Positions 1 through 64,000 of a stretch of 64,000 nucleotides of DNA are shown here, piece after piece. The number at the start of each line of letters is the position of its first letter. The stretch's first letter is position 1. This DNA comes from a virus (taxonomy: Duplodnaviria > Caudoviricetes). Made by a program: the position numbers and the translations under genes. The stretch is from positions 352,001 through 416,000 of the IMG/VR virus record IMGVR_UViG_3300035208_004923; one strand, 5' to 3'. The notes below the pieces were generated by a model. That model ran no database searches, was not told the DNA's origin, and worked only from the letters and a program-made list of their open reading frames with translations.

Positions 1-559
1 ACACTAGTTATTGCTGCTTCATAAACTTCATCCGGCGCATCGGTAACCATCTCGTTTCTTGATGCAGCGTCATCAATCAATACTGCTTTTAATGTAGGAA
101 CAAACGATCTTAAGTAATCCTGAATTTCTTCAGGATACTTAGGAAGGTTATATGTATTATTGTTGAAAGTTATCATAATCCTCTTTACTTTTGAATTCAT
201 TAAACCCTGTGATAATTAGATTAGACGTACTTGTATTTCTATCCATTATTTGTTGTTTCAATTTTGAATACAATGGCATTGTTTCTGATTCAACGTAATG
301 AATACCGTAGCCGGAAGCCGAACGTTCATCTTTTCGTCCTTCCATGTATATATAGTAAAAAATAAAATATCTCATTATTTATCTGTAAAGAATTGTTAAT
401 GTATAACATACTTCGAGGTAATGTGTCGATTCCTTTGTTGATTGTGATTGCGTCATTTGCAATACTTCGATACCTTGAGCTTCTTCAGATATCAACCAAT
501 TATTCATACCATTTTCAATATCGCTAGGATAATTTCCGCTGATTACTTTTACTTTCATA

Positions 560-1819
560 TTACATTAAATATTTAATTCCGTTTACTTCAATAAAATATC
601 TGAACCAAGATTCATTACGAATCTCCGATTCTTTCATTGTTTTTTCTTCACTTCTGTAAGAATATCTGTCAGGTTTTTCTATATTGATAACTATTTTGTT
701 ATTCTTTTCATCTAATGTATACTTTCCAGTTACATAAGTACTTACCTTTTCTATATCAGATTGTACCCAACTGTACGAATTTCTGTATGGCTCATTAAGA
801 TATCCGTTGCCGACAAATTTAAATGTTCCACGACTTTTAGATATCATTGGATATAATGATGTTGAATATCCACGTGAGCATTTCGATTTCCATTTTACAA
901 TTTCTTCGTCAATGTTAACAGCTTCTTCAAAAACACTTGATACTTTAATTTTGTTCAATGACAACAAATAATTAGCATTCGATTGTCGCATGTTAATTTT
1001 ATTTGGTGCATAATTTGGCGGTTCATTTTTTAAAACTTTCAAATCATAACTTTGTTTTGCAAGATTATATGTATCGACAAATTCCTCAATAGAAATAACA
1101 GATTTTCCAGATGGCTTCTTTGTTATTACTTGTAATGATGTGAAGAATTCATAATCGCCATTTGAATCCATTAGCACATGTAAACGTTCGTCTTTTATTG
1201 TGTAATGAGCAGAAGATCTGTACGCACTGAATGAATGACTTGCAGAAATACCCCAGCATTTGCCAATGTATGTGTATATTTTTTCATTCTTCATTTCGAT
1301 TTCATCACCATTCAACAAATCCGTAGGTTTTATTGTAATTGCATTTTTCTTTCTTGTTGATTCTGTGGCAGACTCATATAATGCAGAATTTGTTGCAAGT
1401 AAAGCAAGATCTTTACCTTCCCATGCCCATACACAAGTGCCAACAAGTTTTCCTTCAATGATTGTTGAATTGCAAACCAATGCAACTAAATTTGCTGCTG
1501 TGATTTCAAGGTCAAATCCATAAGGATCTGATATTCTGAACATTGTTCGTCCAGAAGAAAACCATTCGGAACTTCTTTTATCAAATTCACTAAAGTAAAA
1601 ACCTTCACGTGGAATATTGTCGAGAACCTGTGGCGCAATATTTTTATCTCGCCATCCTTCCCAAGATGTCTCTTTACGTAATTTGCCTTTGTCTCTAAAA
1701 GTTGCATATCCAAGTAAATATGATGGGCCATCAAAGTATTCTCCATCTACACCTCTAATATGCTTATGCTGTCTTTTATTGAAACCTACTTCAATTTTTT
1801 CAGGAATTATCAATGCCAT
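560..1819 (-). CDS. Conserved phage hypothetical protein, paralog of 60930..61913
   Basis: Shares LG[YF]xT...SWxxW.D...GF...RSxxWFxSGRTMFxIxxPxGFxxEITAxNLxAL block with 60930..61913. Confidence 0.75.
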   Translation of the reverse strand: MALIIPEKIEVGFNKRQHKHIRGVDGEYFDGPSYLLGYATFRDKGKLRKETSWEGWRDKNIAPQVLDNIPREGFYFSEFDKRSSEWFSSGRTMFRISDPYGFDLEITAANLVALVCNSTIIEGKLVGTCVWAWEGKDLALLATNSALYESATESTRKKNAITIKPTDLLNGDEIEMKNEKIYTYIGKCWGISASHSFSAYRSSAHYTIKDERLHVLMDSNGDYEFFTSLQVITKKPSGKSVISIEEFVDTYNLAKQSYDLKVLKNEPPNYAPNKINMRQSNANYLLSLNKIKVSSVFEEAVNIDEEIVKWKSKCSRGYSTSLYPMISKSRGTFKFVGNGYLNEPYRNSYSWVQSDIEKVSTYVTGKYTLDEKNNKIVINIEKPDRYSYRSEEKTMKESEIRNESWFRYFIEVNGIKYLM

Positions 1820-1826
1820 AATTTAT

Positions 1827-2237
1827 TTAATTTTTAGTTAGTAAATATTTTAATTTTTCAATTTCTTGAAGTTTTTCTTCAATTTGTTTGTTGATTTCAG
1901 CATTTCTTTTTTTGTCTGCCAATTGTTGTGCTGTCATTTTTGCTTCTGCTTCCTCTTCTTGTATTTTATCTGCAAGTGTTTTTGCATTTATTACAATAGG
2001 ATCATTTAAAGGAAAAATACAAACTTCATAATCACTAATTGTTTTTTTAGGATCTGCTTTTCCACTATACGGACGATAGCTTCCTGCTTCTCTTATAAAA
2101 TTTTTCAAAGCATCAATAGCACCTTTGGATGTTGCCCATGATGCTTTAGGTTGACAACCAGGATTAATAAATTTTGTATCACCAACTAATCGAATGCGAT
2201 ACATGAATTTTTCTTTCGGCTTTTTAATTTTTGACAT
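1827..2237 (-). CDS. Hypothetical protein, homologous to the C-terminal domain of 2254..3354
   Basis: YRIRxxGDTKxxxPG...W...AIDAxK...DYExCxxPxNDPI present in both. Confidence 0.75.
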   Translation of the reverse strand: MSKIKKPKEKFMYRIRLVGDTKFINPGCQPKASWATSKGAIDALKNFIREAGSYRPYSGKADPKKTISDYEVCIFPLNDPIVINAKTLADKIQEEEAEAKMTAQQLADKKRNAEINKQIEEKLQEIEKLKYLLTKN

Positions 2238-2253
2238 GACAATAAGATTTTAA

Positions 2254-3354
2254 TTACTTAACGTTAATGTATTGAGTTTTAAGCAATTCGATTTCTGCAA
2301 TTTTTTCATCAATTGCTTTTTGTAAATCTGCTTTTTTCTTTTTAATTTCGCGTTGTTTTGCGGATAATGCCTTTTCTTTTTCTTTTTCAATACGTAATCT
2401 TACAAAAACATCAGCAGAAACTGTAATAGGATCATTTACAGGCAGCATACAGATTTCGTAATCTGCTAATGTTTGATTTCCATGCATATGACTTTTAATA
2501 GCGTCAATTGCACTTGAAGCACGTTGCCATGTTGATTTCGATTTATACCCAGGTGATAAGTATTTTGTGTCACCTTTCATTCGAATTCTGTATAAATATT
2601 TTGGTTCAGCAGGTTTTTTGCTTTTTGCAACTGCTGCAGTTACCGCATTATTACTTTTTTTGCATGAATCCTCATTATTTTCTTTCATTGCATCAATGAT
2701 TGATGTAATGCCATTCTTTTTCGATTTTAATGGAAATTCAGTATTTGATAATTGAGCTTTGATATCTTCATACTCAGCTTTTTGCTCAACTATTGTTGGC
2801 ACTCTTGTTAATCCCATATAAGCATGTATTGTTCTGTCTTGTCCTGCAATTGTGCGAGAAGAAGGTGTAAATGTTCCTGGTTTTATTAAAGCGTCAGGAT
2901 CTGTAACAACTGTTGACCTTGTAACTGGTGTAGATGCTTTATCATTAATTGAAAGTTCACCTGACTTTTCATTATAATCAACATCAATTTTTGAAATTGC
3001 ACCTGTACGTATTGCAGCAGCAAATGTTACATCTTTAATGTCAAACCCATTGATTTCTAATGTTTTTCTAACTAAAGTAGTTTTATCAAGAACGATTTTC
3101 TGTTTGTACTTCATGTCAGCAGGTTCATTAATAGCAAATGTTAATGAATATTCATTATCAGATACTGTAATAATAAAACCGTTCTTTACTCTAATTTTGT
3201 CAGTTCCATTGATAATGGCATTAGACAAATCGAGAATTGTTTCATGTTGCAAACGAGGTTGCATAATGTTTGCCATTTTAGGCAATGAACCTAAAAGATT
3301 CATCCAGTCGAAGTTATCGACAAGTGCTTGTGCTAAATTGATTGGTGTTGTCAT
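2254..3354 (-). CDS. Hypothetical protein with C-terminal domain duplicated in neighbouring gene
   Basis: 366-aa ORF, in operon orientation. Confidence 0.75.
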   Translation of the reverse strand: MTTPINLAQALVDNFDWMNLLGSLPKMANIMQPRLQHETILDLSNAIINGTDKIRVKNGFIITVSDNEYSLTFAINEPADMKYKQKIVLDKTTLVRKTLEINGFDIKDVTFAAAIRTGAISKIDVDYNEKSGELSINDKASTPVTRSTVVTDPDALIKPGTFTPSSRTIAGQDRTIHAYMGLTRVPTIVEQKAEYEDIKAQLSNTEFPLKSKKNGITSIIDAMKENNEDSCKKSNNAVTAAVAKSKKPAEPKYLYRIRMKGDTKYLSPGYKSKSTWQRASSAIDAIKSHMHGNQTLADYEICMLPVNDPITVSADVFVRLRIEKEKEKALSAKQREIKKKKADLQKAIDEKIAEIELLKTQYINVK

Positions 3355-3359
3355 ATTTC

Positions 3360-4027
3360 TTATAATTGTGATTTAAAAATGTCTAAATGTTTTGCGGTTG
3401 ATATTGTGTATAAATGTTCGGTGAGTTCTGTACAATTATGATACTTTTCAAAATTACGTATCATTCGATTGCATGCGTTGATATGTCCTTGACGTGTGCA
3501 AGATTCAATAGTTTTGCAAATTTTTTCTACGCTATCTTCAATTATTATAGCTGTATATGGATTCCATGGAATCCATATTTCCGGTGTCTCGTTCATTATT
3601 TTGTTAATTTAGTTAGCATGTATTGTACTTCAGATTCTGTTAGTTTGATTACGTTCTTCAATTTTATTTTGCAGATTTCATCAATTGATAACATGGAATA
3701 CACTAATGAATTTTCATTGTCGGCAATCAATAATGCAACGGCAAATGCAGTTGTTGTATCATTAGCAACAGCAAGGTTTTCATTTAACGTTTTTACCGTT
3801 TGTCTGAAATTTGCATTTTCAATTGCAGCTTCAGATAATTCATTTTGTATTTCATTAATACTCCAAAGTTTATTTTCGATTTCCGTCCCGTTCAAAAAAG
3901 AAAAATCACTTCGAATATTACTTCGGAATCTTTCCAATTCTCCAGGAAATGCTTGTGCAAAATATGAATCAGAATTCATCAATTCTTCAATCAATTTAAT
4001 TTCGGCGTTTTTCGATAATGTTCCCAT
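3360..4027 (-). CDS. Two hypothetical proteins (3360..3596, 3596..4027)
   Basis: Coupled ORFs in ORF track. Confidence 0.65.
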
Positions 4028-4048
4028 ACAATAAAGTTTTAAGTTAAA

Positions 4049-4186
4049 TTAAGCAAAAATCCACATTGAAACAAAAAATAAACCAAAAAAACCAAGAATG
4101 ATTACAAATCCTTTAATTGCTTCAGCTTTTTCATTTGTAGGATTTACAACAATTTCAGATAATTTAGTGTCAGTATAATTTTCCAT
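4049..4186 (-). CDS. Small membrane protein (45 aa, not in ORF track)
   Basis: MENYTDTKLSEIVVNPTNEKAEAIKGFVIILGFFGLFFVSMWIFA; ATG about 25 bp downstream of class I promoter. Confidence 0.6.
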   Translation of the reverse strand: MENYTDTKLSEIVVNPTNEKAEAIKGFVIILGFFGLFFVSMWIFA

Positions 4187-4211
4187 AGCGATTTGTTTTT
4201 ATCAATTAATT

Positions 4212-4250
4212 AAAATCAAATATACAACATTTATGAAGCAATAGCAATAG
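4212..4250 (-). promoter_or_regulatory. Class I promoter repeat (Bacteroidota sigma-like TTG-N20-TATATTTG)
   Basis: Variant of CTATTGCTATTGCTTCATTAATGTTGTATATTTGATTTT on minus strand; 10 intergenic copies. Confidence 0.8.
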
Positions 4251-4251
4251 T

Positions 4252-5877
4252 TTATGAAAATAATTTTACATAAGATGATAATGAATCGTATGCATCTGTT
4301 AATTTGAATTCTTCAACTATTAATTTTCCATCGTATATTTTGCCGTTTATTGCATCAACTGAAATAAAATCGCCTTCTTTATAAACTTTATTGTTAATTG
4401 TTAATGTTAATGTTTTCATATCAATTGTCATATTGCTACAGCCAACAACACAAGGTTTATTCATTTGTCTTGCAACAATTGCTGCGTGGCATGTCATACC
4501 ACCTCTTGTTGTTATAACGCCATCTGATAATTTCATACCAATTAAATCAGCAGGTGATGTATCAATTCTAACTAAAATTGAGTTTTCTCCGGATTTATTA
4601 AATTTTTCAACACTTTCATTATTAAAAGCAATACGGCCAACCGCAATACCGCTTGATGCACTTAATCCTGTTGAAATATGAATATCGTTTACTTTTAATC
4701 TTTTTGCATTAAGAAAATGCAATTGAGTTTTATCTATTCTATTCAATGCAGTATTAGGTGATATTAAACCTTCGCACGCCATATCATATGCAATATTAAC
4801 AGCGCCAAGTATATTACATTTTGCATTTCTTGTTTGTAAAATGTAAACAATTTCATTTTCTATCGTAAATTCGATATCTTGAACATCGCCATAATGTTGC
4901 TCTAATTTATTAGCATAAGATATGAGTTTACTATATGCAATTGGCATTGATTCTTCTAATGAAATGTAGTTTTTATTTCGTTCAGTTTCATCTATAAAAT
5001 TATCAGTTGCCCATTTTGCCGATTCATATTTCGATATTTTTTTAGGTGTAACAACACCTGATACGATATCTTCACCTTGTGCTTTTGTCAAATATTCTCC
5101 AGTTATCAGATTTTCACCTGTAATAGGATTTCGTGTAAATAATACACCCGTTCCTGAATTGTCATTTATATTTCCAAAGACCATTGATTGTACAACAACA
5201 GCAGTTCCTAATGAATCATCTATGCCGTATGATTTTCTGTAATAAACAGCAACATCATTATTGAAAGAATTGAATACTGCAGATATTGAACGGAATAACT
5301 GCGTGTATACATCAATAGGAAATTCTTCACCGATTTCTTTGAAATACAACTTTTTATATTCTGCAATTGCTGTTTGCAATTCTTCTACTGTTGCGTTATT
5401 ATTGCAAAAATCAAATAAATCTTCATCGATGCCAGACACATGAATTGCAAAAGTTTCGATGAATTTCAAATATAATCGTAATGGAAATATTGCATCTCCA
5501 GTTTCTTTAGCAATTACATTAACAATATCATCATTGATTCCAACATTTAAAATTGTTGTCATCATGCCAGGCATTGATTCAACACCGCTTGAACGTATTG
5601 ATAAAAGTAATGGATTAGAACTTCCGCCGAACAACTTGTTTGTTTCTGATTCTAATGTTTTTATATCATTAGTAATATGCTGTTTTAATTCAGATGTTAT
5701 GTTTTTATCGTTTTTCCATTTTGCGTATGCATCAGTTGAAACAATAAAACCGTATGGCAATGAAACATTCAAACGATTCATTTCTAAAAGATTGAATCCT
5801 TTTCTACCTACTGCTGTTAATTCGGCAGTATCTGAAAAATTTGTTCTAAAAAAATACGATAGTTTATTCATAATCAA
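4252..5877 (-). CDS. ppdK: Pyruvate phosphate dikinase-like protein lacking the C-terminal PEP/pyruvate-binding barrel
   Basis: GRKGFNL, PLLLSIRSSGVESMPGMMTTILNVG, QSMVFGN, GTGVLFTRNP, AQGEDIVSG, QDIEFTIE, LQTR, phospho-His loop GGMTCHAAIVARQMNKPCVVGC; ends at 541 aa. Confidence 0.9.
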   Translation of the reverse strand: MIMNKLSYFFRTNFSDTAELTAVGRKGFNLLEMNRLNVSLPYGFIVSTDAYAKWKNDKNITSELKQHITNDIKTLESETNKLFGGSSNPLLLSIRSSGVESMPGMMTTILNVGINDDIVNVIAKETGDAIFPLRLYLKFIETFAIHVSGIDEDLFDFCNNNATVEELQTAIAEYKKLYFKEIGEEFPIDVYTQLFRSISAVFNSFNNDVAVYYRKSYGIDDSLGTAVVVQSMVFGNINDNSGTGVLFTRNPITGENLITGEYLTKAQGEDIVSGVVTPKKISKYESAKWATDNFIDETERNKNYISLEESMPIAYSKLISYANKLEQHYGDVQDIEFTIENEIVYILQTRNAKCNILGAVNIAYDMACEGLISPNTALNRIDKTQLHFLNAKRLKVNDIHISTGLSASSGIAVGRIAFNNESVEKFNKSGENSILVRIDTSPADLIGMKLSDGVITTRGGMTCHAAIVARQMNKPCVVGCSNMTIDMKTLTLTINNKVYKEGDFISVDAINGKIYDGKLIVEEFKLTDAYDSLSSYVKLFS

Positions 5878-5882
5878 TTTTT

Positions 5883-5921
5883 AAAATCAAATATACAACA
5901 TTTAGAAATCATTAGCAATGG
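5883..5921 (-). promoter_or_regulatory. Class I promoter repeat (diverged copy) directly upstream of ppdK-like gene
   Basis: aaaatcaaatatacaacatttagaaatcattagcaatgg. Confidence 0.7.
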
Positions 5922-5935
5922 TTTCATCTAAAACT

Positions 5936-8800
5936 TTATAATAAAATTTGTAGCATTGTGATTCGTTTCTTTTCACAATTGTTTCTTTTTATAAATAACT
6001 TAAATTCTAAAACCTCACGACCTGGTGGAACGTTTACTCCTTTTTTATTGAAATGATATTTCAATTGTAAAAATTCAGGATATCCACGTTTCATGTGTTC
6101 TGCATTGCAAATTGGAATATAAACACTTGAATGCATGTCGCCATCATGTAATGCTTTTAAACTATAACGTCTAATCAACGTGTCAGCCGCACCGTATAAC
6201 AGTAATTTAAAAGTTAATTCATTAGGTTCCCATTCAGATGGCGATTGTGGCCATTGTTCGTCATGATAATCTGCTTGTTCACAAATTGCAGACATGCACC
6301 GTTTCTCACAAAAATTTCCAATTGCTTTTGCAAATGATTTGATACTAATTTTTGGTTTTTTCATTTTCTTCTAAGTATTTGTTTGCTGCTTTACGAACTT
6401 GTTCTTTTGATTTAAACTCGCCAATTTGTGTTAAAATACCATCTTCGTGTGTTTTTTTGCCTTCATAATTAGCATGAAATAACAAAAATCGTGATTCTGT
6501 TACCGTGATAATAGGTATTTCAGATTTCCCTAAGCCAGTTCTATTTTTTTCTGTTTCTAAATAATATGATGCCCAAACCTTAGTTTTTATAATAAACGTT
6601 GGCCTACGCCAATCATCTTTTTTCAATTCGCCACAGCCGTTTTTTCTATATATCCATGATATTGTTGAATTTTCTAATTGTTCAAACTTATCAGGCACAT
6701 AATTTTCATGCAACTTTTGTCCTTTATCATATTGGTCATCCCAAGTAAACTTTAATTGCGATGCGGTTTTGGGCGTTATTTGCAAATCGTACGGTTCGTA
6801 CTCTATTCCATTAATATCTTTAGCAGTTACTTCTAAACATGATACCATTTTTTTGAACATACCGCCTCTTAAGTTAATCGACATTGTATCGCTTCCAAAT
6901 TTGTATAATGAATTGAATTGCACAATAGTTCCTGCAGGAATTTTGTACGATTTATTTTTTGAATCGTATATATCAGCGTATGCTGCAAATTTAAAACGTG
7001 CGCCCCACGATGTATGTAATTCCCAATCATTTAAAAGAATTATGCATTCTTTACTTGCTGGCAACCAAAGTTTACTCATTAGTCTCCTCTTTTCGTTTTT
7101 TTCTGTATGTCTTCACAATCTGATTCCAAGCATCTTTATTTTCTTTTCGCCATTCACGATTATAATCGGCGACCTTTTCTTTGTTTTTATCTCGCCATTT
7201 TTTTTGATACTCTTTTAATTTCTCTGGATTGTTTTGTCGCCATTCCTTTTGAGCTTGACGTTGTCTTTCCTTTTGTTCTTCTTCAGTGAGTTTGCTTGAC
7301 ATAATGTTAATTATTTTAAAGTATCTTCAGAATTTTCATCTGAAGCTGTTGGTATAGGTTCAACGGATGAACCAAATAGTTTCATTCTTTTTGTTGTTCT
7401 TTTATTCATTTCTTTACCAATGAAATTTGCATTTTTATGGAATTTTTTTATTCTTGCAGGTTCAGCAGTCTTTAAATCGAAATATATGCCTTCTTTATCT
7501 TCACGTTTATCAACTATTTGAAAGGAAACAACATTACCTTCTGCATCAATAATCATTGATAATGCTAGTCCTAATCTGTGAAAAAATTGTCGGTTCGCTT
7601 CTTGAAGATATCCTTTATCTCTAAATTCTTCTCCAGACATTGTTTTCAAATCTTCCATTACTTTTCGTCAAATTTTGGAATAGTTGAAACAAATTTTATA
7701 CCGTTCTTTTCATCTGTATTTTTCCAAATTGTCTTTTGAGCAGTCTCGCTGTATTTTTCAGACAATACTTTTACGTTATTGAAACGTTTATATGTTGCAA
7801 CATATTCGTCTGGATTTTCAATGTTATAAATCTTTTCGCCGTTTTCGTTTACAATAAACCAGCCTTTCATTATACATTTTTCTTTGTGTCCTGGTTTTAA
7901 AACAGGTTCCTTAGTTTCTTCCATATTGTTTCTTTTTTATTTTGTGAATTTTCGTTTTCGTATAAAGCTTTATGCCTATCAGGTATTTCAAATGAACCGC
8001 ATATTTTATCTTCAGATTTATTTGGTGTTGGACTAGTCAAATTATGTGTATTGTACCAAGGTCCTTGACATAATACAGAATTTTCAAGGTTTGTCTCCCA
8101 TTCTTCTTTTGTTATTGTCATTTTAGCACCAGCAAACCCGGGTTCGCTTATAAGATAATCACCATACCGTATGTTTGGGTATTTTCTTGGACTAAAGTCA
8201 GGTTCGGTTTTTCCTCTACTTTTAAAATCATCAATACTTTGTTGATTTTGTTGATAAATTGGACTTACCGACACCTCAACATATTCATTGCATTTATTGC
8301 AATAAAATCCATTGTAATCTGTTTCTGCAGGTCTTTTTATTTTGTAAGATCCGCAATGATTGCAAACTACTGGGATCTTTTGTTTTGTTTCTTCATTAAA
8401 GAAGTAATCATAAACGTTTCCTGACATATCAAGTATTTTAATTTATTTCAACATATAATTCAGTATATAATTCATGTCCTTCTGATTGTAAAATTTCCTT
8501 TTTTGCTTTATCAATTGCTTCTTTTTTAATGTCGTCATCAGCAATTAAAAACCAATCATTTAATTTTGCAATACGAACTAGCTCATTATAGTATTCTTCA
8601 TCAATTTTACCTTTTAATGGAATTTGTGGGCATAACGGACTGTCGAATGATAACTTTCTACCATCCCAATAAATCAAAAAGTAATCATGTTCATCACCAC
8701 CTATTCCAATCAATCTTGCAACATTGTGATATCCCGTAATTAAAAATTGACCTTTACGTTCATTGAATAACTCAAGTAATCTTTCTAAACTTTTATCCAT
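5936..8800 (-). CDS. Run of seven hypothetical ORFs (5936..6364, 6345..7079, 7072..7302, 7311..7658, 7658..7924, 7897..8427, 8438..8800)
   Basis: Overlapping/coupled minus-strand ORFs; 7072..7302 has W-R-x-x-N-x-E-K helical repeats; 7897..8427 has CxxC...CxxC Zn ribbon. Confidence 0.65.
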
Positions 8801-8817
8801 TTGATTATTATTTTATT

Positions 8818-8843
8818 TTATATACACAAGCAATTAAAAGTTT
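8818..8843 (-). promoter_or_regulatory. Class II promoter-like motif AAACT-N11-GTGTATATAA
   Basis: Fixed-spacing bipartite motif seen at 9 sites, most 17-24 bp upstream of a start codon. Confidence 0.7.
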
Positions 8844-9687
8844 ACTTTTTCAGTTTATTCTCCAGCATCGGTATAATTACCAATTCAAATGTTTCCTTTT
8901 CTGTTATGTAGTTATCTTTGTTTACCTGACCAATGCTTCTACTTGAAATAGAGCATGTTGATTGTTTGAATACTGATTCAAGAAACTTTGGATCGTCAAA
9001 TTTGATTTCATTATTCTGATTTGCATAACCAACAATTTCATCTTTATATTTTACAGGAATTGTGTATAACTTCATTTTTGTAAGTCGTTCTTCACGTCTT
9101 AATAACGTGTCAGCCCATTTTACACTTGCATTAAAAGTATCAGAATCGTTTTCAGTATTTATCATGCACATTGCTGCTTTTCGATACTCATCATATGTTG
9201 ATTGTTTTTCATTGATTTTTGCAAACTCGTCCTTTGTTTTCCCATCACGCAATTTGACGCGTTTTAATCTGGCTTTGAAATCATCGGTTGCATTTGTTCC
9301 CGCAACAACCGCAATTACTTTATCGTATTTTGATGAATTGCCCAAAGACAATGCTTGTGCACATTCAACTAATACGTAATCTGCATGCTGATTATCGCAC
9401 CACATATCAAATAATGTATTGATATATGGAATCATAAAATCTTCGATTATTTTTTTCTTTTCATGATTTTCATAGAATTCTGTTACGAATTCTCGTTTCA
9501 ATCGAAATTCTTCTGTGAAGCAATCCTCACCAAATACTTTTTTATACACTTCTTGCACTACAGGATTCTTTAATGCAATTCTGTTTTCATTATCAACAAA
9601 AAATACAGGAACGCCAAGTTCTTGGAATTTTTTAGCAACAGTAGTTTTACCTGCTCCAATATTTCCAGTAAGTAATACTTTTAACAT
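8842..9687 (-). CDS. coaE: Dephospho-CoA kinase with about 80-aa C-terminal extension
   Basis: MLKVLLTGNIGAGKTTVAKKFQELGVPVF, RLKRVKLRDG lid, I(N)EKQ. Confidence 0.8.
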   Translation of the reverse strand: MLKVLLTGNIGAGKTTVAKKFQELGVPVFFVDNENRIALKNPVVQEVYKKVFGEDCFTEEFRLKREFVTEFYENHEKKKIIEDFMIPYINTLFDMWCDNQHADYVLVECAQALSLGNSSKYDKVIAVVAGTNATDDFKARLKRVKLRDGKTKDEFAKINEKQSTYDEYRKAAMCMINTENDSDTFNASVKWADTLLRREERLTKMKLYTIPVKYKDEIVGYANQNNEIKFDDPKFLESVFKQSTCSISSRSIGQVNKDNYITEKETFELVIIPMLENKLKK

Positions 9688-10365
9688 TATTTTTTTTCTT
9701 TAAATTGTTTTTTATACGAATTCCATGTTTTCTTACAAGATGTTGTAAACATCGGTTTATCATTTAATCTATCTTCTTCAGATTTATAAATGTAATAAGT
9801 TGTTTGTTCTAAAAAGACTGCTCCGTTGATTGATTCTGTTTTAATCATTTTCAATATGTTTTAATTCGTTTGCATACCATTCACCAACCCACCTTTGATA
9901 TCTAGGTTTTACCATAACGTAAAAGCCATTTTGAGAAATAACTCTTCCATATATCGGCCGAGGTTTATTTTCAAATTGTTTACCCAAGTTACCAATAATT
10001 ATAACTTTTTCGCCATTTACATACGTATGTCGGGCTCTTTTTTGTTTTGGTTTTTCCATGATATGCTACTATACATTAATGTTATTCTAATGAACTTATT
10101 ATAACTTTTAATATACAACTATATCAAAAATTATAAGTCAGATATGAATTTCTATTTTGGGTTAATAATTATTTTATATCCTTCAGTTATTGCAATTTCC
10201 ATATGTCCAAAATCAAGACACCGTCCTACTGTAAATCTTGGGTGATTAGATTCAAATATTCTTAATTGAATTCCATCATTATCTTTCCACATGCTGCCTG
10301 CTTGACTTTTAGGTTCCGCAAAGCATACAATTTCTCCGTATTTTGCCATAATTTAATATTTTATA

Positions 10366-10391
10366 TTATATACACAAAAGGCAGATAGTTT
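10366..10391 (-). promoter_or_regulatory. Class II promoter-like motif
   Basis: AAACT-ATCTGCCTTTT-GTGTATATAA upstream of 10152..10349. Confidence 0.7.
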
Positions 10392-10427
10392 AACTTTGAA
10401 AAGTTTTAAAACTTTGAAAACTTTAAT
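10392..10427 (+). repeat. Four tandem imperfect 9-bp direct repeats, probable operator
   Basis: aactttgaa aagttttaa aactttgaa aactttaat immediately before aatatataaata and the MerR-type gene. Confidence 0.7.
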
Positions 10428-10457
10428 GAATATATAAATAAATTAATACTTATAAAC

Positions 10458-10664
10458 ATGACACTTTACACACCTGCGCAAGTTGCAAAATTATTCGGCG
10501 TATCAACTAACACAATCCGAAACTACGAATCTCAAGGTATTATTCCTAAAAGATTGCCAAGCGGTTATAGGAAATACACAATTCAAAACATCAAGGAACT
10601 TGTGGACCTTTTAGGAATTGACTCCGATGAAATTAAAAAAATTCTAACAGATGAACAAAACTAA
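10458..10664 (+). CDS. MerR-family (IS607 TnpA N-terminal-like) winged-HTH protein
   Basis: YTPAQVAKLFGVSTNTIRNYESQGIIPKRLPSGYRKYT. Confidence 0.85.
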   Translation: MTLYTPAQVAKLFGVSTNTIRNYESQGIIPKRLPSGYRKYTIQNIKELVDLLGIDSDEIKKILTDEQN

Positions 10665-11829
10665 ATACTTTTACGTTTACAAACTTGTACATAAGGAAAC
10701 TGACGAATTTTACATAGGTTCTAGAGTTTGCAATTGTAAACCTGAAAAAGATATAAACTATCTTGGTTCAATGAAAACATGGAAAACCGATAAATCGAAA
10801 CTTTTAAAATCAATTCTTAAAACTGATTTTACTGCGACTGAGGATATGATTGAATTTGAAAGTAAACTTATATCAGAAAACATTAAAAACCCACTAAATC
10901 GAAATTACCACATTCCTAATTTAGGTTTTAGAACACACGGCAAAACTGCAGTTAAAGATAAAGATGGCAATGGGTTTCTTGTTGACGTTAACGACGAAAG
11001 AATACTAACAGGCGAACTTCATCATGCGTGTAAAGGAAAATTTACGGCGCAAGACAGAGATGGAAATACTTTTCAAATTGCAATAAACGATAATATGTTT
11101 TTATCAGGTAACGCTTTCGGTTTAGCGAAAGGGATGCTGCCTGTTAAAGATAAAGATGGCAATACGTTTCAGGTTAATAAAAACGATCCTAGATTTATTT
11201 CAGGCAATGTAACATCAATTTTTAAAGGAAAGGTTGTTGTAATTGATAAAAATAATAATACACTACAAGTAGATACTAACGATCCTAAATATATTTCTGG
11301 GGAATATGTGCATAACACAACAGGAAAGACAACTGTTAAAGATGAAAATGGAAATACGTTCCAAATTAACACAAACGATGAAAGATATGTATCAGGAGAA
11401 CTTCATCATATGAATATTGGTAAAGTTCCTGTTAAAGACAAAGAAGGCAATAGCTTTCAAGTTGCTAAAAATGATCCTCGACTTTTATCTGGTGAATTAC
11501 AGCATGTTACAAAAGGTGCCAACATCGGTAAATGTATCGTTAAAGATGCAAATGGCAAAATATATCGTGTAGATCGTACAGATCCTCGGTTCATATCAGG
11601 CGAACTTGTGCATATTGCAGCAGGAAGAATTACTGTAAAGGACAAAGAGGGTAATACATTCCAAGTTGATAAAAACGATCCTAGATATTTATCAGGCGAA
11701 TTAATCAGTATTAACGCGGGTATGGCGTGGGGAACTGGAAAAGATAATACGCCTATCAGAACAAAAATCGATGATCCAAGATTTAAAACTGGAGAATTAC
11801 AGCGAGGTCGAAAATACAGAATACGTTAG
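10651..11829 (+). CDS. GIY-YIG-like (Seg-type) endonuclease with nine 32-aa tandem repeats
   Basis: YVYKLVHKETDEFYIGSR...YLGS...E...N nuclease motifs; repeats GxxxVKDxxGNxxxVxxNDPRYxSGELxxxxx. Confidence 0.8.
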   Translation: MNKTKYFYVYKLVHKETDEFYIGSRVCNCKPEKDINYLGSMKTWKTDKSKLLKSILKTDFTATEDMIEFESKLISENIKNPLNRNYHIPNLGFRTHGKTAVKDKDGNGFLVDVNDERILTGELHHACKGKFTAQDRDGNTFQIAINDNMFLSGNAFGLAKGMLPVKDKDGNTFQVNKNDPRFISGNVTSIFKGKVVVIDKNNNTLQVDTNDPKYISGEYVHNTTGKTTVKDENGNTFQINTNDERYVSGELHHMNIGKVPVKDKEGNSFQVAKNDPRLLSGELQHVTKGANIGKCIVKDANGKIYRVDRTDPRFISGELVHIAAGRITVKDKEGNTFQVDKNDPRYLSGELISINAGMAWGTGKDNTPIRTKIDDPRFKTGELQRGRKYRIR

Positions 11830-12390
11830 TCACGTTTATTGTAAACCGTAAACTCTTCTTCAGGAACGAATACCAATTCGTTTTTAGCACGAGTACATGC
11901 GACGTAGTCTATGTTGCGTTCTTGCTGTATGTCCATATCCTTTTTCGCCCATGGTGCTTGTAGGATTTTTGGTTCAATGATAAATACTTTGTGCGATTCT
12001 AAACCTTTAACTTTATGAATTGTTGAACAACAAATTCCTGCTTTATTATCAGCAAAGATTGCAGCAATCAATGATGTTAATTCAGAAACCTTACTTAAAC
12101 GTTTTGAATCTGTAAGAATTTCCATTACTTGAATTTTTTCTTCGAAATTTCTGTACGATGTTGTGTTTGTTGCCTCTTCAGGTGTCATTCCTAAGCCCAT
12201 CAATTTAACTCTAATTTTTGAAAGGTCACCGTAAAGTGTTGAAATTGCACCTTTAATAGTTGGGCGTTTTGTTTTCTCCAACATTGTGATTAAGTTTTTT
12301 CCTATATCAGAACCTTTAACGTATGCTTTTTTATGTTGAGCAATAAATTTCATACAAAGGGTAACAAGTGGACGAGTTGTACGGCAAAGA
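11826..12390 (-). pseudogene. C-terminal half of a UvrD/Rep superfamily 1 helicase; N-terminal ATPase half absent
   Basis: STIHKVKGLESHKVFII and ERNIDYVACTRAKNEL motifs; reading frame extends upstream as LCRTTRPLVTLCM to about 12390, then switches into unrelated sequence; no Walker A. Confidence 0.75.
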
Positions 12391-12392
12391 AA

Positions 12393-13235
12393 ATGAAAGC
12401 ACCGATAATTAAAATTTGTCCTTTTTGCTTAATTGAATTTATTGCAAAACGAACAAAGTCAGTTTTTTGTTGTAGATCGCATGCGCAAACATATGCAGCA
12501 AACAAACCCGAACGTATTGCATTAAGTTCTTTAAATGCAAAAGCTAGATGGACGGATGCTACATTCAGAAATCATATGTTAGAAGAAATTAAAAATTTTG
12601 CATCATCTGCGGAATTCAAAGAAAAACAGTCGGTTGTTCAAAAGGAAAGACAATCTCATCAATCGGTAAAAGCGGAAATTAGCAAACGTTCCAAAGAACA
12701 ATGGGCAAGACAAGAAACGAAGGAAAAACAATCTGCATCGCAAAAAATTGCGCAAAATAAGTCAGACGTTAAAGAAAATAAGTCACACAAACTTAAGCAA
12801 ATAACAAATGAATGGCACTGGCGTAAAAGACAATCCCAAAATATGTTAAATTTATGGAAAAATGCAGATTATGCAGAACGTGTATTTGCTGGAAATAAAG
12901 CAGCAATGTATAAACGTTACGATTTTATATTGCCATCTGGCACAATAGTAAAGTTGCAAGGATATGAACCTCGCGCATTGCGTGAACTGTTAGAAACTTA
13001 TCATGAATCAGATATAGTAATCGGCGTTAAAGAAATGAATTCCGTCATAGGAACAATTTCGTATTTGTTTGAAAGTAAAGAAAGAACATATTATCCAGAT
13101 TTTTATATAAAGTCAACTAATACAATAATAGAAGTTAAAAGCACGTGGACGTTTGAATCGGAAAAGGAAAAAAATATAGCAAAAGAACAAAGTTGTTTAT
13201 CAAAAGGATTTGCTTTTAAATTTATTATTTATTAA
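12393..13235 (+). CDS. PD-(D/E)XK-type homing endonuclease with N-terminal Zn finger and helical repeats
   Basis: Likely start MKAPIIKICPFC at 12393; CPFC...FCCRSH; C-terminal QGYEP...YYPDFYIKSTNTIIEVKS. Confidence 0.75.
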   Translation: MKAPIIKICPFCLIEFIAKRTKSVFCCRSHAQTYAANKPERIALSSLNAKARWTDATFRNHMLEEIKNFASSAEFKEKQSVVQKERQSHQSVKAEISKRSKEQWARQETKEKQSASQKIAQNKSDVKENKSHKLKQITNEWHWRKRQSQNMLNLWKNADYAERVFAGNKAAMYKRYDFILPSGTIVKLQGYEPRALRELLETYHESDIVIGVKEMNSVIGTISYLFESKERTYYPDFYIKSTNTIIEVKSTWTFESEKEKNIAKEQSCLSKGFAFKFIIY

Positions 13236-13920
13236 ATCGTGCAAATGCCTTCTCTGTTATAAATATTTTTCTCGACTTTTTAAATTCTAACAAATTCTTA
13301 GACGAAGTATAGCTCATTGCACTTGACAGATAATGTTTAAAATTTTCAACCCAACCGTCAATTGTGTATTCAACAGGATTCATTCTTGTAATTCCTTCCG
13401 ACGTTTTTATTACGTCAGCGCCTAAAGATTTTTGTGCACCTTTAGTACTCATTCCTCTAAATTTTTTGAAAAATTGAGTTCCGTAATTAAATGCAATTTC
13501 TGTTTCCTCTGCATATTGATTCACCTTTTCACCTGGTTCAGTCCAGCCATCGTTCTTTTTATTTTGTTTGTATGTATCGCCACAACTTTCCAATGCTTTA
13601 TTGAAAATTGAACCAATCATACAAAAATCAGCACCTAACGCAAGTGCTTTAAGTATATCTGAGTAACTTTTAAATCCACCATCTGCAATTATTTTTGCAG
13701 GTTTTTCTAATCTTAAAGACATTTCATAGCATTCAGAAATAAGTGATGCCATTGGATAACCTATTCCTGTTTGAACAGTTGTAAGACACCCGCTGTTATG
13801 AACAATAATTCCGTTTATATTATATGAATGATCTGTTTCTATACATAAATCATGTACTGTACCTTCGTAATATTCAACACTTTTTTTTATTTCTATTAAA
13901 TTAAAACTTCGTTTTCCCAT
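13225..13920 (-). CDS. Split intein C-fragment (42 aa) fused to C-terminal half of IMPDH/GMP reductase
   Basis: VHDLCIETDHSYNINGIIVHN/S then SGCLTTVQTGIGYP, IIADGG, KALALGADFCMIGS, FRGMS, SEGI. Confidence 0.92.
   Translation of the reverse strand: MGKRSFNLIEIKKSVEYYEGTVHDLCIETDHSYNINGIIVHNSGCLTTVQTGIGYPMASLISECYEMSLRLEKPAKIIADGGFKSYSDILKALALGADFCMIGSIFNKALESCGDTYKQNKKNDGWTEPGEKVNQYAEETEIAFNYGTQFFKKFRGMSTKGAQKSLGADVIKTSEGITRMNPVEYTIDGWVENFKHYLSSAMSYTSSKNLLEFKKSRKIFITEKAFARFNK
13795..13920 (-). mobile_element. Split intein C-fragment (IntC)
   Basis: Block F/G motifs ending His-Asn followed by +1 Ser. Confidence 0.9.
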
Positions 13921-15008
13921 GATTTTATTCTTTTAAATTCGCATTTTAGATATGTTCGTATTTCTTCTTCTCGTATTTTATCTTTCTCTCGTAAGTTCCC
14001 ATTTCTATCAAAATGATATGGCTCATCATATTCATATACAATATTATTTATTTCATCATAGCCATCAACAAAATAACCTAAATCTTTAATATGATATTCG
14101 CCGCCGTTCAATGCATGACATATTTGCGTATTTGTCTTTTTTGCAAGTTTATCAAAATACGTGCAGCCATTTACATTAAAATTGGGTTGATGAATACAAC
14201 CGTTTGGAAAATACATTGCAATACGTTTAAGCATTGTAACTCTAAGATTTCTTCTATGTTCTGTTGAAAATTCGCGGCCTTTTAATGATTCTGATATTTT
14301 ATCTAAAATGTCATTCCATTTATCTGTTTCTTTTAACTTTCGTATCGCGTTTTTCATATTTTGTTTGTATGCTTCAAACTTTATATCTGCCACTTCTTTC
14401 CCATATTTTTCTTCCCACACAGAATAAACAGATTTACCAAACATTGGATTATTATCGCATGAACTCGCAAACTGTTGTCTCACTTTGTACGCTTCAAACT
14501 TTATATCTGCCACTTCTTTCCCATATTTTTCTTCCCATACAGAATAAACAGATTTACCAAACATTGGATTATTTTCGCCATCGTATTTTCCTTTCATCCC
14601 ATCAGACCTATGTTTTTTCATTTCTGGAGAATGCCGTTTATTATAAAACGGATTATTTTCGCCGATAAAATTTTCTTTGATATGATTATCCCACATCGAA
14701 TTGCCTGTTTCTTCACCATACTTTCCAATCCATATTGTCTTCAAAGATTTTTCAAACATTGGATTATTTTCGCCTTTAATTCTGCATTTTCTACATAGAA
14801 AGATTTTATCCAATTTTGGCCGTGATCTTTGAACAGTTTCATGTCCGCAATCGCTGCATATAATTTTATTGAATTTCATATTTGCTTCCTTTGCACGCAT
14901 TTCATTGCCATCAATAAACTTAAATACAAAACAATTTTTATTTTTTAATTCATACGCAATAACTTGAACGTCATCAATATAAAATGTCGGTATTATTTTT
15001 GTTTCCAT
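13896..15008 (-). CDS. Free-standing homing endonuclease (Vsr-like/EDxHD-type C-terminus, NUMOD-like GENNPMFGK repeats) between split intein halves
   Basis: CSDC...CRKC, four NNP[MF][FY] repeats, GREFSTEHRRNL, YFVDGYDEINNIVYEYDEPYH. Confidence 0.8.
   Translation of the reverse strand: METKIIPTFYIDDVQVIAYELKNKNCFVFKFIDGNEMRAKEANMKFNKIICSDCGHETVQRSRPKLDKIFLCRKCRIKGENNPMFEKSLKTIWIGKYGEETGNSMWDNHIKENFIGENNPFYNKRHSPEMKKHRSDGMKGKYDGENNPMFGKSVYSVWEEKYGKEVADIKFEAYKVRQQFASSCDNNPMFGKSVYSVWEEKYGKEVADIKFEAYKQNMKNAIRKLKETDKWNDILDKISESLKGREFSTEHRRNLRVTMLKRIAMYFPNGCIHQPNFNVNGCTYFDKLAKKTNTQICHALNGGEYHIKDLGYFVDGYDEINNIVYEYDEPYHFDRNGNLREKDKIREEEIRTYLKCEFKRIKSWENEVLI
14364..14573. repeat. Near-identical about 90-bp direct repeat with 120-bp period inside endonuclease gene
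   Basis: NNPMFGKSVYSVWEEKYGKEVADIKFEAYK encoded twice with almost identical DNA. Confidence 0.9.
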
Positions 15009-15069
15009 TTCTTGTTTATTTTATATATAAAGAATATGAAATGCAAATTATACAAGAATTGGAGTTGGG

Positions 15070-15885
15070 CTAATATTGAATCAATAAATGTGTGTTTTCA
15101 TCCAAATCAACAGCAGATATCCATTTTGCATATGCTGATATGTTATCATCATCGACTATATCTTTATACTTTTTGTCAATAACGTAGTATTCATGATTCA
15201 TTGTTGAACCTTCACCATTAATAAATATTATGTCTTCTTCTTTATTATATGTATATGTTTCTATTACTTTTTGCCATATGTTTGTGTGTGTTAAGACATA
15301 ATCACCAACTTTAACATCTTCTATATTTTTCAATCCTGTTTTTGTCAAAACTTTTGTTCCTCTGATGAAACAGCCGCCTCCAATACCGCAACGAATTGCA
15401 TCGGCGCCAGCAATTGATAAATCCCAATACGTTTCTGGATTAGCAATATTACCTACCATAAGATACAATTTTGTTCCGTATTTTCTTTTTGCTGCACCGA
15501 TAGCGGATGACAAACTTGCCATGTGTCCATTAGCAATATCAATAAGTACATAATACGTTCTATCATTACCTAAGATTAATTTAGATAATGTTGAATCTTT
15601 TAAAAACAAATCAGTAAATTGCGTTAAACTGTATGATTTAAAAATTTTTGCAAAATCGCTGTAATCTTGAGACCTTGCATCTTGTACTCTTGGAAATACT
15701 GCATATATGTTATTATTCAAAAAATATTCATAGTTATCATTATTAATAACAGTATCCATTGGTGCTGTCATAATTGGTAACATGCCATCATCATTAAACA
15801 AATTGCATTCGCTTCTTGATGAAATTTCCGTCGATACGGATGGGACGATAAGAATATCGTCAAAATCAAATTTTCTTTCTATCAT
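15070..15885 (-). CDS. N-terminal half of IMPDH/GMP reductase fused to split intein N-fragment (100 aa)
   Basis: Likely start MIERKFDFDDILIVP; PIMTAPMDTV, LIDIANGH, MVGNIA, AGADAIRCGIGGG then CFIRGTKVLTKTGLKNIEDVKVGDYVLT...STMNHEYYV. Confidence 0.92.
   Translation of the reverse strand: MIERKFDFDDILIVPSVSTEISSRSECNLFNDDGMLPIMTAPMDTVINNDNYEYFLNNNIYAVFPRVQDARSQDYSDFAKIFKSYSLTQFTDLFLKDSTLSKLILGNDRTYYVLIDIANGHMASLSSAIGAAKRKYGTKLYLMVGNIANPETYWDLSIAGADAIRCGIGGGCFIRGTKVLTKTGLKNIEDVKVGDYVLTHTNIWQKVIETYTYNKEEDIIFINGEGSTMNHEYYVIDKKYKDIVDDDNISAYAKWISAVDLDENTHLLIQY
15073..15372 (-). mobile_element. Split intein N-fragment (IntN)
   Basis: Block A Cys1 (CFIRGTKV) and block B TxxH (TMNH), then stop codon. 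Confidence 0.9.
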
Positions 15886-16123
15886 CTTTTCCTTTTTTAA
15901 GTGCTTTTTCGATTCCGTCGCATATTGCAACAAAATCTGGGTTTAACGATTGTCTTAAATATACGCCTGTGCCTTGTAATGAAGTTTCGGCATAACACTC
16001 AACAAGTTCGATAATTCTATTCTGAATTTCTTTTTTATTGTGTTTCCAATCAGCGCCTTTTGTTTCTTTTGACATTTCAATCATTTTCATGATTGCTTTT
16101 AGTTCTTTATCAAAATCCATAAA

Positions 16124-17071
16124 TTAATGTTTTAGTTTACAATTATCAAAATGAAATAATTTAAAATTACTTTTTCCAGATTTTCCACAATGCGGGCATT
16201 CGTACACTGGTCTATATTGGTTTTTTGCAATTTCCCGTTTCTTTTTACGAAATGCTTCACGTTCTTCTTCTGTCATCTTTGCAAAATATGCTTTACTAGT
16301 TTCGCGTAATTTTTCACGCCGTTTCTGTTTATCATCTTCGGACTTTGCATCAATTGTTTGTTTGAATTTTGCTGTGCGTTCTTTAAGTTTATCTTCTGAC
16401 ATATTCAATACACGTTCGCTAGCATCTTTGCGGATTTTTTCTTTATGTTCATCAGTTAAATTATTAAACGCATTCCGTAAATTCTCTTTTTTCAATTCTC
16501 TTTCATCGTCTGTTAAATTACGCCATTGTTGTCTTACATTTTCTTTGCAATTTTCTTTCTGTTCGTTTGTCATGTTAGACATTCCTTGCTTTACCGCATT
16601 TGCAATATTTTGTCTTTCATCTTGCGACAATTTTGACCATCTTTTCTGCATTCCAAGAGAATGCTTTTGCTTTTGTTCTTCCGCAATAATATCAGATTTA
16701 TAAATCTCGGCGTATGTTTTTCCTTTTAATGCATCAGATAATTTTGTTCGTGTTTCCGCAGTAGGACTATAATCCAGTATCAATTTACCGCCGCCAGTGA
16801 TTAAATTCATACATAATGGCTCATTTATTAAAGTGATTGTTACAATTTCTTTTTCTCTTAAAACAACAGATGCTCTATCTTTGCAATATTCTAAAATTTC
16901 AGTTTTAAAATTGTTACGTCCATACTTTTGTATTGAACGCCACAAATATAATCCCGAACCAATGTAACCATCATTCAAATCAAAAGTAGAATGCATACCG
17001 ATATAAAACTTATTATTTATAAGATTTGTTGTTTTATAAATATAATGATACGTGTGAGGTTTCCTTGCCAT
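16124..17071 (-). CDS. GIY-YIG (Seg-like) homing endonuclease with helical repeats and C-terminal CPHC Zn module
   Basis: YIYKTTNLINNKFYIGMH...YIGSG...NLITGG; CPHCGKSG...FHFDNCK. Confidence 0.85.
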   Translation of the reverse strand: MARKPHTYHYIYKTTNLINNKFYIGMHSTFDLNDGYIGSGLYLWRSIQKYGRNNFKTEILEYCKDRASVVLREKEIVTITLINEPLCMNLITGGGKLILDYSPTAETRTKLSDALKGKTYAEIYKSDIIAEEQKQKHSLGMQKRWSKLSQDERQNIANAVKQGMSNMTNEQKENCKENVRQQWRNLTDDERELKKENLRNAFNNLTDEHKEKIRKDASERVLNMSEDKLKERTAKFKQTIDAKSEDDKQKRREKLRETSKAYFAKMTEEEREAFRKKKREIAKNQYRPVYECPHCGKSGKSNFKLFHFDNCKLKH

Positions 17072-17116
17072 AACTTTAATTTTTATTTATATATTAAAGT
17101 TTACGGTACATTTTAT

Positions 17117-18643
17117 TCACGCCCAATATCCTCTAGCGTCAGTGCCATCACCCATATCCCAATCACTATCTTTGTCAATGTTGACAACACCAGTTCCTTT
17201 TATGATAGTGTTCATTTCAGCCCATTCTGCATTGGCAAGATCATTAGCTTTTCTGATACATTCTGAACGTTCTTCTGCTGTTTGTTTGCCGTCTGTTGTA
17301 ACCACACGATATAATTTTTCGCCTTTAGGTTTGTCTTTTGTTTCTTCTATTAATTCAAAATCGAATTCTTGGTCATATAGATATCCACAGCGTTCAGCGT
17401 AATCATCTTTTAAATGGTTTTCACAAAGTTCAATCCAACGTTTCATTTGTTTGACTTTTAACCCTTTGCTTGTATTTTCTTCATAACCTTTATCTATATC
17501 GGCTAATAGAATTCCCATTTGAAATTTTTGCATTTCAAGAATATATGCGTAATCCCATGGACGCATTTTAGTTACAACTTTGAAATATTTTCTTAATGCC
17601 CAAAACGTCCATTTTGCATCATAATACAAATCAACCCATTTAAGCCAAAAGTAATATTTAAGATTAAAAAGGAAGATATCTTTTTTAGTTCTTTTCATAT
17701 TTTTTATTTTTTATCTTTTTTGCAATATGCATCCCATGCACATAATATTTCGTAAAATGCATCAGTACTATCTGCTAAATATTCTTTATTATCAATTGTT
17801 GCTTCCATTGGCGTTTCACCAAATTGACAATCATACATAAACCATTCAAGCCAATTCGATTCGCATTCTTCTGGTGTATCACAATGCTCAACTGTTATAG
17901 CCCACAATCTTTGAAATGCCAAATTCAATTGAACAGATAATGTTGATGCCATATTGCCATCAATGTATGTTTGCATGAATTCTGTAAACTTGTTTTCAAG
18001 TTCGTGTTGTTCTTTGACTGCATTGATTATGTAATCAAAATCTTTTTTACTTATCATCATCAATATCTTTAATGTTGAACTCTACATTTCCTGTTCCGTT
18101 CATTTCGATTGTTGCTCGAACAACTTCCCCGAAATCTTCACCTTCCGCAATTTTTGCAAATTCTTTCAATTTGCTTTCGTCCATTTCATTAACTTGACTA
18201 ATGATATCGTACAACGTTTTAATCAGTGCAGCATCGGCTTCAGTTAATAAATTTGCGCCACATTGAGGACATGGTTTGTTTAACCATTCTGCAATTACAG
18301 CATCAGCATCTGTCCATAAGACGGTATTATCTTGCCATCCGCATTTTGGATTATCGCATTTTATCCCGTTGCTTTCGATTTCAACATTTACTTTTTCTTT
18401 TGCCATTTTTTTGATTTTTATTATTAATGTTTCCTTTTCCAAATGATTATCTAAAAAGGGACTGTTCGTTGTGATTGTTCCATCTGCAAGTTCATAATAG
18501 ATTTTGCCATCTACCGAATAAACAAGTGGAATACCACGTTCTTTGTTTTCTAATTGTACTTCACGAATTGCTTTATTACCAATGCTTTGAATTTCAAATC
18601 CTTTTAAGTACAAATTAAGATCATCAAATTTTTTGACTTCCAT
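17117..18643 (-). CDS. Three hypothetical ORFs (17117..17698, 17704..18063, 18047..18643)
   Basis: ORF track; the last contains CDNPKC...CPQC and may be two in-frame genes (second start MAKEKV). Confidence 0.65.
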
Positions 18644-18667
18644 AATTTATTTTTTTTACAAACAACG

Positions 18668-18886
18668 TCAAACAGTTGTTTTTATGTACCCATGATTATA
18701 AGGGTCTCCTTCAATGTGGTTTAGTTTATATTCAGCAAGTATTTCAATTACAATGTTTTTCATTGCTGTTGAATTTCCTGTTACAAAAATAACATCAACA
18801 TTTGCATTCCAGTGTCTTTCAATTTCTCGTATAATATCATTTCTAACGGATATGTGAGAACGTCCATGCAAATCTAAAACGTACAT
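18668..18886 (-). CDS. Stand-alone Smr domain protein
   Basis: LDLHG, VTGNS, NHG motifs in 72 aa. Confidence 0.8.
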   Translation of the reverse strand: MYVLDLHGRSHISVRNDIIREIERHWNANVDVIFVTGNSTAMKNIVIEILAEYKLNHIEGDPYNHGYIKTTV

Positions 18887-18888
18887 AT

Positions 18889-19299
18889 TTATTCAAATTT
18901 ATAAGATTTCAGTGTTTGAAATCTTTTTGTTAAATCGTCAATTTCTTCTGGAAAGCAAGGTCCTATACCTATGCATGTTATTGTCGGTTCAGTGAAAACT
19001 GTATAACCTGCATCTTTTATTATTGCAACAGGAATGTTTCTTGCTTTCACATCTTCTGCTAACTTTAATAATTTGTCAAGACTTTTGCATCCCAATATAA
19101 TTTTAACAAATGGTCCATCTAACCAAAGTTGTAAAGCAGAACCTTCCTTTGTAATTAATGTTCGAACGTCGCCAGACTTTGTCATTTGATTATACACAGG
19201 TGCTTCACTTGCATGCGATATTTGTGCACCTAATTTGCCCATTGGCATAACTAAATCGGTTCTTACAACAATAACTTGTTTTGGTAAATTTTGAGGCAT
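18889..19299 (-). CDS. pth2: Peptidyl-tRNA hydrolase type 2
   Basis: KQVIVVRTDLVMPMGKLGAQISHAS, KIIL, IKDAGYTVF, TCIGIGP. Confidence 0.92.
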   Translation of the reverse strand: MPQNLPKQVIVVRTDLVMPMGKLGAQISHASEAPVYNQMTKSGDVRTLITKEGSALQLWLDGPFVKIILGCKSLDKLLKLAEDVKARNIPVAIIKDAGYTVFTEPTITCIGIGPCFPEEIDDLTKRFQTLKSYKFE

Positions 19300-19322
19300 A
19301 TTGCTTTTTATTTGTTTGATTT

Positions 19323-19348
19323 ATATATACATAACTATCCGTTAGTTT
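19323..19348 (-). promoter_or_regulatory. Class II promoter-like motif upstream of pth2
   Basis: AAACT-N11-ATGTATATA. Confidence 0.6.
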
Positions 19349-20490
19349 TCTACTATATGCAGTTCATGCGCTTCAATATTCAACGGCACTTCTAATTTTT
19401 TGCGCATTTTATCCATCACGCATAACGGAACTTGTTCTTTTTCTGTTCTGCTTAAATTTTGTTTTACACAATCAGCATAAGGTGTTGCAATAAAAATTAT
19501 TTTTACATACGCCTTATACGAAGTGAACAATGAAATAAGTCCTTCTCTCATTTGTCTTGTTATGTTAGTTGCATTCCAAACAAAATCAATTCCTTTTGCC
19601 ATATATTCTTTGGCAGTTTTCTTTGCTTCTTGAATAACACGACCTTGTTCATCAGTCGGCTTTATTTTTAATCTTCTTCGTATTTCGTCTAAAGATATCA
19701 CAGGTATTCCTGACATATGTTTCGATATGTAATAATCTTTACCCGAACCAGGCAAACCTACCATCATGCATACGGTTGATTTTGTATCATCAAACGGACA
19801 ATCTGAATGATGATGTGTTCTTTCAACAAGATACTTATATTTTGCAATTCCTGTTCCGAATTCGTATGCACCGTCAATAAGATCCAAATCAAAAGCTAAT
19901 AATAAAAAGTAATCAATTGCTTCAAGTCTTTTATCAATGTCTGATGCAATTCTTCCTTTAAAATCACTTTTTGTCATGTAATAAAGATTGTCCATTCTGC
20001 AATCTTGTGACATTTTAATAATTGAACGTTCTTGTTCTTCTCTTGTTTTATCAATAAGCCATGTAGGTTTTCCATGATATAGAATAAGATTGCAAATTTC
20101 GATACGATCCAAAATAGGCATCTTATCACCATTAATTATTGATACTTTAAGGTTCTCTAATAATTCCCATGCAATTTTTGCGCCTGTTGCTTCGTGTCCA
20201 TGTGCTCTAATTTTGCCATCCTCTAATTTTGAGACTATCGGTTTTGCAATATCATGAAGTAACAATGCATAATTTATAATTGTTATGTCATGCGCGCATA
20301 ACGATAATTCTTCATCAATTCCGTCAAGTTCATTACAAATTTTTTCAAATTCGTCAAGAACCATTTTTGTATGTGTTAGCACATCGCCTTCACCGTGCCA
20401 GTCTGGATTTTGTTCGCATAATGACATTGCATTTAAGTATGGATGCAATTCTTTCCATTGCGGAACAACATAATCATAAAATTTACTCAT
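19342..20490 (-). CDS. HD-domain phosphohydrolase fused to P-loop (polynucleotide kinase-like) domain
   Basis: QNPDWHGEGDVLTHT, LLHDIAKP, HGHE; GLPGSGKD, SLDEIR, WNATN. Confidence 0.88.
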   Translation of the reverse strand: MSKFYDYVVPQWKELHPYLNAMSLCEQNPDWHGEGDVLTHTKMVLDEFEKICNELDGIDEELSLCAHDITIINYALLLHDIAKPIVSKLEDGKIRAHGHEATGAKIAWELLENLKVSIINGDKMPILDRIEICNLILYHGKPTWLIDKTREEQERSIIKMSQDCRMDNLYYMTKSDFKGRIASDIDKRLEAIDYFLLLAFDLDLIDGAYEFGTGIAKYKYLVERTHHHSDCPFDDTKSTVCMMVGLPGSGKDYYISKHMSGIPVISLDEIRRRLKIKPTDEQGRVIQEAKKTAKEYMAKGIDFVWNATNITRQMREGLISLFTSYKAYVKIIFIATPYADCVKQNLSRTEKEQVPLCVMDKMRKKLEVPLNIEAHELHIVEN

Positions 20491-20493
20491 TTC

Positions 20494-21687
20494 TTATAAT
20501 TTTAATAGTCCTTGTTCAATATGTCCCGAATATAATTCTCTAAGTTTATCGTGTCCGATATTCAATATTTCAGATTCAAGTTTCGCTCTCCTCCAATTTT
20601 TCGACCAATGTTCATCGGTTTTCACATGTTTTGCTCTTACATATTTGTAAACAGAATTGTAAAACATGTCATTTGGAAATTCTTCTTGTATTCTAGCAAC
20701 CACGCCTTCTTTAGGTGATTCAAATATCATATCGTTCGATAAATGAGATGTGTGTGTCATCAAATCATTTATTATGTCTTCCATTGTTTGCGGCTGTTGA
20801 ACACGGAATTTATTTTCAACTCGCCAGTTTGATGAATCAACTCTGAAAAGAATCGGAACAGTTACAAAATCAAACATTTTTGCCCAATATTCTGTTTCCT
20901 CCCACGATAAGAAAACATCATGTTTCATATTTCTTACACCAAATACGTAAAAGTGTTCCTGCAATCCAGAATAAATAATAGAATGCTCACCATACATATT
21001 TTCGCCACAAATTTCAAGGTCGAAATCTTTTAAATCATTTTTGATTGAATCCCATTTGGGTTTAAGCCATTGCGCCCATGGGTTTTTTGTTGGTGCTGTT
21101 CGTGATCTTGCAAATAAACCGTATTGTGAAATACTTGTGTTTTCGCCATCAAGTTTTTCTGTTATGATAACAGGTCTTTTGTAAAGAATATTTGTATTTT
21201 TTGCAATCCTATCATCTGATGTTGTACCAGGTGAAAATGGAAAATGATAAGTTCGAGGATACTTATCAACAATAGGATCATACGGTTTATCGAAATCTTT
21301 AAGACGAGATTGTATGATCTTTTGAACATTTGCATTGCGGAAGATATATCCTTTCAATCTTCGTCCATCTTTTAAAATTGGATTTCCCCATTTATCATAA
21401 TCCATAACAAATTCGTTAAGTGATAAATCGGAAGGATATAATATGTTTTTTATTTTTGCGTGCGATCTTAAAAATTCGCAAGATATTTCAGTTTCCTCTG
21501 CCAACATATGATGTTCAAAACACAATGAAACACCGTTATCTAAATAATAACCGCCGTCATCGAATAACGAACGGTCGATTATATGATGTGCATCAACTGC
21601 AGGTTTTCCGCATATAACGCATTTATGATTATCTCGTTTGAATACAGATTCTTTGAATTCTGTTCTATTTAACAATGTCTGATTCAT
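20494..21687 (-). CDS. HNH domain fused to ATP-dependent RNA ligase
   Basis: N-term RDNHKCVICG...DAHHII...NGVSLCFEHH; C-term KYPRTYHFPFSPG, TEKLDGEN, EICGEN, EGVVAR, KYVR. Confidence 0.88.
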   Translation of the reverse strand: MNQTLLNRTEFKESVFKRDNHKCVICGKPAVDAHHIIDRSLFDDGGYYLDNGVSLCFEHHMLAEETEISCEFLRSHAKIKNILYPSDLSLNEFVMDYDKWGNPILKDGRRLKGYIFRNANVQKIIQSRLKDFDKPYDPIVDKYPRTYHFPFSPGTTSDDRIAKNTNILYKRPVIITEKLDGENTSISQYGLFARSRTAPTKNPWAQWLKPKWDSIKNDLKDFDLEICGENMYGEHSIIYSGLQEHFYVFGVRNMKHDVFLSWEETEYWAKMFDFVTVPILFRVDSSNWRVENKFRVQQPQTMEDIINDLMTHTSHLSNDMIFESPKEGVVARIQEEFPNDMFYNSVYKYVRAKHVKTDEHWSKNWRRAKLESEILNIGHDKLRELYSGHIEQGLLKL

Positions 21688-21704
21688 ATATAATTTATTT
21701 TATA

Positions 21705-21730
21705 TTATATACACAAAGTGTTCAAAGTTT
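21705..21730 (-). promoter_or_regulatory. Class II promoter-like motif upstream of HNH-RNA ligase
   Basis: AAACT-TTGAACACTTT-GTGTATATAA. Confidence 0.7.
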
Positions 21731-21736
21731 ATAAAT

Positions 21737-22653
21737 TTATGATTTTAAAATTTCTGGCCATGCTGCATAATCAACATTTTCAGACATGCAATATTCGCGA
21801 ACTGAACGCTTTTGAGCAGCAGACATTTTATCAGGCAATACAAAATTAGGTGGGTCAGTCCAACCTAATATACGAGCCCATCCCATATCTTGTAGAATTT
21901 CATAATGATATTTGCCAAATTGCTTTTCAACAAATCCGTATTTATCGCAAAGTTCTGGACAATTGTCTTTTAAGTAATCTGCAGCAAATTCTTCATGACA
22001 CGCAAAACCTACCCAATGAACATGGCCTGACGGTTCAATCCAACAAGATTTATATGTTCTACGAACAACTTCAATACTTACTTCTTCAATTTTTTTAAGT
22101 TCTTTTGTTCCTTCGGTTTTTGCAACTTTTGGTTTTCTTGTTGCTTTCTTGCGTTTTTTTGCAAACACTAGTCTGCCTTCAATAACAGGAACAGATAAAA
22201 TAGTATCATACGGTTTTGCATTTGTTTTCTTGAATGAAAGAACAACCCATTCAAATACTAATTGAAAATCGAATTCTCTGCATAATGAAGGTATTTGGTC
22301 GTCAACCCAATTTCTTGCTTCATATATTGAGTCGAATGTTGTATCTTCAATAACAGTTTCAAAAACTGCTTTGTAAAAAGATGCATTCTCGCAATACGTA
22401 CAATAAAATATGAGTTTTGTGTTTTTCATTATATTAAAACTTTAACAATTTTTGAATCAAAAGATCCATTACTTTCAACGATAACAAATTGCTTGGGATA
22501 CTTTGAATTTTCATTTAAATTTATCGCATGAATTTCACATTCTTCAGCAGAATCAAAATAATGTTTAAATTTACCGGTTGCTGTTTTTGAATTTTTATTA
22601 CCTTGTACTCTTAGTGAGCCGTATTGATAATAATATAAAAGATATGTTAACAT
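21737..22653 (-). CDS. Two hypothetical ORFs (21737..22429, 22429..22653)
   Basis: ORF track, coupled, downstream of class I promoter. Confidence 0.65.
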
Positions 22654-22674
22654 TTTTTGTTTGTTTAATTGTTA

Positions 22675-22713
22675 AAAATCAAATATACAACATTAATGAA
22701 GCAATAGCAATAG
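22675..22713 (-). promoter_or_regulatory. Class I promoter repeat
   Basis: aaaatcaaatatacaacattaatgaagcaatagcaatag. Confidence 0.8.
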
Positions 22714-22721
22714 ATTATGCA

Positions 22722-23072
22722 TTAAAATTTTTCTGGCTCTCCTTGTTTTTCTTCAATTAATTTGTAAAATTCTGCATGAATTCCAGGCCAAGATGAATGC
22801 ACTCTATATGCAGGAAATTTAACATTTTGTTTTTCGCATTCTTTTTTCAAATATTCAGCACAATCCAAACCTGTTTTAGGACCAAGTATGTTATAATCGA
22901 AAGATACAAAATTTGGAATACCGTTTTCCTCAATTACATTGATAAAATCGCCATACGATAACGCTAATTTGAATTCCGCAGTATCATAAATTGATTCATC
23001 ACCAGGATAATCACGACAATGTTTTGGTTGACGTTCATCGTCAAGAAATAAATTATAACTCATAAGTTGCAA
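22722..23072 (-). CDS. Cyclic-phosphate-processing receiver-like domain protein
   Basis: LFLDDERQP, VSFDY, KTGLDCAEYL, VHSS motifs. Confidence 0.7.
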   Translation of the reverse strand: MQLMSYNLFLDDERQPKHCRDYPGDESIYDTAEFKLALSYGDFINVIEENGIPNFVSFDYNILGPKTGLDCAEYLKKECEKQNVKFPAYRVHSSWPGIHAEFYKLIEEKQGEPEKF

Positions 23073-23666
23073 GTTTTTCGTTTAATTCGTTAATGTATTT
23101 TTGGTAAGAATTGATTGTGTTTTTTATTTCAGCAATTTTACGTTCGCGAACAAGTTTTATTTTTGTTGCAATTTCTTCATCGGTTGCTTTGCGAAATTGC
23201 CCTAGCATTAAACCCATATCAGAATCAGCAACTGAAACCGTTTCACCATAGTTATAGAATTTTTCAATTTGATATGCTTCACCAACGTTTCCTTCGCTAT
23301 TGTAATTTACGTAGTATTCAGCAAATCTTTTTCCTTTTACCGGAGCGTGATTATCTAAAGCAGTAACCCAATCACCAACTTTTAAATTTTCAAATGATGT
23401 TATCATGCCTTGTTTAAGATATGACTCATACATTTCTTTTGCTTCGGAATAATTTTCAGGTTTGTACGGATATAAATTACGCAATGTTTTCAACATTTTT
23501 GCCGAATGATTACGGTATGCAGTTGATGCGTTTATATATTTTTTATTGGTTTCCATAATGAGTGCTGCGCGATTAACACCTGCGGTATTGCAAAGGGAAT
23601 TATCTTTAACGATATGAGATATAAGACGTTTATATATGCAATGATTTCTTTTGGATTTGTTATCAT
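23053..23666 (-). CDS. Hypothetical protein; probable true start 23666 separated by a 2-nt frameshift from ORF 23053..23556
   Basis: ATG at typical distance from class I promoter; downstream frame is open across the gap. Confidence 0.5.
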
Positions 23667-23696
23667 ATTTTTAAAATTTTGTTTTGTTTAATTGTT

Positions 23697-23735
23697 AAAA
23701 TCAAATATACAACATTAATGAAGCAATAGCAATAG
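23697..23735 (-). promoter_or_regulatory. Class I promoter repeat
   Basis: Exact consensus copy. Confidence 0.8.
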
Positions 23736-24556
23736 TTATGCAACTTTTTTTATTTTTAATGTTAACATAAATTTTGACATCAACAAATCTCGAAATCTTC
23801 TAAGAACTTCGGGCTTATCCATTTCTGAACCAATTTTGACTGTAAAGAAAATATCAAATTCGTCATGTTTAATATAAGTACCGCCGCATTGCGCCGCGCC
23901 TACAAATAAGTATTGTAATGCTTTTTCTGCCGTCATTTTATTTAAAGATAAATTTAACAATTGCTATCTGTTCATCAACGGTATATCCGTTTTTTATTCC
24001 TTCTTCAATATCTTTTGATATGTTATTCATGCGAACAATAATTCTATCATCTGATAAGAATTCTTGCCAATCAGATTCATTCATCCAAGATTCTCTGAAA
24101 ACATCTGATAGCAATTTTTTGATTTCTTTTTCGTATTTCATATTACCCGAAAATTACTTCTTGATACACTATTGATTGTAAAAGCGAATCTGCAGTACAT
24201 GCATCATCATTGCCTTCAACGTAATCAATTAAAGTTGTTGCCGGTGCAAACTTGTAGTTTTCATGCACCATTTCTAGGGTAATTTCGCGATTATATTCGC
24301 CTTCGCATTCCTCATCAATAATTTGCAATGTTTTACCATTTCTCAATATTTCAACAAGTACATCTTCGAAACAAATAGTTTCACTTGGGATTTCGTTGTT
24401 CAACATTTTTGCTTTAAGTGAACATTTTGCATCAAGATAATCGGATTGCATATAGTCAAGTCGTAAACCGTATCCTTGGAATTCAGAAATTCCGCCATTG
24501 CATAAAGCTGAATGAAAGTATTCTTCAGCTTCTTTTTTTGATAAAATAATTTCCAT
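23736..24556 (-). CDS. Three small hypothetical ORFs (23736..23960, 23938..24141, 24143..24556)
   Basis: ORF track. Confidence 0.6.
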
Positions 24557-24560
24557 ATTC

Positions 24561-24957
24561 TTATTTTGCTAAAAGTGAATCAAATATTTCTTTTTGCGAT
24601 TTTGTCATATCAGGAACGTATATGAATTCATAATTCTCATATGCATGTTCGATACGTAACATTTTTACTCGTCTTGAATAAATGCCATTTGCTGTTTCTT
24701 CAATTTGCTCGATGATATCATCAGTATCATCAGTATGTGGTTTTGCTACTGCAATTGCGGTTAGTCTTGCAATGTATTCTGCTTTTTCTTTTTGCAAGGA
24801 ATCAGGAACTTCGTCGTTAATTGATATTTTGTACTTTGGATACTCCTGGCTTTTCCATTGCGCCTTTTGATTTTGGTGTACACGCAATAACAAATAATGT
24901 TAAAATTATAGCAATAGCATTGGCAGATACAACAAAACGTGTGATATAACATTTCAT
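24561..24957 (-). pseudogene. Putative lipoprotein gene interrupted by a 1-nt frameshift
   Basis: ATG 24957 gives MKCYITRFVVSANAIAIILTLFVIAC-TPKSK (lipobox-like) ending early; body continues in the frame of 24561..24893. Confidence 0.5.
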
Positions 24958-24988
24958 AATTTTAAGATTTAAGATTTATCAATTAATT

Positions 24989-25027
24989 AAAATCAAATAT
25001 ACAACATTATGAATGCAATAGCAATGG
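24989..25027 (-). promoter_or_regulatory. Class I promoter repeat
   Basis: aaaatcaaatatacaacattatgaatgcaatagcaatgg. Confidence 0.8.
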
Positions 25028-25055
25028 TTTATGCAAATATTTTCAAAAAATGTGT

Positions 25056-25085
25056 AAAAAAAAAGGAACCCGATTGAGTTCCTTT
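25056..25085 (-). terminator. Intrinsic terminator after RIP-leader gene pair
   Basis: Minus strand GGAACTC-AATC-GGGTTCC followed by T9. Confidence 0.8.
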
Positions 25086-25107
25086 GTGATGTTATAATAA
25101 TGTATGT

Positions 25108-25749
25108 TTATTTGTTATATTTCTTACCGCTGAATACATCGGATTTGATGACATAGTTTACTAATTTTTGAGATCCCATGTCAAATAAGTTATTTGTTGA
25201 AACAATAAAACACCAATCAGAATACATTTTTATAACAAATACATCCTTTGCAACTTCGTTTACTTTGCCGCCATCATGCGACAATTTCTTTAACGCTAAT
25301 TTAGGACTATCTGCAGATACTGTTGTTGAACCGTAGTTATTGCCTCTATTTGCTAATGCGCTTTCAATTGCTCCTTTGATTGTTTCTTTACCGACGCCGC
25401 CCATGCTAACACTTATGACATAATATTCTGTTCCGTATTCGATAAGACCCCACTTATTTAATTGTTTTGCAATTGCTGGATATTTTTCTGGCGTAAATAA
25501 ATCAAAGTGTGATTCAAAGTCAGAAATTTCTACATCACTATAATGTTCTTGATTAGGATTTGCATACGTTAAGTATACATACTGTTTTTTTGGAGAATAT
25601 TGTGCAGCTTTCTTTATATACGGTTCTCCCTTTAAAAACCTTCCTATGTCACCATTCAAATTACTTGTGCATATATAAATTTCTAATGGCTTTTTAGCAG
25701 CTTCATTAACAAATTCAAAGCTATCAAATGTAGGTATTCTGTTTTTCAT
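25108..25749 (-). CDS. RIP-leader protein (putative internal virion protein)
   Basis: MKNRIPTFDSFEFVNEA. Confidence 0.7.
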   Translation of the reverse strand: MKNRIPTFDSFEFVNEAAKKPLEIYICTSNLNGDIGRFLKGEPYIKKAAQYSPKKQYVYLTYANPNQEHYSDVEISDFESHFDLFTPEKYPAIAKQLNKWGLIEYGTEYYVISVSMGGVGKETIKGAIESALANRGNNYGSTTVSADSPKLALKKLSHDGGKVNEVAKDVFVIKMYSDWCFIVSTNNLFDMGSQKLVNYVIKSDVFSGKKYNK

Positions 25750-25751
25750 AA

Positions 25752-26324
25752 TTACTTTTTCTTTTTATTGCATTCGTATAAATTTGATGTAATTTGTGGT
25801 GGCAATTGCTCAAATTTCATATCAGCATATTTTTCACAATCATCAGGATCTTCGCACGCGCCAGATACTGCTTCACATCTATCATCAAAACTCATTTTAT
25901 CCCATGTTTGTTTTGTAATAAGAACTTGTTTGCCTTCATTTGTTTTGATTTCATCATACAGTTCTTTCAACTTCTTACCGCCAAATTTGCTTATAAGATT
26001 TTTAAATTCGTCTTTGAATCTTTTTTCAAATTCCGCAAAAGTATCGCATTCATCAGCTAATGCATAAACGTCAGAAAGATCTGATTCGTTTACAAAACTT
26101 TCATTTGTTTCGCTTTGAACTCTGTTATACAACTCGTGCAATTTCACACCTTTAAAATTACGAACAAATTGTTTAAAATCTACGTTAAATCTTTTGTCGA
26201 ATTCTTCAAATGTATCACATTCTTTTGCTAACGATTCTATATCAGATAGTATGTCAGATATTTCTTTTTCATTAACTTTTGATTCGTTGATGTATTCATC
26301 GAGTGTAGGTATTCTTCTTTCCAT
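25752..26324 (-). CDS. RIP-leader protein with duplicated internal module
   Basis: MERRIPTLDEYINESKVNE; LAxECDTFxEFxKRF...GxKLxELY twice; several xNE sites. Confidence 0.7.
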   Translation of the reverse strand: MERRIPTLDEYINESKVNEKEISDILSDIESLAKECDTFEEFDKRFNVDFKQFVRNFKGVKLHELYNRVQSETNESFVNESDLSDVYALADECDTFAEFEKRFKDEFKNLISKFGGKKLKELYDEIKTNEGKQVLITKQTWDKMSFDDRCEAVSGACEDPDDCEKYADMKFEQLPPQITSNLYECNKKKK

Positions 26325-26352
26325 TATATGTACTTTATTTTATATATTCCAA

Positions 26353-27759
26353 TTATTTAATAGCATTTATATAATAATTTCGCTCAAAGTATTTAGTCAA
26401 ACTTCCATGCATATCAGGACCATAATTTTTGAATGATTTTTCTAAATTTGAATACGATGGCCTTTGGAATACCGTCATGGGAACTGCAAGATACGATTTG
26501 TCATTTCTTTGAATATCGCATAAAATCCAATCCCATATGTCTCTAAGGTTATTATCGTTTAAATCTGTTATATGTTCTGTTCTTTTAATAATTTCATCAA
26601 ATACCGTATGATTGTAACATATTGCATGCGCTAACAAACCTTCCTTCAATTTCAATAAATTGGCAGATGATTGAAAAACATAAGTATTTAACCAAACGCC
26701 AAAATACAAAAGTTCCCAATCAGTTTCCTGCACTTGACACGTTGCTTTATAAATTGTATTATGAACAGACTTTGCATTACGGAAAATTACATCATCTTCA
26801 AATATCAGGATATTTTTTAATCCTTTATCTTTTGCATATTTTATTAATGTAGAAAAAGATTTCAAACAGCCTAACGGGCCATTTTCATTTTCGATTGCAG
26901 AGAATCTTTTAACCCTATCTTTAATTCCAATTGCATCAAATTCGATTAAGCATTCTTCCCATCTATCTTTACGGCTATCTAAATTGATACACCAAATTTC
27001 TTCAAAAAAATCAAATGGATTGTGTAAAGGCTCACTGTTTATCGTTTTGAATTGTGGCGTTATACCAGCAGCAATTAATTCGGTTGAAAATGTTTCTTCT
27101 GATTCAATAAAATCTTTTATGTATCTTTGGTTATACATTTTAATACAAAGATTCTTATGGTAATCAATTACGTTTTGAGCGTCAGAATACGATTCATATT
27201 GCAATGCAATCATGGGTGATGCCATTACTGTTATGTTATCATATTGTAATTTTTGCAATTTTACATCGTATATGTTTTCATGCGTATCGGTATACGAATT
27301 TTCATTGAATAATGATATTACTGAATCGTATATGTTTGCATTATAGCAAACAGCATGTGTATACGCAGCATCACGTATTTTTGCAAGGTTAGGTCGAATA
27401 TGTCCAAAATCATGAACTACATATGCACCAAAATAAAATAAAGACCAATTGATTTCTTTTAATTGATTTACGCAGTTGCTTATTGTATTGATGTCAGCTG
27501 TAAATTCTACATCATCCTCAAATATAAGAATGTTTTTCAATCCTTTATCTTTTGCATATTTAATTATTGCAACATTCGATTTTATAATTCCATCGATGTG
27601 TGATTCGTGATTTTCAATTGCCGAAAACCGTTGAACACGATGCTCTATGCCAATTTTAGAAAATTCTTCAAGCGCATGATTCCATCTGTCTTTTCGACGG
27701 TCTAAATTAATACACCAAATTTCTTCAAAAAAATCAAAAGGGTTTGTGTCTATTGACAT
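26353..27759 (-). CDS. Tandem two-domain glycosyltransferase family 25
   Basis: NPFDFFEEIWCINLDxRKDRW...RFSAIE...LKNILIFEDDV...HAxCYN occurs twice. Confidence 0.88.
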   Translation of the reverse strand: MSIDTNPFDFFEEIWCINLDRRKDRWNHALEEFSKIGIEHRVQRFSAIENHESHIDGIIKSNVAIIKYAKDKGLKNILIFEDDVEFTADINTISNCVNQLKEINWSLFYFGAYVVHDFGHIRPNLAKIRDAAYTHAVCYNANIYDSVISLFNENSYTDTHENIYDVKLQKLQYDNITVMASPMIALQYESYSDAQNVIDYHKNLCIKMYNQRYIKDFIESEETFSTELIAAGITPQFKTINSEPLHNPFDFFEEIWCINLDSRKDRWEECLIEFDAIGIKDRVKRFSAIENENGPLGCLKSFSTLIKYAKDKGLKNILIFEDDVIFRNAKSVHNTIYKATCQVQETDWELLYFGVWLNTYVFQSSANLLKLKEGLLAHAICYNHTVFDEIIKRTEHITDLNDNNLRDIWDWILCDIQRNDKSYLAVPMTVFQRPSYSNLEKSFKNYGPDMHGSLTKYFERNYYINAIK

Positions 27760-28002
27760 ATTTATTCTTTATGAAAGATTGCTTCTAATATTTTGTTATC
27801 TGATTCCAAGAATTCTTGTACCTCAGCATAAGGTTTTAAAACAATGTATATTTCATTTACACCGTTTTTATCTTTTGTTCCAATAAATTCGATGCGGGTT
27901 GTATGTTTCTCTCTCCAGTTATTTGATATTTTACAAGTTCCTAAGATTAGAGTTTCTGCACCGCCGTTGATTATTTTCATGATTTCATAACATTATTTTA
28001 TG

Positions 28003-28305
28003 TTATGGAGTTTTAAGTGATGCTACGCATTCTCTATAGCATGTCCACAATTTATTATCAATTTCGTATAACTTATTAACGTTTTCACGTTCGTCAGACC
28101 AAGGAATTTGAACTTTAAAATGATACACATTTTCTAGAACTTTGCCTGTTCCGTTACAATTTTCGCATGTCACAAAAGTACTATCTCTAAATCCATGTTC
28201 CTCTCGTTTACCACTGCCTTTACACGTTTCGCATAACTTAATATCCATTGTTTTATATATTACTTTGTTGTTGGACTTTCGAATGTTTATCTGATACTTT
28301 GGCAC
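28003..28305 (-). CDS. Small protein with DnaJ-type CxxCxGxG zinc finger pair
   Basis: CETCKGSG...CENCNGTG. Confidence 0.7.
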   Translation of the reverse strand: MPKYQINIRKSNNKVIYKTMDIKLCETCKGSGKREEHGFRDSTFVTCENCNGTGKVLENVYHFKVQIPWSDERENVNKLYEIDNKLWTCYRECVASLKTP

Positions 28306-28491
28306 GTTCTTTTTCTAATGCACGTGTGATTTTACTCTTTGGAAAGAAAACCCTAATTAAAGAAACCGGAACTAAGGGTGCCCACCAAAATGTTAACCAA
28401 ATAGGAATATGTCCTATTGCAAATAATGAAACTAAAATTGCAACAACTGCTATTCCGATTGTTCCAAAAAATATGTAATCAGCTATTCTCA

Positions 28492-29196
28492 TTAATATGC
28501 ATTTAAGTGTGCCATCAATTCAATTACGCCTGATGTTGCTGGTTTTTGTATATGAACAAAAGAGACATCAGATTTTGAATTTACTTCAGCAGGGTCGATT
28601 AAATAAATTTCAGTTGTGGTTGCAATATCAAGTAATGATGCTGCAGGATATACTTGTAAGCTTGTTCCTACAACGACAACAATATCAGCATCACGTACAA
28701 TTTTTGCAGCTTCATGCATTTTAGGAACTGCTTCGCCAAAGAACACAACAGCAGGTCTGTAATCAGGTCTTTCTTTTAAATCTAAAGGAGCGTATCCTAT
28801 ATCAATTGTTTGCGAATTATCACCTCTTAATACATAAACAGGATCTTGGTCTTTACGAATTTTTGTTAATTCACCATGAATATGTAAAATATTTGTACTT
28901 CCCGCTCGTTCGTGTAAATCATCAACGTTTTGTGTAATCACATGTACGTCAAAGTGTTTTTCAAGTCGGACGATATTAAAATGCGCGCTATTGGGTTTTA
29001 TTGATTCAAGATCTTTTCGTCTTTCATTATAAAACTCATTCATTTTATCTTTCATCGAATGCCAAGATCTGATATTTGCATATACAGCAGGATCATATTT
29101 TTCCCATAAGCCCCCTTTGTCACGATATGTATCAATTCCGCTTTCTTTTGAAATACCAGCACCTGTTATGAATACTAATTTTTGTTTCTTTTCCAT
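28492..29196 (-). CDS. cobB: Sir2/CobB NAD-dependent protein deacylase
   Basis: TGAGISKESGIDTYRD, ITQNVDDLHERAG, HIHGEL, RPAVVFFGE, VGTSLQVYPAA. Confidence 0.93.
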   Translation of the reverse strand: MEKKQKLVFITGAGISKESGIDTYRDKGGLWEKYDPAVYANIRSWHSMKDKMNEFYNERRKDLESIKPNSAHFNIVRLEKHFDVHVITQNVDDLHERAGSTNILHIHGELTKIRKDQDPVYVLRGDNSQTIDIGYAPLDLKERPDYRPAVVFFGEAVPKMHEAAKIVRDADIVVVVGTSLQVYPAASLLDIATTTEIYLIDPAEVNSKSDVSFVHIQKPATSGVIELMAHLNAY

Positions 29197-30054
29197 TATT
29201 CTAAATTTTGTGTTATTACCGATATTGACTTAAGTGATTCAATCAACGCTTCTCTTGCTGGTAAATGTTTCCTACATGTGTATGTAATTGATAAAAATCC
29301 TAATATAAATTGTAAAGAATATTTTTCAGTTGACAATTTTGCTAGAATGTCATTGCATTCTTCGTATTTTTTTTCAATACATAAATCATCAAGTCTATCC
29401 ATTACAAAATCTAATACACGTGCAGTACTTTCCATTGAAATAATGCAATCTAGCATTATGTAAAATGCTTTTGTTTTATCTTCGATACTTAAATCCGATT
29501 TATCTTCTTTATACATTGGATTATTTGGGTCAATGCATAAGTCAATTTCTCTGATTAAACCGCATGCTTCACGCCATGTGTATTCGTTTGTTTGTTCACC
29601 AATATTATTTGCAATATGTTCTAGAAACTTTTTTGTTTCTAGCAGTACCATATTTAGATGTTCGTTATTCTTCATCGTTATTCTTTAATTTTCTCAACTC
29701 GAGTATTCGCATATTAGGATTATTATTAATTTCTTGTTTTATCCAATCAGCATATTGTGCAGCAGTTTCTACTGAATCGAAATACAAACAAATTGACTTT
29801 GCATCTTCATTATTGCCTTGACATATGAGGATATATGGTCTCAAATAAACCGCATTATCAATAATTGCATAATAAGATAGCGCGCCAATATCTTCTAATG
29901 TAACTTTTGTTTGCTTAAACGTTACATCATTTTGTTTATTTTTTATGCATTCAGTTAATTTTGTTGTATAGATAGTATGCAAAGATTTATCATGAACTTC
30001 GATATCTCTAATATTATTTACATTAATGTATCTTTTAAATAGCATCCTTTTCAA
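29196..30054 (-). CDS. Two hypothetical ORFs (29196..29675, 29665..30054)
   Basis: ORF track. Confidence 0.65.
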
Positions 30055-30442
30055 TTATTAAGTTATTTTTTAAATTATCTATCATGTATCGACGCCATAA
30101 TCTGCTAACAGGATGTGGCAATTTTTTATGTTCAACTTTTAAATCGTCAAGTGCTTTACCAGCAGTTTTACCACATGCAATTATTGCAAACCAAGAATCT
30201 CTATCAATTGCTGATTTAACCCATTTTAAATCAACAGGAAACTTTGTATCTTTGTTATCTGCAATTTCTGGAGTTGTTTCAGTAAACCAAAGTTCAAAGT
30301 GTTCTTCAAGAGAAAGCAGTCTTGAATATGTTGCGTTTTTTCGATTGATGATTCTTGTATCATATACAGGAATCTTGAACTTGTTTTTACGATATCCGTA
30401 AAAATTTTCAAGTACAATAAGTATTTTTGGTTTTTCTTCCAT
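30035..30442 (-). CDS. Possible minimal uracil-DNA glycosylase-fold protein
   Basis: KILIVLEN, IIACGKTAGKAL, LPHPVSR resemble UDG superfamily motifs. Confidence 0.5.
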   Translation of the reverse strand: MEEKPKILIVLENFYGYRKNKFKIPVYDTRIINRKNATYSRLLSLEEHFELWFTETTPEIADNKDTKFPVDLKWVKSAIDRDSWFAIIACGKTAGKALDDLKVEHKKLPHPVSRLWRRYMIDNLKNNLIIEKDAI

Positions 30443-30676
30443 TACGCAATAAGTAATACTTTTGATGCAATTCTTTCAACATTTTCAATATTTGTTTCTT
30501 TTGCAGTTTTTAATGCTGCAAGATAACCGTCAATGTATCCTTCTTTGGCAGCACCAAATTTATCTTCGGAAATTCTACCGACAGCATGCAATCCGTTATA
30601 TGTATGAAATTTATCTTCAGCGTATTGCCATGCAACAAATTCTAGTTCATCATTCTCCATTGGTATCAATTTTATT

Positions 30677-30702
30677 TTATATACACAATGAAGGAAAAGT
30701 TT
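30677..30702 (-). promoter_or_regulatory. Class II promoter-like motif (implies true start MENDELEF at 30660)
   Basis: AAACT-TTTCCTTCATT-GTGTATATAA. Confidence 0.7.
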
Positions 30703-31297
30703 TACTATACAGCCATTCAGAAACAATTCTTTCGCAAAAAGTACCTCTTACTTCTTCACGTTCAGGATGCCATTGAACAAGCATACAATTATCGCCTGCC
30801 CACGCCATTTCTATAATGCCATCATCTGATTTTGCAACAGGATGGATATCTTGTCCCAATGTTTTTATTGCTTGATGATGTCTTGAATTAACTTCAGCTT
30901 GCATTCCATTGATTGCAATAAAATGCCAACTTGATTCTAAAGATGGCAGTGGCTCATTTGCAATTGCAACTGCATTTGCCGAATGATTTATTTTTGTTTG
31001 CGTTTCATTTAAAATGTCACCGTATAAAGTGCCGCCTAATGCAACATTTACTAATTGTAAACCACGGCAGATACCAAGAACTGGGATATTTCCGTATGCT
31101 GAACCAAACCATTTTGTTTCTCTTAAATCTCGTTCAAAATTTTTACCAATATCAGCTCCACCACAAAGTAATAACATGCTAAATTTATCGGTTATGAGTT
31201 CATCTTCGTTAAGTACATGGTATTTCAATTGACGGTATTCAAGCCATTCTAAATAATTATTTAGTTGATTCTTATGTGGCGGTGCAACTGCTATCAT
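30677..31297 (-). CDS. Class I glutamine amidotransferase-like / peptidase C26
   Basis: LLLCGGADI, PVLGICRGLQ, VNSRHHQAIK, VQWHPE triad. Confidence 0.9.
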   Translation of the reverse strand: MIAVAPPHKNQLNNYLEWLEYRQLKYHVLNEDELITDKFSMLLLCGGADIGKNFERDLRETKWFGSAYGNIPVLGICRGLQLVNVALGGTLYGDILNETQTKINHSANAVAIANEPLPSLESSWHFIAINGMQAEVNSRHHQAIKTLGQDIHPVAKSDDGIIEMAWAGDNCMLVQWHPEREEVRGTFCERIVSEWLYSKTFPSLCI

Positions 31298-31313
31298 TTT
31301 GCTTTCATTTAAA

Positions 31314-32186
31314 TTAATTACGTTTTCTTTTTTTTGCTGATTCGCGCATTTTTTGTTTCGTTTCGTCTGTTCGTTTTTGACCTCTCCTAGATTCTGCTGC
31401 TTTGTCTATAGATTCTTGCTTTTGTCTTACACCTCTTGTTATACCTACCAATTCACCTGATAAATATCTGGGGTCATCTCGTAAAACTTTGTATGTTTTA
31501 CCTGATGCGTCTTTAACCATTACCATTCCCTTTGATATGTTTACCAATTCCCCCGATAAATATCTAGGATCGTTTTTATCAACTTGTAATGTACAGCCAT
31601 TGGCATCTTTAACAGTTACTCTTCCTTTAGCAATACCCACCAATTCGCCAGATAAATATCTTACGTCGTCAGGTAATACAGAAAAATAATTGCCATTTGC
31701 ATCTTTAACACTTATACGTCCTTTAAACATGTGAATTAATTCACCAGATACATATCTTGGATCATTTTTATCAACCATATGATAATTATTATCTGAATCT
31801 AATGTTGGCACAATGCCTTTTGTTACGCCAACAAAATTCCCAGATAAATACAGTTCGCTGTCTTTACGTAATAACTTCACATTTCCGTTAGCATCCTTTA
31901 GTGATGCTGCACCTGTTGTGTGAAAGCCAACAGATGGAATATGATAGTTTTCATTTAAAGGATCTTCAATCCATTTTGAAATTTCTTCAGTTTCAAACTT
32001 AATAGCATCTTCTCTACAAATAAAGTCATCTTTAATAATTTCCTTTTTTAGTTTTGTTTTGTTAGGTTTCCAAGTTTTCATTGAACCTAAATAAGAATCT
32101 AGAGTAGGATGAACTTCTGAACTTCTGGAACCTATATAGAATTGTTTAGTTTCTATATGTTCAATTCGATATACATAATGATACAT
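31314..32186 (-). CDS. GIY-YIG-like endonuclease with five 32-aa repeats and NUMOD3-like tail
   Basis: YVYRIEHIETKQFYIGSR...YLGSMKTWK; DPRYLSGEL repeats; GQKRTDETKQKMRES. Confidence 0.8.
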   Translation of the reverse strand: MYHYVYRIEHIETKQFYIGSRSSEVHPTLDSYLGSMKTWKPNKTKLKKEIIKDDFICREDAIKFETEEISKWIEDPLNENYHIPSVGFHTTGAASLKDANGNVKLLRKDSELYLSGNFVGVTKGIVPTLDSDNNYHMVDKNDPRYVSGELIHMFKGRISVKDANGNYFSVLPDDVRYLSGELVGIAKGRVTVKDANGCTLQVDKNDPRYLSGELVNISKGMVMVKDASGKTYKVLRDDPRYLSGELVGITRGVRQKQESIDKAAESRRGQKRTDETKQKMRESAKKRKRN

Positions 32187-32229
32187 ACATTTAAATATTT
32201 TTAATTATTTATATTATATATCAAAATTG

Positions 32230-32269
32230 ATATAGGAATAAATTAAAGTTTAATATAGGAATAAATTAA
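32230..32269. repeat. 17-bp direct repeat (atataggaataaattaa) x2 at the endonuclease 5' boundary
   Basis: Copies at 32230-32246 and 32253-32269. Confidence 0.85.
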
Positions 32270-32368
32270 GTCTGTCGATTCTAAGATATGATATTTTAAA
32301 CCTAAAGAATCAAGCCAACCTGTATAATTTGGCATTTGGTTTGGATGTGCAGGTGCAAGTGCTATCAT
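32243..32368 (-). pseudogene. Orphaned 5' fragment of the glutamine amidotransferase gene
   Basis: MIALAPAHPNQMPNYTGWLDSLGLKYHILESTDLI aligns with MIAVAPPHKNQLNNYLEWLEYRQLKYHVLNEDELI; ATGA-coupled to upstream gene. Confidence 0.8.
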
Positions 32369-33084
32369 ATCTTAGGTGCTAATTTTCTAAAATCTGTTAA
32401 TAATAACTTATGTGTTTGTTTGAATCTTGATTCCCAAACCGACCAATCCAATGGCATTTTTTTAATAGCATCAAGATAACAGTTTGCTGACGAATAATCA
32501 ACTATTTTACCATGTGTTGCAATTTGAATACCAAATTCAACAATTCTTAAAGAATGAAACAATGATTTTTGTGCAATGTACGTTTCGCCGTCTGCAAGTT
32601 TCTTTTTTGCTTTAACCCATGAATTGCTTGATACTTGTGAAATTGAATGACGGAGTTTTTGCAAATTTAATTCAAATGTGTAATCGGTCTTTCCTTCAGA
32701 CATGTGAGCAGGTAAAAAGAAGCATTCAAGTGCTGAAATTTCATGATTATCCAAATCTTTTTGAAAACCTTTTTCATTATAAAATGTGAAGTTGTTTCCT
32801 AAAATTTCAACAGAATCAATTTTTTCTTCTGGTTGTTCACGAACAACAATAAAGTCAAAATCCGATTCGGATGTGTTACACCCATATACCCGTGAACCAT
32901 ATTGGAATTTTGAAATAACTTTTGGGTTATCTAAACCGGGTTCGCATGTTAATTCTAATTGTGGCGCATCAACTATTGTGTTGAATATGAAATCTGCAAT
33001 TGCAGTTTCAACTGCTGTTTCATTAGCCGCTGGCCTTCTTGCAGCATTCCACAATGCTTGTTTTTGTTCCTTTGTAAATATCAT
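32365..33084 (-). CDS. Pol-beta superfamily nucleotidyltransferase
   Basis: YGSRVYGCNTSESDFDFIVV (GS-x10-DxD), KSLFHSLRI. Confidence 0.85.
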   Translation of the reverse strand: MIFTKEQKQALWNAARRPAANETAVETAIADFIFNTIVDAPQLELTCEPGLDNPKVISKFQYGSRVYGCNTSESDFDFIVVREQPEEKIDSVEILGNNFTFYNEKGFQKDLDNHEISALECFFLPAHMSEGKTDYTFELNLQKLRHSISQVSSNSWVKAKKKLADGETYIAQKSLFHSLRIVEFGIQIATHGKIVDYSSANCYLDAIKKMPLDWSVWESRFKQTHKLLLTDFRKLAPKI

Positions 33085-34654
33085 AACTCAATGTCCTTTC
33101 TTTTTATCATGTAATCTGAAATTTCTTTCTTCGTAATTCTTTTTTCAGATAGCAATTGTTTAATGAATGAATCAAAACAATGTATCTGATATTTTCGCAA
33201 TTCATTTGATAAATTAAGTTTAACACACGTCTTTCTTAATCTGTTGATATCTTTTTGATAAGCAGATCTTGTTTTACTTTCAGAATCGTTTTTCATATTC
33301 TATTTTTCTCTATGTTTATGTAATTCTTTAATACGCTTTTCTTTTTCATTTTGAGTTTCATCATGAACTGCTTGCATTTCAGCGTCAAGTTTTGTTATAA
33401 CAGCAATACCGAAAGGCCAACTGTTTATTTTGTTGCAAAGTGTCAGACCATTTTTTTCAGCAAAATCGGCAATTGCATTATCAATAACTTCACCTATATG
33501 AAAACATGCATTGCTGTTAAAACCGTTTAATGGCAACTGTTTATCAATACTTATTTCGTCAGTATATAAGCAATCAACAGAATATTTTTTATCAGGTCCA
33601 AATCCTCCCTTTGCAAGATACACGTCAAATTCAACATATACATTTAAAATTTTGCCAGTGTATCTATGAGATAGAGTTCTTGTATTTTCAATCTCTGTAA
33701 ATTTATCAATAAAACCGATACGAATATTCGATTCTTTATATTCTTTATAATCCATGATTTAAAGTATTACATTCCACATTAAGTTACAATAATTACAGCA
33801 TTTGTCAATTTCGCTTTTTCGCATGAATTGCAATAAAGGTCGACCCATGTGTGCAGTTTCTTCCGCAATTTCATCAAGTTCATGAAATTGTCCACAATCA
33901 TCACATTTAACTTTAATTGTTGATTTATCAGGCAATAAGTCCATGTAAACGGATCTTGGAACATCTAGCCAAACATCGCCGAAAAATTTAACACCTACGT
34001 TTACACCGTCTTTGATGTAAAGCATGTCTTTAAAAATTCGAGATTCATCGTATGTAATGATATCTTGATTTGGAAATTTTGCAATTAACGCTTCATGAAT
34101 CTGTTCAATTGTTTGAAATCTTCCAGTTGAACTTCCAATATGCAAACAACAATAGCCATCTTTTCTTTCAAGATATTTTAATTCAGCTTCATCTGTTATA
34201 ATACGTTGCAAATCCTCGCCGTGTGAAGTACTCAAAGCATGTATCTTTGGCACATAGTTTTCAATTTCAATGTAACGGCAATAAAAATGTTCAGCATCGG
34301 CGCATTGTCCTTCGAATGTTGATATGTTTCCCACAATCATTATATTACTGTTTTAGCGTTAATAAACATTTCAACTTGATTGTCAACAATCATATGATGT
34401 AAATCACTAACATAAAAATGTTGTTGACCAAATAATTCGTTTGTTGCTTTTAGCGTAATTTTATAATCGTCAGCAACTTTATATTTTGATTCTGTTATTG
34501 TTGCAGGAACAATGTAATCAGGATCGTTACTGCTTGTGTGGGGAAAAAACCCAAATGCGGTACGAATAGGTTTCATTGGAACCATGAATAAACATTTGTC
34601 GATTCCAATTTCAAGAATTTTACTTGTCAAATCGTGTAATTTGTGGTCAGTCAT
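33081..34654 (-). CDS. Four hypothetical ORFs (33081..33296, 33300..33755, 33759..34340, 34340..34654)
   Basis: ORF track. Confidence 0.65.
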
Positions 34655-34678
34655 AATTTTTTAAATTGTTAATTGTTT

Positions 34679-34717
34679 AAAATCAAATATACAACATTAA
34701 TGCAGCAATAGCAATGG
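34679..34717 (-). promoter_or_regulatory. Class I promoter repeat
   Basis: aaaatcaaatatacaacattaatgcagcaatagcaatgg. Confidence 0.8.
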
Positions 34718-34724
34718 TTTATGA

Positions 34725-35261
34725 TTAATATTTTGCAGGAAATGTTTTTCCTTTGAAAAACGGAACAATGTACATTTTAGCGTGCGGTACGTTTTCGTGT
34801 TTTCTTTCAAGATCCGATATTGCTTGTTCTGCACTTTCAATTGATTTGTAATTTTTATACTTATAGAATTCACCGGTTGTTTCGTTTCCGATAACAATTG
34901 TGTGCGTAAATAATGCATATTCTGCAAGATCTTTTTTCGATTGTTCTAATCGTTTTTCTTGTTCTTTTTTATCAATTTTGTTTGGAACTTCATTTGCAAT
35001 AAATAAAGTTGAATGATTCCATATCATTCTATAAAAATACATGCTCATAACTTATGAATTAATGATTTGACTTTTAAAGATATATTTACTGTTTAACATT
35101 AATGGAGGAAAATAAATTGGCCTTCCGTTTAAATCGGTAATATTTCCAATCGTTAAATAATTAATGTTATCTTGCCAAATTGTTCCTAAATAAATTTTAT
35201 CACTTCCAATACTTGGGTGAAATTTGATTTGTTTTTGGTTTTGGTTTTTGCTGATTTTCAT
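34725..35261 (-). CDS. Two hypothetical ORFs between class I repeats (34725..35048, 35052..35261)
   Basis: ORF track; ATG start at 35261 preferred. Confidence 0.6.
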
Positions 35262-35285
35262 AACGATTGTTTTTATCAATTGTTT

Positions 35286-35321
35286 AAAATCAAATATACA
35301 ACATTAATGAAGCAATAGCAA
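35286..35321 (-). promoter_or_regulatory. Class I promoter repeat
   Basis: aaaatcaaatatacaacattaatgaagcaatagcaa. Confidence 0.8.
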
Positions 35322-35343
35322 ATATTTATGATAAAATATAACT

Positions 35344-35377
35344 AAAAAATGCAAGGGCATTTCTACCCTTGCATTTT
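35344..35377 (-). terminator. Intrinsic terminator after SPFH gene (possibly bidirectional)
   Basis: aaaatgcaaggg-loop-cccttgcatttt inverted repeat with A/T tails. Confidence 0.85.
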
Positions 35378-35402
35378 ATTTCATATTGCAATATGCAATA
35401 AT

Positions 35403-36230
35403 TTATTTCACCGGAAATGTTGCAGGCACATTAGCACCTTGAATAAACGTAATTGTTACATTTTTATGATCTTTTAACAATTCAACTTGTTCTTTAGTAA
35501 TTTCAAGTTGTCGAATATGTGTATACTCGGCAATTGTCATTCCCATCTGATTCATGTATGCCTTATCCGCAATTGCTTTATTTATTTCCGCTTGTTTACG
35601 AGATAATTCAGCTGTTGCTCTGGCATTTTGTGTAAGAACAGATTGATTTTGTGCAGCAGTATTTTTTGTTTCTGTTAATACCTGGTCTGGTGGCGTTATT
35701 GCACCAATTGATACCTTTACTACATCAACAGGCAGGTTTATCGACTTTACGTATGCAACCATGCCATCAAATAATTTTGTTTCAATTTGAGTACTTATCA
35801 TTCGGTTACTTGATAATTCAAACATTTTGTATATACATGATTTGTCACGTACCATTGTTCTGAAAGTCGATTGAACATTATTAAGATACCAAGCTATTCC
35901 GAAATCCTTATATAATCGTGGAGTTTTACCTGTCTGTATTCTTAATGTTATATATGCGCTAAACGATACTGGCGTATTGTCTGCGGGAATCATATTTGTA
36001 AAATCCTCAGTATACATAACTGGAGTAATAACAAATTCTTGATGGTCGGTTGAAAACATACACCATGTTGAACCTGTATTTATTGCGTAATCATCGACAC
36101 CACCATGTCCAAAAATTATAGGTTTATACACTAAAACAGATTCCTGTCCCGGGTCTGGCTTTACTTGATAACAACTTTGAAGAGAGAAAAGCATGCACGT
36201 AGCTGCTAGAATTAAAATTAATTTTTTCAT
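35403..36230 (-). CDS. SPFH/Band 7 domain lipoprotein
   Basis: Signal peptide with LQSC lipobox; V.PDPGQESVLV.KP, FRTMVRD, coiled coil AELSRKQAEINKAIAD. Confidence 0.8.
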   Translation of the reverse strand: MKKLILILAATCMLFSLQSCYQVKPDPGQESVLVYKPIIFGHGGVDDYAINTGSTWCMFSTDHQEFVITPVMYTEDFTNMIPADNTPVSFSAYITLRIQTGKTPRLYKDFGIAWYLNNVQSTFRTMVRDKSCIYKMFELSSNRMISTQIETKLFDGMVAYVKSINLPVDVVKVSIGAITPPDQVLTETKNTAAQNQSVLTQNARATAELSRKQAEINKAIADKAYMNQMGMTIAEYTHIRQLEITKEQVELLKDHKNVTITFIQGANVPATFPVK

Positions 36231-36267
36231 TTGATTAAGATAAGAATAAATTGGTTAATAAACTAAA

Positions 36268-37019
36268 TTAAATTACATTGAATTTCACACGATACAGTAA
36301 GCCTTCAGGTCCTGTTTCTGAGTTATACGGATTTTTCACGATTGCAGTTTGTCCTACTTCGATAGTTTCATCTAAGCCGTAGCAATCAATTGCGATATCG
36401 CAATCTTCAGTTGCTTTGCCACCTGGTGTGCCATCTTCTTTTTTTGTTGACCAACAGTCAATCATTACGTTTGGTGATTTTTCAATAATCGCCGAAATTT
36501 TGCGGATAGCCGCGAATCTAAGTTTTGCCATTTTGTTTTATTTAAAGATTAATTTTTACTTACTGTTAGGTTTTATTCTACGGTTTAACAACTTAATATC
36601 CGTATTTAGACTATTGAGAACTGCAGCAATACCGTTTTTAAACATATCTTCATCAGGTTTTTCTGACAAGAAAGCTTGAAAATAATCTAAGCTTTTCTTC
36701 AATTCGATAACGTCATCAATGTATTGTTGTTTTAATGTTTTCTCTGGCATGATTAAGATTTGAAAGGTTGAATTATGTATCCTGTATAATCCGAGCAATT
36801 ATCTTCTGGATTGTTATATTTTACTAATGTTGTCCATTCATCGTCCCCATTGTCATTAATTATAATGTCGTTATAATCAAACATGCAACCGTCGGCCCAT
36901 GTTTCAGCATCGGCTTCAGTATAAAACTTTTGTTTAACAACAGTTTCATTATCACAACAATCATAAAATACAACTTCGAAAAGTGAAGTATCGGTATCAT
37001 TTATCAATTGCTCTGCCAT
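36268..37019 (-). CDS. Three small hypothetical ORFs (36268..36531, 36556..36798, 36753..37019)
   Basis: ORF track. Confidence 0.6.
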
Positions 37020-37039
37020 AATTTGTTTGTTTAATTAAT

Positions 37040-37078
37040 AAAATCAAATATACAACATTAATTAAGCAATAGCAATAG
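37040..37078 (-). promoter_or_regulatory. Class I promoter repeat
   Basis: aaaatcaaatatacaacattaattaagcaatagcaatag. Confidence 0.8.
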
Positions 37079-37092
37079 AAATGCAATATATT

Positions 37093-38513
37093 TTATGGAA
37101 GTACTTCTATTTCTCTAACGTACCAGTCTTCATAAGAACCGAATACATTTGGATTTTCAGCAGTAAATTCAGGATCCATTAGTTTACATTGATTATCAAA
37201 TTCCAAAAACTTTTTATACTCTTCAGCTTTATGTTCTTCCATTGCTTTAATAGCACCTGCTTCTGAAAAATGAATACTTACAGTTCCACCAACACTTTCG
37301 CATGTATCTGAATTATAGCAAAATTCGTACAATATTGTTTTTTCAGTCATCAAGCATTATTTTTAAGTTAAGTAATTCAATTTTTGTTCTTTTTAATTCG
37401 TCATTTGCAATTTTTATTTCTTCAAGTTTTTCAAGAAATAATTCATAAGCAAAATTGATTAGCGCCTTTTCAGATTCGGTTAAATCATCAACGGATACTG
37501 TGATTTTATCCGCAAACATTTGAATGTATTGTTCTTTAAGACTTTTTACTTCTTTCATACCGAATTTTTGTTGATTCAGATGGTGAAAACGTTAATCTTA
37601 TAGAATCATAATACTTTGGTAATGTATTACCAGTCGTTACCCAATTCGATATGTCATCTGATTCATCAAGTTTAATTGGAAACTTTAAATCATCATAAAT
37701 GATAAATGCGGCTGCAACGTAATCTTTGTATTTTGAATCATTACACTTTTGTATAAACTGAATATCAAAAGGATACATACCTTCAGGCATCATCAATGCA
37801 ATTTGTTCTTTTATTGCTTCTCTATAATTTAAAGAATCTGATAATTCAATAATCGGCCATCCCAAATTATTACTAGTAACTGTGATTTTCGTTTTTTTAC
37901 TTTTATGTATTCAACAAACACGTAACGGCATTCTGGATTATGACATTCGCAATTAACATATTGTTCACCATGACTACTGATTTTTACGTCAGAATTCATT
38001 GTGTGACGTTGTCCACAATGGGGACATTTTACGCATTTTCTGTGTAAGAGATTATATAACCAACTCATATAAGTTTTTAGTTATATATCAACACATAATT
38101 TTTTCAATTTCGTAGCCGCCTGCTGCAATTTTATCTTGTTCTTTCCATCTGTTGATTAAAGTGTATGCGTCGCTTATATCGGTATAATACATGCCGTCAT
38201 CTCGCATTCTACGCCATTGTTCAACAACTTTAACTCCATTGAAATATCCGCCCCAATACATCGGGTAATAGCGTTTAAACGATTCATCTGGACGTTGTTC
38301 AACTGAAATACAATATTTCTTTTCCATTTACACGCCCTCCGCATCTTTAAATGCAGCTCGCCAATGTTTGCCTGCCTTTAAATTTGACATTAATGCATCA
38401 CGTTTCTTCCATCTGCAAATATCCCACCAAATAATGGTGAACATTTCTTTTAACGTAGCATATTCTAATGCTTCAGTTAACATTTTTTTATCTTCTTTTG
38501 TGTATTTTGACAT
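37093..38513 (-). CDS. Six small hypothetical ORFs; 37829..38068 has an Ogr/Delta-like Zn finger
   Basis: CPHCG...YVNCECHNPECRYVF in 37829..38068. Confidence 0.6.
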
Positions 38514-39241
38514 TATTCAACTTTTTTATGATATTCGATAAGTTCCCATTTTCCTTCATAAGTTTCAACAAGCGCTGTACAAGATTCACACCAATCGCCA
38601 GAATTCATGTATGAATCTTTAATTTCGGCGTGATGAATATGACCGCAAATTGCAGTATCAGCGCCATTTTTCTTTGCTAATTTTATTGCATTTGATTCAA
38701 AATCATTTATAAAATTAGTAGCTTTTTTAATACCACTTTTAATATCTTTTGATATTGAATAATATGGCAATCCTCGTAATGATCTATACCAATTGTATCT
38801 CCGGTTTATCCAAAGTAAAAAGTCATATCCTATTGAACCTAATATGCCAATCCATTTTGCTTTTGTAATAAAAAAATCTAGTACATCGCCATGAAACACA
38901 AAATACTTTATATTTTCAGATTCAAAAAAGTAATTGTCGCATACTTTTATGTTACCAATAATTAACGGCAAAAAATCTTTAACAAATTCATCGTGATTTC
39001 CTTTAATCCAAATTATATTTGTTCCTTTTTGACTGTATTTTAAAATTCTACGCAATACTTTTGTATCTCGTTTTCGCCATTGTCCACCACGTTTTAATGA
39101 CCAACCATCAATGACATCACCATTTAGAATCAATTCATCGGTTGAATTGAGTTCTAAAAAATTTGCAATATCATCACCTCTGCTTGCTTTTGAACCAAGA
39201 TGTAAATCTGAAATTATAATTCTTTTATACCTCATTTCCAA
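38513..39241 (-). CDS. LpxH-like (UDP-2,3-diacylglucosamine hydrolase family) metallophosphoesterase
   Basis: ISDLHLGS, GDVIDGW, GNHDE, HGDVLD, CGHIH, NSGDWCESCTALVE. Confidence 0.88.
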   Translation of the reverse strand: MEMRYKRIIISDLHLGSKASRGDDIANFLELNSTDELILNGDVIDGWSLKRGGQWRKRDTKVLRRILKYSQKGTNIIWIKGNHDEFVKDFLPLIIGNIKVCDNYFFESENIKYFVFHGDVLDFFITKAKWIGILGSIGYDFLLWINRRYNWYRSLRGLPYYSISKDIKSGIKKATNFINDFESNAIKLAKKNGADTAICGHIHHAEIKDSYMNSGDWCESCTALVETYEGKWELIEYHKKVE

Positions 39242-39948
39242 TAATTATGATCTTTTGTAAAGAACTCAGCATTATTTCTATTAAAATAACTTAATATCAT
39301 CATTTTAACCATGTAACTTAAACCTTTCGATTTGAATCTTCTTGATGTTGTATAAATTTTATCGTTATGAACATAAAAATCTTTAGGCAAAATGTTCATA
39401 GATAAATGGTAATCTTCAGCAAACTTATCATCGTTTTTAAAACCACCAAGCAAATTGAATGTTTCTGTTTCAAATAGCATAAAACCGCCAATAGCAAATG
39501 GCTTTGAAAATTTCGTAAACCATTGAATAACATCAAATGTTTGATACACGAAATTATATTCGCCATCTATAACTCTAAATTTACAAGTTGCTAGTTTGGC
39601 CTTACGATTTACAACCTCTCGAATTAAATCAGCAAGCAATGTAACATTCCGTAAATAAATATCTGCATCTAAAAATAAAACATACTGTGTTTTAACAAGT
39701 GCTGCACCAGCATTTCTTCCTTGTGCAGGATACCCGCCTTTAATTATTGATATGTTAATATTTTTATTTTGCTGTGATTCAATACATTCATGAGTAAAAC
39801 CTGCATCGTCAGAAACATCAGCTATTATAACATTAGTTCCTTTGATATTAAATTGAGCATTTAGAAATTCTAATGTTTGTTTTATTATTAGTCCTTCGTT
39901 TTTGCATGGAATGACTATTGTTAGCAAGTCTTTAAAATCATTTATCAT
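39232..39948 (-). CDS. Glycosyltransferase family 2
   Basis: TIVIPCKNEG, GRNAGA, LFLDAD, GGF...AED, TSRRF. Confidence 0.9.
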   Translation of the reverse strand: MINDFKDLLTIVIPCKNEGLIIKQTLEFLNAQFNIKGTNVIIADVSDDAGFTHECIESQQNKNINISIIKGGYPAQGRNAGAALVKTQYVLFLDADIYLRNVTLLADLIREVVNRKAKLATCKFRVIDGEYNFVYQTFDVIQWFTKFSKPFAIGGFMLFETETFNLLGGFKNDDKFAEDYHLSMNILPKDFYVHNDKIYTTSRRFKSKGLSYMVKMMILSYFNRNNAEFFTKDHNYWK

Positions 39949-40378
39949 TTAGCTATTTGATTTGAAATTTTTCATCTCGCCGCATTTTTTGCAACGCATA
40001 ATATAAATTCGTATTAAAACAGCACTCCACATTGACTTACCGTCAAGTGTGTCATGCACGTCCCATTCATGAATACATTCCGAAAAACCTGCGTAATGTA
40101 CTTTACCACAATTTTTACATGTTTGATAACCATGGTCATTTATTTCGCCCCATGTGTGTTTGCAAAAAAATTGCGAAAAAAAACTTGATGCTTTACTCAT
40201 TTTCAACTTTATTTAATAGTTCTTTCAATTCTTTAATGCTAATGGATTTACCTATAGTTTTACCAGTTCCACCGCATTGATAACATATGTTATCATATAT
40301 GTGAGGCGGCCGTGAATATCCTGTGCCATTGCAATTACTGCAAACAAGAACTGTTGCTATTCTAATATTTTCTTCCAT
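39949..40378 (-). CDS. Two small Cys-rich ORFs (39949..40206, 40193..40378)
   Basis: CxHxW...CxxCG repeats; CSNCNGTG...CYQCGGTG. Confidence 0.65.
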
Positions 40379-40393
40379 TATTTTATTTGTTTA

Positions 40394-40419
40394 TTATATA
40401 CATTACGGTTTGTTAGTTT
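40394..40419 (-). promoter_or_regulatory. Class II promoter-like motif
   Basis: AAACT-N11-ATGTATATAA. Confidence 0.65.
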
Positions 40420-40587
40420 GTAGTTTCAGCTAACAAATTTGACATTTTCTTATAATTATTTACTATTTTTGCAAATTTGTAAATGTTTGGAATATCTTCT
40501 ATTGGGTCAAGATCGTCCAAAATCTTGCATGAACCGAATGCATCTTTTATTTCGGTTACAAATTCGTAAATGTCAAGTTCGCTCATG

Positions 40588-41632
40588 TTATTCGTATTTG
40601 AAAGATTGCCCTGCAGCAAGATTGATAATTGATAAATAAAGTAAGTCAATTGTTGCTTGTATGTCATCTACGTGAACAGTTTCAACTGTTGTATGCATAT
40701 ATCTTAAAGGTAATGAAAGTAATACAGATGGACAACCACGAGGATATGCATATGAATCTGTATTTGTTCCTGTGTACGATGAACTTGCTTGCATTGTGTA
40801 TTTAATCGAATTATCTGTACCGATTTTCTTTACATAATCTAACAAGTTATTATGAACTGCTGGTGCAACTGTTAAAACAACGCCATCACCTGCTTTGTGT
40901 TCTTTGTTTTTATATGCTGGTGAAGAATCTTCGTGTGTAACATCAATGATAAATGCAACATCTGGTTTTGCTTTTCTTGCAGCCATTTCAGCACCTCTTA
41001 AACCAATTTCTTCTTGAACCGAATTGATTGCAATTAATTGAAAAGGCAAGTCAATGTTATTTTCTTTTAATTTTTTAAGAACTTCAATTGTTATAGTTCC
41101 ACCTATTTTGTCATCAAGTGAGCGACCAACAATAAAGTTTTTACCTAATTCCATGTAACCGTCTTGAAACGTTGCAACTGTTCCAACTTCAATTCCCATT
41201 TCTTTTGCTTCAGTATCACTTGAAACACCGATGTCAATAAACAAACTGTCCAATTTTACCTTGTCTGGTCTGTCATGAATATGAATTGCAGGATGACCAA
41301 AAATGCCTTCAACTTTTCCTTTTGTACCCCAAATATTGACTCTCATAGATGGCGCAATTTGCTGGTCAGAACCGCCATTTCTTATAACTGATAGGAAACC
41401 TTCTTTTGAAATTTTACTTACATACCACGAAATTTCATCGCCGTGCGCATCCATTATTACAGTGTACTTTGGATTGTTACCTGTAACCGCATACGCATTA
41501 CCGTAATTATCAGTTGTAACTTTAGCATATTTTTTTTGCTTCTTCAATCCAAACTTTTTGTCCACCCAATTTCATTTCAAATCCTGTAGGCGATGGCGTC
41601 TCTACATATTTCTTTATAAAATCTCTATTCAT
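40588..41632 (-). CDS. M42 family metallo-aminopeptidase; 5' end frameshifted in an A8 run at 41530-41537
   Basis: MNRDFIKKYVETPSPTGFE from ATG 41632; then DAHGDEI, SLDDKIG, QEEIGLRGA, IDVTH, GTNTD, LRYMHTTVE. Confidence 0.85.
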
Positions 41633-42873
41633 CTTTTAAAATAATTAATTCATTAATATCATAATCACCTGCTGCTGTACTTATTATACATTTTTTTTCA
41701 ACAAAATCACCTGTGAATCGAATAAAAATAACTCTACCTTTATTTGTTACTGTAATGTCACGTACGATTAATACGTTATCTTTTAATCTTCGCACTTTTG
41801 TACAATACCATTCATCAGGAAAATAACTTTGTGGGAATGATCCTATGCCAAATTGTTTACTTGGTTTTTCTCTATGTCCTGTTGTATGTCTGAAAATTTC
41901 AATTATATCAAAACCAATTTCTCTGGTTGTTTCATTTGCTTTACGTTCATATATACTTACAGGACGTAAATGTGTAAAACCCAATTCTTTATTCAAATCA
42001 ATATCATACGCCTTCATTTTTCTAAAGAATATTTCTGATAGCGTTTCTTCTGATATGTCAAGCGAATCATTGTCGAATAACTTTATGCTATCAAGTATTG
42101 ATAGCATGCCTGATGCCATTTGATGACGTTCAGATTTCAAGTTGTTAATTTCTGCTTCAAACTCATCATAAATGGCATCAATTTTTGTCATGATGGCTTT
42201 TGGTTTTCCGTACGAATCTTTATCATTTCTGATAAGATCTTTTGCTTCTTCTCTATTCATTACAAAATTATTTTAATACTTTCATTAATTTCAATTGAAT
42301 AATTAGATGCAGCCCCAGCAATTTCTTCAAGTTTATCCATAGCACTTGCTATATTATCAGCAACAACTATAACTCTTTCATTCTTAGGACCTATTCTCCC
42401 TACATATCCATACATTTCAGTTTCAGGATTTGCAAGTTGTTTTTTCAAATTATTATCTATAATGCTATAAAGCTGTGTTGACATACTGTTGTCAGACAGC
42501 AAATCAGCAGATAATTTAAGCTGATTTAATGTTTCAGTATCGAATTTATACTTTCTCATTTTGTTAATTTATTTTTAAGATGCATGGTATTCATATAATC
42601 GCCAAAACTTTTATATGCTTTTTCGTATTCATATTCGTCTCCCCACTTCAATCTGTATTTTTGACTTTGTCCAGCGTTAAATGCTTTACGCATATCATCT
42701 AATGTATACGATTCCTTTTCTTCAAAAATAGGTTCTTCGTTATTATATTTTCTGATTGCTTCATCGCATTCTTTTTTGATAAATGGCACCAATTCTTTAA
42801 TAATAGCATCTTTATCATATGCACCAAAGTGATATGAATTTCTGTCGAATATTACATGTAATTTTGCCCACAT
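41625..42873 (-). CDS. Three hypothetical ORFs (41625..42260, 42260..42559, 42556..42873)
   Basis: ORF track. Confidence 0.65.
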
Positions 42874-42876
42874 ATC

Positions 42877-43257
42877 TTAAAGATTTTTTGATAACAAAAA
42901 TGATCTTACAACTGACCAATCAATATACGGTGCATGCGATAATTCTGGATTGTATAAAAGTGGAGCACCTAATGCACAATCATCAATATAGCATTGGCCA
43001 TATGCCTTAGGACTTGTTGTCCAAGTTTGTTCTGGGTTTCGATTAATTCCAAATAAAGGAATTTCATTTTCTTTGAACCAATCGACAGCATCAGTTAAAT
43101 ACGATCCTTCTTTATTGTCAGAACGCATTGTGAACAATATTAATCGGTGTCCTTTTGCAACTAATTCTTTCAATACTGGTACTGCACCAATATCTTTACC
43201 TACTCGTGGGAACTCATGTGTAGTACATGTACCATCGAAGTCAACGCATATATCCAT
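42877..43257 (-). CDS. Small HAD-superfamily hydrolase
   Basis: ICVDFDGT, LILFTMR, K...YIDD. Confidence 0.85.
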   Translation of the reverse strand: MDICVDFDGTCTTHEFPRVGKDIGAVPVLKELVAKGHRLILFTMRSDNKEGSYLTDAVDWFKENEIPLFGINRNPEQTWTTSPKAYGQCYIDDCALGAPLLYNPELSHAPYIDWSVVRSFLLSKNL

Positions 43258-43273
43258 TTTTATTCAATTTTAA

Positions 43274-44227
43274 TTATTTATATTTTTTACCTTTTCGCCA
43301 GCCATCTGGTATACTTTCACCGTTTTTAATTTTTGTAGCAATATGCAAATCATCATTACAAATCCATTCAGTATTTGCAGTAGTACTTATCAATTCGCCG
43401 GATATGTATCTAGGGTCGTCACGATTAACCCTCATTGATTTGCCATTTATATCTATTACATTAACCATTCCAGTATGCGGAACAATCAATTCACCAGATA
43501 CATATCGTGGATCGTTTGTAGATACTACCATAATAGTGCCATTTGAATCTTTAACAACTACATTTCCTTTATTGGTGCCAACAAGTTCGCCACTTATGTA
43601 TCGTTCGTCATCTGTATCTACTTGCAATGTATTGCCATCTGCATCTTTAACATTCACTTTATTTTTTGCAATTGAAATGTATTCACCGGATGTGTATTTA
43701 GGATCATTTTTTAGTATACTATATCGTTTGCCATTCTTATCTTTAACAACCGCCTTTCCATGTGTCAAACCCATGTAGTCGCCATTTTTGTATTCATCAG
43801 ATTCAATTGATATTCTAACGCATTTGCCTTCTATACCACGAACAACTTTATGTCCTTTATTACATCCAACAAGTTCACCTGATATGTATCTAGGATCATC
43901 AACACTAACTAACATGGTTTTTCCATGCGTATCTTTAACCGTTACCATGCCTAATGTGTGCCAACCTGAATCTGGAATATTATAATTCTCATTTAATTTG
44001 TTATGAATATTTTTACGTATTTCATTAGATTCACATTTTATTGCATCTTCTTTAGATATAAAATCATCTTTAATAATTTCTTTTATCAATTTTGTTTTAT
44101 CAGGTTTCCAAGTTTTCATTGAACCCATATAATTTATGTCTAATGATGGCATAACGTTACAACTTCTTGAACCTATATAGAATTGTCCTGTTTCTATATG
44201 TGTTACTTTGTATACGTAATGATACAT
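43274..44227 (-). CDS. GIY-YIG-like endonuclease with six 32-aa repeats
   Basis: YVYKVTHIETGQFYIGSR...YMGSMKTWK; DPRYISGEL repeats; C-terminal WICND...IPDGWRKG. Confidence 0.8.
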   Translation of the reverse strand: MYHYVYKVTHIETGQFYIGSRSCNVMPSLDINYMGSMKTWKPDKTKLIKEIIKDDFISKEDAIKCESNEIRKNIHNKLNENYNIPDSGWHTLGMVTVKDTHGKTMLVSVDDPRYISGELVGCNKGHKVVRGIEGKCVRISIESDEYKNGDYMGLTHGKAVVKDKNGKRYSILKNDPKYTSGEYISIAKNKVNVKDADGNTLQVDTDDERYISGELVGTNKGNVVVKDSNGTIMVVSTNDPRYVSGELIVPHTGMVNVIDINGKSMRVNRDDPRYISGELISTTANTEWICNDDLHIATKIKNGESIPDGWRKGKKYK

Positions 44228-44388
44228 TACTTTGCAATATTTTTTTCATGATATTCATTAATAAAATTGCGAAATAATACTGACGCGTTTATTCCACTTA
44301 ATTGAATTTCATCCAGTTTTTTTCTGTCATCTGCATTCAATTTCAAAATGAATGTAAAATCGATGTTTTGTTTTTGTAACTTTGGCAT
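44227..44388 (-). CDS. Small ribbon-helix-helix-like protein (53 aa, not in ORF track), TAATG-coupled to endonuclease
   Basis: MPKLQKQNIDFTFILKLNADDRKKLDEIQLSGINASVLFRNFINEYHEKNIAK. Confidence 0.65.
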   Translation of the reverse strand: MPKLQKQNIDFTFILKLNADDRKKLDEIQLSGINASVLFRNFINEYHEKNIAK

Positions 44389-44453
44389 TGTATAATTTAT
44401 TTTATATTTTATTATAAATTATATATCAAAGTTTTAAAAACATTTTTTCACAA

Positions 44454-44615
44454 TTATTTTCCTATATAAGGTTTAATTGTTATCTTCTTTACCAATCTTC
44501 CACTGCCTTCGCATTTTGAACAACTTACAGTTTCAGATTCATCAACAGAAACACGTACTGATGTATTTCCTGTTCCTTTGCATGCGTCGCAAATGATTAT
44601 TTCAATTGATTCCAT
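44454..44615 (-). CDS. Small CxxCxGxG zinc-finger protein (53 aa, not in ORF track)
   Basis: MESIEIIICDACKGTG...CSKCEGSG. Confidence 0.65.
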   Translation of the reverse strand: MESIEIIICDACKGTGNTSVRVSVDESETVSCSKCEGSGRLVKKITIKPYIGK

Positions 44616-46322
44616 ATTTTACATTTTAATTTGATACCTCTTCTTTCCCTTTCAGCTATAATATATGTATGCCATCTTTCATATAATTCGCTGTACGGAA
44701 TTCCACACCAAGTTGTTTCAGTCAATTCTTTTGATGAAATTCCTTCATTTATCATCTTATCGACGATTCTTTGCAATCTTAAACTTCTTTCCATTTATTT
44801 GCACCAAGTGCCATCTTTTTCTTGTACTGAAACCATATTGCAACCAAAGTGCTTACATGGATAACACTTGCCTCCGTGCGAATAATCCGGATTTTCATAA
44901 TTCCAATCGCACACGTGTGTCATCATGCCATACTTAAATTCGGACCACGATTTTCGAGTTGGACTTGTTGATAATGCCCAAAATGGAGCGGCCAATATCC
45001 ATCGTACTGTCCATTTCCAATCGCTTTTTCCTAATAAAACTTTTTCCATTATAATTTGTTTAACTGTTCGGTCAATTCATGTTCCATTGATTCATCATAC
45101 GGTAATTGATACCATTCGATTTCAAGTTTAACATCAGTATTTTTAATTGCTTCATCAAATGCTGCGGATAATGTTGTTCCTTTTGCAATTCGTGTAACTT
45201 CAATCATTTCATCATTTGCCTCTGCACCACTGCGTGAAGGTATAGTTCCAGTGCAACATGCAATTTCGCGATTTGCTAAACGTTGTGGATACGATTTGAA
45301 TATTCGTTTCCCGCCGGGTACTTTCCAATAAACGGTTTCTTTGTTTTTAAAGATTTTGTTTAAAATAATTTCAGGCGTTTTTATATCTTCAAACGTATTC
45401 ATTTTGATAACGAAATTGTTTTCTTCAAATGTAATATCTAATGGCTTACTATTGCAAACCCATAAATCCAATTTATCTGTGTCACTTCCGTATGATCCTG
45501 TATAATAATGCTGTTCAACTTTTCCGTTATACACATCTTTATATTCTCGTCCGCCTGCTCTTACGTCATCATTAAGGATTCTTAGCGCTTCATTCAAATC
45601 ACAACTTTCGCCGTAATATTTTGTTACGTCGTTATATTTCAACGTTGCAACTCTAAGGCCACTGCCGGAACGGAATGTGTGTAAACTATAGCCTTCCTTT
45701 ATTGCTGATTCAATGTGATTAAGTTTTTTCATTTGTCAATATTTAATGTTATGAGAAATACGTATCGGAAATATCTTCGTCTGCCAACTTTTTTAATTTG
45801 TTTGCAATATCGTATAAACCTTCAGGACCGTATTTGCAAAGCAATTCTTCAAAATTAATTTCTGAGTATTCGATTATTTCGTCACTTGTATCTTTAAGAC
45901 ACAACATGCTAGTATCAATTACTTGTCGTGGGTGTGGGCAACCAAATACATAAATTGGATGATACCCGCCGCAATGCGAACAATACTCACTTTTAGCCAT
46001 TATACTCATAATCTGTATTTTTTAATTTGTTACCGTACCAAACATTATCAGCTTTAGCAGCATCTTCATATTTTTGCAACAAAACTTCATCTTCTTCAGT
46101 TAAATCCTCAAGATGTGCAATTCCTGTTTGAATTATACTCCCATGCGGAGTTGCAAAAAAAATAATTGAATGCATTTCTTTGTCATTCATTATTCCTTTA
46201 GAACCCACAGAGCATTCTTCAACAATTCTCCCAACAACTTTTCCTATTTTACAAGGTAAGCCAATATAATATTTCGATAACATTACATTACCGACCAAAG
46301 CGTTTGCTAATTTTTCAATCAT
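44597..46322 (-). CDS. Five hypothetical ORFs (44597..44794, 44795..45049, 45049..45732, 45749..46009, 45993..46322)
   Basis: ORF track. Confidence 0.6.
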
Positions 46323-46339
46323 ACAATTTTATTTGTTTA

Positions 46340-46365
46340 TTATATACAGAACTGATTAAAAGTTT
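46340..46365 (-). promoter_or_regulatory. Class II promoter-like motif
   Basis: AAACT-TTTAATCAGTT-CTGTATATAA. Confidence 0.7.
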
Positions 46366-46624
46366 TACTATTTATCGAATTTAATTGAATTTGTGTATTT
46401 CTTTTTGCCAAGAAGTATACATCTAAATAGTATATCAAAATCAACGTGTTTTGCGGTTGCTGCAGCACCTCTGTTTTCGGCAATGCCTTCCTCGTCAAGC
46501 ATTTCATCAATATCTTTATCGTGCTGAATCAATTCCGCATCCGTCATTTTGTTATAAACGCCATATCTGTCTGTTCTGATGTCAGGCCGTTTTGATAATT
46601 CTAAAATTCCTAATGTGTATGTTT

Positions 46625-47320
46625 TCATATTATATTTTCAATGATTATACATAATTTTGCATATACAATTAAAATCCATCCAAATAGCGCATAGTTTAAT
46701 TTTGCAACTTCTATATGTCGAAGTTTATCTGATTCAATTTTTGCAAACCTATCAAATTCATCATTTCGATTAAATGGCAGTTTTACTTTTGAATGTATTT
46801 CAAGTTTGTTTCCTAAGATAACTAGTTCAAATCTGTCTAAACATTCGAGTCCTAATTGCATTATGTATGCATCGGCAGCTTCCTCAGAATCATCACCGTG
46901 TTTTGTTATTGCAAAATGGTGACCAAGTTCGTGCGCATATGTACAAACATTTGTATTTTTTGATTCATTAACTAACCGAATTTTTGGTGCTTTATGAATA
47001 ATACGATTAATTTCTGTATCGTAAGCAGGTTTTAGATGAACGTATGTGCCTGCAGCATATTTATCAGGTGTCCTATTTGGATTCATTTCCTCAATAGTAT
47101 CGTACATTTCAATATAAATGTTTTCGGAAATTCTAATTTTGTCGAGGTATGCCCAAAATTTTTCAATAATAGGCTGTTGAAATTCATCACTTAGCCAATT
47201 CATTTGGATTTGCAACACTTTTATAGATACACGAAGATCTAATGTTAGCATAACAAGTTTATCAACAAATACTAAAGTTGTAACAATCAGTAAAGTAATA
47301 AAAATTATGTTCGTTATCAT
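46625..47320 (-). CDS. Membrane-anchored zincin-like protein (HExxH)
   Basis: TYAHELGHH...SEEAADAY (ImmA/IrrE-like spacing); hydrophobic termini. Confidence 0.6.
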   Translation of the reverse strand: MITNIIFITLLIVTTLVFVDKLVMLTLDLRVSIKVLQIQMNWLSDEFQQPIIEKFWAYLDKIRISENIYIEMYDTIEEMNPNRTPDKYAAGTYVHLKPAYDTEINRIIHKAPKIRLVNESKNTNVCTYAHELGHHFAITKHGDDSEEAADAYIMQLGLECLDRFELVILGNKLEIHSKVKLPFNRNDEFDRFAKIESDKLRHIEVAKLNYALFGWILIVYAKLCIIIENII

Positions 47321-47501
47321 TTCTTATCGACTTTAATAATTTTGTTAATATCTTGACAAAATTCTGCGCATTGTTTGGTAAGTTTATCGTACAATTCGTT
47401 TTCCGCATCAGTATTTTCATCATACGTTATACGACGATTTTCCTTTAAAATGTGTAATCGGTTTTTGTACTTTTCTAATAATTCTTCCATGATTTCAATT
47501 T

Positions 47502-48032
47502 TTAATAAAAGTTTTTGTCAAAATTTGTAAGTAATCTTAATATGTATTCGCTATGCGCTTTATTCTTTTCGTTTGCATAACCGATTGACATATGTAAACC
47601 GAAAAATGGTCTTCCTAAACCAATTTCTGCACGGATTCCATGTATTGTTGTTCTTTCATCTTGTGGAATATTTAACCACCAGTGATTGCCGTCGGAACGA
47701 GGATCCAAATCTAATATAACTTCAATTTCAGTGTTATCGTATTTCTTTTTCAGCGAATCCCATATGAAATGAACATCTTCTTGATTTACAAGTGAACATC
47801 CTTTTTGAATATCAGCAACACTGTCATTTATAAATGATATATGCGCGCCTCTTAATGGTTTATTCAAAATAATGTCATAACGTTTTTCTAAAAACCAAGA
47901 ATAATATTCACAAACTTCACCTGGAATCATAATCAATGCAATCTTTTTCCAAGATGCTTGTGATTCGTGTTTATTTGTTTTGTTGTCTGGGTCGAAATGA
48001 ATTTTGCCCTTGTATGAAATAATGTTTGACAT
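47502..48032 (-). CDS. Putative 2H phosphoesterase
   Basis: Likely start MSNIISYKG at 48032; two HxS motifs (GAHISFI, GLHMSIG) about 85 aa apart. Confidence 0.6.
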   Translation of the reverse strand: MSNIISYKGKIHFDPDNKTNKHESQASWKKIALIMIPGEVCEYYSWFLEKRYDIILNKPLRGAHISFINDSVADIQKGCSLVNQEDVHFIWDSLKKKYDNTEIEVILDLDPRSDGNHWWLNIPQDERTTIHGIRAEIGLGRPFFGLHMSIGYANEKNKAHSEYILRLLTNFDKNFY

Positions 48033-48250
48033 TTTACAGTTTTGAGATTTCGTCTTTAATTTCTTGAGTTTCAACTGCTTCAATTGCAATTTTTTTAGCG
48101 GCTTCCCATGCTTGATTATTTGCGGTAGTACCTTCAATATCATCAATAGTTTCAAAAATGATATTATAAAACTTTGTTACCAAATGTTTTGCAATTTTTT
48201 CATTTATATTTTCCATGGCAGTGATTTTTATATTTGTTTATCAATTAATT

Positions 48251-48289
48251 AAAATCAAATATACAACATTAATGAAGCAATAGCAATGG
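48251..48289 (-). promoter_or_regulatory. Class I promoter repeat
   Basis: aaaatcaaatatacaacattaatgaagcaatagcaatgg. Confidence 0.8.
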
Positions 48290-48359
48290 TTTTAGTAAAT
48301 ATTTTCTATCATTTAGAAAAAAGTTGAAAGTTATATATAAAATAAAATAACATTATATT

Positions 48360-48647
48360 ATGATACATAAAATAATACAATGGGTTGGCAGCGTTGCATC
48401 AATAGTAATTCACACAATGATTTTTATTGGAGCATTTCTTTTCTGTTTCGCTGGCATAAAAATCGAAATGATACTTTTAGTTTTAACGACAATTGTTTCT
48501 TTGGAAGCAATTTACTTATCGTTATTCATACAAATGTCAGTCAATCTTCAGGCGAAAAAAGTCGAAGAAATTCAAAAAGATATTGATAACATACAGGAAG
48601 ATATTGAAGATATCCAACAGGAAGATGAATCGCTACAAAGTTCCTAG
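48360..48647 (+). CDS. DUF1003-like two-TM membrane protein with acidic coiled-coil tail
   Basis: WVGSVASIVIHT...LLVLTTIVSLEAIYLSLFIQMSVN...DIDNIQEDIEDIQ. Confidence 0.75.
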   Translation: MIHKIIQWVGSVASIVIHTMIFIGAFLFCFAGIKIEMILLVLTTIVSLEAIYLSLFIQMSVNLQAKKVEEIQKDIDNIQEDIEDIQQEDESLQSS

Positions 48648-49113
48648 TCTGTAACGCTTTTCGCATGAATTCATAAAATTATGTAAAGGACATTTTTCGC
48701 CTTTACATTTTGTGTAATGATATTTATGGCATTCATTATATATGAATTCTCTAACTGACTTCATGTCAGTTGAGAAAAATTTGATTTTTTCTTCTTCTGT
48801 AAGCATGTTATTCAAATTTATAAGACATTTCCGCAACGTTAAAAAATTCATGGTCAACAACCTCGCATAATTTATACAAGATTAGTTTTGCATTCGGATT
48901 CTTTGATTTTGCTTTCTTTATGTCTTTTGTTAATACTTTTGAGCATTTTGCAATTAATCGTTCTTCCCATTCACCGTATGAACAAACTATGCATAAACGT
49001 TTTATTCCTACGAATGATGTTGCAGATTCAATATGAATATTATCTAATTCAGTTGTTATTGCCGCAATTCGCATAGCAAACGGCAATGATGATTCTGTCG
49101 TATTCATGTTTTT

Positions 49114-50274
49114 TTATTTTTTTAATTCTTCAGTATCAATACTTTTATGGAAGTTATCGAAATTGAAGTATTTTTTATATACATCTAGAACTTTTTCTAA
49201 TGTAATGTCAGATATAATTGTTTCGACACGAGTTGATGGTTCATCAATGAACTTTTCAAAATTATCATATCTGTTTATTTCTTGTTTTTTGAATTTAATA
49301 ACATAACTTTTTTTCACGATGTCGAATCGTTCTTTTGTCATGTAAGTATCCGGATTCTTTAACACCATTTCAAGTGTTGTTTGAAATTCATCAATGTTCT
49401 TTGTTGACGATTCAGCATTAATAATAACTAATCCTTCAGTATATGTTAACTCTTGAAAAGAACAACCTATTGAATACACAAGTCCACGTTTTTCGCGAAT
49501 TTCTTTATATAAAGGTGAGTTCAATCCTCTTCCTAACATTGAACAAATAAAGTTAACGTAAGCAATATCTTCAGTAATCAAATCAGAAAAATTCATTATT
49601 GATGACTTACCTTTATATTCGTTACCTTCTTCTACTGGTGCATCATACGTACCTTTTACATATTTTGTTGATGGCACATTTGTTGACAAATCAACCTTTT
49701 GTGTAAATCTGTTATGTTTTGATATGTTTATAATTTGGTGAGGTTTTGCATATTGTTTTGCAACAAATTCTAACATCATTTCATATGTTAAATCTTCAAG
49801 ATCTTTTCTTAAACCGATTGCGCTGTAATTGTTATATGTCTTTCTCAATACATTTAAGAAATGAGCAGAACTTTGTCGATTAAATGAATCGCCATATTCT
49901 TCAAGAACAATTTTCTTTTCATTTTCAAATTCTTCTTTTGTTATTTTGAAATTTAAAAGGCATTTAAGAAATTCCGACTTATACTTATTTATGTATTCGT
50001 CAAGTCCTGTCATGTAAAAATATATGTACGTACCTGTTGTGTATGCATTCCAATCAATGCCATCAGCATCAAAAGTATCTTGTAAATGGTCAATTGCTTT
50101 ACAAACTAAATGTTCTGTTAAATGGCTGATACCATAAATTCCTGGTTTTTCGTTAAGAACTGAACCTCTATAAACAACACCGAAGTGTGACATATCAGTT
50201 AAACTTTCAGCGTTTGTTATTCCTGTGATTTCTTCAGGATTGAAATTTTCAAATAGTGGTATTCTTTGTTTCAT
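49114..50274 (-). CDS. M16 (insulinase) family zinc peptidase with RIP-like leader
   Basis: GISHLTEHL (HxxEH), NAYTT, EKKIVLEE, SPLYKEIREKRGLVYS; N-term MKQRIPLFENF. Confidence 0.9.
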   Translation of the reverse strand: MKQRIPLFENFNPEEITGITNAESLTDMSHFGVVYRGSVLNEKPGIYGISHLTEHLVCKAIDHLQDTFDADGIDWNAYTTGTYIYFYMTGLDEYINKYKSEFLKCLLNFKITKEEFENEKKIVLEEYGDSFNRQSSAHFLNVLRKTYNNYSAIGLRKDLEDLTYEMMLEFVAKQYAKPHQIINISKHNRFTQKVDLSTNVPSTKYVKGTYDAPVEEGNEYKGKSSIMNFSDLITEDIAYVNFICSMLGRGLNSPLYKEIREKRGLVYSIGCSFQELTYTEGLVIINAESSTKNIDEFQTTLEMVLKNPDTYMTKERFDIVKKSYVIKFKKQEINRYDNFEKFIDEPSTRVETIISDITLEKVLDVYKKYFNFDNFHKSIDTEELKK

Positions 50275-50288
50275 TTAATTTCTTTATT

Positions 50289-52098
50289 TTATATATTTAT
50301 GAATTCAGGGTTGTTCAAATCTTGTTGCCATATAAGCAATTGAATTGCTTTAACAGCTTCATCATACGTATTATACTTGTTCGGTATATGCTCAATATAA
50401 TGGCCATTCTGCACCCTTTTTGCATCTGTATGAAGCCATTCTTTTTTAGTTACAAATTTAAACTTACTCCAACTGAATGATCTGACTTCACAAAATTCTT
50501 GTACTGAAAAATAATAAGCACCAACGCAAAATGGATGCTTCGATTTCTCTATTCTAAAATCTTCCTTCGTTTTCATATTAAAGTTCTTGATTACAGTTTG
50601 AACAAATTAGAGGTTTCCCGGGACCTTGATGAATTGCAGGATATTCGCTACAATCGCATTCGTCAGTTTTAATTCCAATTTTATTTTTGGCTTGCTGAAT
50701 TGCAATTTCCTTTTCAGCATTTTCTTTTTTCCATTTTGCAATTTGGACTTTAAACATTCTGGAAATTGCAATTTCATTAAAATCGAAAAGACCTTGTGGC
50801 CAATTGTCAATTTTGCCAACTGGTGTTATTGGAATACGTTCACCATTAAATTCAATCGAATATCCTTCGGCACCAGATTCGGCAATTCTTGCACGTAAAT
50901 CATTAAATTCATATTCATTAGCCCAACCGATGAATATGCCAAGTGGCGAATAACATTTTACTCGTTGCACTTCAATTTTTACTAATTCTAACATTATATT
51001 TGTTTTAATATCTTTATTTTATTCGATACACAAAGTCCTGTTTCATCATAAAATATTTCAGATCCTGCAGGTATTAAACATTCAAATAATTCATAATTTG
51101 TTCGCCATATTTCACCAGCAGCTCTTTTGCGATTTGCAAATGAATGAAATCCTTTACCTAACGCAATAAGATCATATTCTTTCAAATTTCTTCTGATTGC
51201 GTTGTATGACGATGCATCCAACACATAAAATTCAGTTACTTTAGAATCATATGGAGCAGGCAATTCTGATTCAACAATATCAGTTTCATATAGTTGATTC
51301 AATTCATACCAAAAAGTTTGATGTATTGCGCACGGTGGAACGCCATCTTCAACTTTTAATACCTTGAATGTTCTTATATCGCGTGATAAAATTTCAGGTT
51401 CTTTTTGTCTTGTAATTAAACACATGTCATTATTTTTTAATTGTACTTTTAGTAACCTGTGTACATTCTATATAATTAATTGCGTAACCGCCATCGCCAT
51501 CATGTTTGATGCGTGTTGCTATAGCGTTTATTTCAACATTGTGATGCTCTTTGAAATACAGTTTTAAGATTTCATCTAAGTCAGCAGGTTTTATTGTAAA
51601 TTCAGTTTTCTTTGTTACATTAAGTTCCATATTGCAAATTTTAAAAGTCATCATCAGTAAAGTATTCTTCTTCATTAGGAAACATGAATCCTAATTCTGC
51701 GTCTGCATCGAACATATCAATATCTTCTTTGCATTTATCTAATCGTTTAGTCAATAAAGATAAACTATAATCAGTGTTATCATCAATTCCTCGTAATGCG
51801 TCAATTTCAGTTTCGATATCGGAAATAACTTCTTCAAGTTTATTATCGCTATCTATGTAATCATTATCCTCGATAAGATTTTCTACCGCAATTATGCGAT
51901 TTAAGATATCTCCTAACATAATTCAATTAATTTAGAATGTTTTACTGAATGCAGTTTTCGGGTTTCATTTTCTTTTATTAAATAGCCTGTTACGTTTGTA
52001 ATTGAATTGCTACCCATCTCCCACATTTTAATTTTATCAACAATTTCACCTACACATGTTATATCATTGTGTGAATACTTTACAATTTCGCCTATCAT
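50289..52098 (-). CDS. Six hypothetical ORFs (50289..50576, 50578..50994, 50994..51425, 51430..51675, 51641..51919, 51913..52098)
   Basis: ORF track. Confidence 0.6.
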
Positions 52099-52115
52099 AT
52101 ATTTTCAATTTTATT

Positions 52116-52142
52116 TTATATACACAAATGGCAATATAGTTT
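52116..52142 (-). promoter_or_regulatory. Class II promoter-like motif (12-nt spacer)
   Basis: AAACT-ATATTGCCATTT-GTGTATATAA. Confidence 0.65.
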
Positions 52143-52435
52143 CCTATATTGCCATAATATATAAGTTAGTTAATGTTAATGCGTATGTTCCATTATTGAT
52201 TGCTTTTGCACGTTCTAGCCATGATAATGCGTTATCAATAATATCCGGCAATTCATCTAATGAATAATCAATTTTGAATTTATCCATATCCGATGTACAC
52301 ATACCTATATAGTTATATTCCGCATCACACCAATTAAAAATCCATTGTGTCTCGTTCATACCAGCAAGCAAACGAAATCTATTTTTGCCTGATTCCTTTG
52401 CCATATCCAATAATAAATCTTTTGTCATCATAGTT

Positions 52436-53080
52436 TTAAATTTTTGTAAGCTTAAATCCTGTTTGTTTCTCAATATAATCTGATGATGAAGTAAACATTT
52501 TTTTGTCAAAATCATACAGTATATGAGATTTTGCCATAAGAAACGGATTATGCGTTATAACAATAACATCAGCGCCAAGTTTATATGTCAATTTATCAAT
52601 AAGATTTATAAAATTGCTCATATTTTTTATACTGTATCCGTTATCAACTTCGTCAAGTACTATTAACGTTTTACCACTAACAATTTCCTTTTGTAATTTC
52701 TCAAAGAAAATGAAAAATTGAATCATAGATGATTCGCCATGCGATTTGTCACGGGTTGCAAAACCGCCAGATGAAATATATTCTGATGCTGTATATGCAA
52801 CCTGAAAATCATTGCCATTGTCTTTTACATTATCGTAATAAAAGATTTTTTCGTACTTGTGTTCAATTTCAACGTTTTTTGAAATTTCCTCAAATCCTCT
52901 TTCGTGTAACGATGCCGATTTCAAATCATTTTTTTGCCCACGCAATGAATGGAATAATGAGCTTTTACCGCAACCATTTTCACCAGCAATGCAAATATAC
53001 TTTAACAGCCTCAAGTCTGAAAAATCATAAGTATCTCCAGCATTGAATTTTCTAAACGATTCTTTAATATGAATTTTCAT
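52436..53080 (-). CDS. Stand-alone ABC/AAA-type ATPase
   Basis: GENGCGKSS, SHGES, LIVLDEVD, ITHNP. Confidence 0.85.
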   Translation of the reverse strand: MKIHIKESFRKFNAGDTYDFSDLRLLKYICIAGENGCGKSSLFHSLRGQKNDLKSASLHERGFEEISKNVEIEHKYEKIFYYDNVKDNGNDFQVAYTASEYISSGGFATRDKSHGESSMIQFFIFFEKLQKEIVSGKTLIVLDEVDNGYSIKNMSNFINLIDKLTYKLGADVIVITHNPFLMAKSHILYDFDKKMFTSSSDYIEKQTGFKLTKI

Positions 53081-54141
53081 CGCGACCTCTTGTATAAATT
53101 AAACAAACAGTATCAGTTTCTTTACATGCAGATGCAATTGATAATGCAGCATAATTAAAACCGCCGGGAAATTTGATTCCTTCAATCAATCTGTCAGGAC
53201 TGTAATTTTTGTATTTACAGCGTCCTATGAAATGTTCAACGCAGTCTTTTGCAATATCTTCTGGAATTTCAGCAATTAAACCTGCATATATTACAGGTGT
53301 TGCTCCTTTTACAAATTCGTAATACGGAATTTCATCGGTTGATGAATGCCCACTGATATAAATACCATCTTTTAATTTTACTTCCATGACAATAGTTTTA
53401 AGAATTATATGTTTTTGAATCTTGACAATCGCATTTCATCATAGCTGAATGCTTTCCGAATATAACTTCGATTTCGCCGTAGCCATTACATTTAGGACAA
53501 ACTGAATCATCTGGTTCAATTGTAAAGAACAACGATAAAAACTTTAACAATAGATTCATGATTTTACTTCTTTAATGATTATTTCAAGTTCTGCTCCAAT
53601 TTCTAAATTGACTTGTTGTTCAAACCAGTAGTTTTTACCTGTATGTTCATCAACAAAATTCATTTCACCATAAATTGAATAATAATTATACTCAACGTTA
53701 TTTGAAATTGATTTGTGTTTTCCTATGTAAATGGTTTTGAATAACTTTCTTATTGCTTGCGCATCAATAAGTTTTTTACTGTATGTCGATTTGTATCGTT
53801 CAGTTGCTTTTAAATCTTTAAGAATACATTTTGCATCGTATAAGCTAGATGCAAAATGAAATGTATGTTTGTATAACGGTATGTTATTTATTGATAAGTA
53901 ATGTGTTTTTTGATGTATCAAATAAGTTTCCATAAAATTATCTTTCAGTTAACAAACGAGAATTTAAACCTATTATATGACTTGCGAAAATTTTACGATT
54001 TTCATTAATTGTTAAACCAGAGAAAGGACCAGCTCTATCAATTGTTTTACTTGCTAATGTTGCAAGACCTTCCGGACCATTTTTTAACAAATATTCAAGT
54101 AATAATTTTTCTAATGCTTCATTTTGATTTGCCATAACCAA
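53064..54141 (-). CDS. Hypothetical ORFs (53064..53387, 53398..53559 unlisted, 53556..53933, 53938..54141)
   Basis: ORF track plus manual translation MNLLLK...CPKCNGYG...CDC. Confidence 0.6.
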
Positions 54142-54172
54142 TGATTTTAAAATTTGTATTTATCAATTGTTT

Positions 54173-54211
54173 AAAATCAAATATACAACATTAATGAAGC
54201 AATAGCAATGG
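54173..54211 (-). promoter_or_regulatory. Class I promoter repeat
   Basis: aaaatcaaatatacaacattaatgaagcaatagcaatgg. Confidence 0.8.
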
Positions 54212-54220
54212 AAATGACAT

Positions 54221-55814
54221 TTATTTTTTCCAAAGTTCAATCTGATTATCGTATAACCAATTCTCGCCCGATTTGAATTTTATCCAGTGGCATATACCTA
54301 ATACCGAGTTTGCTGTTTTGATAATTTTACCTTTGCTACCAAGACGTGTTGAAGAATAATATTCCAACTTATTTATGAAACGAATTTCATCATCTTTTTC
54401 AAAGGGCTTAGATTTTTTATATCCTTTACCGTTATTTAGCGAATACGGTATATCTTTGCAACTGTGTGATTTGCTGCAAATTAATTTTCCAACATAATCG
54501 TTGCCATCTTTCACAACAGTAACTTCATATCCGTATTCACTTTTTAATCTGTCACCTGTAAAAATTTGATTTCCATTGTCATCAATGTATCCTGTAAAAA
54601 TGATTTTCATTATCCTATTTTATTTAAAATCTCGTGTATTTCGCTTTTCATATTGAAGTATTCGATAAAATCGGGTTCTGTTATTTTGAAGTTATCTATG
54701 CAATTTTGCAATTCTTTAACATCTTTAAGTTGTTTTTCCATACCAGCAATGTCATTGCTATATGCATTTTTGTTTAAAATTTCAATTGCATTTCTTCGAG
54801 TTTCCATTGTGTATTCATTGCCTACCTTTACAATTCCATAATACATTCTATAATTTATACGTTTGTCAATTCCGTATATGTCAAAAGCAGGATACTTATC
54901 AATAAACAAGTTGTCAATGTCAATTATGGTTGCATTTACTTTTACTGCGTCGTGCACAAATTTTGATGCAATAAGATTTTCAAATTTCTTATTGCCAATG
55001 TTTGGTCTGATTGCAATAAATTTTGGAATATATGTACGGAGTTCGTCAATTTTATTCTTTAAGAATTCTAAGTTTTTAAAGAATTTTGTTAATTTTGCGG
55101 TAACATCTACATTAATAGGTAACGTAAGATTGTATTTTGACGATTTATTTTCGATCCCAATGTACATTTCTTTCTTATTCATATCGAAATAATTTCTATA
55201 CAGCTGCAATCGAATCGTACCTTTTATTGCTAATTCAAATTTAATGCCATATATGATTAAGTACAAACTGTTATAATCAATTTCGTATTCAATTTTTGTT
55301 CCTGAAAAAGATTCTAACATGTTTTTAACTTGAACATCTAAAGGTCCATGGAGAAAATTGTCATGATACTTTTCACCATTTGAGTTGATTATATTTGACA
55401 TATATGTTATTTGTATTGATAAGGATATATGATTACAGAAAAGAAAGATACGCCATTCATATCTTTATATGTATAAATAAATGTTACATTATTATCTCTA
55501 AGTATGCCCATTGCACTATTAATACGAATATTTTGTATTAATGAAACTTCCATTTTTGATTTTATTTCTGATATTTGCAAATCTGTAAAATTACTTTTAG
55601 GAGCAAGCAATGTATAATTGTAATCAATAGTTTTTGGCGGGTATACCTTAGTGAATTCCAAACGGGTTATATCATCAATCATTCGTGGACACGTTGTATT
55701 CATTGTTACTGCTGATTGATTCAACAGTACTAATATTTGTTCGTCACTGATTGTTTGTGAATAAGATAATGCGCAAGTTAATGCAAAGACAATTGCTAAA
55801 AAGATTCTTTTCAT
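54221..55814 (-). CDS. Three ORFs (54221..54610 YopX-like start, 54610..55401, 55407..55814 with signal peptide)
   Basis: FTGYIDDNGNQIFTGD; MKRIFLAIVFALTCALSYSQ. Confidence 0.6.
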
Positions 55815-55856
55815 GATTTTTAATTTTAATAGATTAGTTTATAATTTTATTTTATA

Positions 55857-55882
55857 TTATATACAGAATGTTCAAATAGTTT
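55857..55882 (-). promoter_or_regulatory. Class II promoter-like motif
   Basis: AAACT-ATTTGAACATT-CTGTATATAA. Confidence 0.7.
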
Positions 55883-55885
55883 CAT

Positions 55886-55916
55886 AAAAAAGGATTTACC
55901 TTTCGATAAATCCTTT
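55886..55916 (-). terminator. Intrinsic terminator closing the large RIP-leader cluster
   Basis: aaaggattta-cctttcga-taaatccttt inverted repeat with T-tail on minus strand. Confidence 0.8.
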
Positions 55917-55933
55917 AATTTGTTTGTATTTTA

Positions 55934-56335
55934 TTAACGCTTCCAGTTTTTTCCACTTAATAACGTTTGCTTTTCAGATGGTGATAATTCTGATTCATCA
56001 ACAATTTTTTCAAATTCAGATTGAGGAATAATTCTAAAGTGTTTTAATACACCTGCATATGTTTTATCTTTTTCTCTGCACCATTCCCACATGTTCCATT
56101 GATTTGCACCGGATGCATTAGAACGGAATTTCACCGGTCGTAAGTATGCAGTTGTTCCATAATAATGTTTAACAACTTGTAAATTATAAACTGTTAATTT
56201 GTCATTATCATTTTTTTCGTATGCAAGAATTGTGCCAACTGGCAATTCTTTGGGTCCTACAAAATCTGGACCATCAGATTCATTAATTATGCTTTCATTA
56301 ATATATTCGTCAAGTGTTTGTATTCTTCTTTCCAT
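55934..56335 (-). CDS. RIP-leader protein
   Basis: MERRIQTLDEYINESIINES. Confidence 0.7.
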   Translation of the reverse strand: MERRIQTLDEYINESIINESDGPDFVGPKELPVGTILAYEKNDNDKLTVYNLQVVKHYYGTTAYLRPVKFRSNASGANQWNMWEWCREKDKTYAGVLKHFRIIPQSEFEKIVDESELSPSEKQTLLSGKNWKR

Positions 56336-56589
56336 TACTTATTATATTTTTTTTCTAAATAAGAAATAGCATTCTTTAGTTCTGCATAATTAATAAACTT
56401 GATAATTGATTTTTCTTTATTAGCAGTGTACATTGAATCTTTTATCCCAGAATTTGCAATAAAATCTTTTAATGTTCCTACATTAATAAATTTTATTTCA
56501 TTTTTTTCTTTGTTTGCTTTGTACATTTCAAGCGATTCATTAATGCTTTCATTGATGTGTTCATCAAGTGTTGGTATTCTTCTTTCCAT
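56335..56589 (-). CDS. RIP-leader protein with duplicated internal motif
   Basis: MERRIPTLDEHINESINES; MYxANKEKxxIKFINxxxLK twice. Confidence 0.7.
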   Translation of the reverse strand: MERRIPTLDEHINESINESLEMYKANKEKNEIKFINVGTLKDFIANSGIKDSMYTANKEKSIIKFINYAELKNAISYLEKKYNK

Positions 56590-56599
56590 TTTGTTTCTT

Positions 56600-57103
56600 T
56601 TATTTTAAATATCTTCCTATAAAAATTCCAATGATTACTGTTGCAATTGAAATAACTTCAATCCAGTAAATGTATGTATCTTTTTTGAATGTTAATAATG
56701 TTGCAATACCTGCTAACACAACACCTATGCCAATTAACCACCATAAGCCAAATTCAATTCCTAATCCTAAAACTGCTGTTGTTATTCCAGAAATTGCAAA
56801 AATCATATGCGGAACATAAAATTTCTTTTCTTTAATTGTAGGATATGCAGCCATTATCAACAAGCAGGTGCCAGCAATCATATGCATTAATGTTTGAGCA
56901 GATAGCATTATGCTTGCAGCAGAAACCCAAATAAATACTTGAAATAACCAATGAGGCTTAACATAATAATAACTCATTGAAATTGATTTAACATTGCCAA
57001 AATCGCTTCTTACAGCTAAAAGATATATGATAAATGTAACAACGCCAACAATAAGTGATGTTAAACCTAATGTTGCATTAAAAGTGTTGAAAATTTCTAA
57101 CAT
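56600..57103 (-). CDS. Multi-pass membrane protein inside the RIP cluster
   Basis: About six hydrophobic segments; SISMSYY. Confidence 0.7.
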   Translation of the reverse strand: MLEIFNTFNATLGLTSLIVGVVTFIIYLLAVRSDFGNVKSISMSYYYVKPHWLFQVFIWVSAASIMLSAQTLMHMIAGTCLLIMAAYPTIKEKKFYVPHMIFAISGITTAVLGLGIEFGLWWLIGIGVVLAGIATLLTFKKDTYIYWIEVISIATVIIGIFIGRYLK

Positions 57104-57130
57104 GCATAATTACTTATTTTAAATTGTTTA

Positions 57131-57868
57131 CTATCCAAACAGTTGTCGTAATGTGTTATCAAATAAATCACCGGTTACTTCCGTTTTATCTTTTAAATAA
57201 AACTTATCTTTATATATTTTTTCTTTAGAAATTAAAACATCTGGTATTTTTTTACCGTCTATTGAATTGTATCCTGAAAGAATATATTTATCGTTACCTA
57301 TATTTTTTATGTTAACAATATGCATATCATCATGAATCAAATCATATTTTCCTGCACCGTAACTTAATCTGCTATATTTAACAGCGCCTTCCATGTATTC
57401 TTTTTTGTCAGCAGGAAAACTACTATATTTGATTATTTTTGCCCAACCATTATGTAAAGCAACAAACATAAGTTGTAACATAAAATCGTTATAATCATAA
57501 TTAAACTCGTATGACGATATATCCCAAGCAGTCATTTTCACACCTTGCAGTATTTCAGTATATCCGCCTTGGTATCCTTTTACGACAGCAAGTGGCTTGC
57601 CATTTTTATCAATTTCAATTTTACCGTCTTCGCTGAATATAAAAAGAACATCATCTTTTTCTACTTCACGGCTGCTATTTTTTAAAAAATTATTTGTTGC
57701 CGCAACGTGTGAGCCAAACCAGGATGTTGCACTAAGTTTAAAATCAATATCTTTATGATTAAATGGCTTAGTTACAATAATAGCATCACCCTTTTTAAAT
57801 TTTAATGCTTCATTCGATAAGTTTGCTTCATTCAAAAATTCATCGAACTTTGGTATTCTGTTTTTCAT
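57131..57868 (-). CDS. RIP-leader protein
   Basis: MKNRIPKFDEFLNEANLSNEA. Confidence 0.7.
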   Translation of the reverse strand: MKNRIPKFDEFLNEANLSNEALKFKKGDAIIVTKPFNHKDIDFKLSATSWFGSHVAATNNFLKNSSREVEKDDVLFIFSEDGKIEIDKNGKPLAVVKGYQGGYTEILQGVKMTAWDISSYEFNYDYNDFMLQLMFVALHNGWAKIIKYSSFPADKKEYMEGAVKYSRLSYGAGKYDLIHDDMHIVNIKNIGNDKYILSGYNSIDGKKIPDVLISKEKIYKDKFYLKDKTEVTGDLFDNTLRQLFG

Positions 57869-57870
57869 AC

Positions 57871-58200
57871 TTATTTTTTTATTTTTATGTTATTACGTTC
57901 AACCCATGATTCAGGTCTTCCTACTTCAATTAAGAAAGTTGCGCCATTCGACAATTTGAAATAAGATTTGTCATAATCATTGCTTCTAAGATAAGAAAAC
58001 TCATTCCCTTTTTTAATTGTAAAGTAACAGCCTTTCCATGATTCTCGTTCACGTTCGTCTGCTGGAATTGATTGCATATATGACTTTTCAACGAATACTG
58101 AAATATCTTCAGTTGCAATTAACGTATCATTAGCTTTTAAATAATGTTTTGATTCAGCTTCGTTTATATGTTCATCCAAACTTGGTATTCTGTTTTTCAT
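57871..58200 (-). CDS. RIP-leader protein (start corrected to 58200)
   Basis: MKNRIPSLDEHINEA. Confidence 0.7.
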   Translation of the reverse strand: MKNRIPSLDEHINEAESKHYLKANDTLIATEDISVFVEKSYMQSIPADERERESWKGCYFTIKKGNEFSYLRSNDYDKSYFKLSNGATFLIEVGRPESWVERNNIKIKK

Positions 58201-58207
58201 ATTATAG

Positions 58208-58489
58208 TTATGTTTCATCTGTATAAATTGATACAACCGGGTATTCCAGTATGTAATTTAATTTATTTATTGGCTTTGAATATTCAACGCAAATCATATA
58301 TCCATTAATGCTAATACCAAGAATACCTTCGCCATCAACTTTGCAAGAATTTATCGCAAATTCTTTTAATAATTCATTCTCAAGTTCATGAACTGTTTTT
58401 GCTCTTGAGCTTTTTATAAAAGAACTGATATCATTGCGTACAGCTTCAAATATAAAGGTATCAAATAATGGAATTCGTATATTCATCAT
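58208..58489 (-). CDS. RIP-leader protein
   Basis: MMNIRIPLFDTFIFEA. Confidence 0.65.
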   Translation of the reverse strand: MMNIRIPLFDTFIFEAVRNDISSFIKSSRAKTVHELENELLKEFAINSCKVDGEGILGISINGYMICVEYSKPINKLNYILEYPVVSIYTDET

Positions 58490-58791
58490 TTCTTATTTTT
58501 TACAGCCGATTTAACATATACTAATAAATCATCATAACTTACAAGTTTGTAATCGTTTTCTTTTTTCATAAAATCAGAAATTTCTGTTGCATCGCCGAAT
58601 CCTCTAGTATTTAAAACTGCAGCATAATTTGCAATCTTATTTCTTTGTGCATGCGTTAATCTTGCGTATGCAGGAATCAATTCTTTGCCATCAGGTGTCG
58701 TGTAATTACTTTCAAATTTGAATAAGTACATACATTCATCATTTGATGATTCAAAAATAAATTCATCAAGTGTTGGAATTCTTTTATTCAT
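58486..58791 (-). CDS. RIP-leader protein
   Basis: MNKRIPTLDEFIFES. Confidence 0.7.
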   Translation of the reverse strand: MNKRIPTLDEFIFESSNDECMYLFKFESNYTTPDGKELIPAYARLTHAQRNKIANYAAVLNTRGFGDATEISDFMKKENDYKLVSYDDLLVYVKSAVKNKK

Positions 58792-58797
58792 TCCTAA

Positions 58798-59148
58798 TTA
58801 TTTTTTTTGAATTAAGCCAACGAACTCAATGATTTGCGCATCGGTTGGCCAAGGCGTACTGATTCCTTGTCTTAAAATTGATTTAACGCCATCTACTGTA
58901 AGATCATCAGTTTTAAGTGATGCTGATGGGTTTTTACCGTTGTTGTCTCGTCCAACAATCATGTTAGGAACAATTTGGTTTCCTGGTTGTTCATATGTTT
59001 TGTGCATAAATGCAATACACGGCCATGTTTTGCCGAAATATCTTAATAACATCGGTTCGCCGTTATTTGCACTCACAATCCATTCTTTGCTTGCTTCATT
59101 AATGTTTTCATTAATGTGTTCATCTAATGTAGGTATTCTTTGTTTCAT
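58798..59148 (-). CDS. RIP-leader protein (start corrected to 59148)
   Basis: MKQRIPTLDEHINENINEASK. Confidence 0.7.
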   Translation of the reverse strand: MKQRIPTLDEHINENINEASKEWIVSANNGEPMLLRYFGKTWPCIAFMHKTYEQPGNQIVPNMIVGRDNNGKNPSASLKTDDLTVDGVKSILRQGISTPWPTDAQIIEFVGLIQKK

Positions 59149-59167
59149 TTTCGATATACTTATTTTA

Positions 59168-59608
59168 TTATTGTCTAGGATGTTTCCAAACATATATAGT
59201 TTGATTGTCTATATCTGATAGCCAGTCTTTTATGTCGTCCCAATTATCAAAAATTACATATTCTCTTGAATTTACATCCCATGTATATGTTAAAGGCCGC
59301 CAAGTAGGTAACTTGTCTAACGTTTTTGATGCGCCACATGTATAAAATAATTCCCATCCTTTACCACCGAATCCGCCAAAATCAACATCAGGATTTTTAC
59401 TGTGTTCTTCTCTGCTAGAAGGCTTACATGTACAAAAACTTGCGGATGTCATTCCAATCTTGCCACCTAGCGAATTCCATTTATTTTTAACTATTAATGC
59501 AGGAACCGATTTTAGATTATCCCACCATTTTTCTACGTCGAAGTCTTTGCTTGCTTCATTAATACTTTCATTAATGTGTTCGTCAAGACTTGGTATTCTT
59601 TTGTTCAT
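59168..59608 (-). CDS. RIP-leader protein
   Basis: MNKRIPSLDEHINESINEASK. Confidence 0.7.
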   Translation of the reverse strand: MNKRIPSLDEHINESINEASKDFDVEKWWDNLKSVPALIVKNKWNSLGGKIGMTSASFCTCKPSSREEHSKNPDVDFGGFGGKGWELFYTCGASKTLDKLPTWRPLTYTWDVNSREYVIFDNWDDIKDWLSDIDNQTIYVWKHPRQ

Positions 59609-59623
59609 ATGATTTAGTTTGTT

Positions 59624-59632
59624 TTATATATT
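59624..59632 (-). promoter_or_regulatory. Class III (late-like) promoter motif AATATATAA heading the RIP cluster
   Basis: Same motif precedes 26324, 50274 and the endonuclease transcription units. Confidence 0.5.
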
Positions 59633-59655
59633 CTAAAAAGTTATTGAGAATTATC

Positions 59656-60925
59656 TTATAATCCTCTTTTAATTTCTAAAATATCACATGAATTGAATGC
59701 ATACGTCCTTTCAATTTTTTCATCGGGCTGTCCTTCGAATTGAAAACTTGAATTACTTCTGTACTGTTTAACTTTACGTATAACAAGCCATCCATCTTGT
59801 TGATATGATTGCAATTCTTTTTTATGTTCATCAGACCATTCTGACAAATCAACTTTCAATTTGTCACCTACATATATTCCTACTTTAAACCAAGCCATAC
59901 TAATCGTTATTACGTGTGTGTTTACTAAAAAATTTATCGACTGTCATTTCTTCACTATCAGAATACCTTCCTTTTGGAATACTCATAAAGATATTTAATG
60001 CAACTACAATGTCATATTCATATTCAACATTAATATTTGTTTTTTGCAAATATAACTTGAATTCTTCTTGGCATTCACGGCAAACATATCCGATACCCTC
60101 TATATACGTATCGCACATTACATTACCGCATTCATTTCTATTACATGATAATACACTCATCTTTATTCTGAATTTTAACTTAATAACTTAACTTGCATTC
60201 TTGTTTCTATAACCTTTGCTTTTACATAATATTCTAAACGTTTTGCAGATTCAATGTATTCATCTTTCAATTTTTGAAATTCAGCATCATTAATTTCTTT
60301 CCAACTTGAATATCCATTAAAACAATAATGAAAACCTTCTTCTTTCATTCTGTATTTAATATTTTCCCATTCTTCTAATGATTCTAACGCTTTCTCTAAT
60401 TTATCTTCCATTTGCTTATGTATTTCGTTTACTTAATATTTTTCTATATTCATTTTGAAAATTTTTCAATAATTCACAACTGTTTGTATGACACAATTCA
60501 CAATTATAGTGTATGTCATCCCAATGGTCATGCTTATTTATTTTGCAATTAATGCATGGGTTATTATCATCGCGCCATTTTATTACTGGTGACAATTCTT
60601 CTAAATCTTTTGCTAATTGCGTATCTCGTTCATCCAGATTCGCAATTATATTGTTACGTGAATTATCATCAATAACATATTTTGTAGGATAACTCCAATA
60701 ATCGCTTTTAAATCCCACATTATTTTCTTTCATGAATTTTAAAATCAAATAAACATGAAACATGAAATTTTCGCAGCAAATCTCATTATATGAATCACCG
60801 GTTTTGTTTTCTGCATAAACAGAATATCCTAATTCGCCAGAATCTCCTCTGTACGATTCAATTTTTATATTTCTGTCATATCCATATGAACATAACAAAA
60901 CTTTAAATACATCAGTATTCGTCAT
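59656..60925 (-). CDS. Four hypothetical ORFs (59656..59898, 59900..60160, 60175..60411, 60416..60925)
   Basis: ORF track. Confidence 0.6.
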
Positions 60926-60929
60926 AATC

Positions 60930-61913
60930 TTATCTTATAATTTTACAATCTTTTTCAACATATACTTTATGCGGTTTATCAACGATTTTACGGACCAATG
61001 TGTTTTCTTCAGATCCTTCCGTTACATATTTTGCAATAATTTCGTCAGTTGGTTTCGATTCCCATATGCATGCAGCATTGTAATGGTTTGCTCTTATTCC
61101 TGAATACCATTTATCTGATTGTTTTGTAATGTAAGTATTCATTTCATCAATTGAAATAACTTTATCTGTCTTACCTGTATCGAAACATTTCTTTGTTTTG
61201 CAACACATGTATTCCCATCTGCCATCATTGTATTTTCGTTTATTCCTAAACATGTGAAACTTTTCAGGATGAATTGTTGTTACTTCAGTAACTTCCCATC
61301 TATTACGTCTTGCAGCATCTTCACTTATAACTTCTGTTCCTCTAACGTATTCCCATCCTGTTAATAACAAATAGTAATTACCGATGTAAACAAATTTTGT
61401 TGTTCCTTCTCTATCTGAATACACATGCCCAGGTATCAAATCTTTCATTGCAACAATGCCTGATGTTATTGTTGACGTTTGTTCTTTATATTTTTCATAA
61501 TCTGAAGATTCAACAGATATTAAAGATAATGAAAACTTGTCCCAAACTAAAACCAATTCACCCATGATTTCACCTTTTATGATGTCATGAAAACCCATAA
61601 GTGCAAATAAATTATCAGCAGTTATTTCAAATTCAAAACCTTTTGGATGAATAATGTAAAACATAGTTCTTCCTGAACCAAACCAATCTGCAGATCTTTG
61701 TGTTAATCCTGCAAGTTTGAATCCTTTTGATGGTTCATTTGTTATTACTGGAATTTCTTTATCGCCCCATGATGACCAAGATTTTTCAGCTCGAATCTTT
61801 CCATTCTCATCGACATAAGTTATAAATCCCAATGGAGTTTTACTTCCATCTTTGCGAATTCTTACTTTTAATTCTTTAGGTAATATCATATCATTATAGT
61901 TTATATTTATCAA
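60930..61913 (-). CDS. Conserved phage hypothetical protein, paralog of 560..1819
   Basis: LGFITY...EKSWSSWGD...RSADWFGSGRTMFYIIHPKGFEFEITADNLFAL. Confidence 0.75.
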   Translation of the reverse strand: MININYNDMILPKELKVRIRKDGSKTPLGFITYVDENGKIRAEKSWSSWGDKEIPVITNEPSKGFKLAGLTQRSADWFGSGRTMFYIIHPKGFEFEITADNLFALMGFHDIIKGEIMGELVLVWDKFSLSLISVESSDYEKYKEQTSTITSGIVAMKDLIPGHVYSDREGTTKFVYIGNYYLLLTGWEYVRGTEVISEDAARRNRWEVTEVTTIHPEKFHMFRNKRKYNDGRWEYMCCKTKKCFDTGKTDKVISIDEMNTYITKQSDKWYSGIRANHYNAACIWESKPTDEIIAKYVTEGSEENTLVRKIVDKPHKVYVEKDCKIIR

Positions 61914-63678
61914 AGTTTTTTGGCTTCTCGGGTTCTTTGCCTTCTTTTAGAAATCTATCTTCTGGCGGTGTAGGTGGTGGAATATTCTGCTTTTGTTCTT
62001 TCATATAATTGGCATAATCTTTACCTGCAGGATCTCCAAAAACAGCAGCGTTTAATGCAATTCTAAATTCACCAACTAACGTATCAATTAATTTTTGTTT
62101 ATATGAATCATGGTCAATGCCAAAGTATTCTATGTTATCAACACTTTCAAGCCATTGTGTTGTCCGGAATCTGTATTGATAATTGCATATAAACCCATCA
62201 AGATGTGTTCTTTCAAGATTATAAGTCAATTTCTTTTTTTCTTCTATTTCCATAAGTTTACACATTTAAACAAATTACATTTTGCAAACTAGTCCAGATT
62301 GGACACGTTTCAGCGTGTGTAAAACCATCACAACCTGGCGCTTTGTTTGCACACGTTCCTACGTAACCTCGTCTTCTAGGAATTGCAATTGTGTCATCCC
62401 AAACTATTTTATGACTGTCATGTCCATTGTTCATGCAGAATCTGCATAAATCAGCAATTGTGATTAATCGAATTTCTTGTCCGTCTTTGTTTGTTATCAT
62501 AATACTTTATATAAAATTAAACACGCAGTTGCAATTAACAAAATATTGATTAACCTTTGTGTTCTGAACTTTTTATAATCGCATGAACTGCTACCAAATA
62601 CAATTTCATTGCATGGCGTTCGATGCCATTTAAACCAGAAGTTATTCCACGATCTTCTCATATTTCAACATATTTGAAATTTTTGTAATCCAAATCAAAA
62701 CCGTCCATAAAGTTTTTATGATTCAAATGATAATTCATATTATCCACAAGATCTTTGATTTGCAAATGTGCCTCATCGCCTTTGACAGTTATACTTGTTA
62801 AACAAAATGTGGTTGGTAATATGTCATCTCTGTAAGTATCGCCAACAGATAATTCAATTCGCCAGTCATCACCGTATTGCCAGTATCTTCTGTCTGCACA
62901 TCTGGTTAAAAAGAACAATCCTTCATTTGTTACATTAGCGTAAAACCAAATTCTGAACGGCGTTTTGTCATGCCCACAGCAACTTTCGATTGTCATTACG
63001 CCAGGTAATGAATTCATCGCCTCAATAATCTCTACACATTGCAAATCAATTGTGCCGTATTCTGGACCTATTAAGTCACTTATATTACTTTGTAATTTTT
63101 TCATACTTGTTTTGTTCCGTAAGTTTTATAATTTTTAGTTTCAATATGCCAATAGCAATCACCTATCCAGTAATGACAATTTATTGCTTTATCAACTTCC
63201 TTTTGTGTAAGCGTAATTCTTTTACCGTTTCTTTCTTCTTGCAATGTAAACGGCGTTATTCCAATGCAACGGTAATAAATTCCGGTAAAGGCTTCACGTT
63301 CTTTTGGACACCAATGAGCAGTATGCATAAATCCTATTGTAACATGGTCACCTAATTGAATTTTAGTTTTTGTTACAACTCGTGACTTCATTTCTTTTGT
63401 GAATTTTTCAGCCCGTGCAATCAACTCTGTCATTTCGCACATACCTTTAATTTTGCAATAATGTAATCTTTAACGCTTGATGGTTTTACAGCAGTTGGAA
63501 ATAAACCTTCTACACCAACATACATTAAATCCGTTGCAACTTCTCTTGCATCAATTTTGAAAAACTTTTTATCAGGTGAACTTATGGTTACATGTGTTGC
63601 TTCACCAAATCGACCCGAACCTACCCACCAGAACCATTCCTGATTATCAATATGAATAACTCTTTTATGCTTCTTCAT
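61894..63678 (-). CDS. Hypothetical ORFs (61894..62265, 62258..62500, 62658..63104, 63101..63442, 63430..63678)
   Basis: ORF track; 62658..63104 has DLQCVEIIEAMN...TIESCCGH, reminiscent of the Tyw3 N-terminus. Confidence 0.6.
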
Positions 63679-64000
63679 TATGTAATTTCAATAACGATTC
63701 AACTAATTCATTAACCATTTGTTCAAATGATTCACCATCTATGATTTTACCTGCAGTATAATGCAATTCACTTTTTTCAATAATTTCTCTAATCTTTTCT
63801 TCCATTTTATTTTTCATTAAATCCGAATAATGTTTCGATACATTCTTTTGCGTGCATTAATGATATGCCATATTTATTTGCAACAGTTGAATAACTTTTA
63901 TCTGTTATTTCAAGATGACAGTCACAATTAAAATTTTGTCCATGCATGTCATATGCCTTCGGAACAATTTTTAAAGTTGACCGAACGAGTCGATAAAAAT

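Follow-up and report, generated by a model that had tools for sequence, protein, structure and literature searches.

Homing endonucleases are the classic nucleases built from interchangeable catalytic and DNA-binding modules, and most of the catalogue of these modules (NUMOD1-4, HTH, zinc fingers, AP2) was compiled in the early 2000s. The operational pattern that defines the NUMODs is reportedly that of Sitbon and Pietrokovski (2003). The T4 SegB gene, for its part, lies in a tRNA cluster, and the linker of I-TevI acts as a distance-setting element. For I-BmoI, too, there is a linker precedent for distance setting (PMC3664794). Here we describe a group of phage genes in which a GIY-YIG nuclease head is followed by a tandem array of 32-residue units. 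On balance we favour the view that this repeat is a new NUMOD-like, DNA-anchoring arm of Seg-type homing endonucleases, which are encoded by free-standing, promoter-bearing genes in an uncultured phage of ~421 kb.

The stretch analysed (the window, 64 kb) corresponds to bases 352001-416000 of contig C1 (425,361 bp, 31% GC), which is part of a 1.6-Mb binned assembly. The first and the last 4.6 kb of C1 overlap (97.6% identity, offset 420,768 bp), and C1 therefore looks complete, being either a terminally redundant or a circularly assembled genome of ~421 kb. It carries 53 tRNA genes, its gene content is phage-like, and the minus strand bears nearly all genes of the window. The preliminary description had reported three paralogous ORFs with the shared head motifs YVY, FYIGSR and Y[LM]GSMKTWK, and their positions, strands, lengths and motifs are confirmed by our analysis (Table 1). 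The whole genome contains nine distinct paralogs with one to nine units each, all of them on C1 and six of them outside the window. The start of paralog 1 is overlapped by 14 nt by the 3' end of a gene for a MerR-type HTH protein, with which it forms a two-gene plus-strand cassette amid minus-strand genes. In front of paralog 3 lies a 53-aa ORF for which a family match was sought and none found, and whose product, as judged from its sequence, is possibly a ribbon-helix-helix (RHH) protein. In two of the three window genes the start is thus overlapped by the gene of a small putative DNA-binding protein (MerR HTH in one case, a possible RHH in the other), an arrangement of translational coupling. 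Either protein might, in place of the array, provide the targeting or else a regulatory function.

Table 1. Coordinates of the three nuclease genes of the window, of their parts and of the neighbouring features (nucleotide positions are those of the window, aa positions those of the respective protein).
Feature	Position	Strand	Description
MerR-type HTH gene	10458..10664	+	68 aa; Pfam MerR, 7e-14
Paralog 1	10651..11829	+	392 aa; GIY-YIG head aa 1-96 (10651-10938)
Paralog 1, repeats	aa 97-356 (10939-11718)	+	8 clean 32-aa units; 4-aa insert past the sixth
Paralog 1, C-terminus	aa 357-392	+	degenerate ninth repeat, then basic tail
Intact glutamine amidotransferase gene	30677-31297		homologous to the orphaned 5' end over the first ~35 codons
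Paralog 2	31314..32186 (C1 383314)	-	290 aa; head aa 1-91 (31914-32186)
Paralog 2, repeats	aa 92-251 (31434-31913)	-	5 units
Paralog 2, tail	aa 252-290	-	basic, helical; NUMOD3-like motif 'DETKQKMRES'
Paralog 2, leader	32187..32264	-	78 nt; carries promoter-like box TTGATATATAAT
Orphaned 5' end of glutamine amidotransferase gene	32243..32368	-	41 codons
Paralog 3	43274..44227	-	317 aa; head aa 1-92 (43952-44227)
Paralog 3, repeats	aa 93-284 (43376-43951)	-	6 units, 1 degenerate
Paralog 3, C-terminal module	aa 285-317	-	'W..N...IPDGWRKGKK'
53-aa ORF	44227..44388	-	stop codon overlaps the ATG of paralog 3; strand-helix-helix pattern

The heads of the window proteins are GIY-YIG homing-endonuclease domains of ~88 residues that belong to a divergent 'FYIGSR' subtype. 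This assignment is based on the modelled fold, on the conserved residues, on the match of the paralog 1 head to phrog_314 ('homing endonuclease', PHROG) and on Seg-like matches among viral structures. The AlphaFold2 model of paralog 2 (model m64bd4850c7d4), which reached a pLDDT of 93 and a pTM of 0.61 with a 73-sequence alignment as compared to a pLDDT of 37 from the single sequence, shows the GIY and YIG hairpin fold in a sheet of three strands accompanied by helices, and its pLDDT dips only at residues 81-90. Structural matches of the head in the PDB (Foldseek/VIA) include PD-T4-3, UvrC, EndoII, Slx1 and Eco29kI, and a search of a viral structure library returned Seg-like homing endonucleases. 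Y6, Y17, G19 and N80 are invariant and E65 is more than 90% conserved in 73 homologs; R21, which would be the equivalent of R27 of I-TevI, is invariant in the closer 17-sequence subfamily. The window proteins stay below the Pfam gathering threshold (PF01541, E 0.29 and 11.9 bits with a cut-off of 22.6; PF19835 is likewise not reached). Where the same array follows other head subtypes, the homologs match PF19835 or PF01541 at E<=1e-3, in some cases under Pfam cut-offs. The array begins ~10 residues past the catalytic Asn and so leaves little room for a flexible linker.

The repeat HMM, for which six units of paralog 1 were used, detects in-phase 32-residue units with per-unit E values of 1e-8 to 1e-23, and the earlier counts of nine, five and six units hold. 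In paralog 1 the HMM finds eight clean units and a degenerate ninth (aa 364-387, E 0.022); in paralog 3 it finds five clean units and misses a degenerate in-phase one (aa 125-156), which was counted by eye from partial scaffold matches. The C-terminal caps differ among the three proteins (Table 1), also as first described. The paralog 1 repeats match phrog_12434 (4e-52, profile positions 162-225), and the consensus of the repeat reads G-k-v-t-V-K-D-k-n-G-N-t-f-q-V-s-k-d-D-P-R-Y-l-S-G-E-L-v-g/h-i-t-K. Column entropies, computed over 35 own and 644 metagenomic units, distinguish a conserved scaffold (columns 1, 5-7, 10, 15, 19-22, 24-27 and 32) from variable columns (2, 4, 8, 9, 12-14, 16, 17 and 28-31), with ~13 of the 32 exceeding 2 bits and column 13 being hydrophobic only. 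Of the positions originally listed as variable (2-4, 12-14 and 28-31), 2, 4, 12, 14 and 28-31 are indeed so (2.3-3.4 bits) but 3 and 13 are not; as these two are restricted to hydrophobic residues they are core positions and not free. Positions 8, 9, 16 and 17 have to be added to the list.

The model also agrees with the initial proposal of a beta-hairpin repeat in that it shows a regular strand-strand-helix-strand pattern with a pLDDT of 97-98 over the array. Within a modelled unit, positions ~2-6 and ~12-16 pair as a beta-hairpin, D-P-R-Y makes one turn of helix, and E-L adds a strand of just two residues. Because the variable positions 2, 4, 12, 14 and 16 alternate with hydrophobic, conserved ones (3, 5, 13 and 15), one face of the hairpin may be both exposed and variable. 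The units are 31-59% identical to one another, and in none of the three window genes did Tandem Repeats Finder report a 96-nt DNA repeat; since the units are too diverged for this program, the arrays are old rather than the product of recent expansions. Arrays are mildly basic (median charge +0.67 per repeat, pI 8.8), those of three of the nine paralogs being neutral or acidic.

The repeat gave no significant match in Pfam, NCBIfam or PDB sequences (the latter queried with the protein, the repeat profile and the subfamily profile), and the repeat region gave none to the NUMOD1-4 models at E<=1. All that Pfam matches in this region are short beta-hairpin stretches (Cupin_3, Myosin_N and Tectonin). 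When the whole-protein model was compared with the PDB (Foldseek/VIA), the array was matched only at E>=0.046, by beta-propellers and tandem Tudor domains. The 32-residue module is thus uncatalogued at the level of sequence; we do not claim a new fold, the array having been searched only as part of the whole-protein model. A description of this repeat was found neither by full-text searches of the literature nor in a GIY-YIG phylogenomics paper (PMC1564403). In the ESM Atlas the structural clusters nearest to the array are viral GIY-YIG and HNH proteins, which we treat as leads only.

The family that carries the repeat is large. A word-indexed search yielded at least 1,821 relatives, and a single-repeat profile of 32 columns, made from 18 window units and searched against 1.84 billion cluster representatives (clusters at 50% identity), matched 1,895 representatives at E<=1e-3, of which 436 reach <=1e-30. 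The best 150 of these 1,895 are 150-604 aa long, which is the size of homing endonucleases, and have up to 12 units; copy number across the family is 1-12. Members are mostly found on large uncultured phage contigs. Cultured carriers (tblastn) are Vibrio phage 2.275.O, with NVP2275O_311 ('GIY-YIG domain protein'), and Pseudomonas phage Milchi, whose 'homing endonuclease' gene adjoins tRNA genes.

Within this family the array follows several GIY-YIG head subtypes as well as an HNH-type head and hence two unrelated nuclease folds. The top 115 matches include SegE_GIY-YIG (38/115), GIY-YIG (17/115), NUMOD3 (9/115) and I-TevI_DNA-bd (5/115) domains. The HNH-type head, with the motif 'E.HHI.PK ... 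LT.RQH..AH', is present in 23 of 235 proteins, and its type is confirmed by the matches to PHROG 12434 and 655 of the four such proteins that were scanned. Long C-terminal tails are HTH_7/23/28, I-HmuI NUMOD-like or NUMOD3, and no non-nuclease enzymatic domain was seen in the members sampled. Fewer than 25 residues follow the array in ~13-17% of the proteins with 4-7 repeats, in which the array is then the only non-catalytic part; the paralog at C1 291839-292750 has a tail of two residues and no coupled upstream ORF. Tails become shorter and NUMOD-like motifs rarer as repeats become more numerous (Spearman -0.29, p 5e-6), a trend that is partly due to length-window bias; in the subset free of the length window, repeat number and extra modules are not significantly correlated (rho -0.14, p 0.15).

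The nuclease genes behave like mobile genes of the Seg type, being free-standing, equipped with their own promoter-like box, set between or into unrelated genes and accompanied by signs of mobility. Most of the paralogs have a promoter-like TTGATATATAA box ~30 nt upstream. Paralog 2 sits between an orphaned 5' end of 41 codons from a glutamine amidotransferase gene, which reads MIALAPAHPNQMPNY..., and the intact amidotransferase gene, which reads MIAVAPPHKNQLNNY...; the homology of the two spans approximately the first 35 residues and stops where the nuclease leader starts, at a 17-bp direct repeat. Another paralog is located between two tRNA-Gly genes in the tRNA cluster. The leader of paralog 2 is near-identical to that of the paralog at C1 3768-4562, and the DNA of the two is mostly 87-100% identical from -80 to ~+235 (30-nt windows), with the exception of one poorly aligned window that spans the start codon. 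Beyond this segment identity drops through 77% and 53% to ~40% by +300, and the arrays are different: five units and a basic helix in paralog 2, two units with NUMOD3 and a 'WIHN' module in the other. Near-identical pairs of units in homologous arrays point to recent internal duplication. The shared leader and head with unrelated arrays, together with these duplications, lead us to conclude that heads and arrays recombine as separate modules. Repeat gain, loss and shuffling, as originally suggested, can therefore be traced in paralogs and homologs alike, whose arrays gain, lose and duplicate units and are swapped relative to the heads. After recent duplication, differences seemed to pile up at positions 28-32 and 1-4 of the units; this was in part an artefact of the frame edges, and only positions 4 and 31 are enriched upon re-framing.

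A nuclease-free allele of any of the insertion sites was not found by megablast of the locus against phage records or by comparison of the neighbouring proteins with IMG/VR. The search with the subfamily alignment returned 64 loci, only five of them with repeats; one locus represents the same phage (99.99% identity). A relative of 430 kb has 110 of 1,208 ORFs in common at ~40% identity, shows no synteny around the nuclease genes and is too distant to supply such an allele.

What, then, would be the function of the array? We suggest that it probably binds DNA, mainly because the repeat follows the pattern by which NUMODs are recognized: it occurs in variable number (1-12 copies), behind at least two unrelated nuclease folds and mixed with known modules (NUMOD3, I-HmuI-like, I-TevI_DNA-bd and HTH). 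Weaker support is provided by the near-tailless proteins with 4-7 repeats, by the rarer tails of proteins with more repeats and by the mildly basic character of the arrays. If I-TevI, I-BmoI, I-HmuI and the T4 Seg enzymes are a guide, the array would serve as a DNA-anchoring arm. Its two to nine modules would align the protein with a target site that is extended and probably degenerate; the N-terminal catalytic domain of ~88 residues, tethered to the array, would cut near the site that the array grips. Optional NUMOD3-like or 'WI.N...GW.KGR' modules would act as known nuclease-associated DNA-binding additions, and the gene would then spread when the cut is repaired from the genome that carries the nuclease. 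In such an enzyme specificity is likely to be spread over many weak module contacts rather than set by a one-repeat-one-base code. The preliminary description had proposed a homing nuclease with a modular arm. The first part of this proposal stands, as the proteins have a GIY-YIG homing head and carry the array where the DNA-binding units of I-TevI and Seg-type enzymes sit; the second part we can endorse only as probable. In short, these proteins are homing endonucleases, their arm is probably modular, and a TALE-like code is unsupported.

Other readings of the array have to be weighed against that of a DNA-anchoring arm. It might be a spacer or ruler, a non-specific clamp or a protein scaffold, with the choice of the site left to the C-terminal NUMOD modules or to the upstream HTH/RHH protein. 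Such a role has a precedent in the I-TevI linker and would be in line with the strongly basic NUMOD3-like or 'WI.N..GW.KGR' tails of most few-repeat members (median charge +6 as opposed to +0.67 per repeat), as well as with the overlap of the starts of paralogs 1 and 3 with the MerR HTH gene and the 53-aa possible RHH gene, respectively. However, it does not call for arrays of nine to 12 conserved units in which K, R and Y positions are invariant, and array-only proteins exist, namely the one encoded at C1 291839-292750 and 13-17% of the homologs with 4-7 repeats. Because there are members with neither tail nor partner we disfavour it as a general rule and consider it unlikely. Likewise, the proteins might not be homing endonucleases at all and instead be nucleases directed against host or competitor DNA (EndoII-like, in defence or counter-defence), whose array recognises modified DNA or another feature. 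Nine copies are indeed many for one genome, and GIY-YIG enzymes include T4 EndoII and the 5hmC-specific PD-T4-3, both of which are among the structural matches of the head. Then again, the genes have promoter-like leaders, copies are placed in the tRNA cluster and between or within genes to which they are unrelated, one copy has left an orphaned gene fragment, and heads and arrays are mosaic, all of which are hallmarks of mobile Seg-type genes; all accessory modules found, moreover, are homing-endonuclease modules. In view of these insertion scars and of the mosaicism a function outside homing is less likely, and we give it very little credence.

But could each repeat read a fixed few bases through a few variable residues, so that specificity would be predictable and rewirable as in TALE proteins? 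The range of copy numbers and the exchange of arrays relative to heads would be expected of such a code. The same is true of the variable residues, which alternate with buried hydrophobics on both strands of the hairpin and should form one exposed face, and of positions 4 and 31, which differ above background after recent internal duplications in all three frames. In addition, arrays diverge faster than heads: in 16 four-repeat orthologs the heads are 71% and the scaffold positions of the repeats 65% identical, but the variable positions only 30%. Yet ~13 of the 32 positions vary and not one or two, the units are of low identity and invisible to Tandem Repeats Finder at the DNA level, and the fold is beta and not a helical solenoid. 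Moreover, at the same repeat index the variable positions of the orthologs are nearly as unlike (30% identity) as those of units at different indices (22.5%), a divergence that fits rapid retargeting or, equally well, simply relaxed constraint on the surface. The likeness to a natural TALEN that had been drawn at the outset thus fails where it implies near-identical units with one or two specificity residues, the units being 31-59% identical with ~13 columns above 2 bits. A TALE-like programmable code is in our opinion improbable. The same holds for the related proposal that each unit is a structurally distinct DNA-reading module that contacts a fixed few bp through the face formed by positions 2, 4, 12, 14 and 16 and/or the junction at 29-31, is retargeted by duplication or array swap and follows a code that could be learned and engineered; for this, too, we see only a slim chance.

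What would follow from the preferred reading of the array as a DNA-anchoring arm? A widespread all-beta module, represented by ~1,900 clusters (50% identity), arranged in arrays that are long and regular and placed behind both GIY-YIG and HNH heads, appears to be an addition to the catalogue of homing-endonuclease modules. If the array binds DNA, it shows how giant phages diversify selfish nucleases, and annotators gain a name for a region which is now mislabelled 'cupin' or 'myosin SH3-like'. If the units were individually specific they would moreover offer a new protein scaffold for programmable DNA recognition, which on present evidence is the less likely outcome.

Of the known systems, the T4 Seg enzymes (SegA-G; PF19835) resemble this family in that a GIY-YIG head at the N-terminus precedes a C-terminal arm of modular build, and in being encoded by free-standing genes with their own promoters among phage genes, also in a tRNA cluster. 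Many of the repeat-bearing homologs match PF19835, whereas the FYIGSR heads of the window do not reach the Pfam thresholds. The arm itself is different, as it is made of 2-9 tandem 32-residue beta-hairpin units and not solely of NUMOD1/3 helices and HTHs. With I-TevI and I-BmoI (PDB 1ln0, 1mk0) the family shares a two-part build in which an extended DNA-binding region tethers the catalytic head, but it is not intron-encoded and has neither a zinc-finger linker nor a minor-groove helix. Like the NUMODs (I-HmuI), the repeat is a short module that occurs in variable number and order behind GIY-YIG and HNH folds and in mixed company; unlike NUMOD1-4, with which it has no sequence match, it forms a beta-hairpin rather than helices and occurs in long, regular tandem arrays with as many as 12 units. 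TALE repeats (and the TALE-like BurrH/MOrTL repeats) are comparable in unit length (33-35 residues as compared to 32), variable number and roughly neutral charge. They form, however, a two-helix solenoid of near-identical units with two variable positions, as opposed to a beta fold of units with 31-59% identity and ~13 variable positions, and the attachment to a nuclease, which is engineered in TALENs, is natural in this family. Finally, the same repeat is carried by phrog_12434 ('HNH endonuclease'), whose head is HNH-type while those of the window are GIY-YIG, and by the genes of Vibrio phage 2.275.O and Pseudomonas phage Milchi, all of which have been annotated by their head alone. The overall design of these enzymes is already known; what is new is their arm, a widespread beta-hairpin repeat that is missing from the catalogues and is used by homing endonucleases of both the Seg type and the HNH type.

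[quoted passage not shown] A MerR-type HTH gene (10458-10664, +) overlaps the start of paralog 1 (10651-11829, +), and the divergent intergenic region upstream of it contains short repeats of the AACTTTGAAAA type (gene and repeats together within 10391-10664); its product may be an autoregulator of the paralog 1 cassette. Similarly, the stop codon of a 53-aa ORF (44227-44388, -) overlaps the ATG of paralog 3. The 53-aa product, which is without a match in Pfam or PHROG, shows a strand-helix-helix pattern and is possibly a ribbon-helix-helix protein.

Near paralog 2 (31314-32186, -) lies an orphaned 5' end of a Peptidase_C26/GATase gene (32243-32368, -). At its junction with the 78-nt nuclease leader of this paralog (region 32230-32368), the 17-bp TAATTTATTCCTATAT is present in duplicate. 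The second copy of the leader (4563-4644 of C1, the phage contig) follows a tRNA-like 3' end (GGTTCGATTCC).

On its 3' side, paralog 1 is convergent with an orphan 175-aa UvrD_C/UvrD_C_2 helicase C-terminal fragment (11826-12353, -), the two overlapping by 4 nt at the paralog 1 stop codon; no N-terminal helicase half was found nearby on C1. Between this fragment and a split IMPDH/GMP-reductase-like gene lies the gene for a 300-aa DUF7487/TnsA-like endonuclease (12333-13235, +), which adds another selfish-looking nuclease to a 5-kb hotspot. The IMPDH/GMP-reductase-like gene itself is distributed over three ORFs on one strand (13225-15933, -).

ORFs of the split IMPDH/GMP-reductase-like gene region
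Feature	Position	Strand	Remark
N-extein + Hint N-part ORF	15070-15933	-	part of the gene
Separate 370-aa NUMOD3 endonuclease ORF	13896-15008	-	among the gene pieces
Intein C-end 'VHN|SGC' + C-extein	13225-13920	-	part of the gene

Further along, a 315-aa protein (16124-17071, -) with matches to NUMOD3, HTH_38 and DUF3106, all of them weak, is possibly encoded by an additional homing-endonuclease-related gene.

The IMPDH/GMP-reductase-like locus looks like a 'fractured gene' with split-intein halves flanking a free-standing endonuclease gene, for which PMC2677866 offers a comparison. Finally, the paralog at C1 56384-57139 is flanked by two different tRNA-Gly genes (C1 56230-57286) inside the 53-tRNA cluster of the phage, a position reminiscent of that of T4 SegB.

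Follow-up and report, generated by a model that had tools for sequence, protein, structure and literature searches.

A shared N-terminal leader on 62 otherwise unrelated proteins of an uncultured giant phage: a candidate capsid-targeting tag

A leader-bearing gene array and its flanking signals

The DNA window analysed here, 64,000 nucleotides in length, is part of a 425-kb contig (C1) representing the complete 421-kb genome of an uncultured phage. An open reading frame listing together with a six-frame motif scan bore out what had been read from the letters alone, namely that eight of nine consecutive genes on the minus strand, at 55934-59608, begin with one leader, M-x-x-R-I-P-x-[LF]-D-E-[FHY]-[IVL]-N-E. 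The canonical form followed by a second I-N-E is found in carrier 1 (59168-59608; 146 aa), carrier 2 (58798-59148; 116 aa counted from the leader Met) and carrier 7 (56335-56589; 84 aa), and the canonical leader is also present in carrier 5 (57871-58200; 109 aa, likewise counted from the leader Met). The leader ends in I-F-E followed by Ser in carrier 3 (58486-58791; 101 aa) and in L-N-E followed by Ala in carrier 6 (57131-57868; 245 aa), while carrier 4 (58208-58486; 92 aa) has the variant R-I-P-L-F-D-T-F-I-F-E. In carrier 8 (55934-56335; 133 aa), Gln replaces Pro and a second I-N-E is again present. The ninth gene (56600-57103; 167 aa) encodes a multi-pass membrane protein without the leader.

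None of the nine array genes matched a family in Pfam or PHROGs, and a nucleotide search with positions 55000-61000 retrieved no match among deposited phages. Carrier 1, which shares this lack of Pfam and PHROG matches, also yielded nothing usable from the ESM Atlas. For carrier 6, a word-indexed homologue search returned only the query itself; full-length alignment identified two distant metagenome homologues (around 27-29% identity), both of them tagged, and the AlphaFold model built from the alignment of these 3 sequences was poor (pLDDT 42).

The array forms one unit, headed by a late-promoter-like motif and closed by a strong terminator, as the sequence-only reading had described. The motif, GAATATATAAAAC, was read directly on the minus strand at 59633-59621, leaving 12 nt between its end and the first ATG (59608). 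On C1 its core, ATATATAA[AT], precedes 75 gene starts on the same strand at a distance of 20-27 nt, including those of the tail sheath and prohead protease genes and of 12 genes that head carrier arrays. A search for the late sigma factor gp55 gave no match in the genome, a result that is uninformative with T4 gp55 as the sole query, and for this reason we can only infer the late timing of the arrays. At the other end, an intrinsic terminator (55883-55916, minus strand) consists of a 12-bp hairpin stem and a U-run. It was missed by a consensus terminator scan because its stem is AT-rich, and was detected by folding (dG -13.9 kcal/mol, z = -4.9), with none of 200 shuffled sequences being equally stable.

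Three further carriers lie elsewhere in the window, as had been proposed, and bring its total to 11. The gene at 25752-26324 (minus strand; 190 aa) has a canonical leader and its own promoter-like motif in front, and that at 25108-25749 (minus strand; 213 aa) has a leader with a one-residue insertion, ending in V-N-E followed by Ala. The third, at 49114-50274 (minus strand; 386 aa), is an M16 (insulinase-type) peptidase (PF00675 and PF05193) whose leader is degenerate, with no I-N-E to close it (leader HMM E = 0.11). All 10 strict motif matches in the window start 4-23 codons past a stop, and none is internal to a reading frame.

Leader carriers and their cargo in the genome and in relatives

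A leader HMM, searched against the six-frame translation of the whole 1.6-Mb assembly, retrieved 62 carriers, every one of them on C1, and none on the other 77 contigs (1.18 Mb). The proposal of a tagged library of at least 11 proteins was thus right about the shared tag but far too low in number. Arg is residue 4 in all 62 carriers and the leader is strictly N-terminal with no internal copies, as had been expected of the HMM matches; a chance origin of the shared leader is excluded. Among the 44 canonical tags, Glu14 is invariant and position 12 is taken by I, V or L. The residue after the tag Glu is Ser, Ala, Asn or Gly in 44/54 scored tags, a second I/L-N-E is often present a few residues further on, and conservation of the leader ends abruptly at residue 14. 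Downstream of Pro6, a short amphipathic helix is possible, one face of which would present residues 8, 11 and 12. The possibility of a Sec or lipoprotein signal peptide was rejected because the tag is acidic and amphipathic and has no hydrophobic core of the kind that follows the basic N-terminus of such signals; true lipoprotein signals fell into a separate cluster in a de novo search.

Behind the leader, the proteins have little in common. BLASTP among the 61 cargo parts found no similarity save for one identical tandem copy, and a Pfam domain was detected in just two of them, the M16 peptidase and a UPF0227 protein, which differ in fold. Carrier lengths span 70 to 387 aa. Membrane-like segments occur in 1/62 cargos compared with 79/582 other genes, and the cargo is not basic, its median pI of 6.5 being equal to that of the other genes.

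The tag is also found beyond this genome. Several public metagenomes contained 87 foreign tagged proteins, in which the tag is nearly constant while the cargo turns over, and 131 tagged proteins sorted into 110 cargo families. Cluster membership and one pattern scan of metagenomes served to place the foreign carriers, and fermentation and digester metagenomes are among the sample types in which this lineage occurs. The peptide is kept in metagenome relatives whose conserved genes share only 70-80% DNA identity, and in a close relative an array has been gained or lost at a syntenic site. The strict leader DNA pattern retrieved only a fragment of the same phage from IMG/VR. When the C1 leader HMM was run on 41 loci of capsid-gene relatives, it matched in the closest relative only. 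In this closest relative, from IMG/VR, at least 11 genes adjoining the capsid gene bear a variant of the tag.

A 482-kb IMG/VR relative has a different tag of its own on at least 53 genes. As in C1, dozens of unrelated proteins (46/46 cargos are mutually unrelated) share one N-terminal peptide that ends in F-[IL]-N-E, and the capsid protein has an identical L-N-E site. However, the front of the tag reads M-K-H-I-K-L-F-E compared with M-x-x-R-I-P-x-L-D-E in C1, and the leader HMMs of the two phages gave no cross-matches.

Head genes and the possible function of the leader

C1 encodes a T4-type gp20 portal (PF07230, E = 1e-57), a gp21-type S77 prohead protease of 683 aa (C1 280540-282591; PF03420, E = 1e-11) and a gp23-type capsid protein (PF07068, E = 7e-37). 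The S77 domain occupies the N-terminal 230 aa or so of the protease, and a scaffold-like domain lies at its C-terminus. The head genes are in the same order as in T4, with a tagged 132-aa gene followed by the protease and the Gp23 capsid gene, after which comes an array of eight carriers. Both a gp21-like protease and a leader on a head-module gene had been predicted from the array, and the leader-bearing gene lies directly upstream of the protease. When aligned with T4 gp21 and with the solved chain 5JBL of gp21, in which Ala stands in place of the catalytic His and Ser, the C1 protease proved to retain both residues. Its N-terminus aligns to the T4 L-I-E-9 self-cleavage site, and its C-terminal extension contains six [ILV]-N-E motifs compared with 0.6 expected (P = 4e-5). 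In the capsid protein, A-L-N-E followed by Ser is located 21 residues ahead of the block aligned to T4 gp23, the T4 cut at Glu65 being 12 residues before its own gp23 block. H-[AS]-L-N-E-[SAN] is invariant in 37 capsid relatives, with a hypervariable linker after it, a pattern suggesting that this L-N-E/Ser site is the propeptide maturation cut. The leader HMM did not match the capsid protein or the protease-scaffold. The tag ends in the same L-N-E/Ser form as this presumptive maturation site, and it co-occurs with T4-type head genes.

We consider it likely that the 14 residues common to these proteins are a capsid-targeting propeptide of the T4 type, which the phage's own gp21-type protease cuts. 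This interpretation had been put forward from the sequence alone, and every computational prediction that followed from it was borne out. Under it, the tagged proteins would be expressed from late-type promoters alongside the virion genes, and the tag would dock to the scaffolding core of the growing prohead. Upon closure of the shell, the gp21-type serine protease would cleave after Glu14, at [I/V/L]-N-E plus a small residue, and often also at the second I/L-N-E a few residues on, and the freed cargo would remain in the head and exit with the DNA on infection. We infer docking, cutting, packaging and ejection, as well as the role of the cargo, for which the analogy of T4 Ip1-3 points to counter-defence or host takeover as possibilities. 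Since the 14-residue peptide resembles, and ends like, the load-then-cut tag of T4, the phage probably delivers, together with its DNA, a very large set of proteins made in advance. Against this, the packaging of 62 different protein species would be without precedent.

Alternatively, the peptide could be an address or docking tag for a destination or partner other than the capsid, such as a chaperone of phage assembly, a system for timed degradation or activation, or a different compartment, its I-N-E end being incidental. We regard these candidates, taken jointly, as unlikely. They would accommodate the non-basic cargo and the N-terminal half of the tag, R-I-P, which has no T4 counterpart. 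The phage also encodes an M16 peptidase, from a family in which presequence-removing enzymes occur, and residue 4 of the tag is always Arg. However, an incidental end would have to coincide in form with the invariant site in the capsid protein and with the sites enriched in the protease-scaffold, and the 482-kb relative alters the front of its tag while retaining the F-[IL]-N-E end. Carriers are also located within and adjoining the head module and have the promoter-like motif in common with virion genes, and the missing hydrophobic core argues against secretion as the destination.

A second alternative is that the 5' end is conserved at the nucleotide level, as a translation-initiation or regulator-binding element or as a recombination site, with the peptide as a by-product. 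One indication of this comes from codons 4 and 5, which are AGA (56/62) and ATA (52/59) in excess of both genome-wide and start-proximal usage and hint at some nucleotide-level constraint. There is also a perfect 539-bp tandem duplication with both junctions inside a 33-nt stretch common to three leaders, and less than 50 bp of homology is enough for T4-type recombination (PMC2839356). The suggestion that the leader DNA acts as a recombination handle is therefore backed by this one event, but it does not extend to most leader pairs, which share exact runs of about 8 nt only (median 8 nt; mean pairwise identity 69%). At the 10 other tag positions tested, synonymous sites vary freely at genome usage (four codons for Pro, five for Leu). 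Codon choice at most tag positions thus follows that of the genome, which means that selection acts on the peptide. Moreover, the peptide is kept in metagenome relatives at 70-80% DNA identity, and a DNA element would need neither an invariant Glu at codon 14 nor a small residue after it. We rejected a purely DNA-level element on the basis of the synonymous variation, the low leader DNA identity and Glu14, and conservation for a nucleotide-level cause is very improbable. The leader is a strictly N-terminal tag, selected as a peptide, on unrelated proteins.

Finally, descent of the carriers from one old paralogous family, with bodies diverged past recognition behind a conserved N-terminus, would fit the tandem arrays typical of duplication and the one recent duplication that is visible, but it was rejected as barely credible given the wide range of lengths, the absence of pairwise similarity among 61 cargos, the two different Pfam folds, the 110 families among 131 tagged proteins and the sharp stop in conservation at residue 14.

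If the capsid-targeting interpretation is correct, this phage holds a far larger pre-made arsenal than that of T4, whose three internal proteins specifically inhibit host restriction enzymes (PMC12373910). For uncultured giant phages, a list of the injected proteins could then be drawn up from sequence alone, at least 110 families of candidate counter-defence or host-takeover proteins would already be catalogued, and the purpose of part of the orphan gene content of megaphages would be easier to explain. The leader would also add a second natural tag with which to package foreign proteins into capsids. What is new here includes the 87 foreign tagged proteins, the 110 cargo families and the gain or loss of an array at a syntenic site, together with the duplication with leader-internal junctions and the different tag on at least 53 genes of the 482-kb relative. 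A broader proposition, to which we give an even chance, is that megaphages with a T4-type core use lineage-specific N-terminal codes, each ending in the cleavage form of its own prohead protease, to load the capsid with 50-80 different proteins, the products of about one gene in ten. In that event the virion-delivered proteome would be far more diverse than that of any phage studied, with cargo drawn from a fast-turning pool of more than 100 families.

Comparison with T4 and other phages

In T4, a capsid-targeting sequence (CTS) is present on IPI, IPII, IPIII and Alt and is removed by gp21 (Mullaney and Black, 1996; reviewed in PMC9026906, PMC3012670, PMC9958956, PMC12373910). Like the C1 tag, it is short, occupies the very N-terminus of proteins that are unrelated in all else, and ends in hydrophobic-x-Glu with a small residue next; IPII and IPIII begin with M-K-T-Y-Q-E-F-I-A-E followed by Ala. 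Cleavage by gp21 occurs after L/I-X-E (PMC9026906), a form that the end of the C1 tag matches, as had been anticipated. Residues 4 and 7 of the CTS are needed for targeting and residues 8 and 10 for processing (PMC9026906). Counting back from Glu, these correspond to [L/F]8, [F/Y/H]11, [I/V/L]12 and E14 in C1, placing hydrophobic residues where T4 needs them for targeting, with [L/F]8 and [F/Y/H]11 matching Tyr4 and Phe7 in residue class only. Against T4 IPII and IPIII, the leader HMM scored -0.4 and -0.9 bits, with just E-F-I-x-E of this very short tag aligning. As no homology between the tags is detectable, convergence or a coincidence at five residues could account for the resemblance, and with so short a tag shared descent could too.

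The two phages also have gp20-, gp21- and gp23-type head genes in the same order, and the cargo arrays of C1 are plastic between relatives in the manner of T-even IP loci. On the other hand, the C1 tag has 14 residues compared with 10 in the T4 CTS, its invariant Arg4-Ile5-Pro6 front is absent from T4, and it differs in preferring Asn just before Glu. C1 and the 482-kb relative agree on L/I-N-E both at the end of the tag and at the capsid site, and T4 departs from it at both. The C1 cargo, unlike the T4 IPs, is not basic. The 62 carriers of C1, known from their genes, compare with three IPs and Alt in T4; for the T-evens together, the number of IP variants exceeds 30 (PMC2839356).

In the giant phages phiKZ, 201phi2-1 and SPN3US, head and ejection proteins have long propeptides that are cut by gp21-related proteases (PMC5694885, PMC7411985, PMC10052503). 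These phages resemble C1 in their size and S77-family protease. Many of their proteins are internal to the head, the cuts follow Glu, and additional sites lie within the propeptides. However, propeptides of the phiKZ/SPN3US type are mostly >100 residues long, protein-specific and cut at S/A-x-E, with 8-19 proteins processed, whereas C1 has a single 14-aa tag ending in I/L-N-E that is common to 62 genes, and we did not assign it to this type.

The array layout recalls the PeSL promoter/stem-loop cassettes and IP hyperplastic loci of T4-like phages (PMC2839356, PMC4122927), where small orphan genes are likewise arrayed between terminator-plus-promoter composites and come and go among close relatives, with short conserved sequences as crossover sites. 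PeSLs are intergenic and have early sigma-70-type promoters, whereas in C1 the crossover repeat lies in coding sequence, namely in the leader, and the promoter-like motif belongs to the T4 late type.

Organization of the tagged array and its neighbourhood

The array at 55934-59608 comprises nine closely spaced genes, all on the minus strand in the ORF listing, eight of which start with a shared 14-residue tag, M-x-x-R-I-[PQ]-x-[LF]-D-[ET]-x-[IL]-[NF]-E. This leader had been noticed in the sequence-only reading, and a six-frame motif scan of the window agreed with it, retrieving 10 strict matches, each 4-23 codons downstream of a stop and therefore none of them internal. The ninth gene, in mid-array (56600-57103, minus strand), encodes an untagged multi-pass membrane protein of 167 aa. 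Searches of Pfam and PHROGs returned no family match for this protein and none for the eight cargos, that is, the parts of the tagged proteins that follow the tag. The motif and terminator proposed earlier as the array's boundaries were also confirmed: a GAATATATAAAAC motif ends 12 nt ahead of the first ATG, and a 12-bp hairpin with a U-run lies 3' of the last stop (dG -13.9 kcal/mol, z = -4.9), making the array one unit. Directly beyond the terminator is a gene for a 135-aa protein whose N-terminus resembles a signal peptide (55407-55814, minus strand), and another promoter-like motif lies between the two at about 55846-55863. This terminator-promoter composite resembles the PeSL elements of T4-like phages.

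Elsewhere in the window, all on the minus strand, are a carrier with a canonical tag (25752-26324), one whose tag has a one-residue insertion (25108-25749) and, behind a promoter-like motif, one with a degenerate tag lacking the I-N-E end (49114-50274). The last encodes a 386-aa M16 (insulinase/pitrilysin-type) peptidase, which may itself be packaged or may serve as an alternative processing enzyme. Across the phage contig, 75 gene starts have ATATATAA[AT] 20-27 nt upstream, among them those of 12 carrier array heads, of the protease gene and of the tail sheath gene (phrog_34521, E = 2e-100). The motif fits a T4-like late promoter, and a T4 gp55 query found no gp55 homologue in the phage genome. 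It also precedes each member of a repeated family of 250-300-aa genes that start M-Y-H-Y-V-Y-K-V and contain a Y-I-G motif (window 31314-32186, minus strand, and at least seven other contig sites, for example near 4597, 7683, 11210, 12630, 57160 and 292770); judged from their motifs, these genes look like GIY-YIG homing endonucleases.

Carriers across the phage genome and its relatives

The phage contig, from which the window was taken (positions 352001-416000), is 425,361 bp long (31% GC). Its two ends share a repeat of 4.6 kb at about 98% identity, giving a unit length of about 420.8 kb. Its head and tail genes include those for a T4-type portal, an S77 prohead protease, a Gp23 capsid protein and a tail sheath; the repeat and this gene set together indicate a complete megaphage genome, binned with a small AT-rich bacterium. 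Since the other 77 contigs of the assembly (1.18 Mb, about 30% GC) carry no tag, the assembled 'genome' is phage plus small bacterium, and its completeness figure is not the phage's. A six-frame search of the whole 1.6-Mb assembly with a tag HMM retrieved 62 carriers, every one on the phage contig and none in the remaining 1.18 Mb, grouped in 19 clusters of up to eight genes and all with Arg at residue 4. The earlier proposal of a library of at least 11 cargos thus stands as to the sharing of the tag, but not as to size. Even 62 is a lower bound because tags can decay: the gene at 267345-267902 of the contig has a degenerate tag (R-I-I-T-L-N-E-F-V-E-Q), whereas that of its 61% identical orthologue in a close relative (locus L076, 1374-1916) is canonical.

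Beyond the leader the proteins are unrelated, as had been suggested; all-against-all BLASTP of the cargos after tag removal showed a sole similarity, one identical tandem copy. Pfam domains were detected in two of 61 carriers (M16 peptidase and UPF0227), membrane proteins were rare (1/62 carriers versus 79/582 other genes), and the cargo of the 62 carriers is not basic. Codon choice matches genome usage at most tag positions (four codons for Pro, five for Leu), so constraint acts on the peptide. Codons 4-5 are the exception, with AGA for Arg4 in 56/62 leaders and ATA for Ile5 in 52/59, a preference far exceeding both genome-wide usage and start-proximal usage in other genes.

The idea that the leader DNA serves as a recombination handle is supported for a single event, a tandem duplication of one carrier gene whose 539-bp copies match perfectly (264585-265663 of the contig). 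The identity runs from codon 4 of one leader to codon 14 of the next, which places the crossover within a 33-nt stretch common to three leaders; possibly, the duplication is instead an assembly artefact. In most leader pairs exact identity extends over only about 8 nt; stretches of at least 20 nt occur in just 11 of the 1,891 pairs.

An exhaustive HMMER search of 1.84 billion proteins (E <= 0.001) with the tag profile gave 117 matches, 30 from this phage and 87 foreign, the latter from several JGI, ENA and Logan assemblies whose conserved genes have 70-80% DNA identity to the phage. The tag was at residue 1 in 80 of the 87, in line with the N-terminal position anticipated for it; the others include two fused cassettes with internal Met kept and one unrelated repeat protein. 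The metagenome proteins P0004 and P0109 each hold two or three full tag-plus-cargo cassettes in one ORF, with an own Met on each internal tag, and may be real polyproteins, or products of stop-codon loss or of a different genetic code. The 131 tagged proteins, from the phage and foreign, form 110 cargo families, 49 found only elsewhere and 10 shared. In L076, whose capsid protein is 79% identical, 1.3 kb without a carrier separates the capsid gene from a conserved gene pair, whereas the syntenic interval of this phage contains a 287-aa ORF and eight carriers. Among 41 IMG/VR relatives of the capsid protein, the closest (66% identity) lies on a 218-kb contig, where at least 11 genes immediately upstream of the capsid gene bear a variant tag.

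Head module and putative processing sites

In the head module (minus strand), a tagged 132-aa gene and three small ORFs precede the genes for the S77 protease (683 aa) and the Gp23 capsid protein; the 287-aa ORF and then eight carriers follow. The gp21-like protease expected earlier is thus present, with catalytic His and Ser retained (Ala replaces both in the gp21 chain that was crystallised). The N-terminus of the protease aligns to the L-I-E-9 self-cleavage site of T4, and its C-terminal extension contains six [ILV]-N-E motifs against 0.6 expected (P = 4e-5), as would be expected of a scaffold that is broken down into fragments. In T4, cleavage of gp23 occurs after Glu65, 12 residues ahead of a conserved block; in the phage capsid protein the final motif of this kind ahead of the aligned block is A-L-N-E then Ser, 21 residues upstream. 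H-[AS]-L-N-E-[SAN] is invariant in 37 related capsid proteins, where it closes a conserved 43-residue propeptide followed by a hypervariable linker. The tag end thus has the same form as the putative capsid maturation site, Asn before Glu and Ser after.

Comparison with a second tag and with T4

A complete 482-kb IMG/VR relative, examined whole, has no R-I-P tag. Its own tag, M-K-H-[IVL]-K-L-[FY]-E-x-F-[LI]-N-E, opens at least 53 genes (about 80 under a looser rule), is N-terminal in all cases and precedes unrelated cargos (46/46). Many of these carriers form long arrays (147-169 kb and 457-476 kb). The two tag HMMs did not cross-match, indicating that the tag front is lineage-specific, whereas both phages have the F-[IL]-N-E tag end and the capsid L-N-E site.

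The capsid-targeting principle is well established for T-even phages (PMC3012670, PMC12373910), and our literature search found no publication describing such tags in megaphages or on this scale. T4 IPII and IPIII open with M-K-T-Y-Q-E-F-I-A-E then Ala (T4 record); the first 10 residues are enough for loading, residues 4 and 7 directing targeting and residues 8 and 10 processing, and gp21 cleaves after L/I-X-E (PMC9026906). The tag HMM scored negatively against IPII and IPIII, so homology is not shown; of the earlier capsid-targeting proposal, the gp21-type protease and the L/I-x-E form of the tag end were borne out. Counted back from Glu, the T4 key positions correspond, in residue class only, to [L/F]8, [F/Y/H]11, [I/V/L]12 and the invariant E14. 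From these sequence features we consider it likely that the tag is a T4-type capsid-targeting propeptide, which the gp21-type protease would cut off after Glu, in a system expanded about twenty-fold over that of T4.
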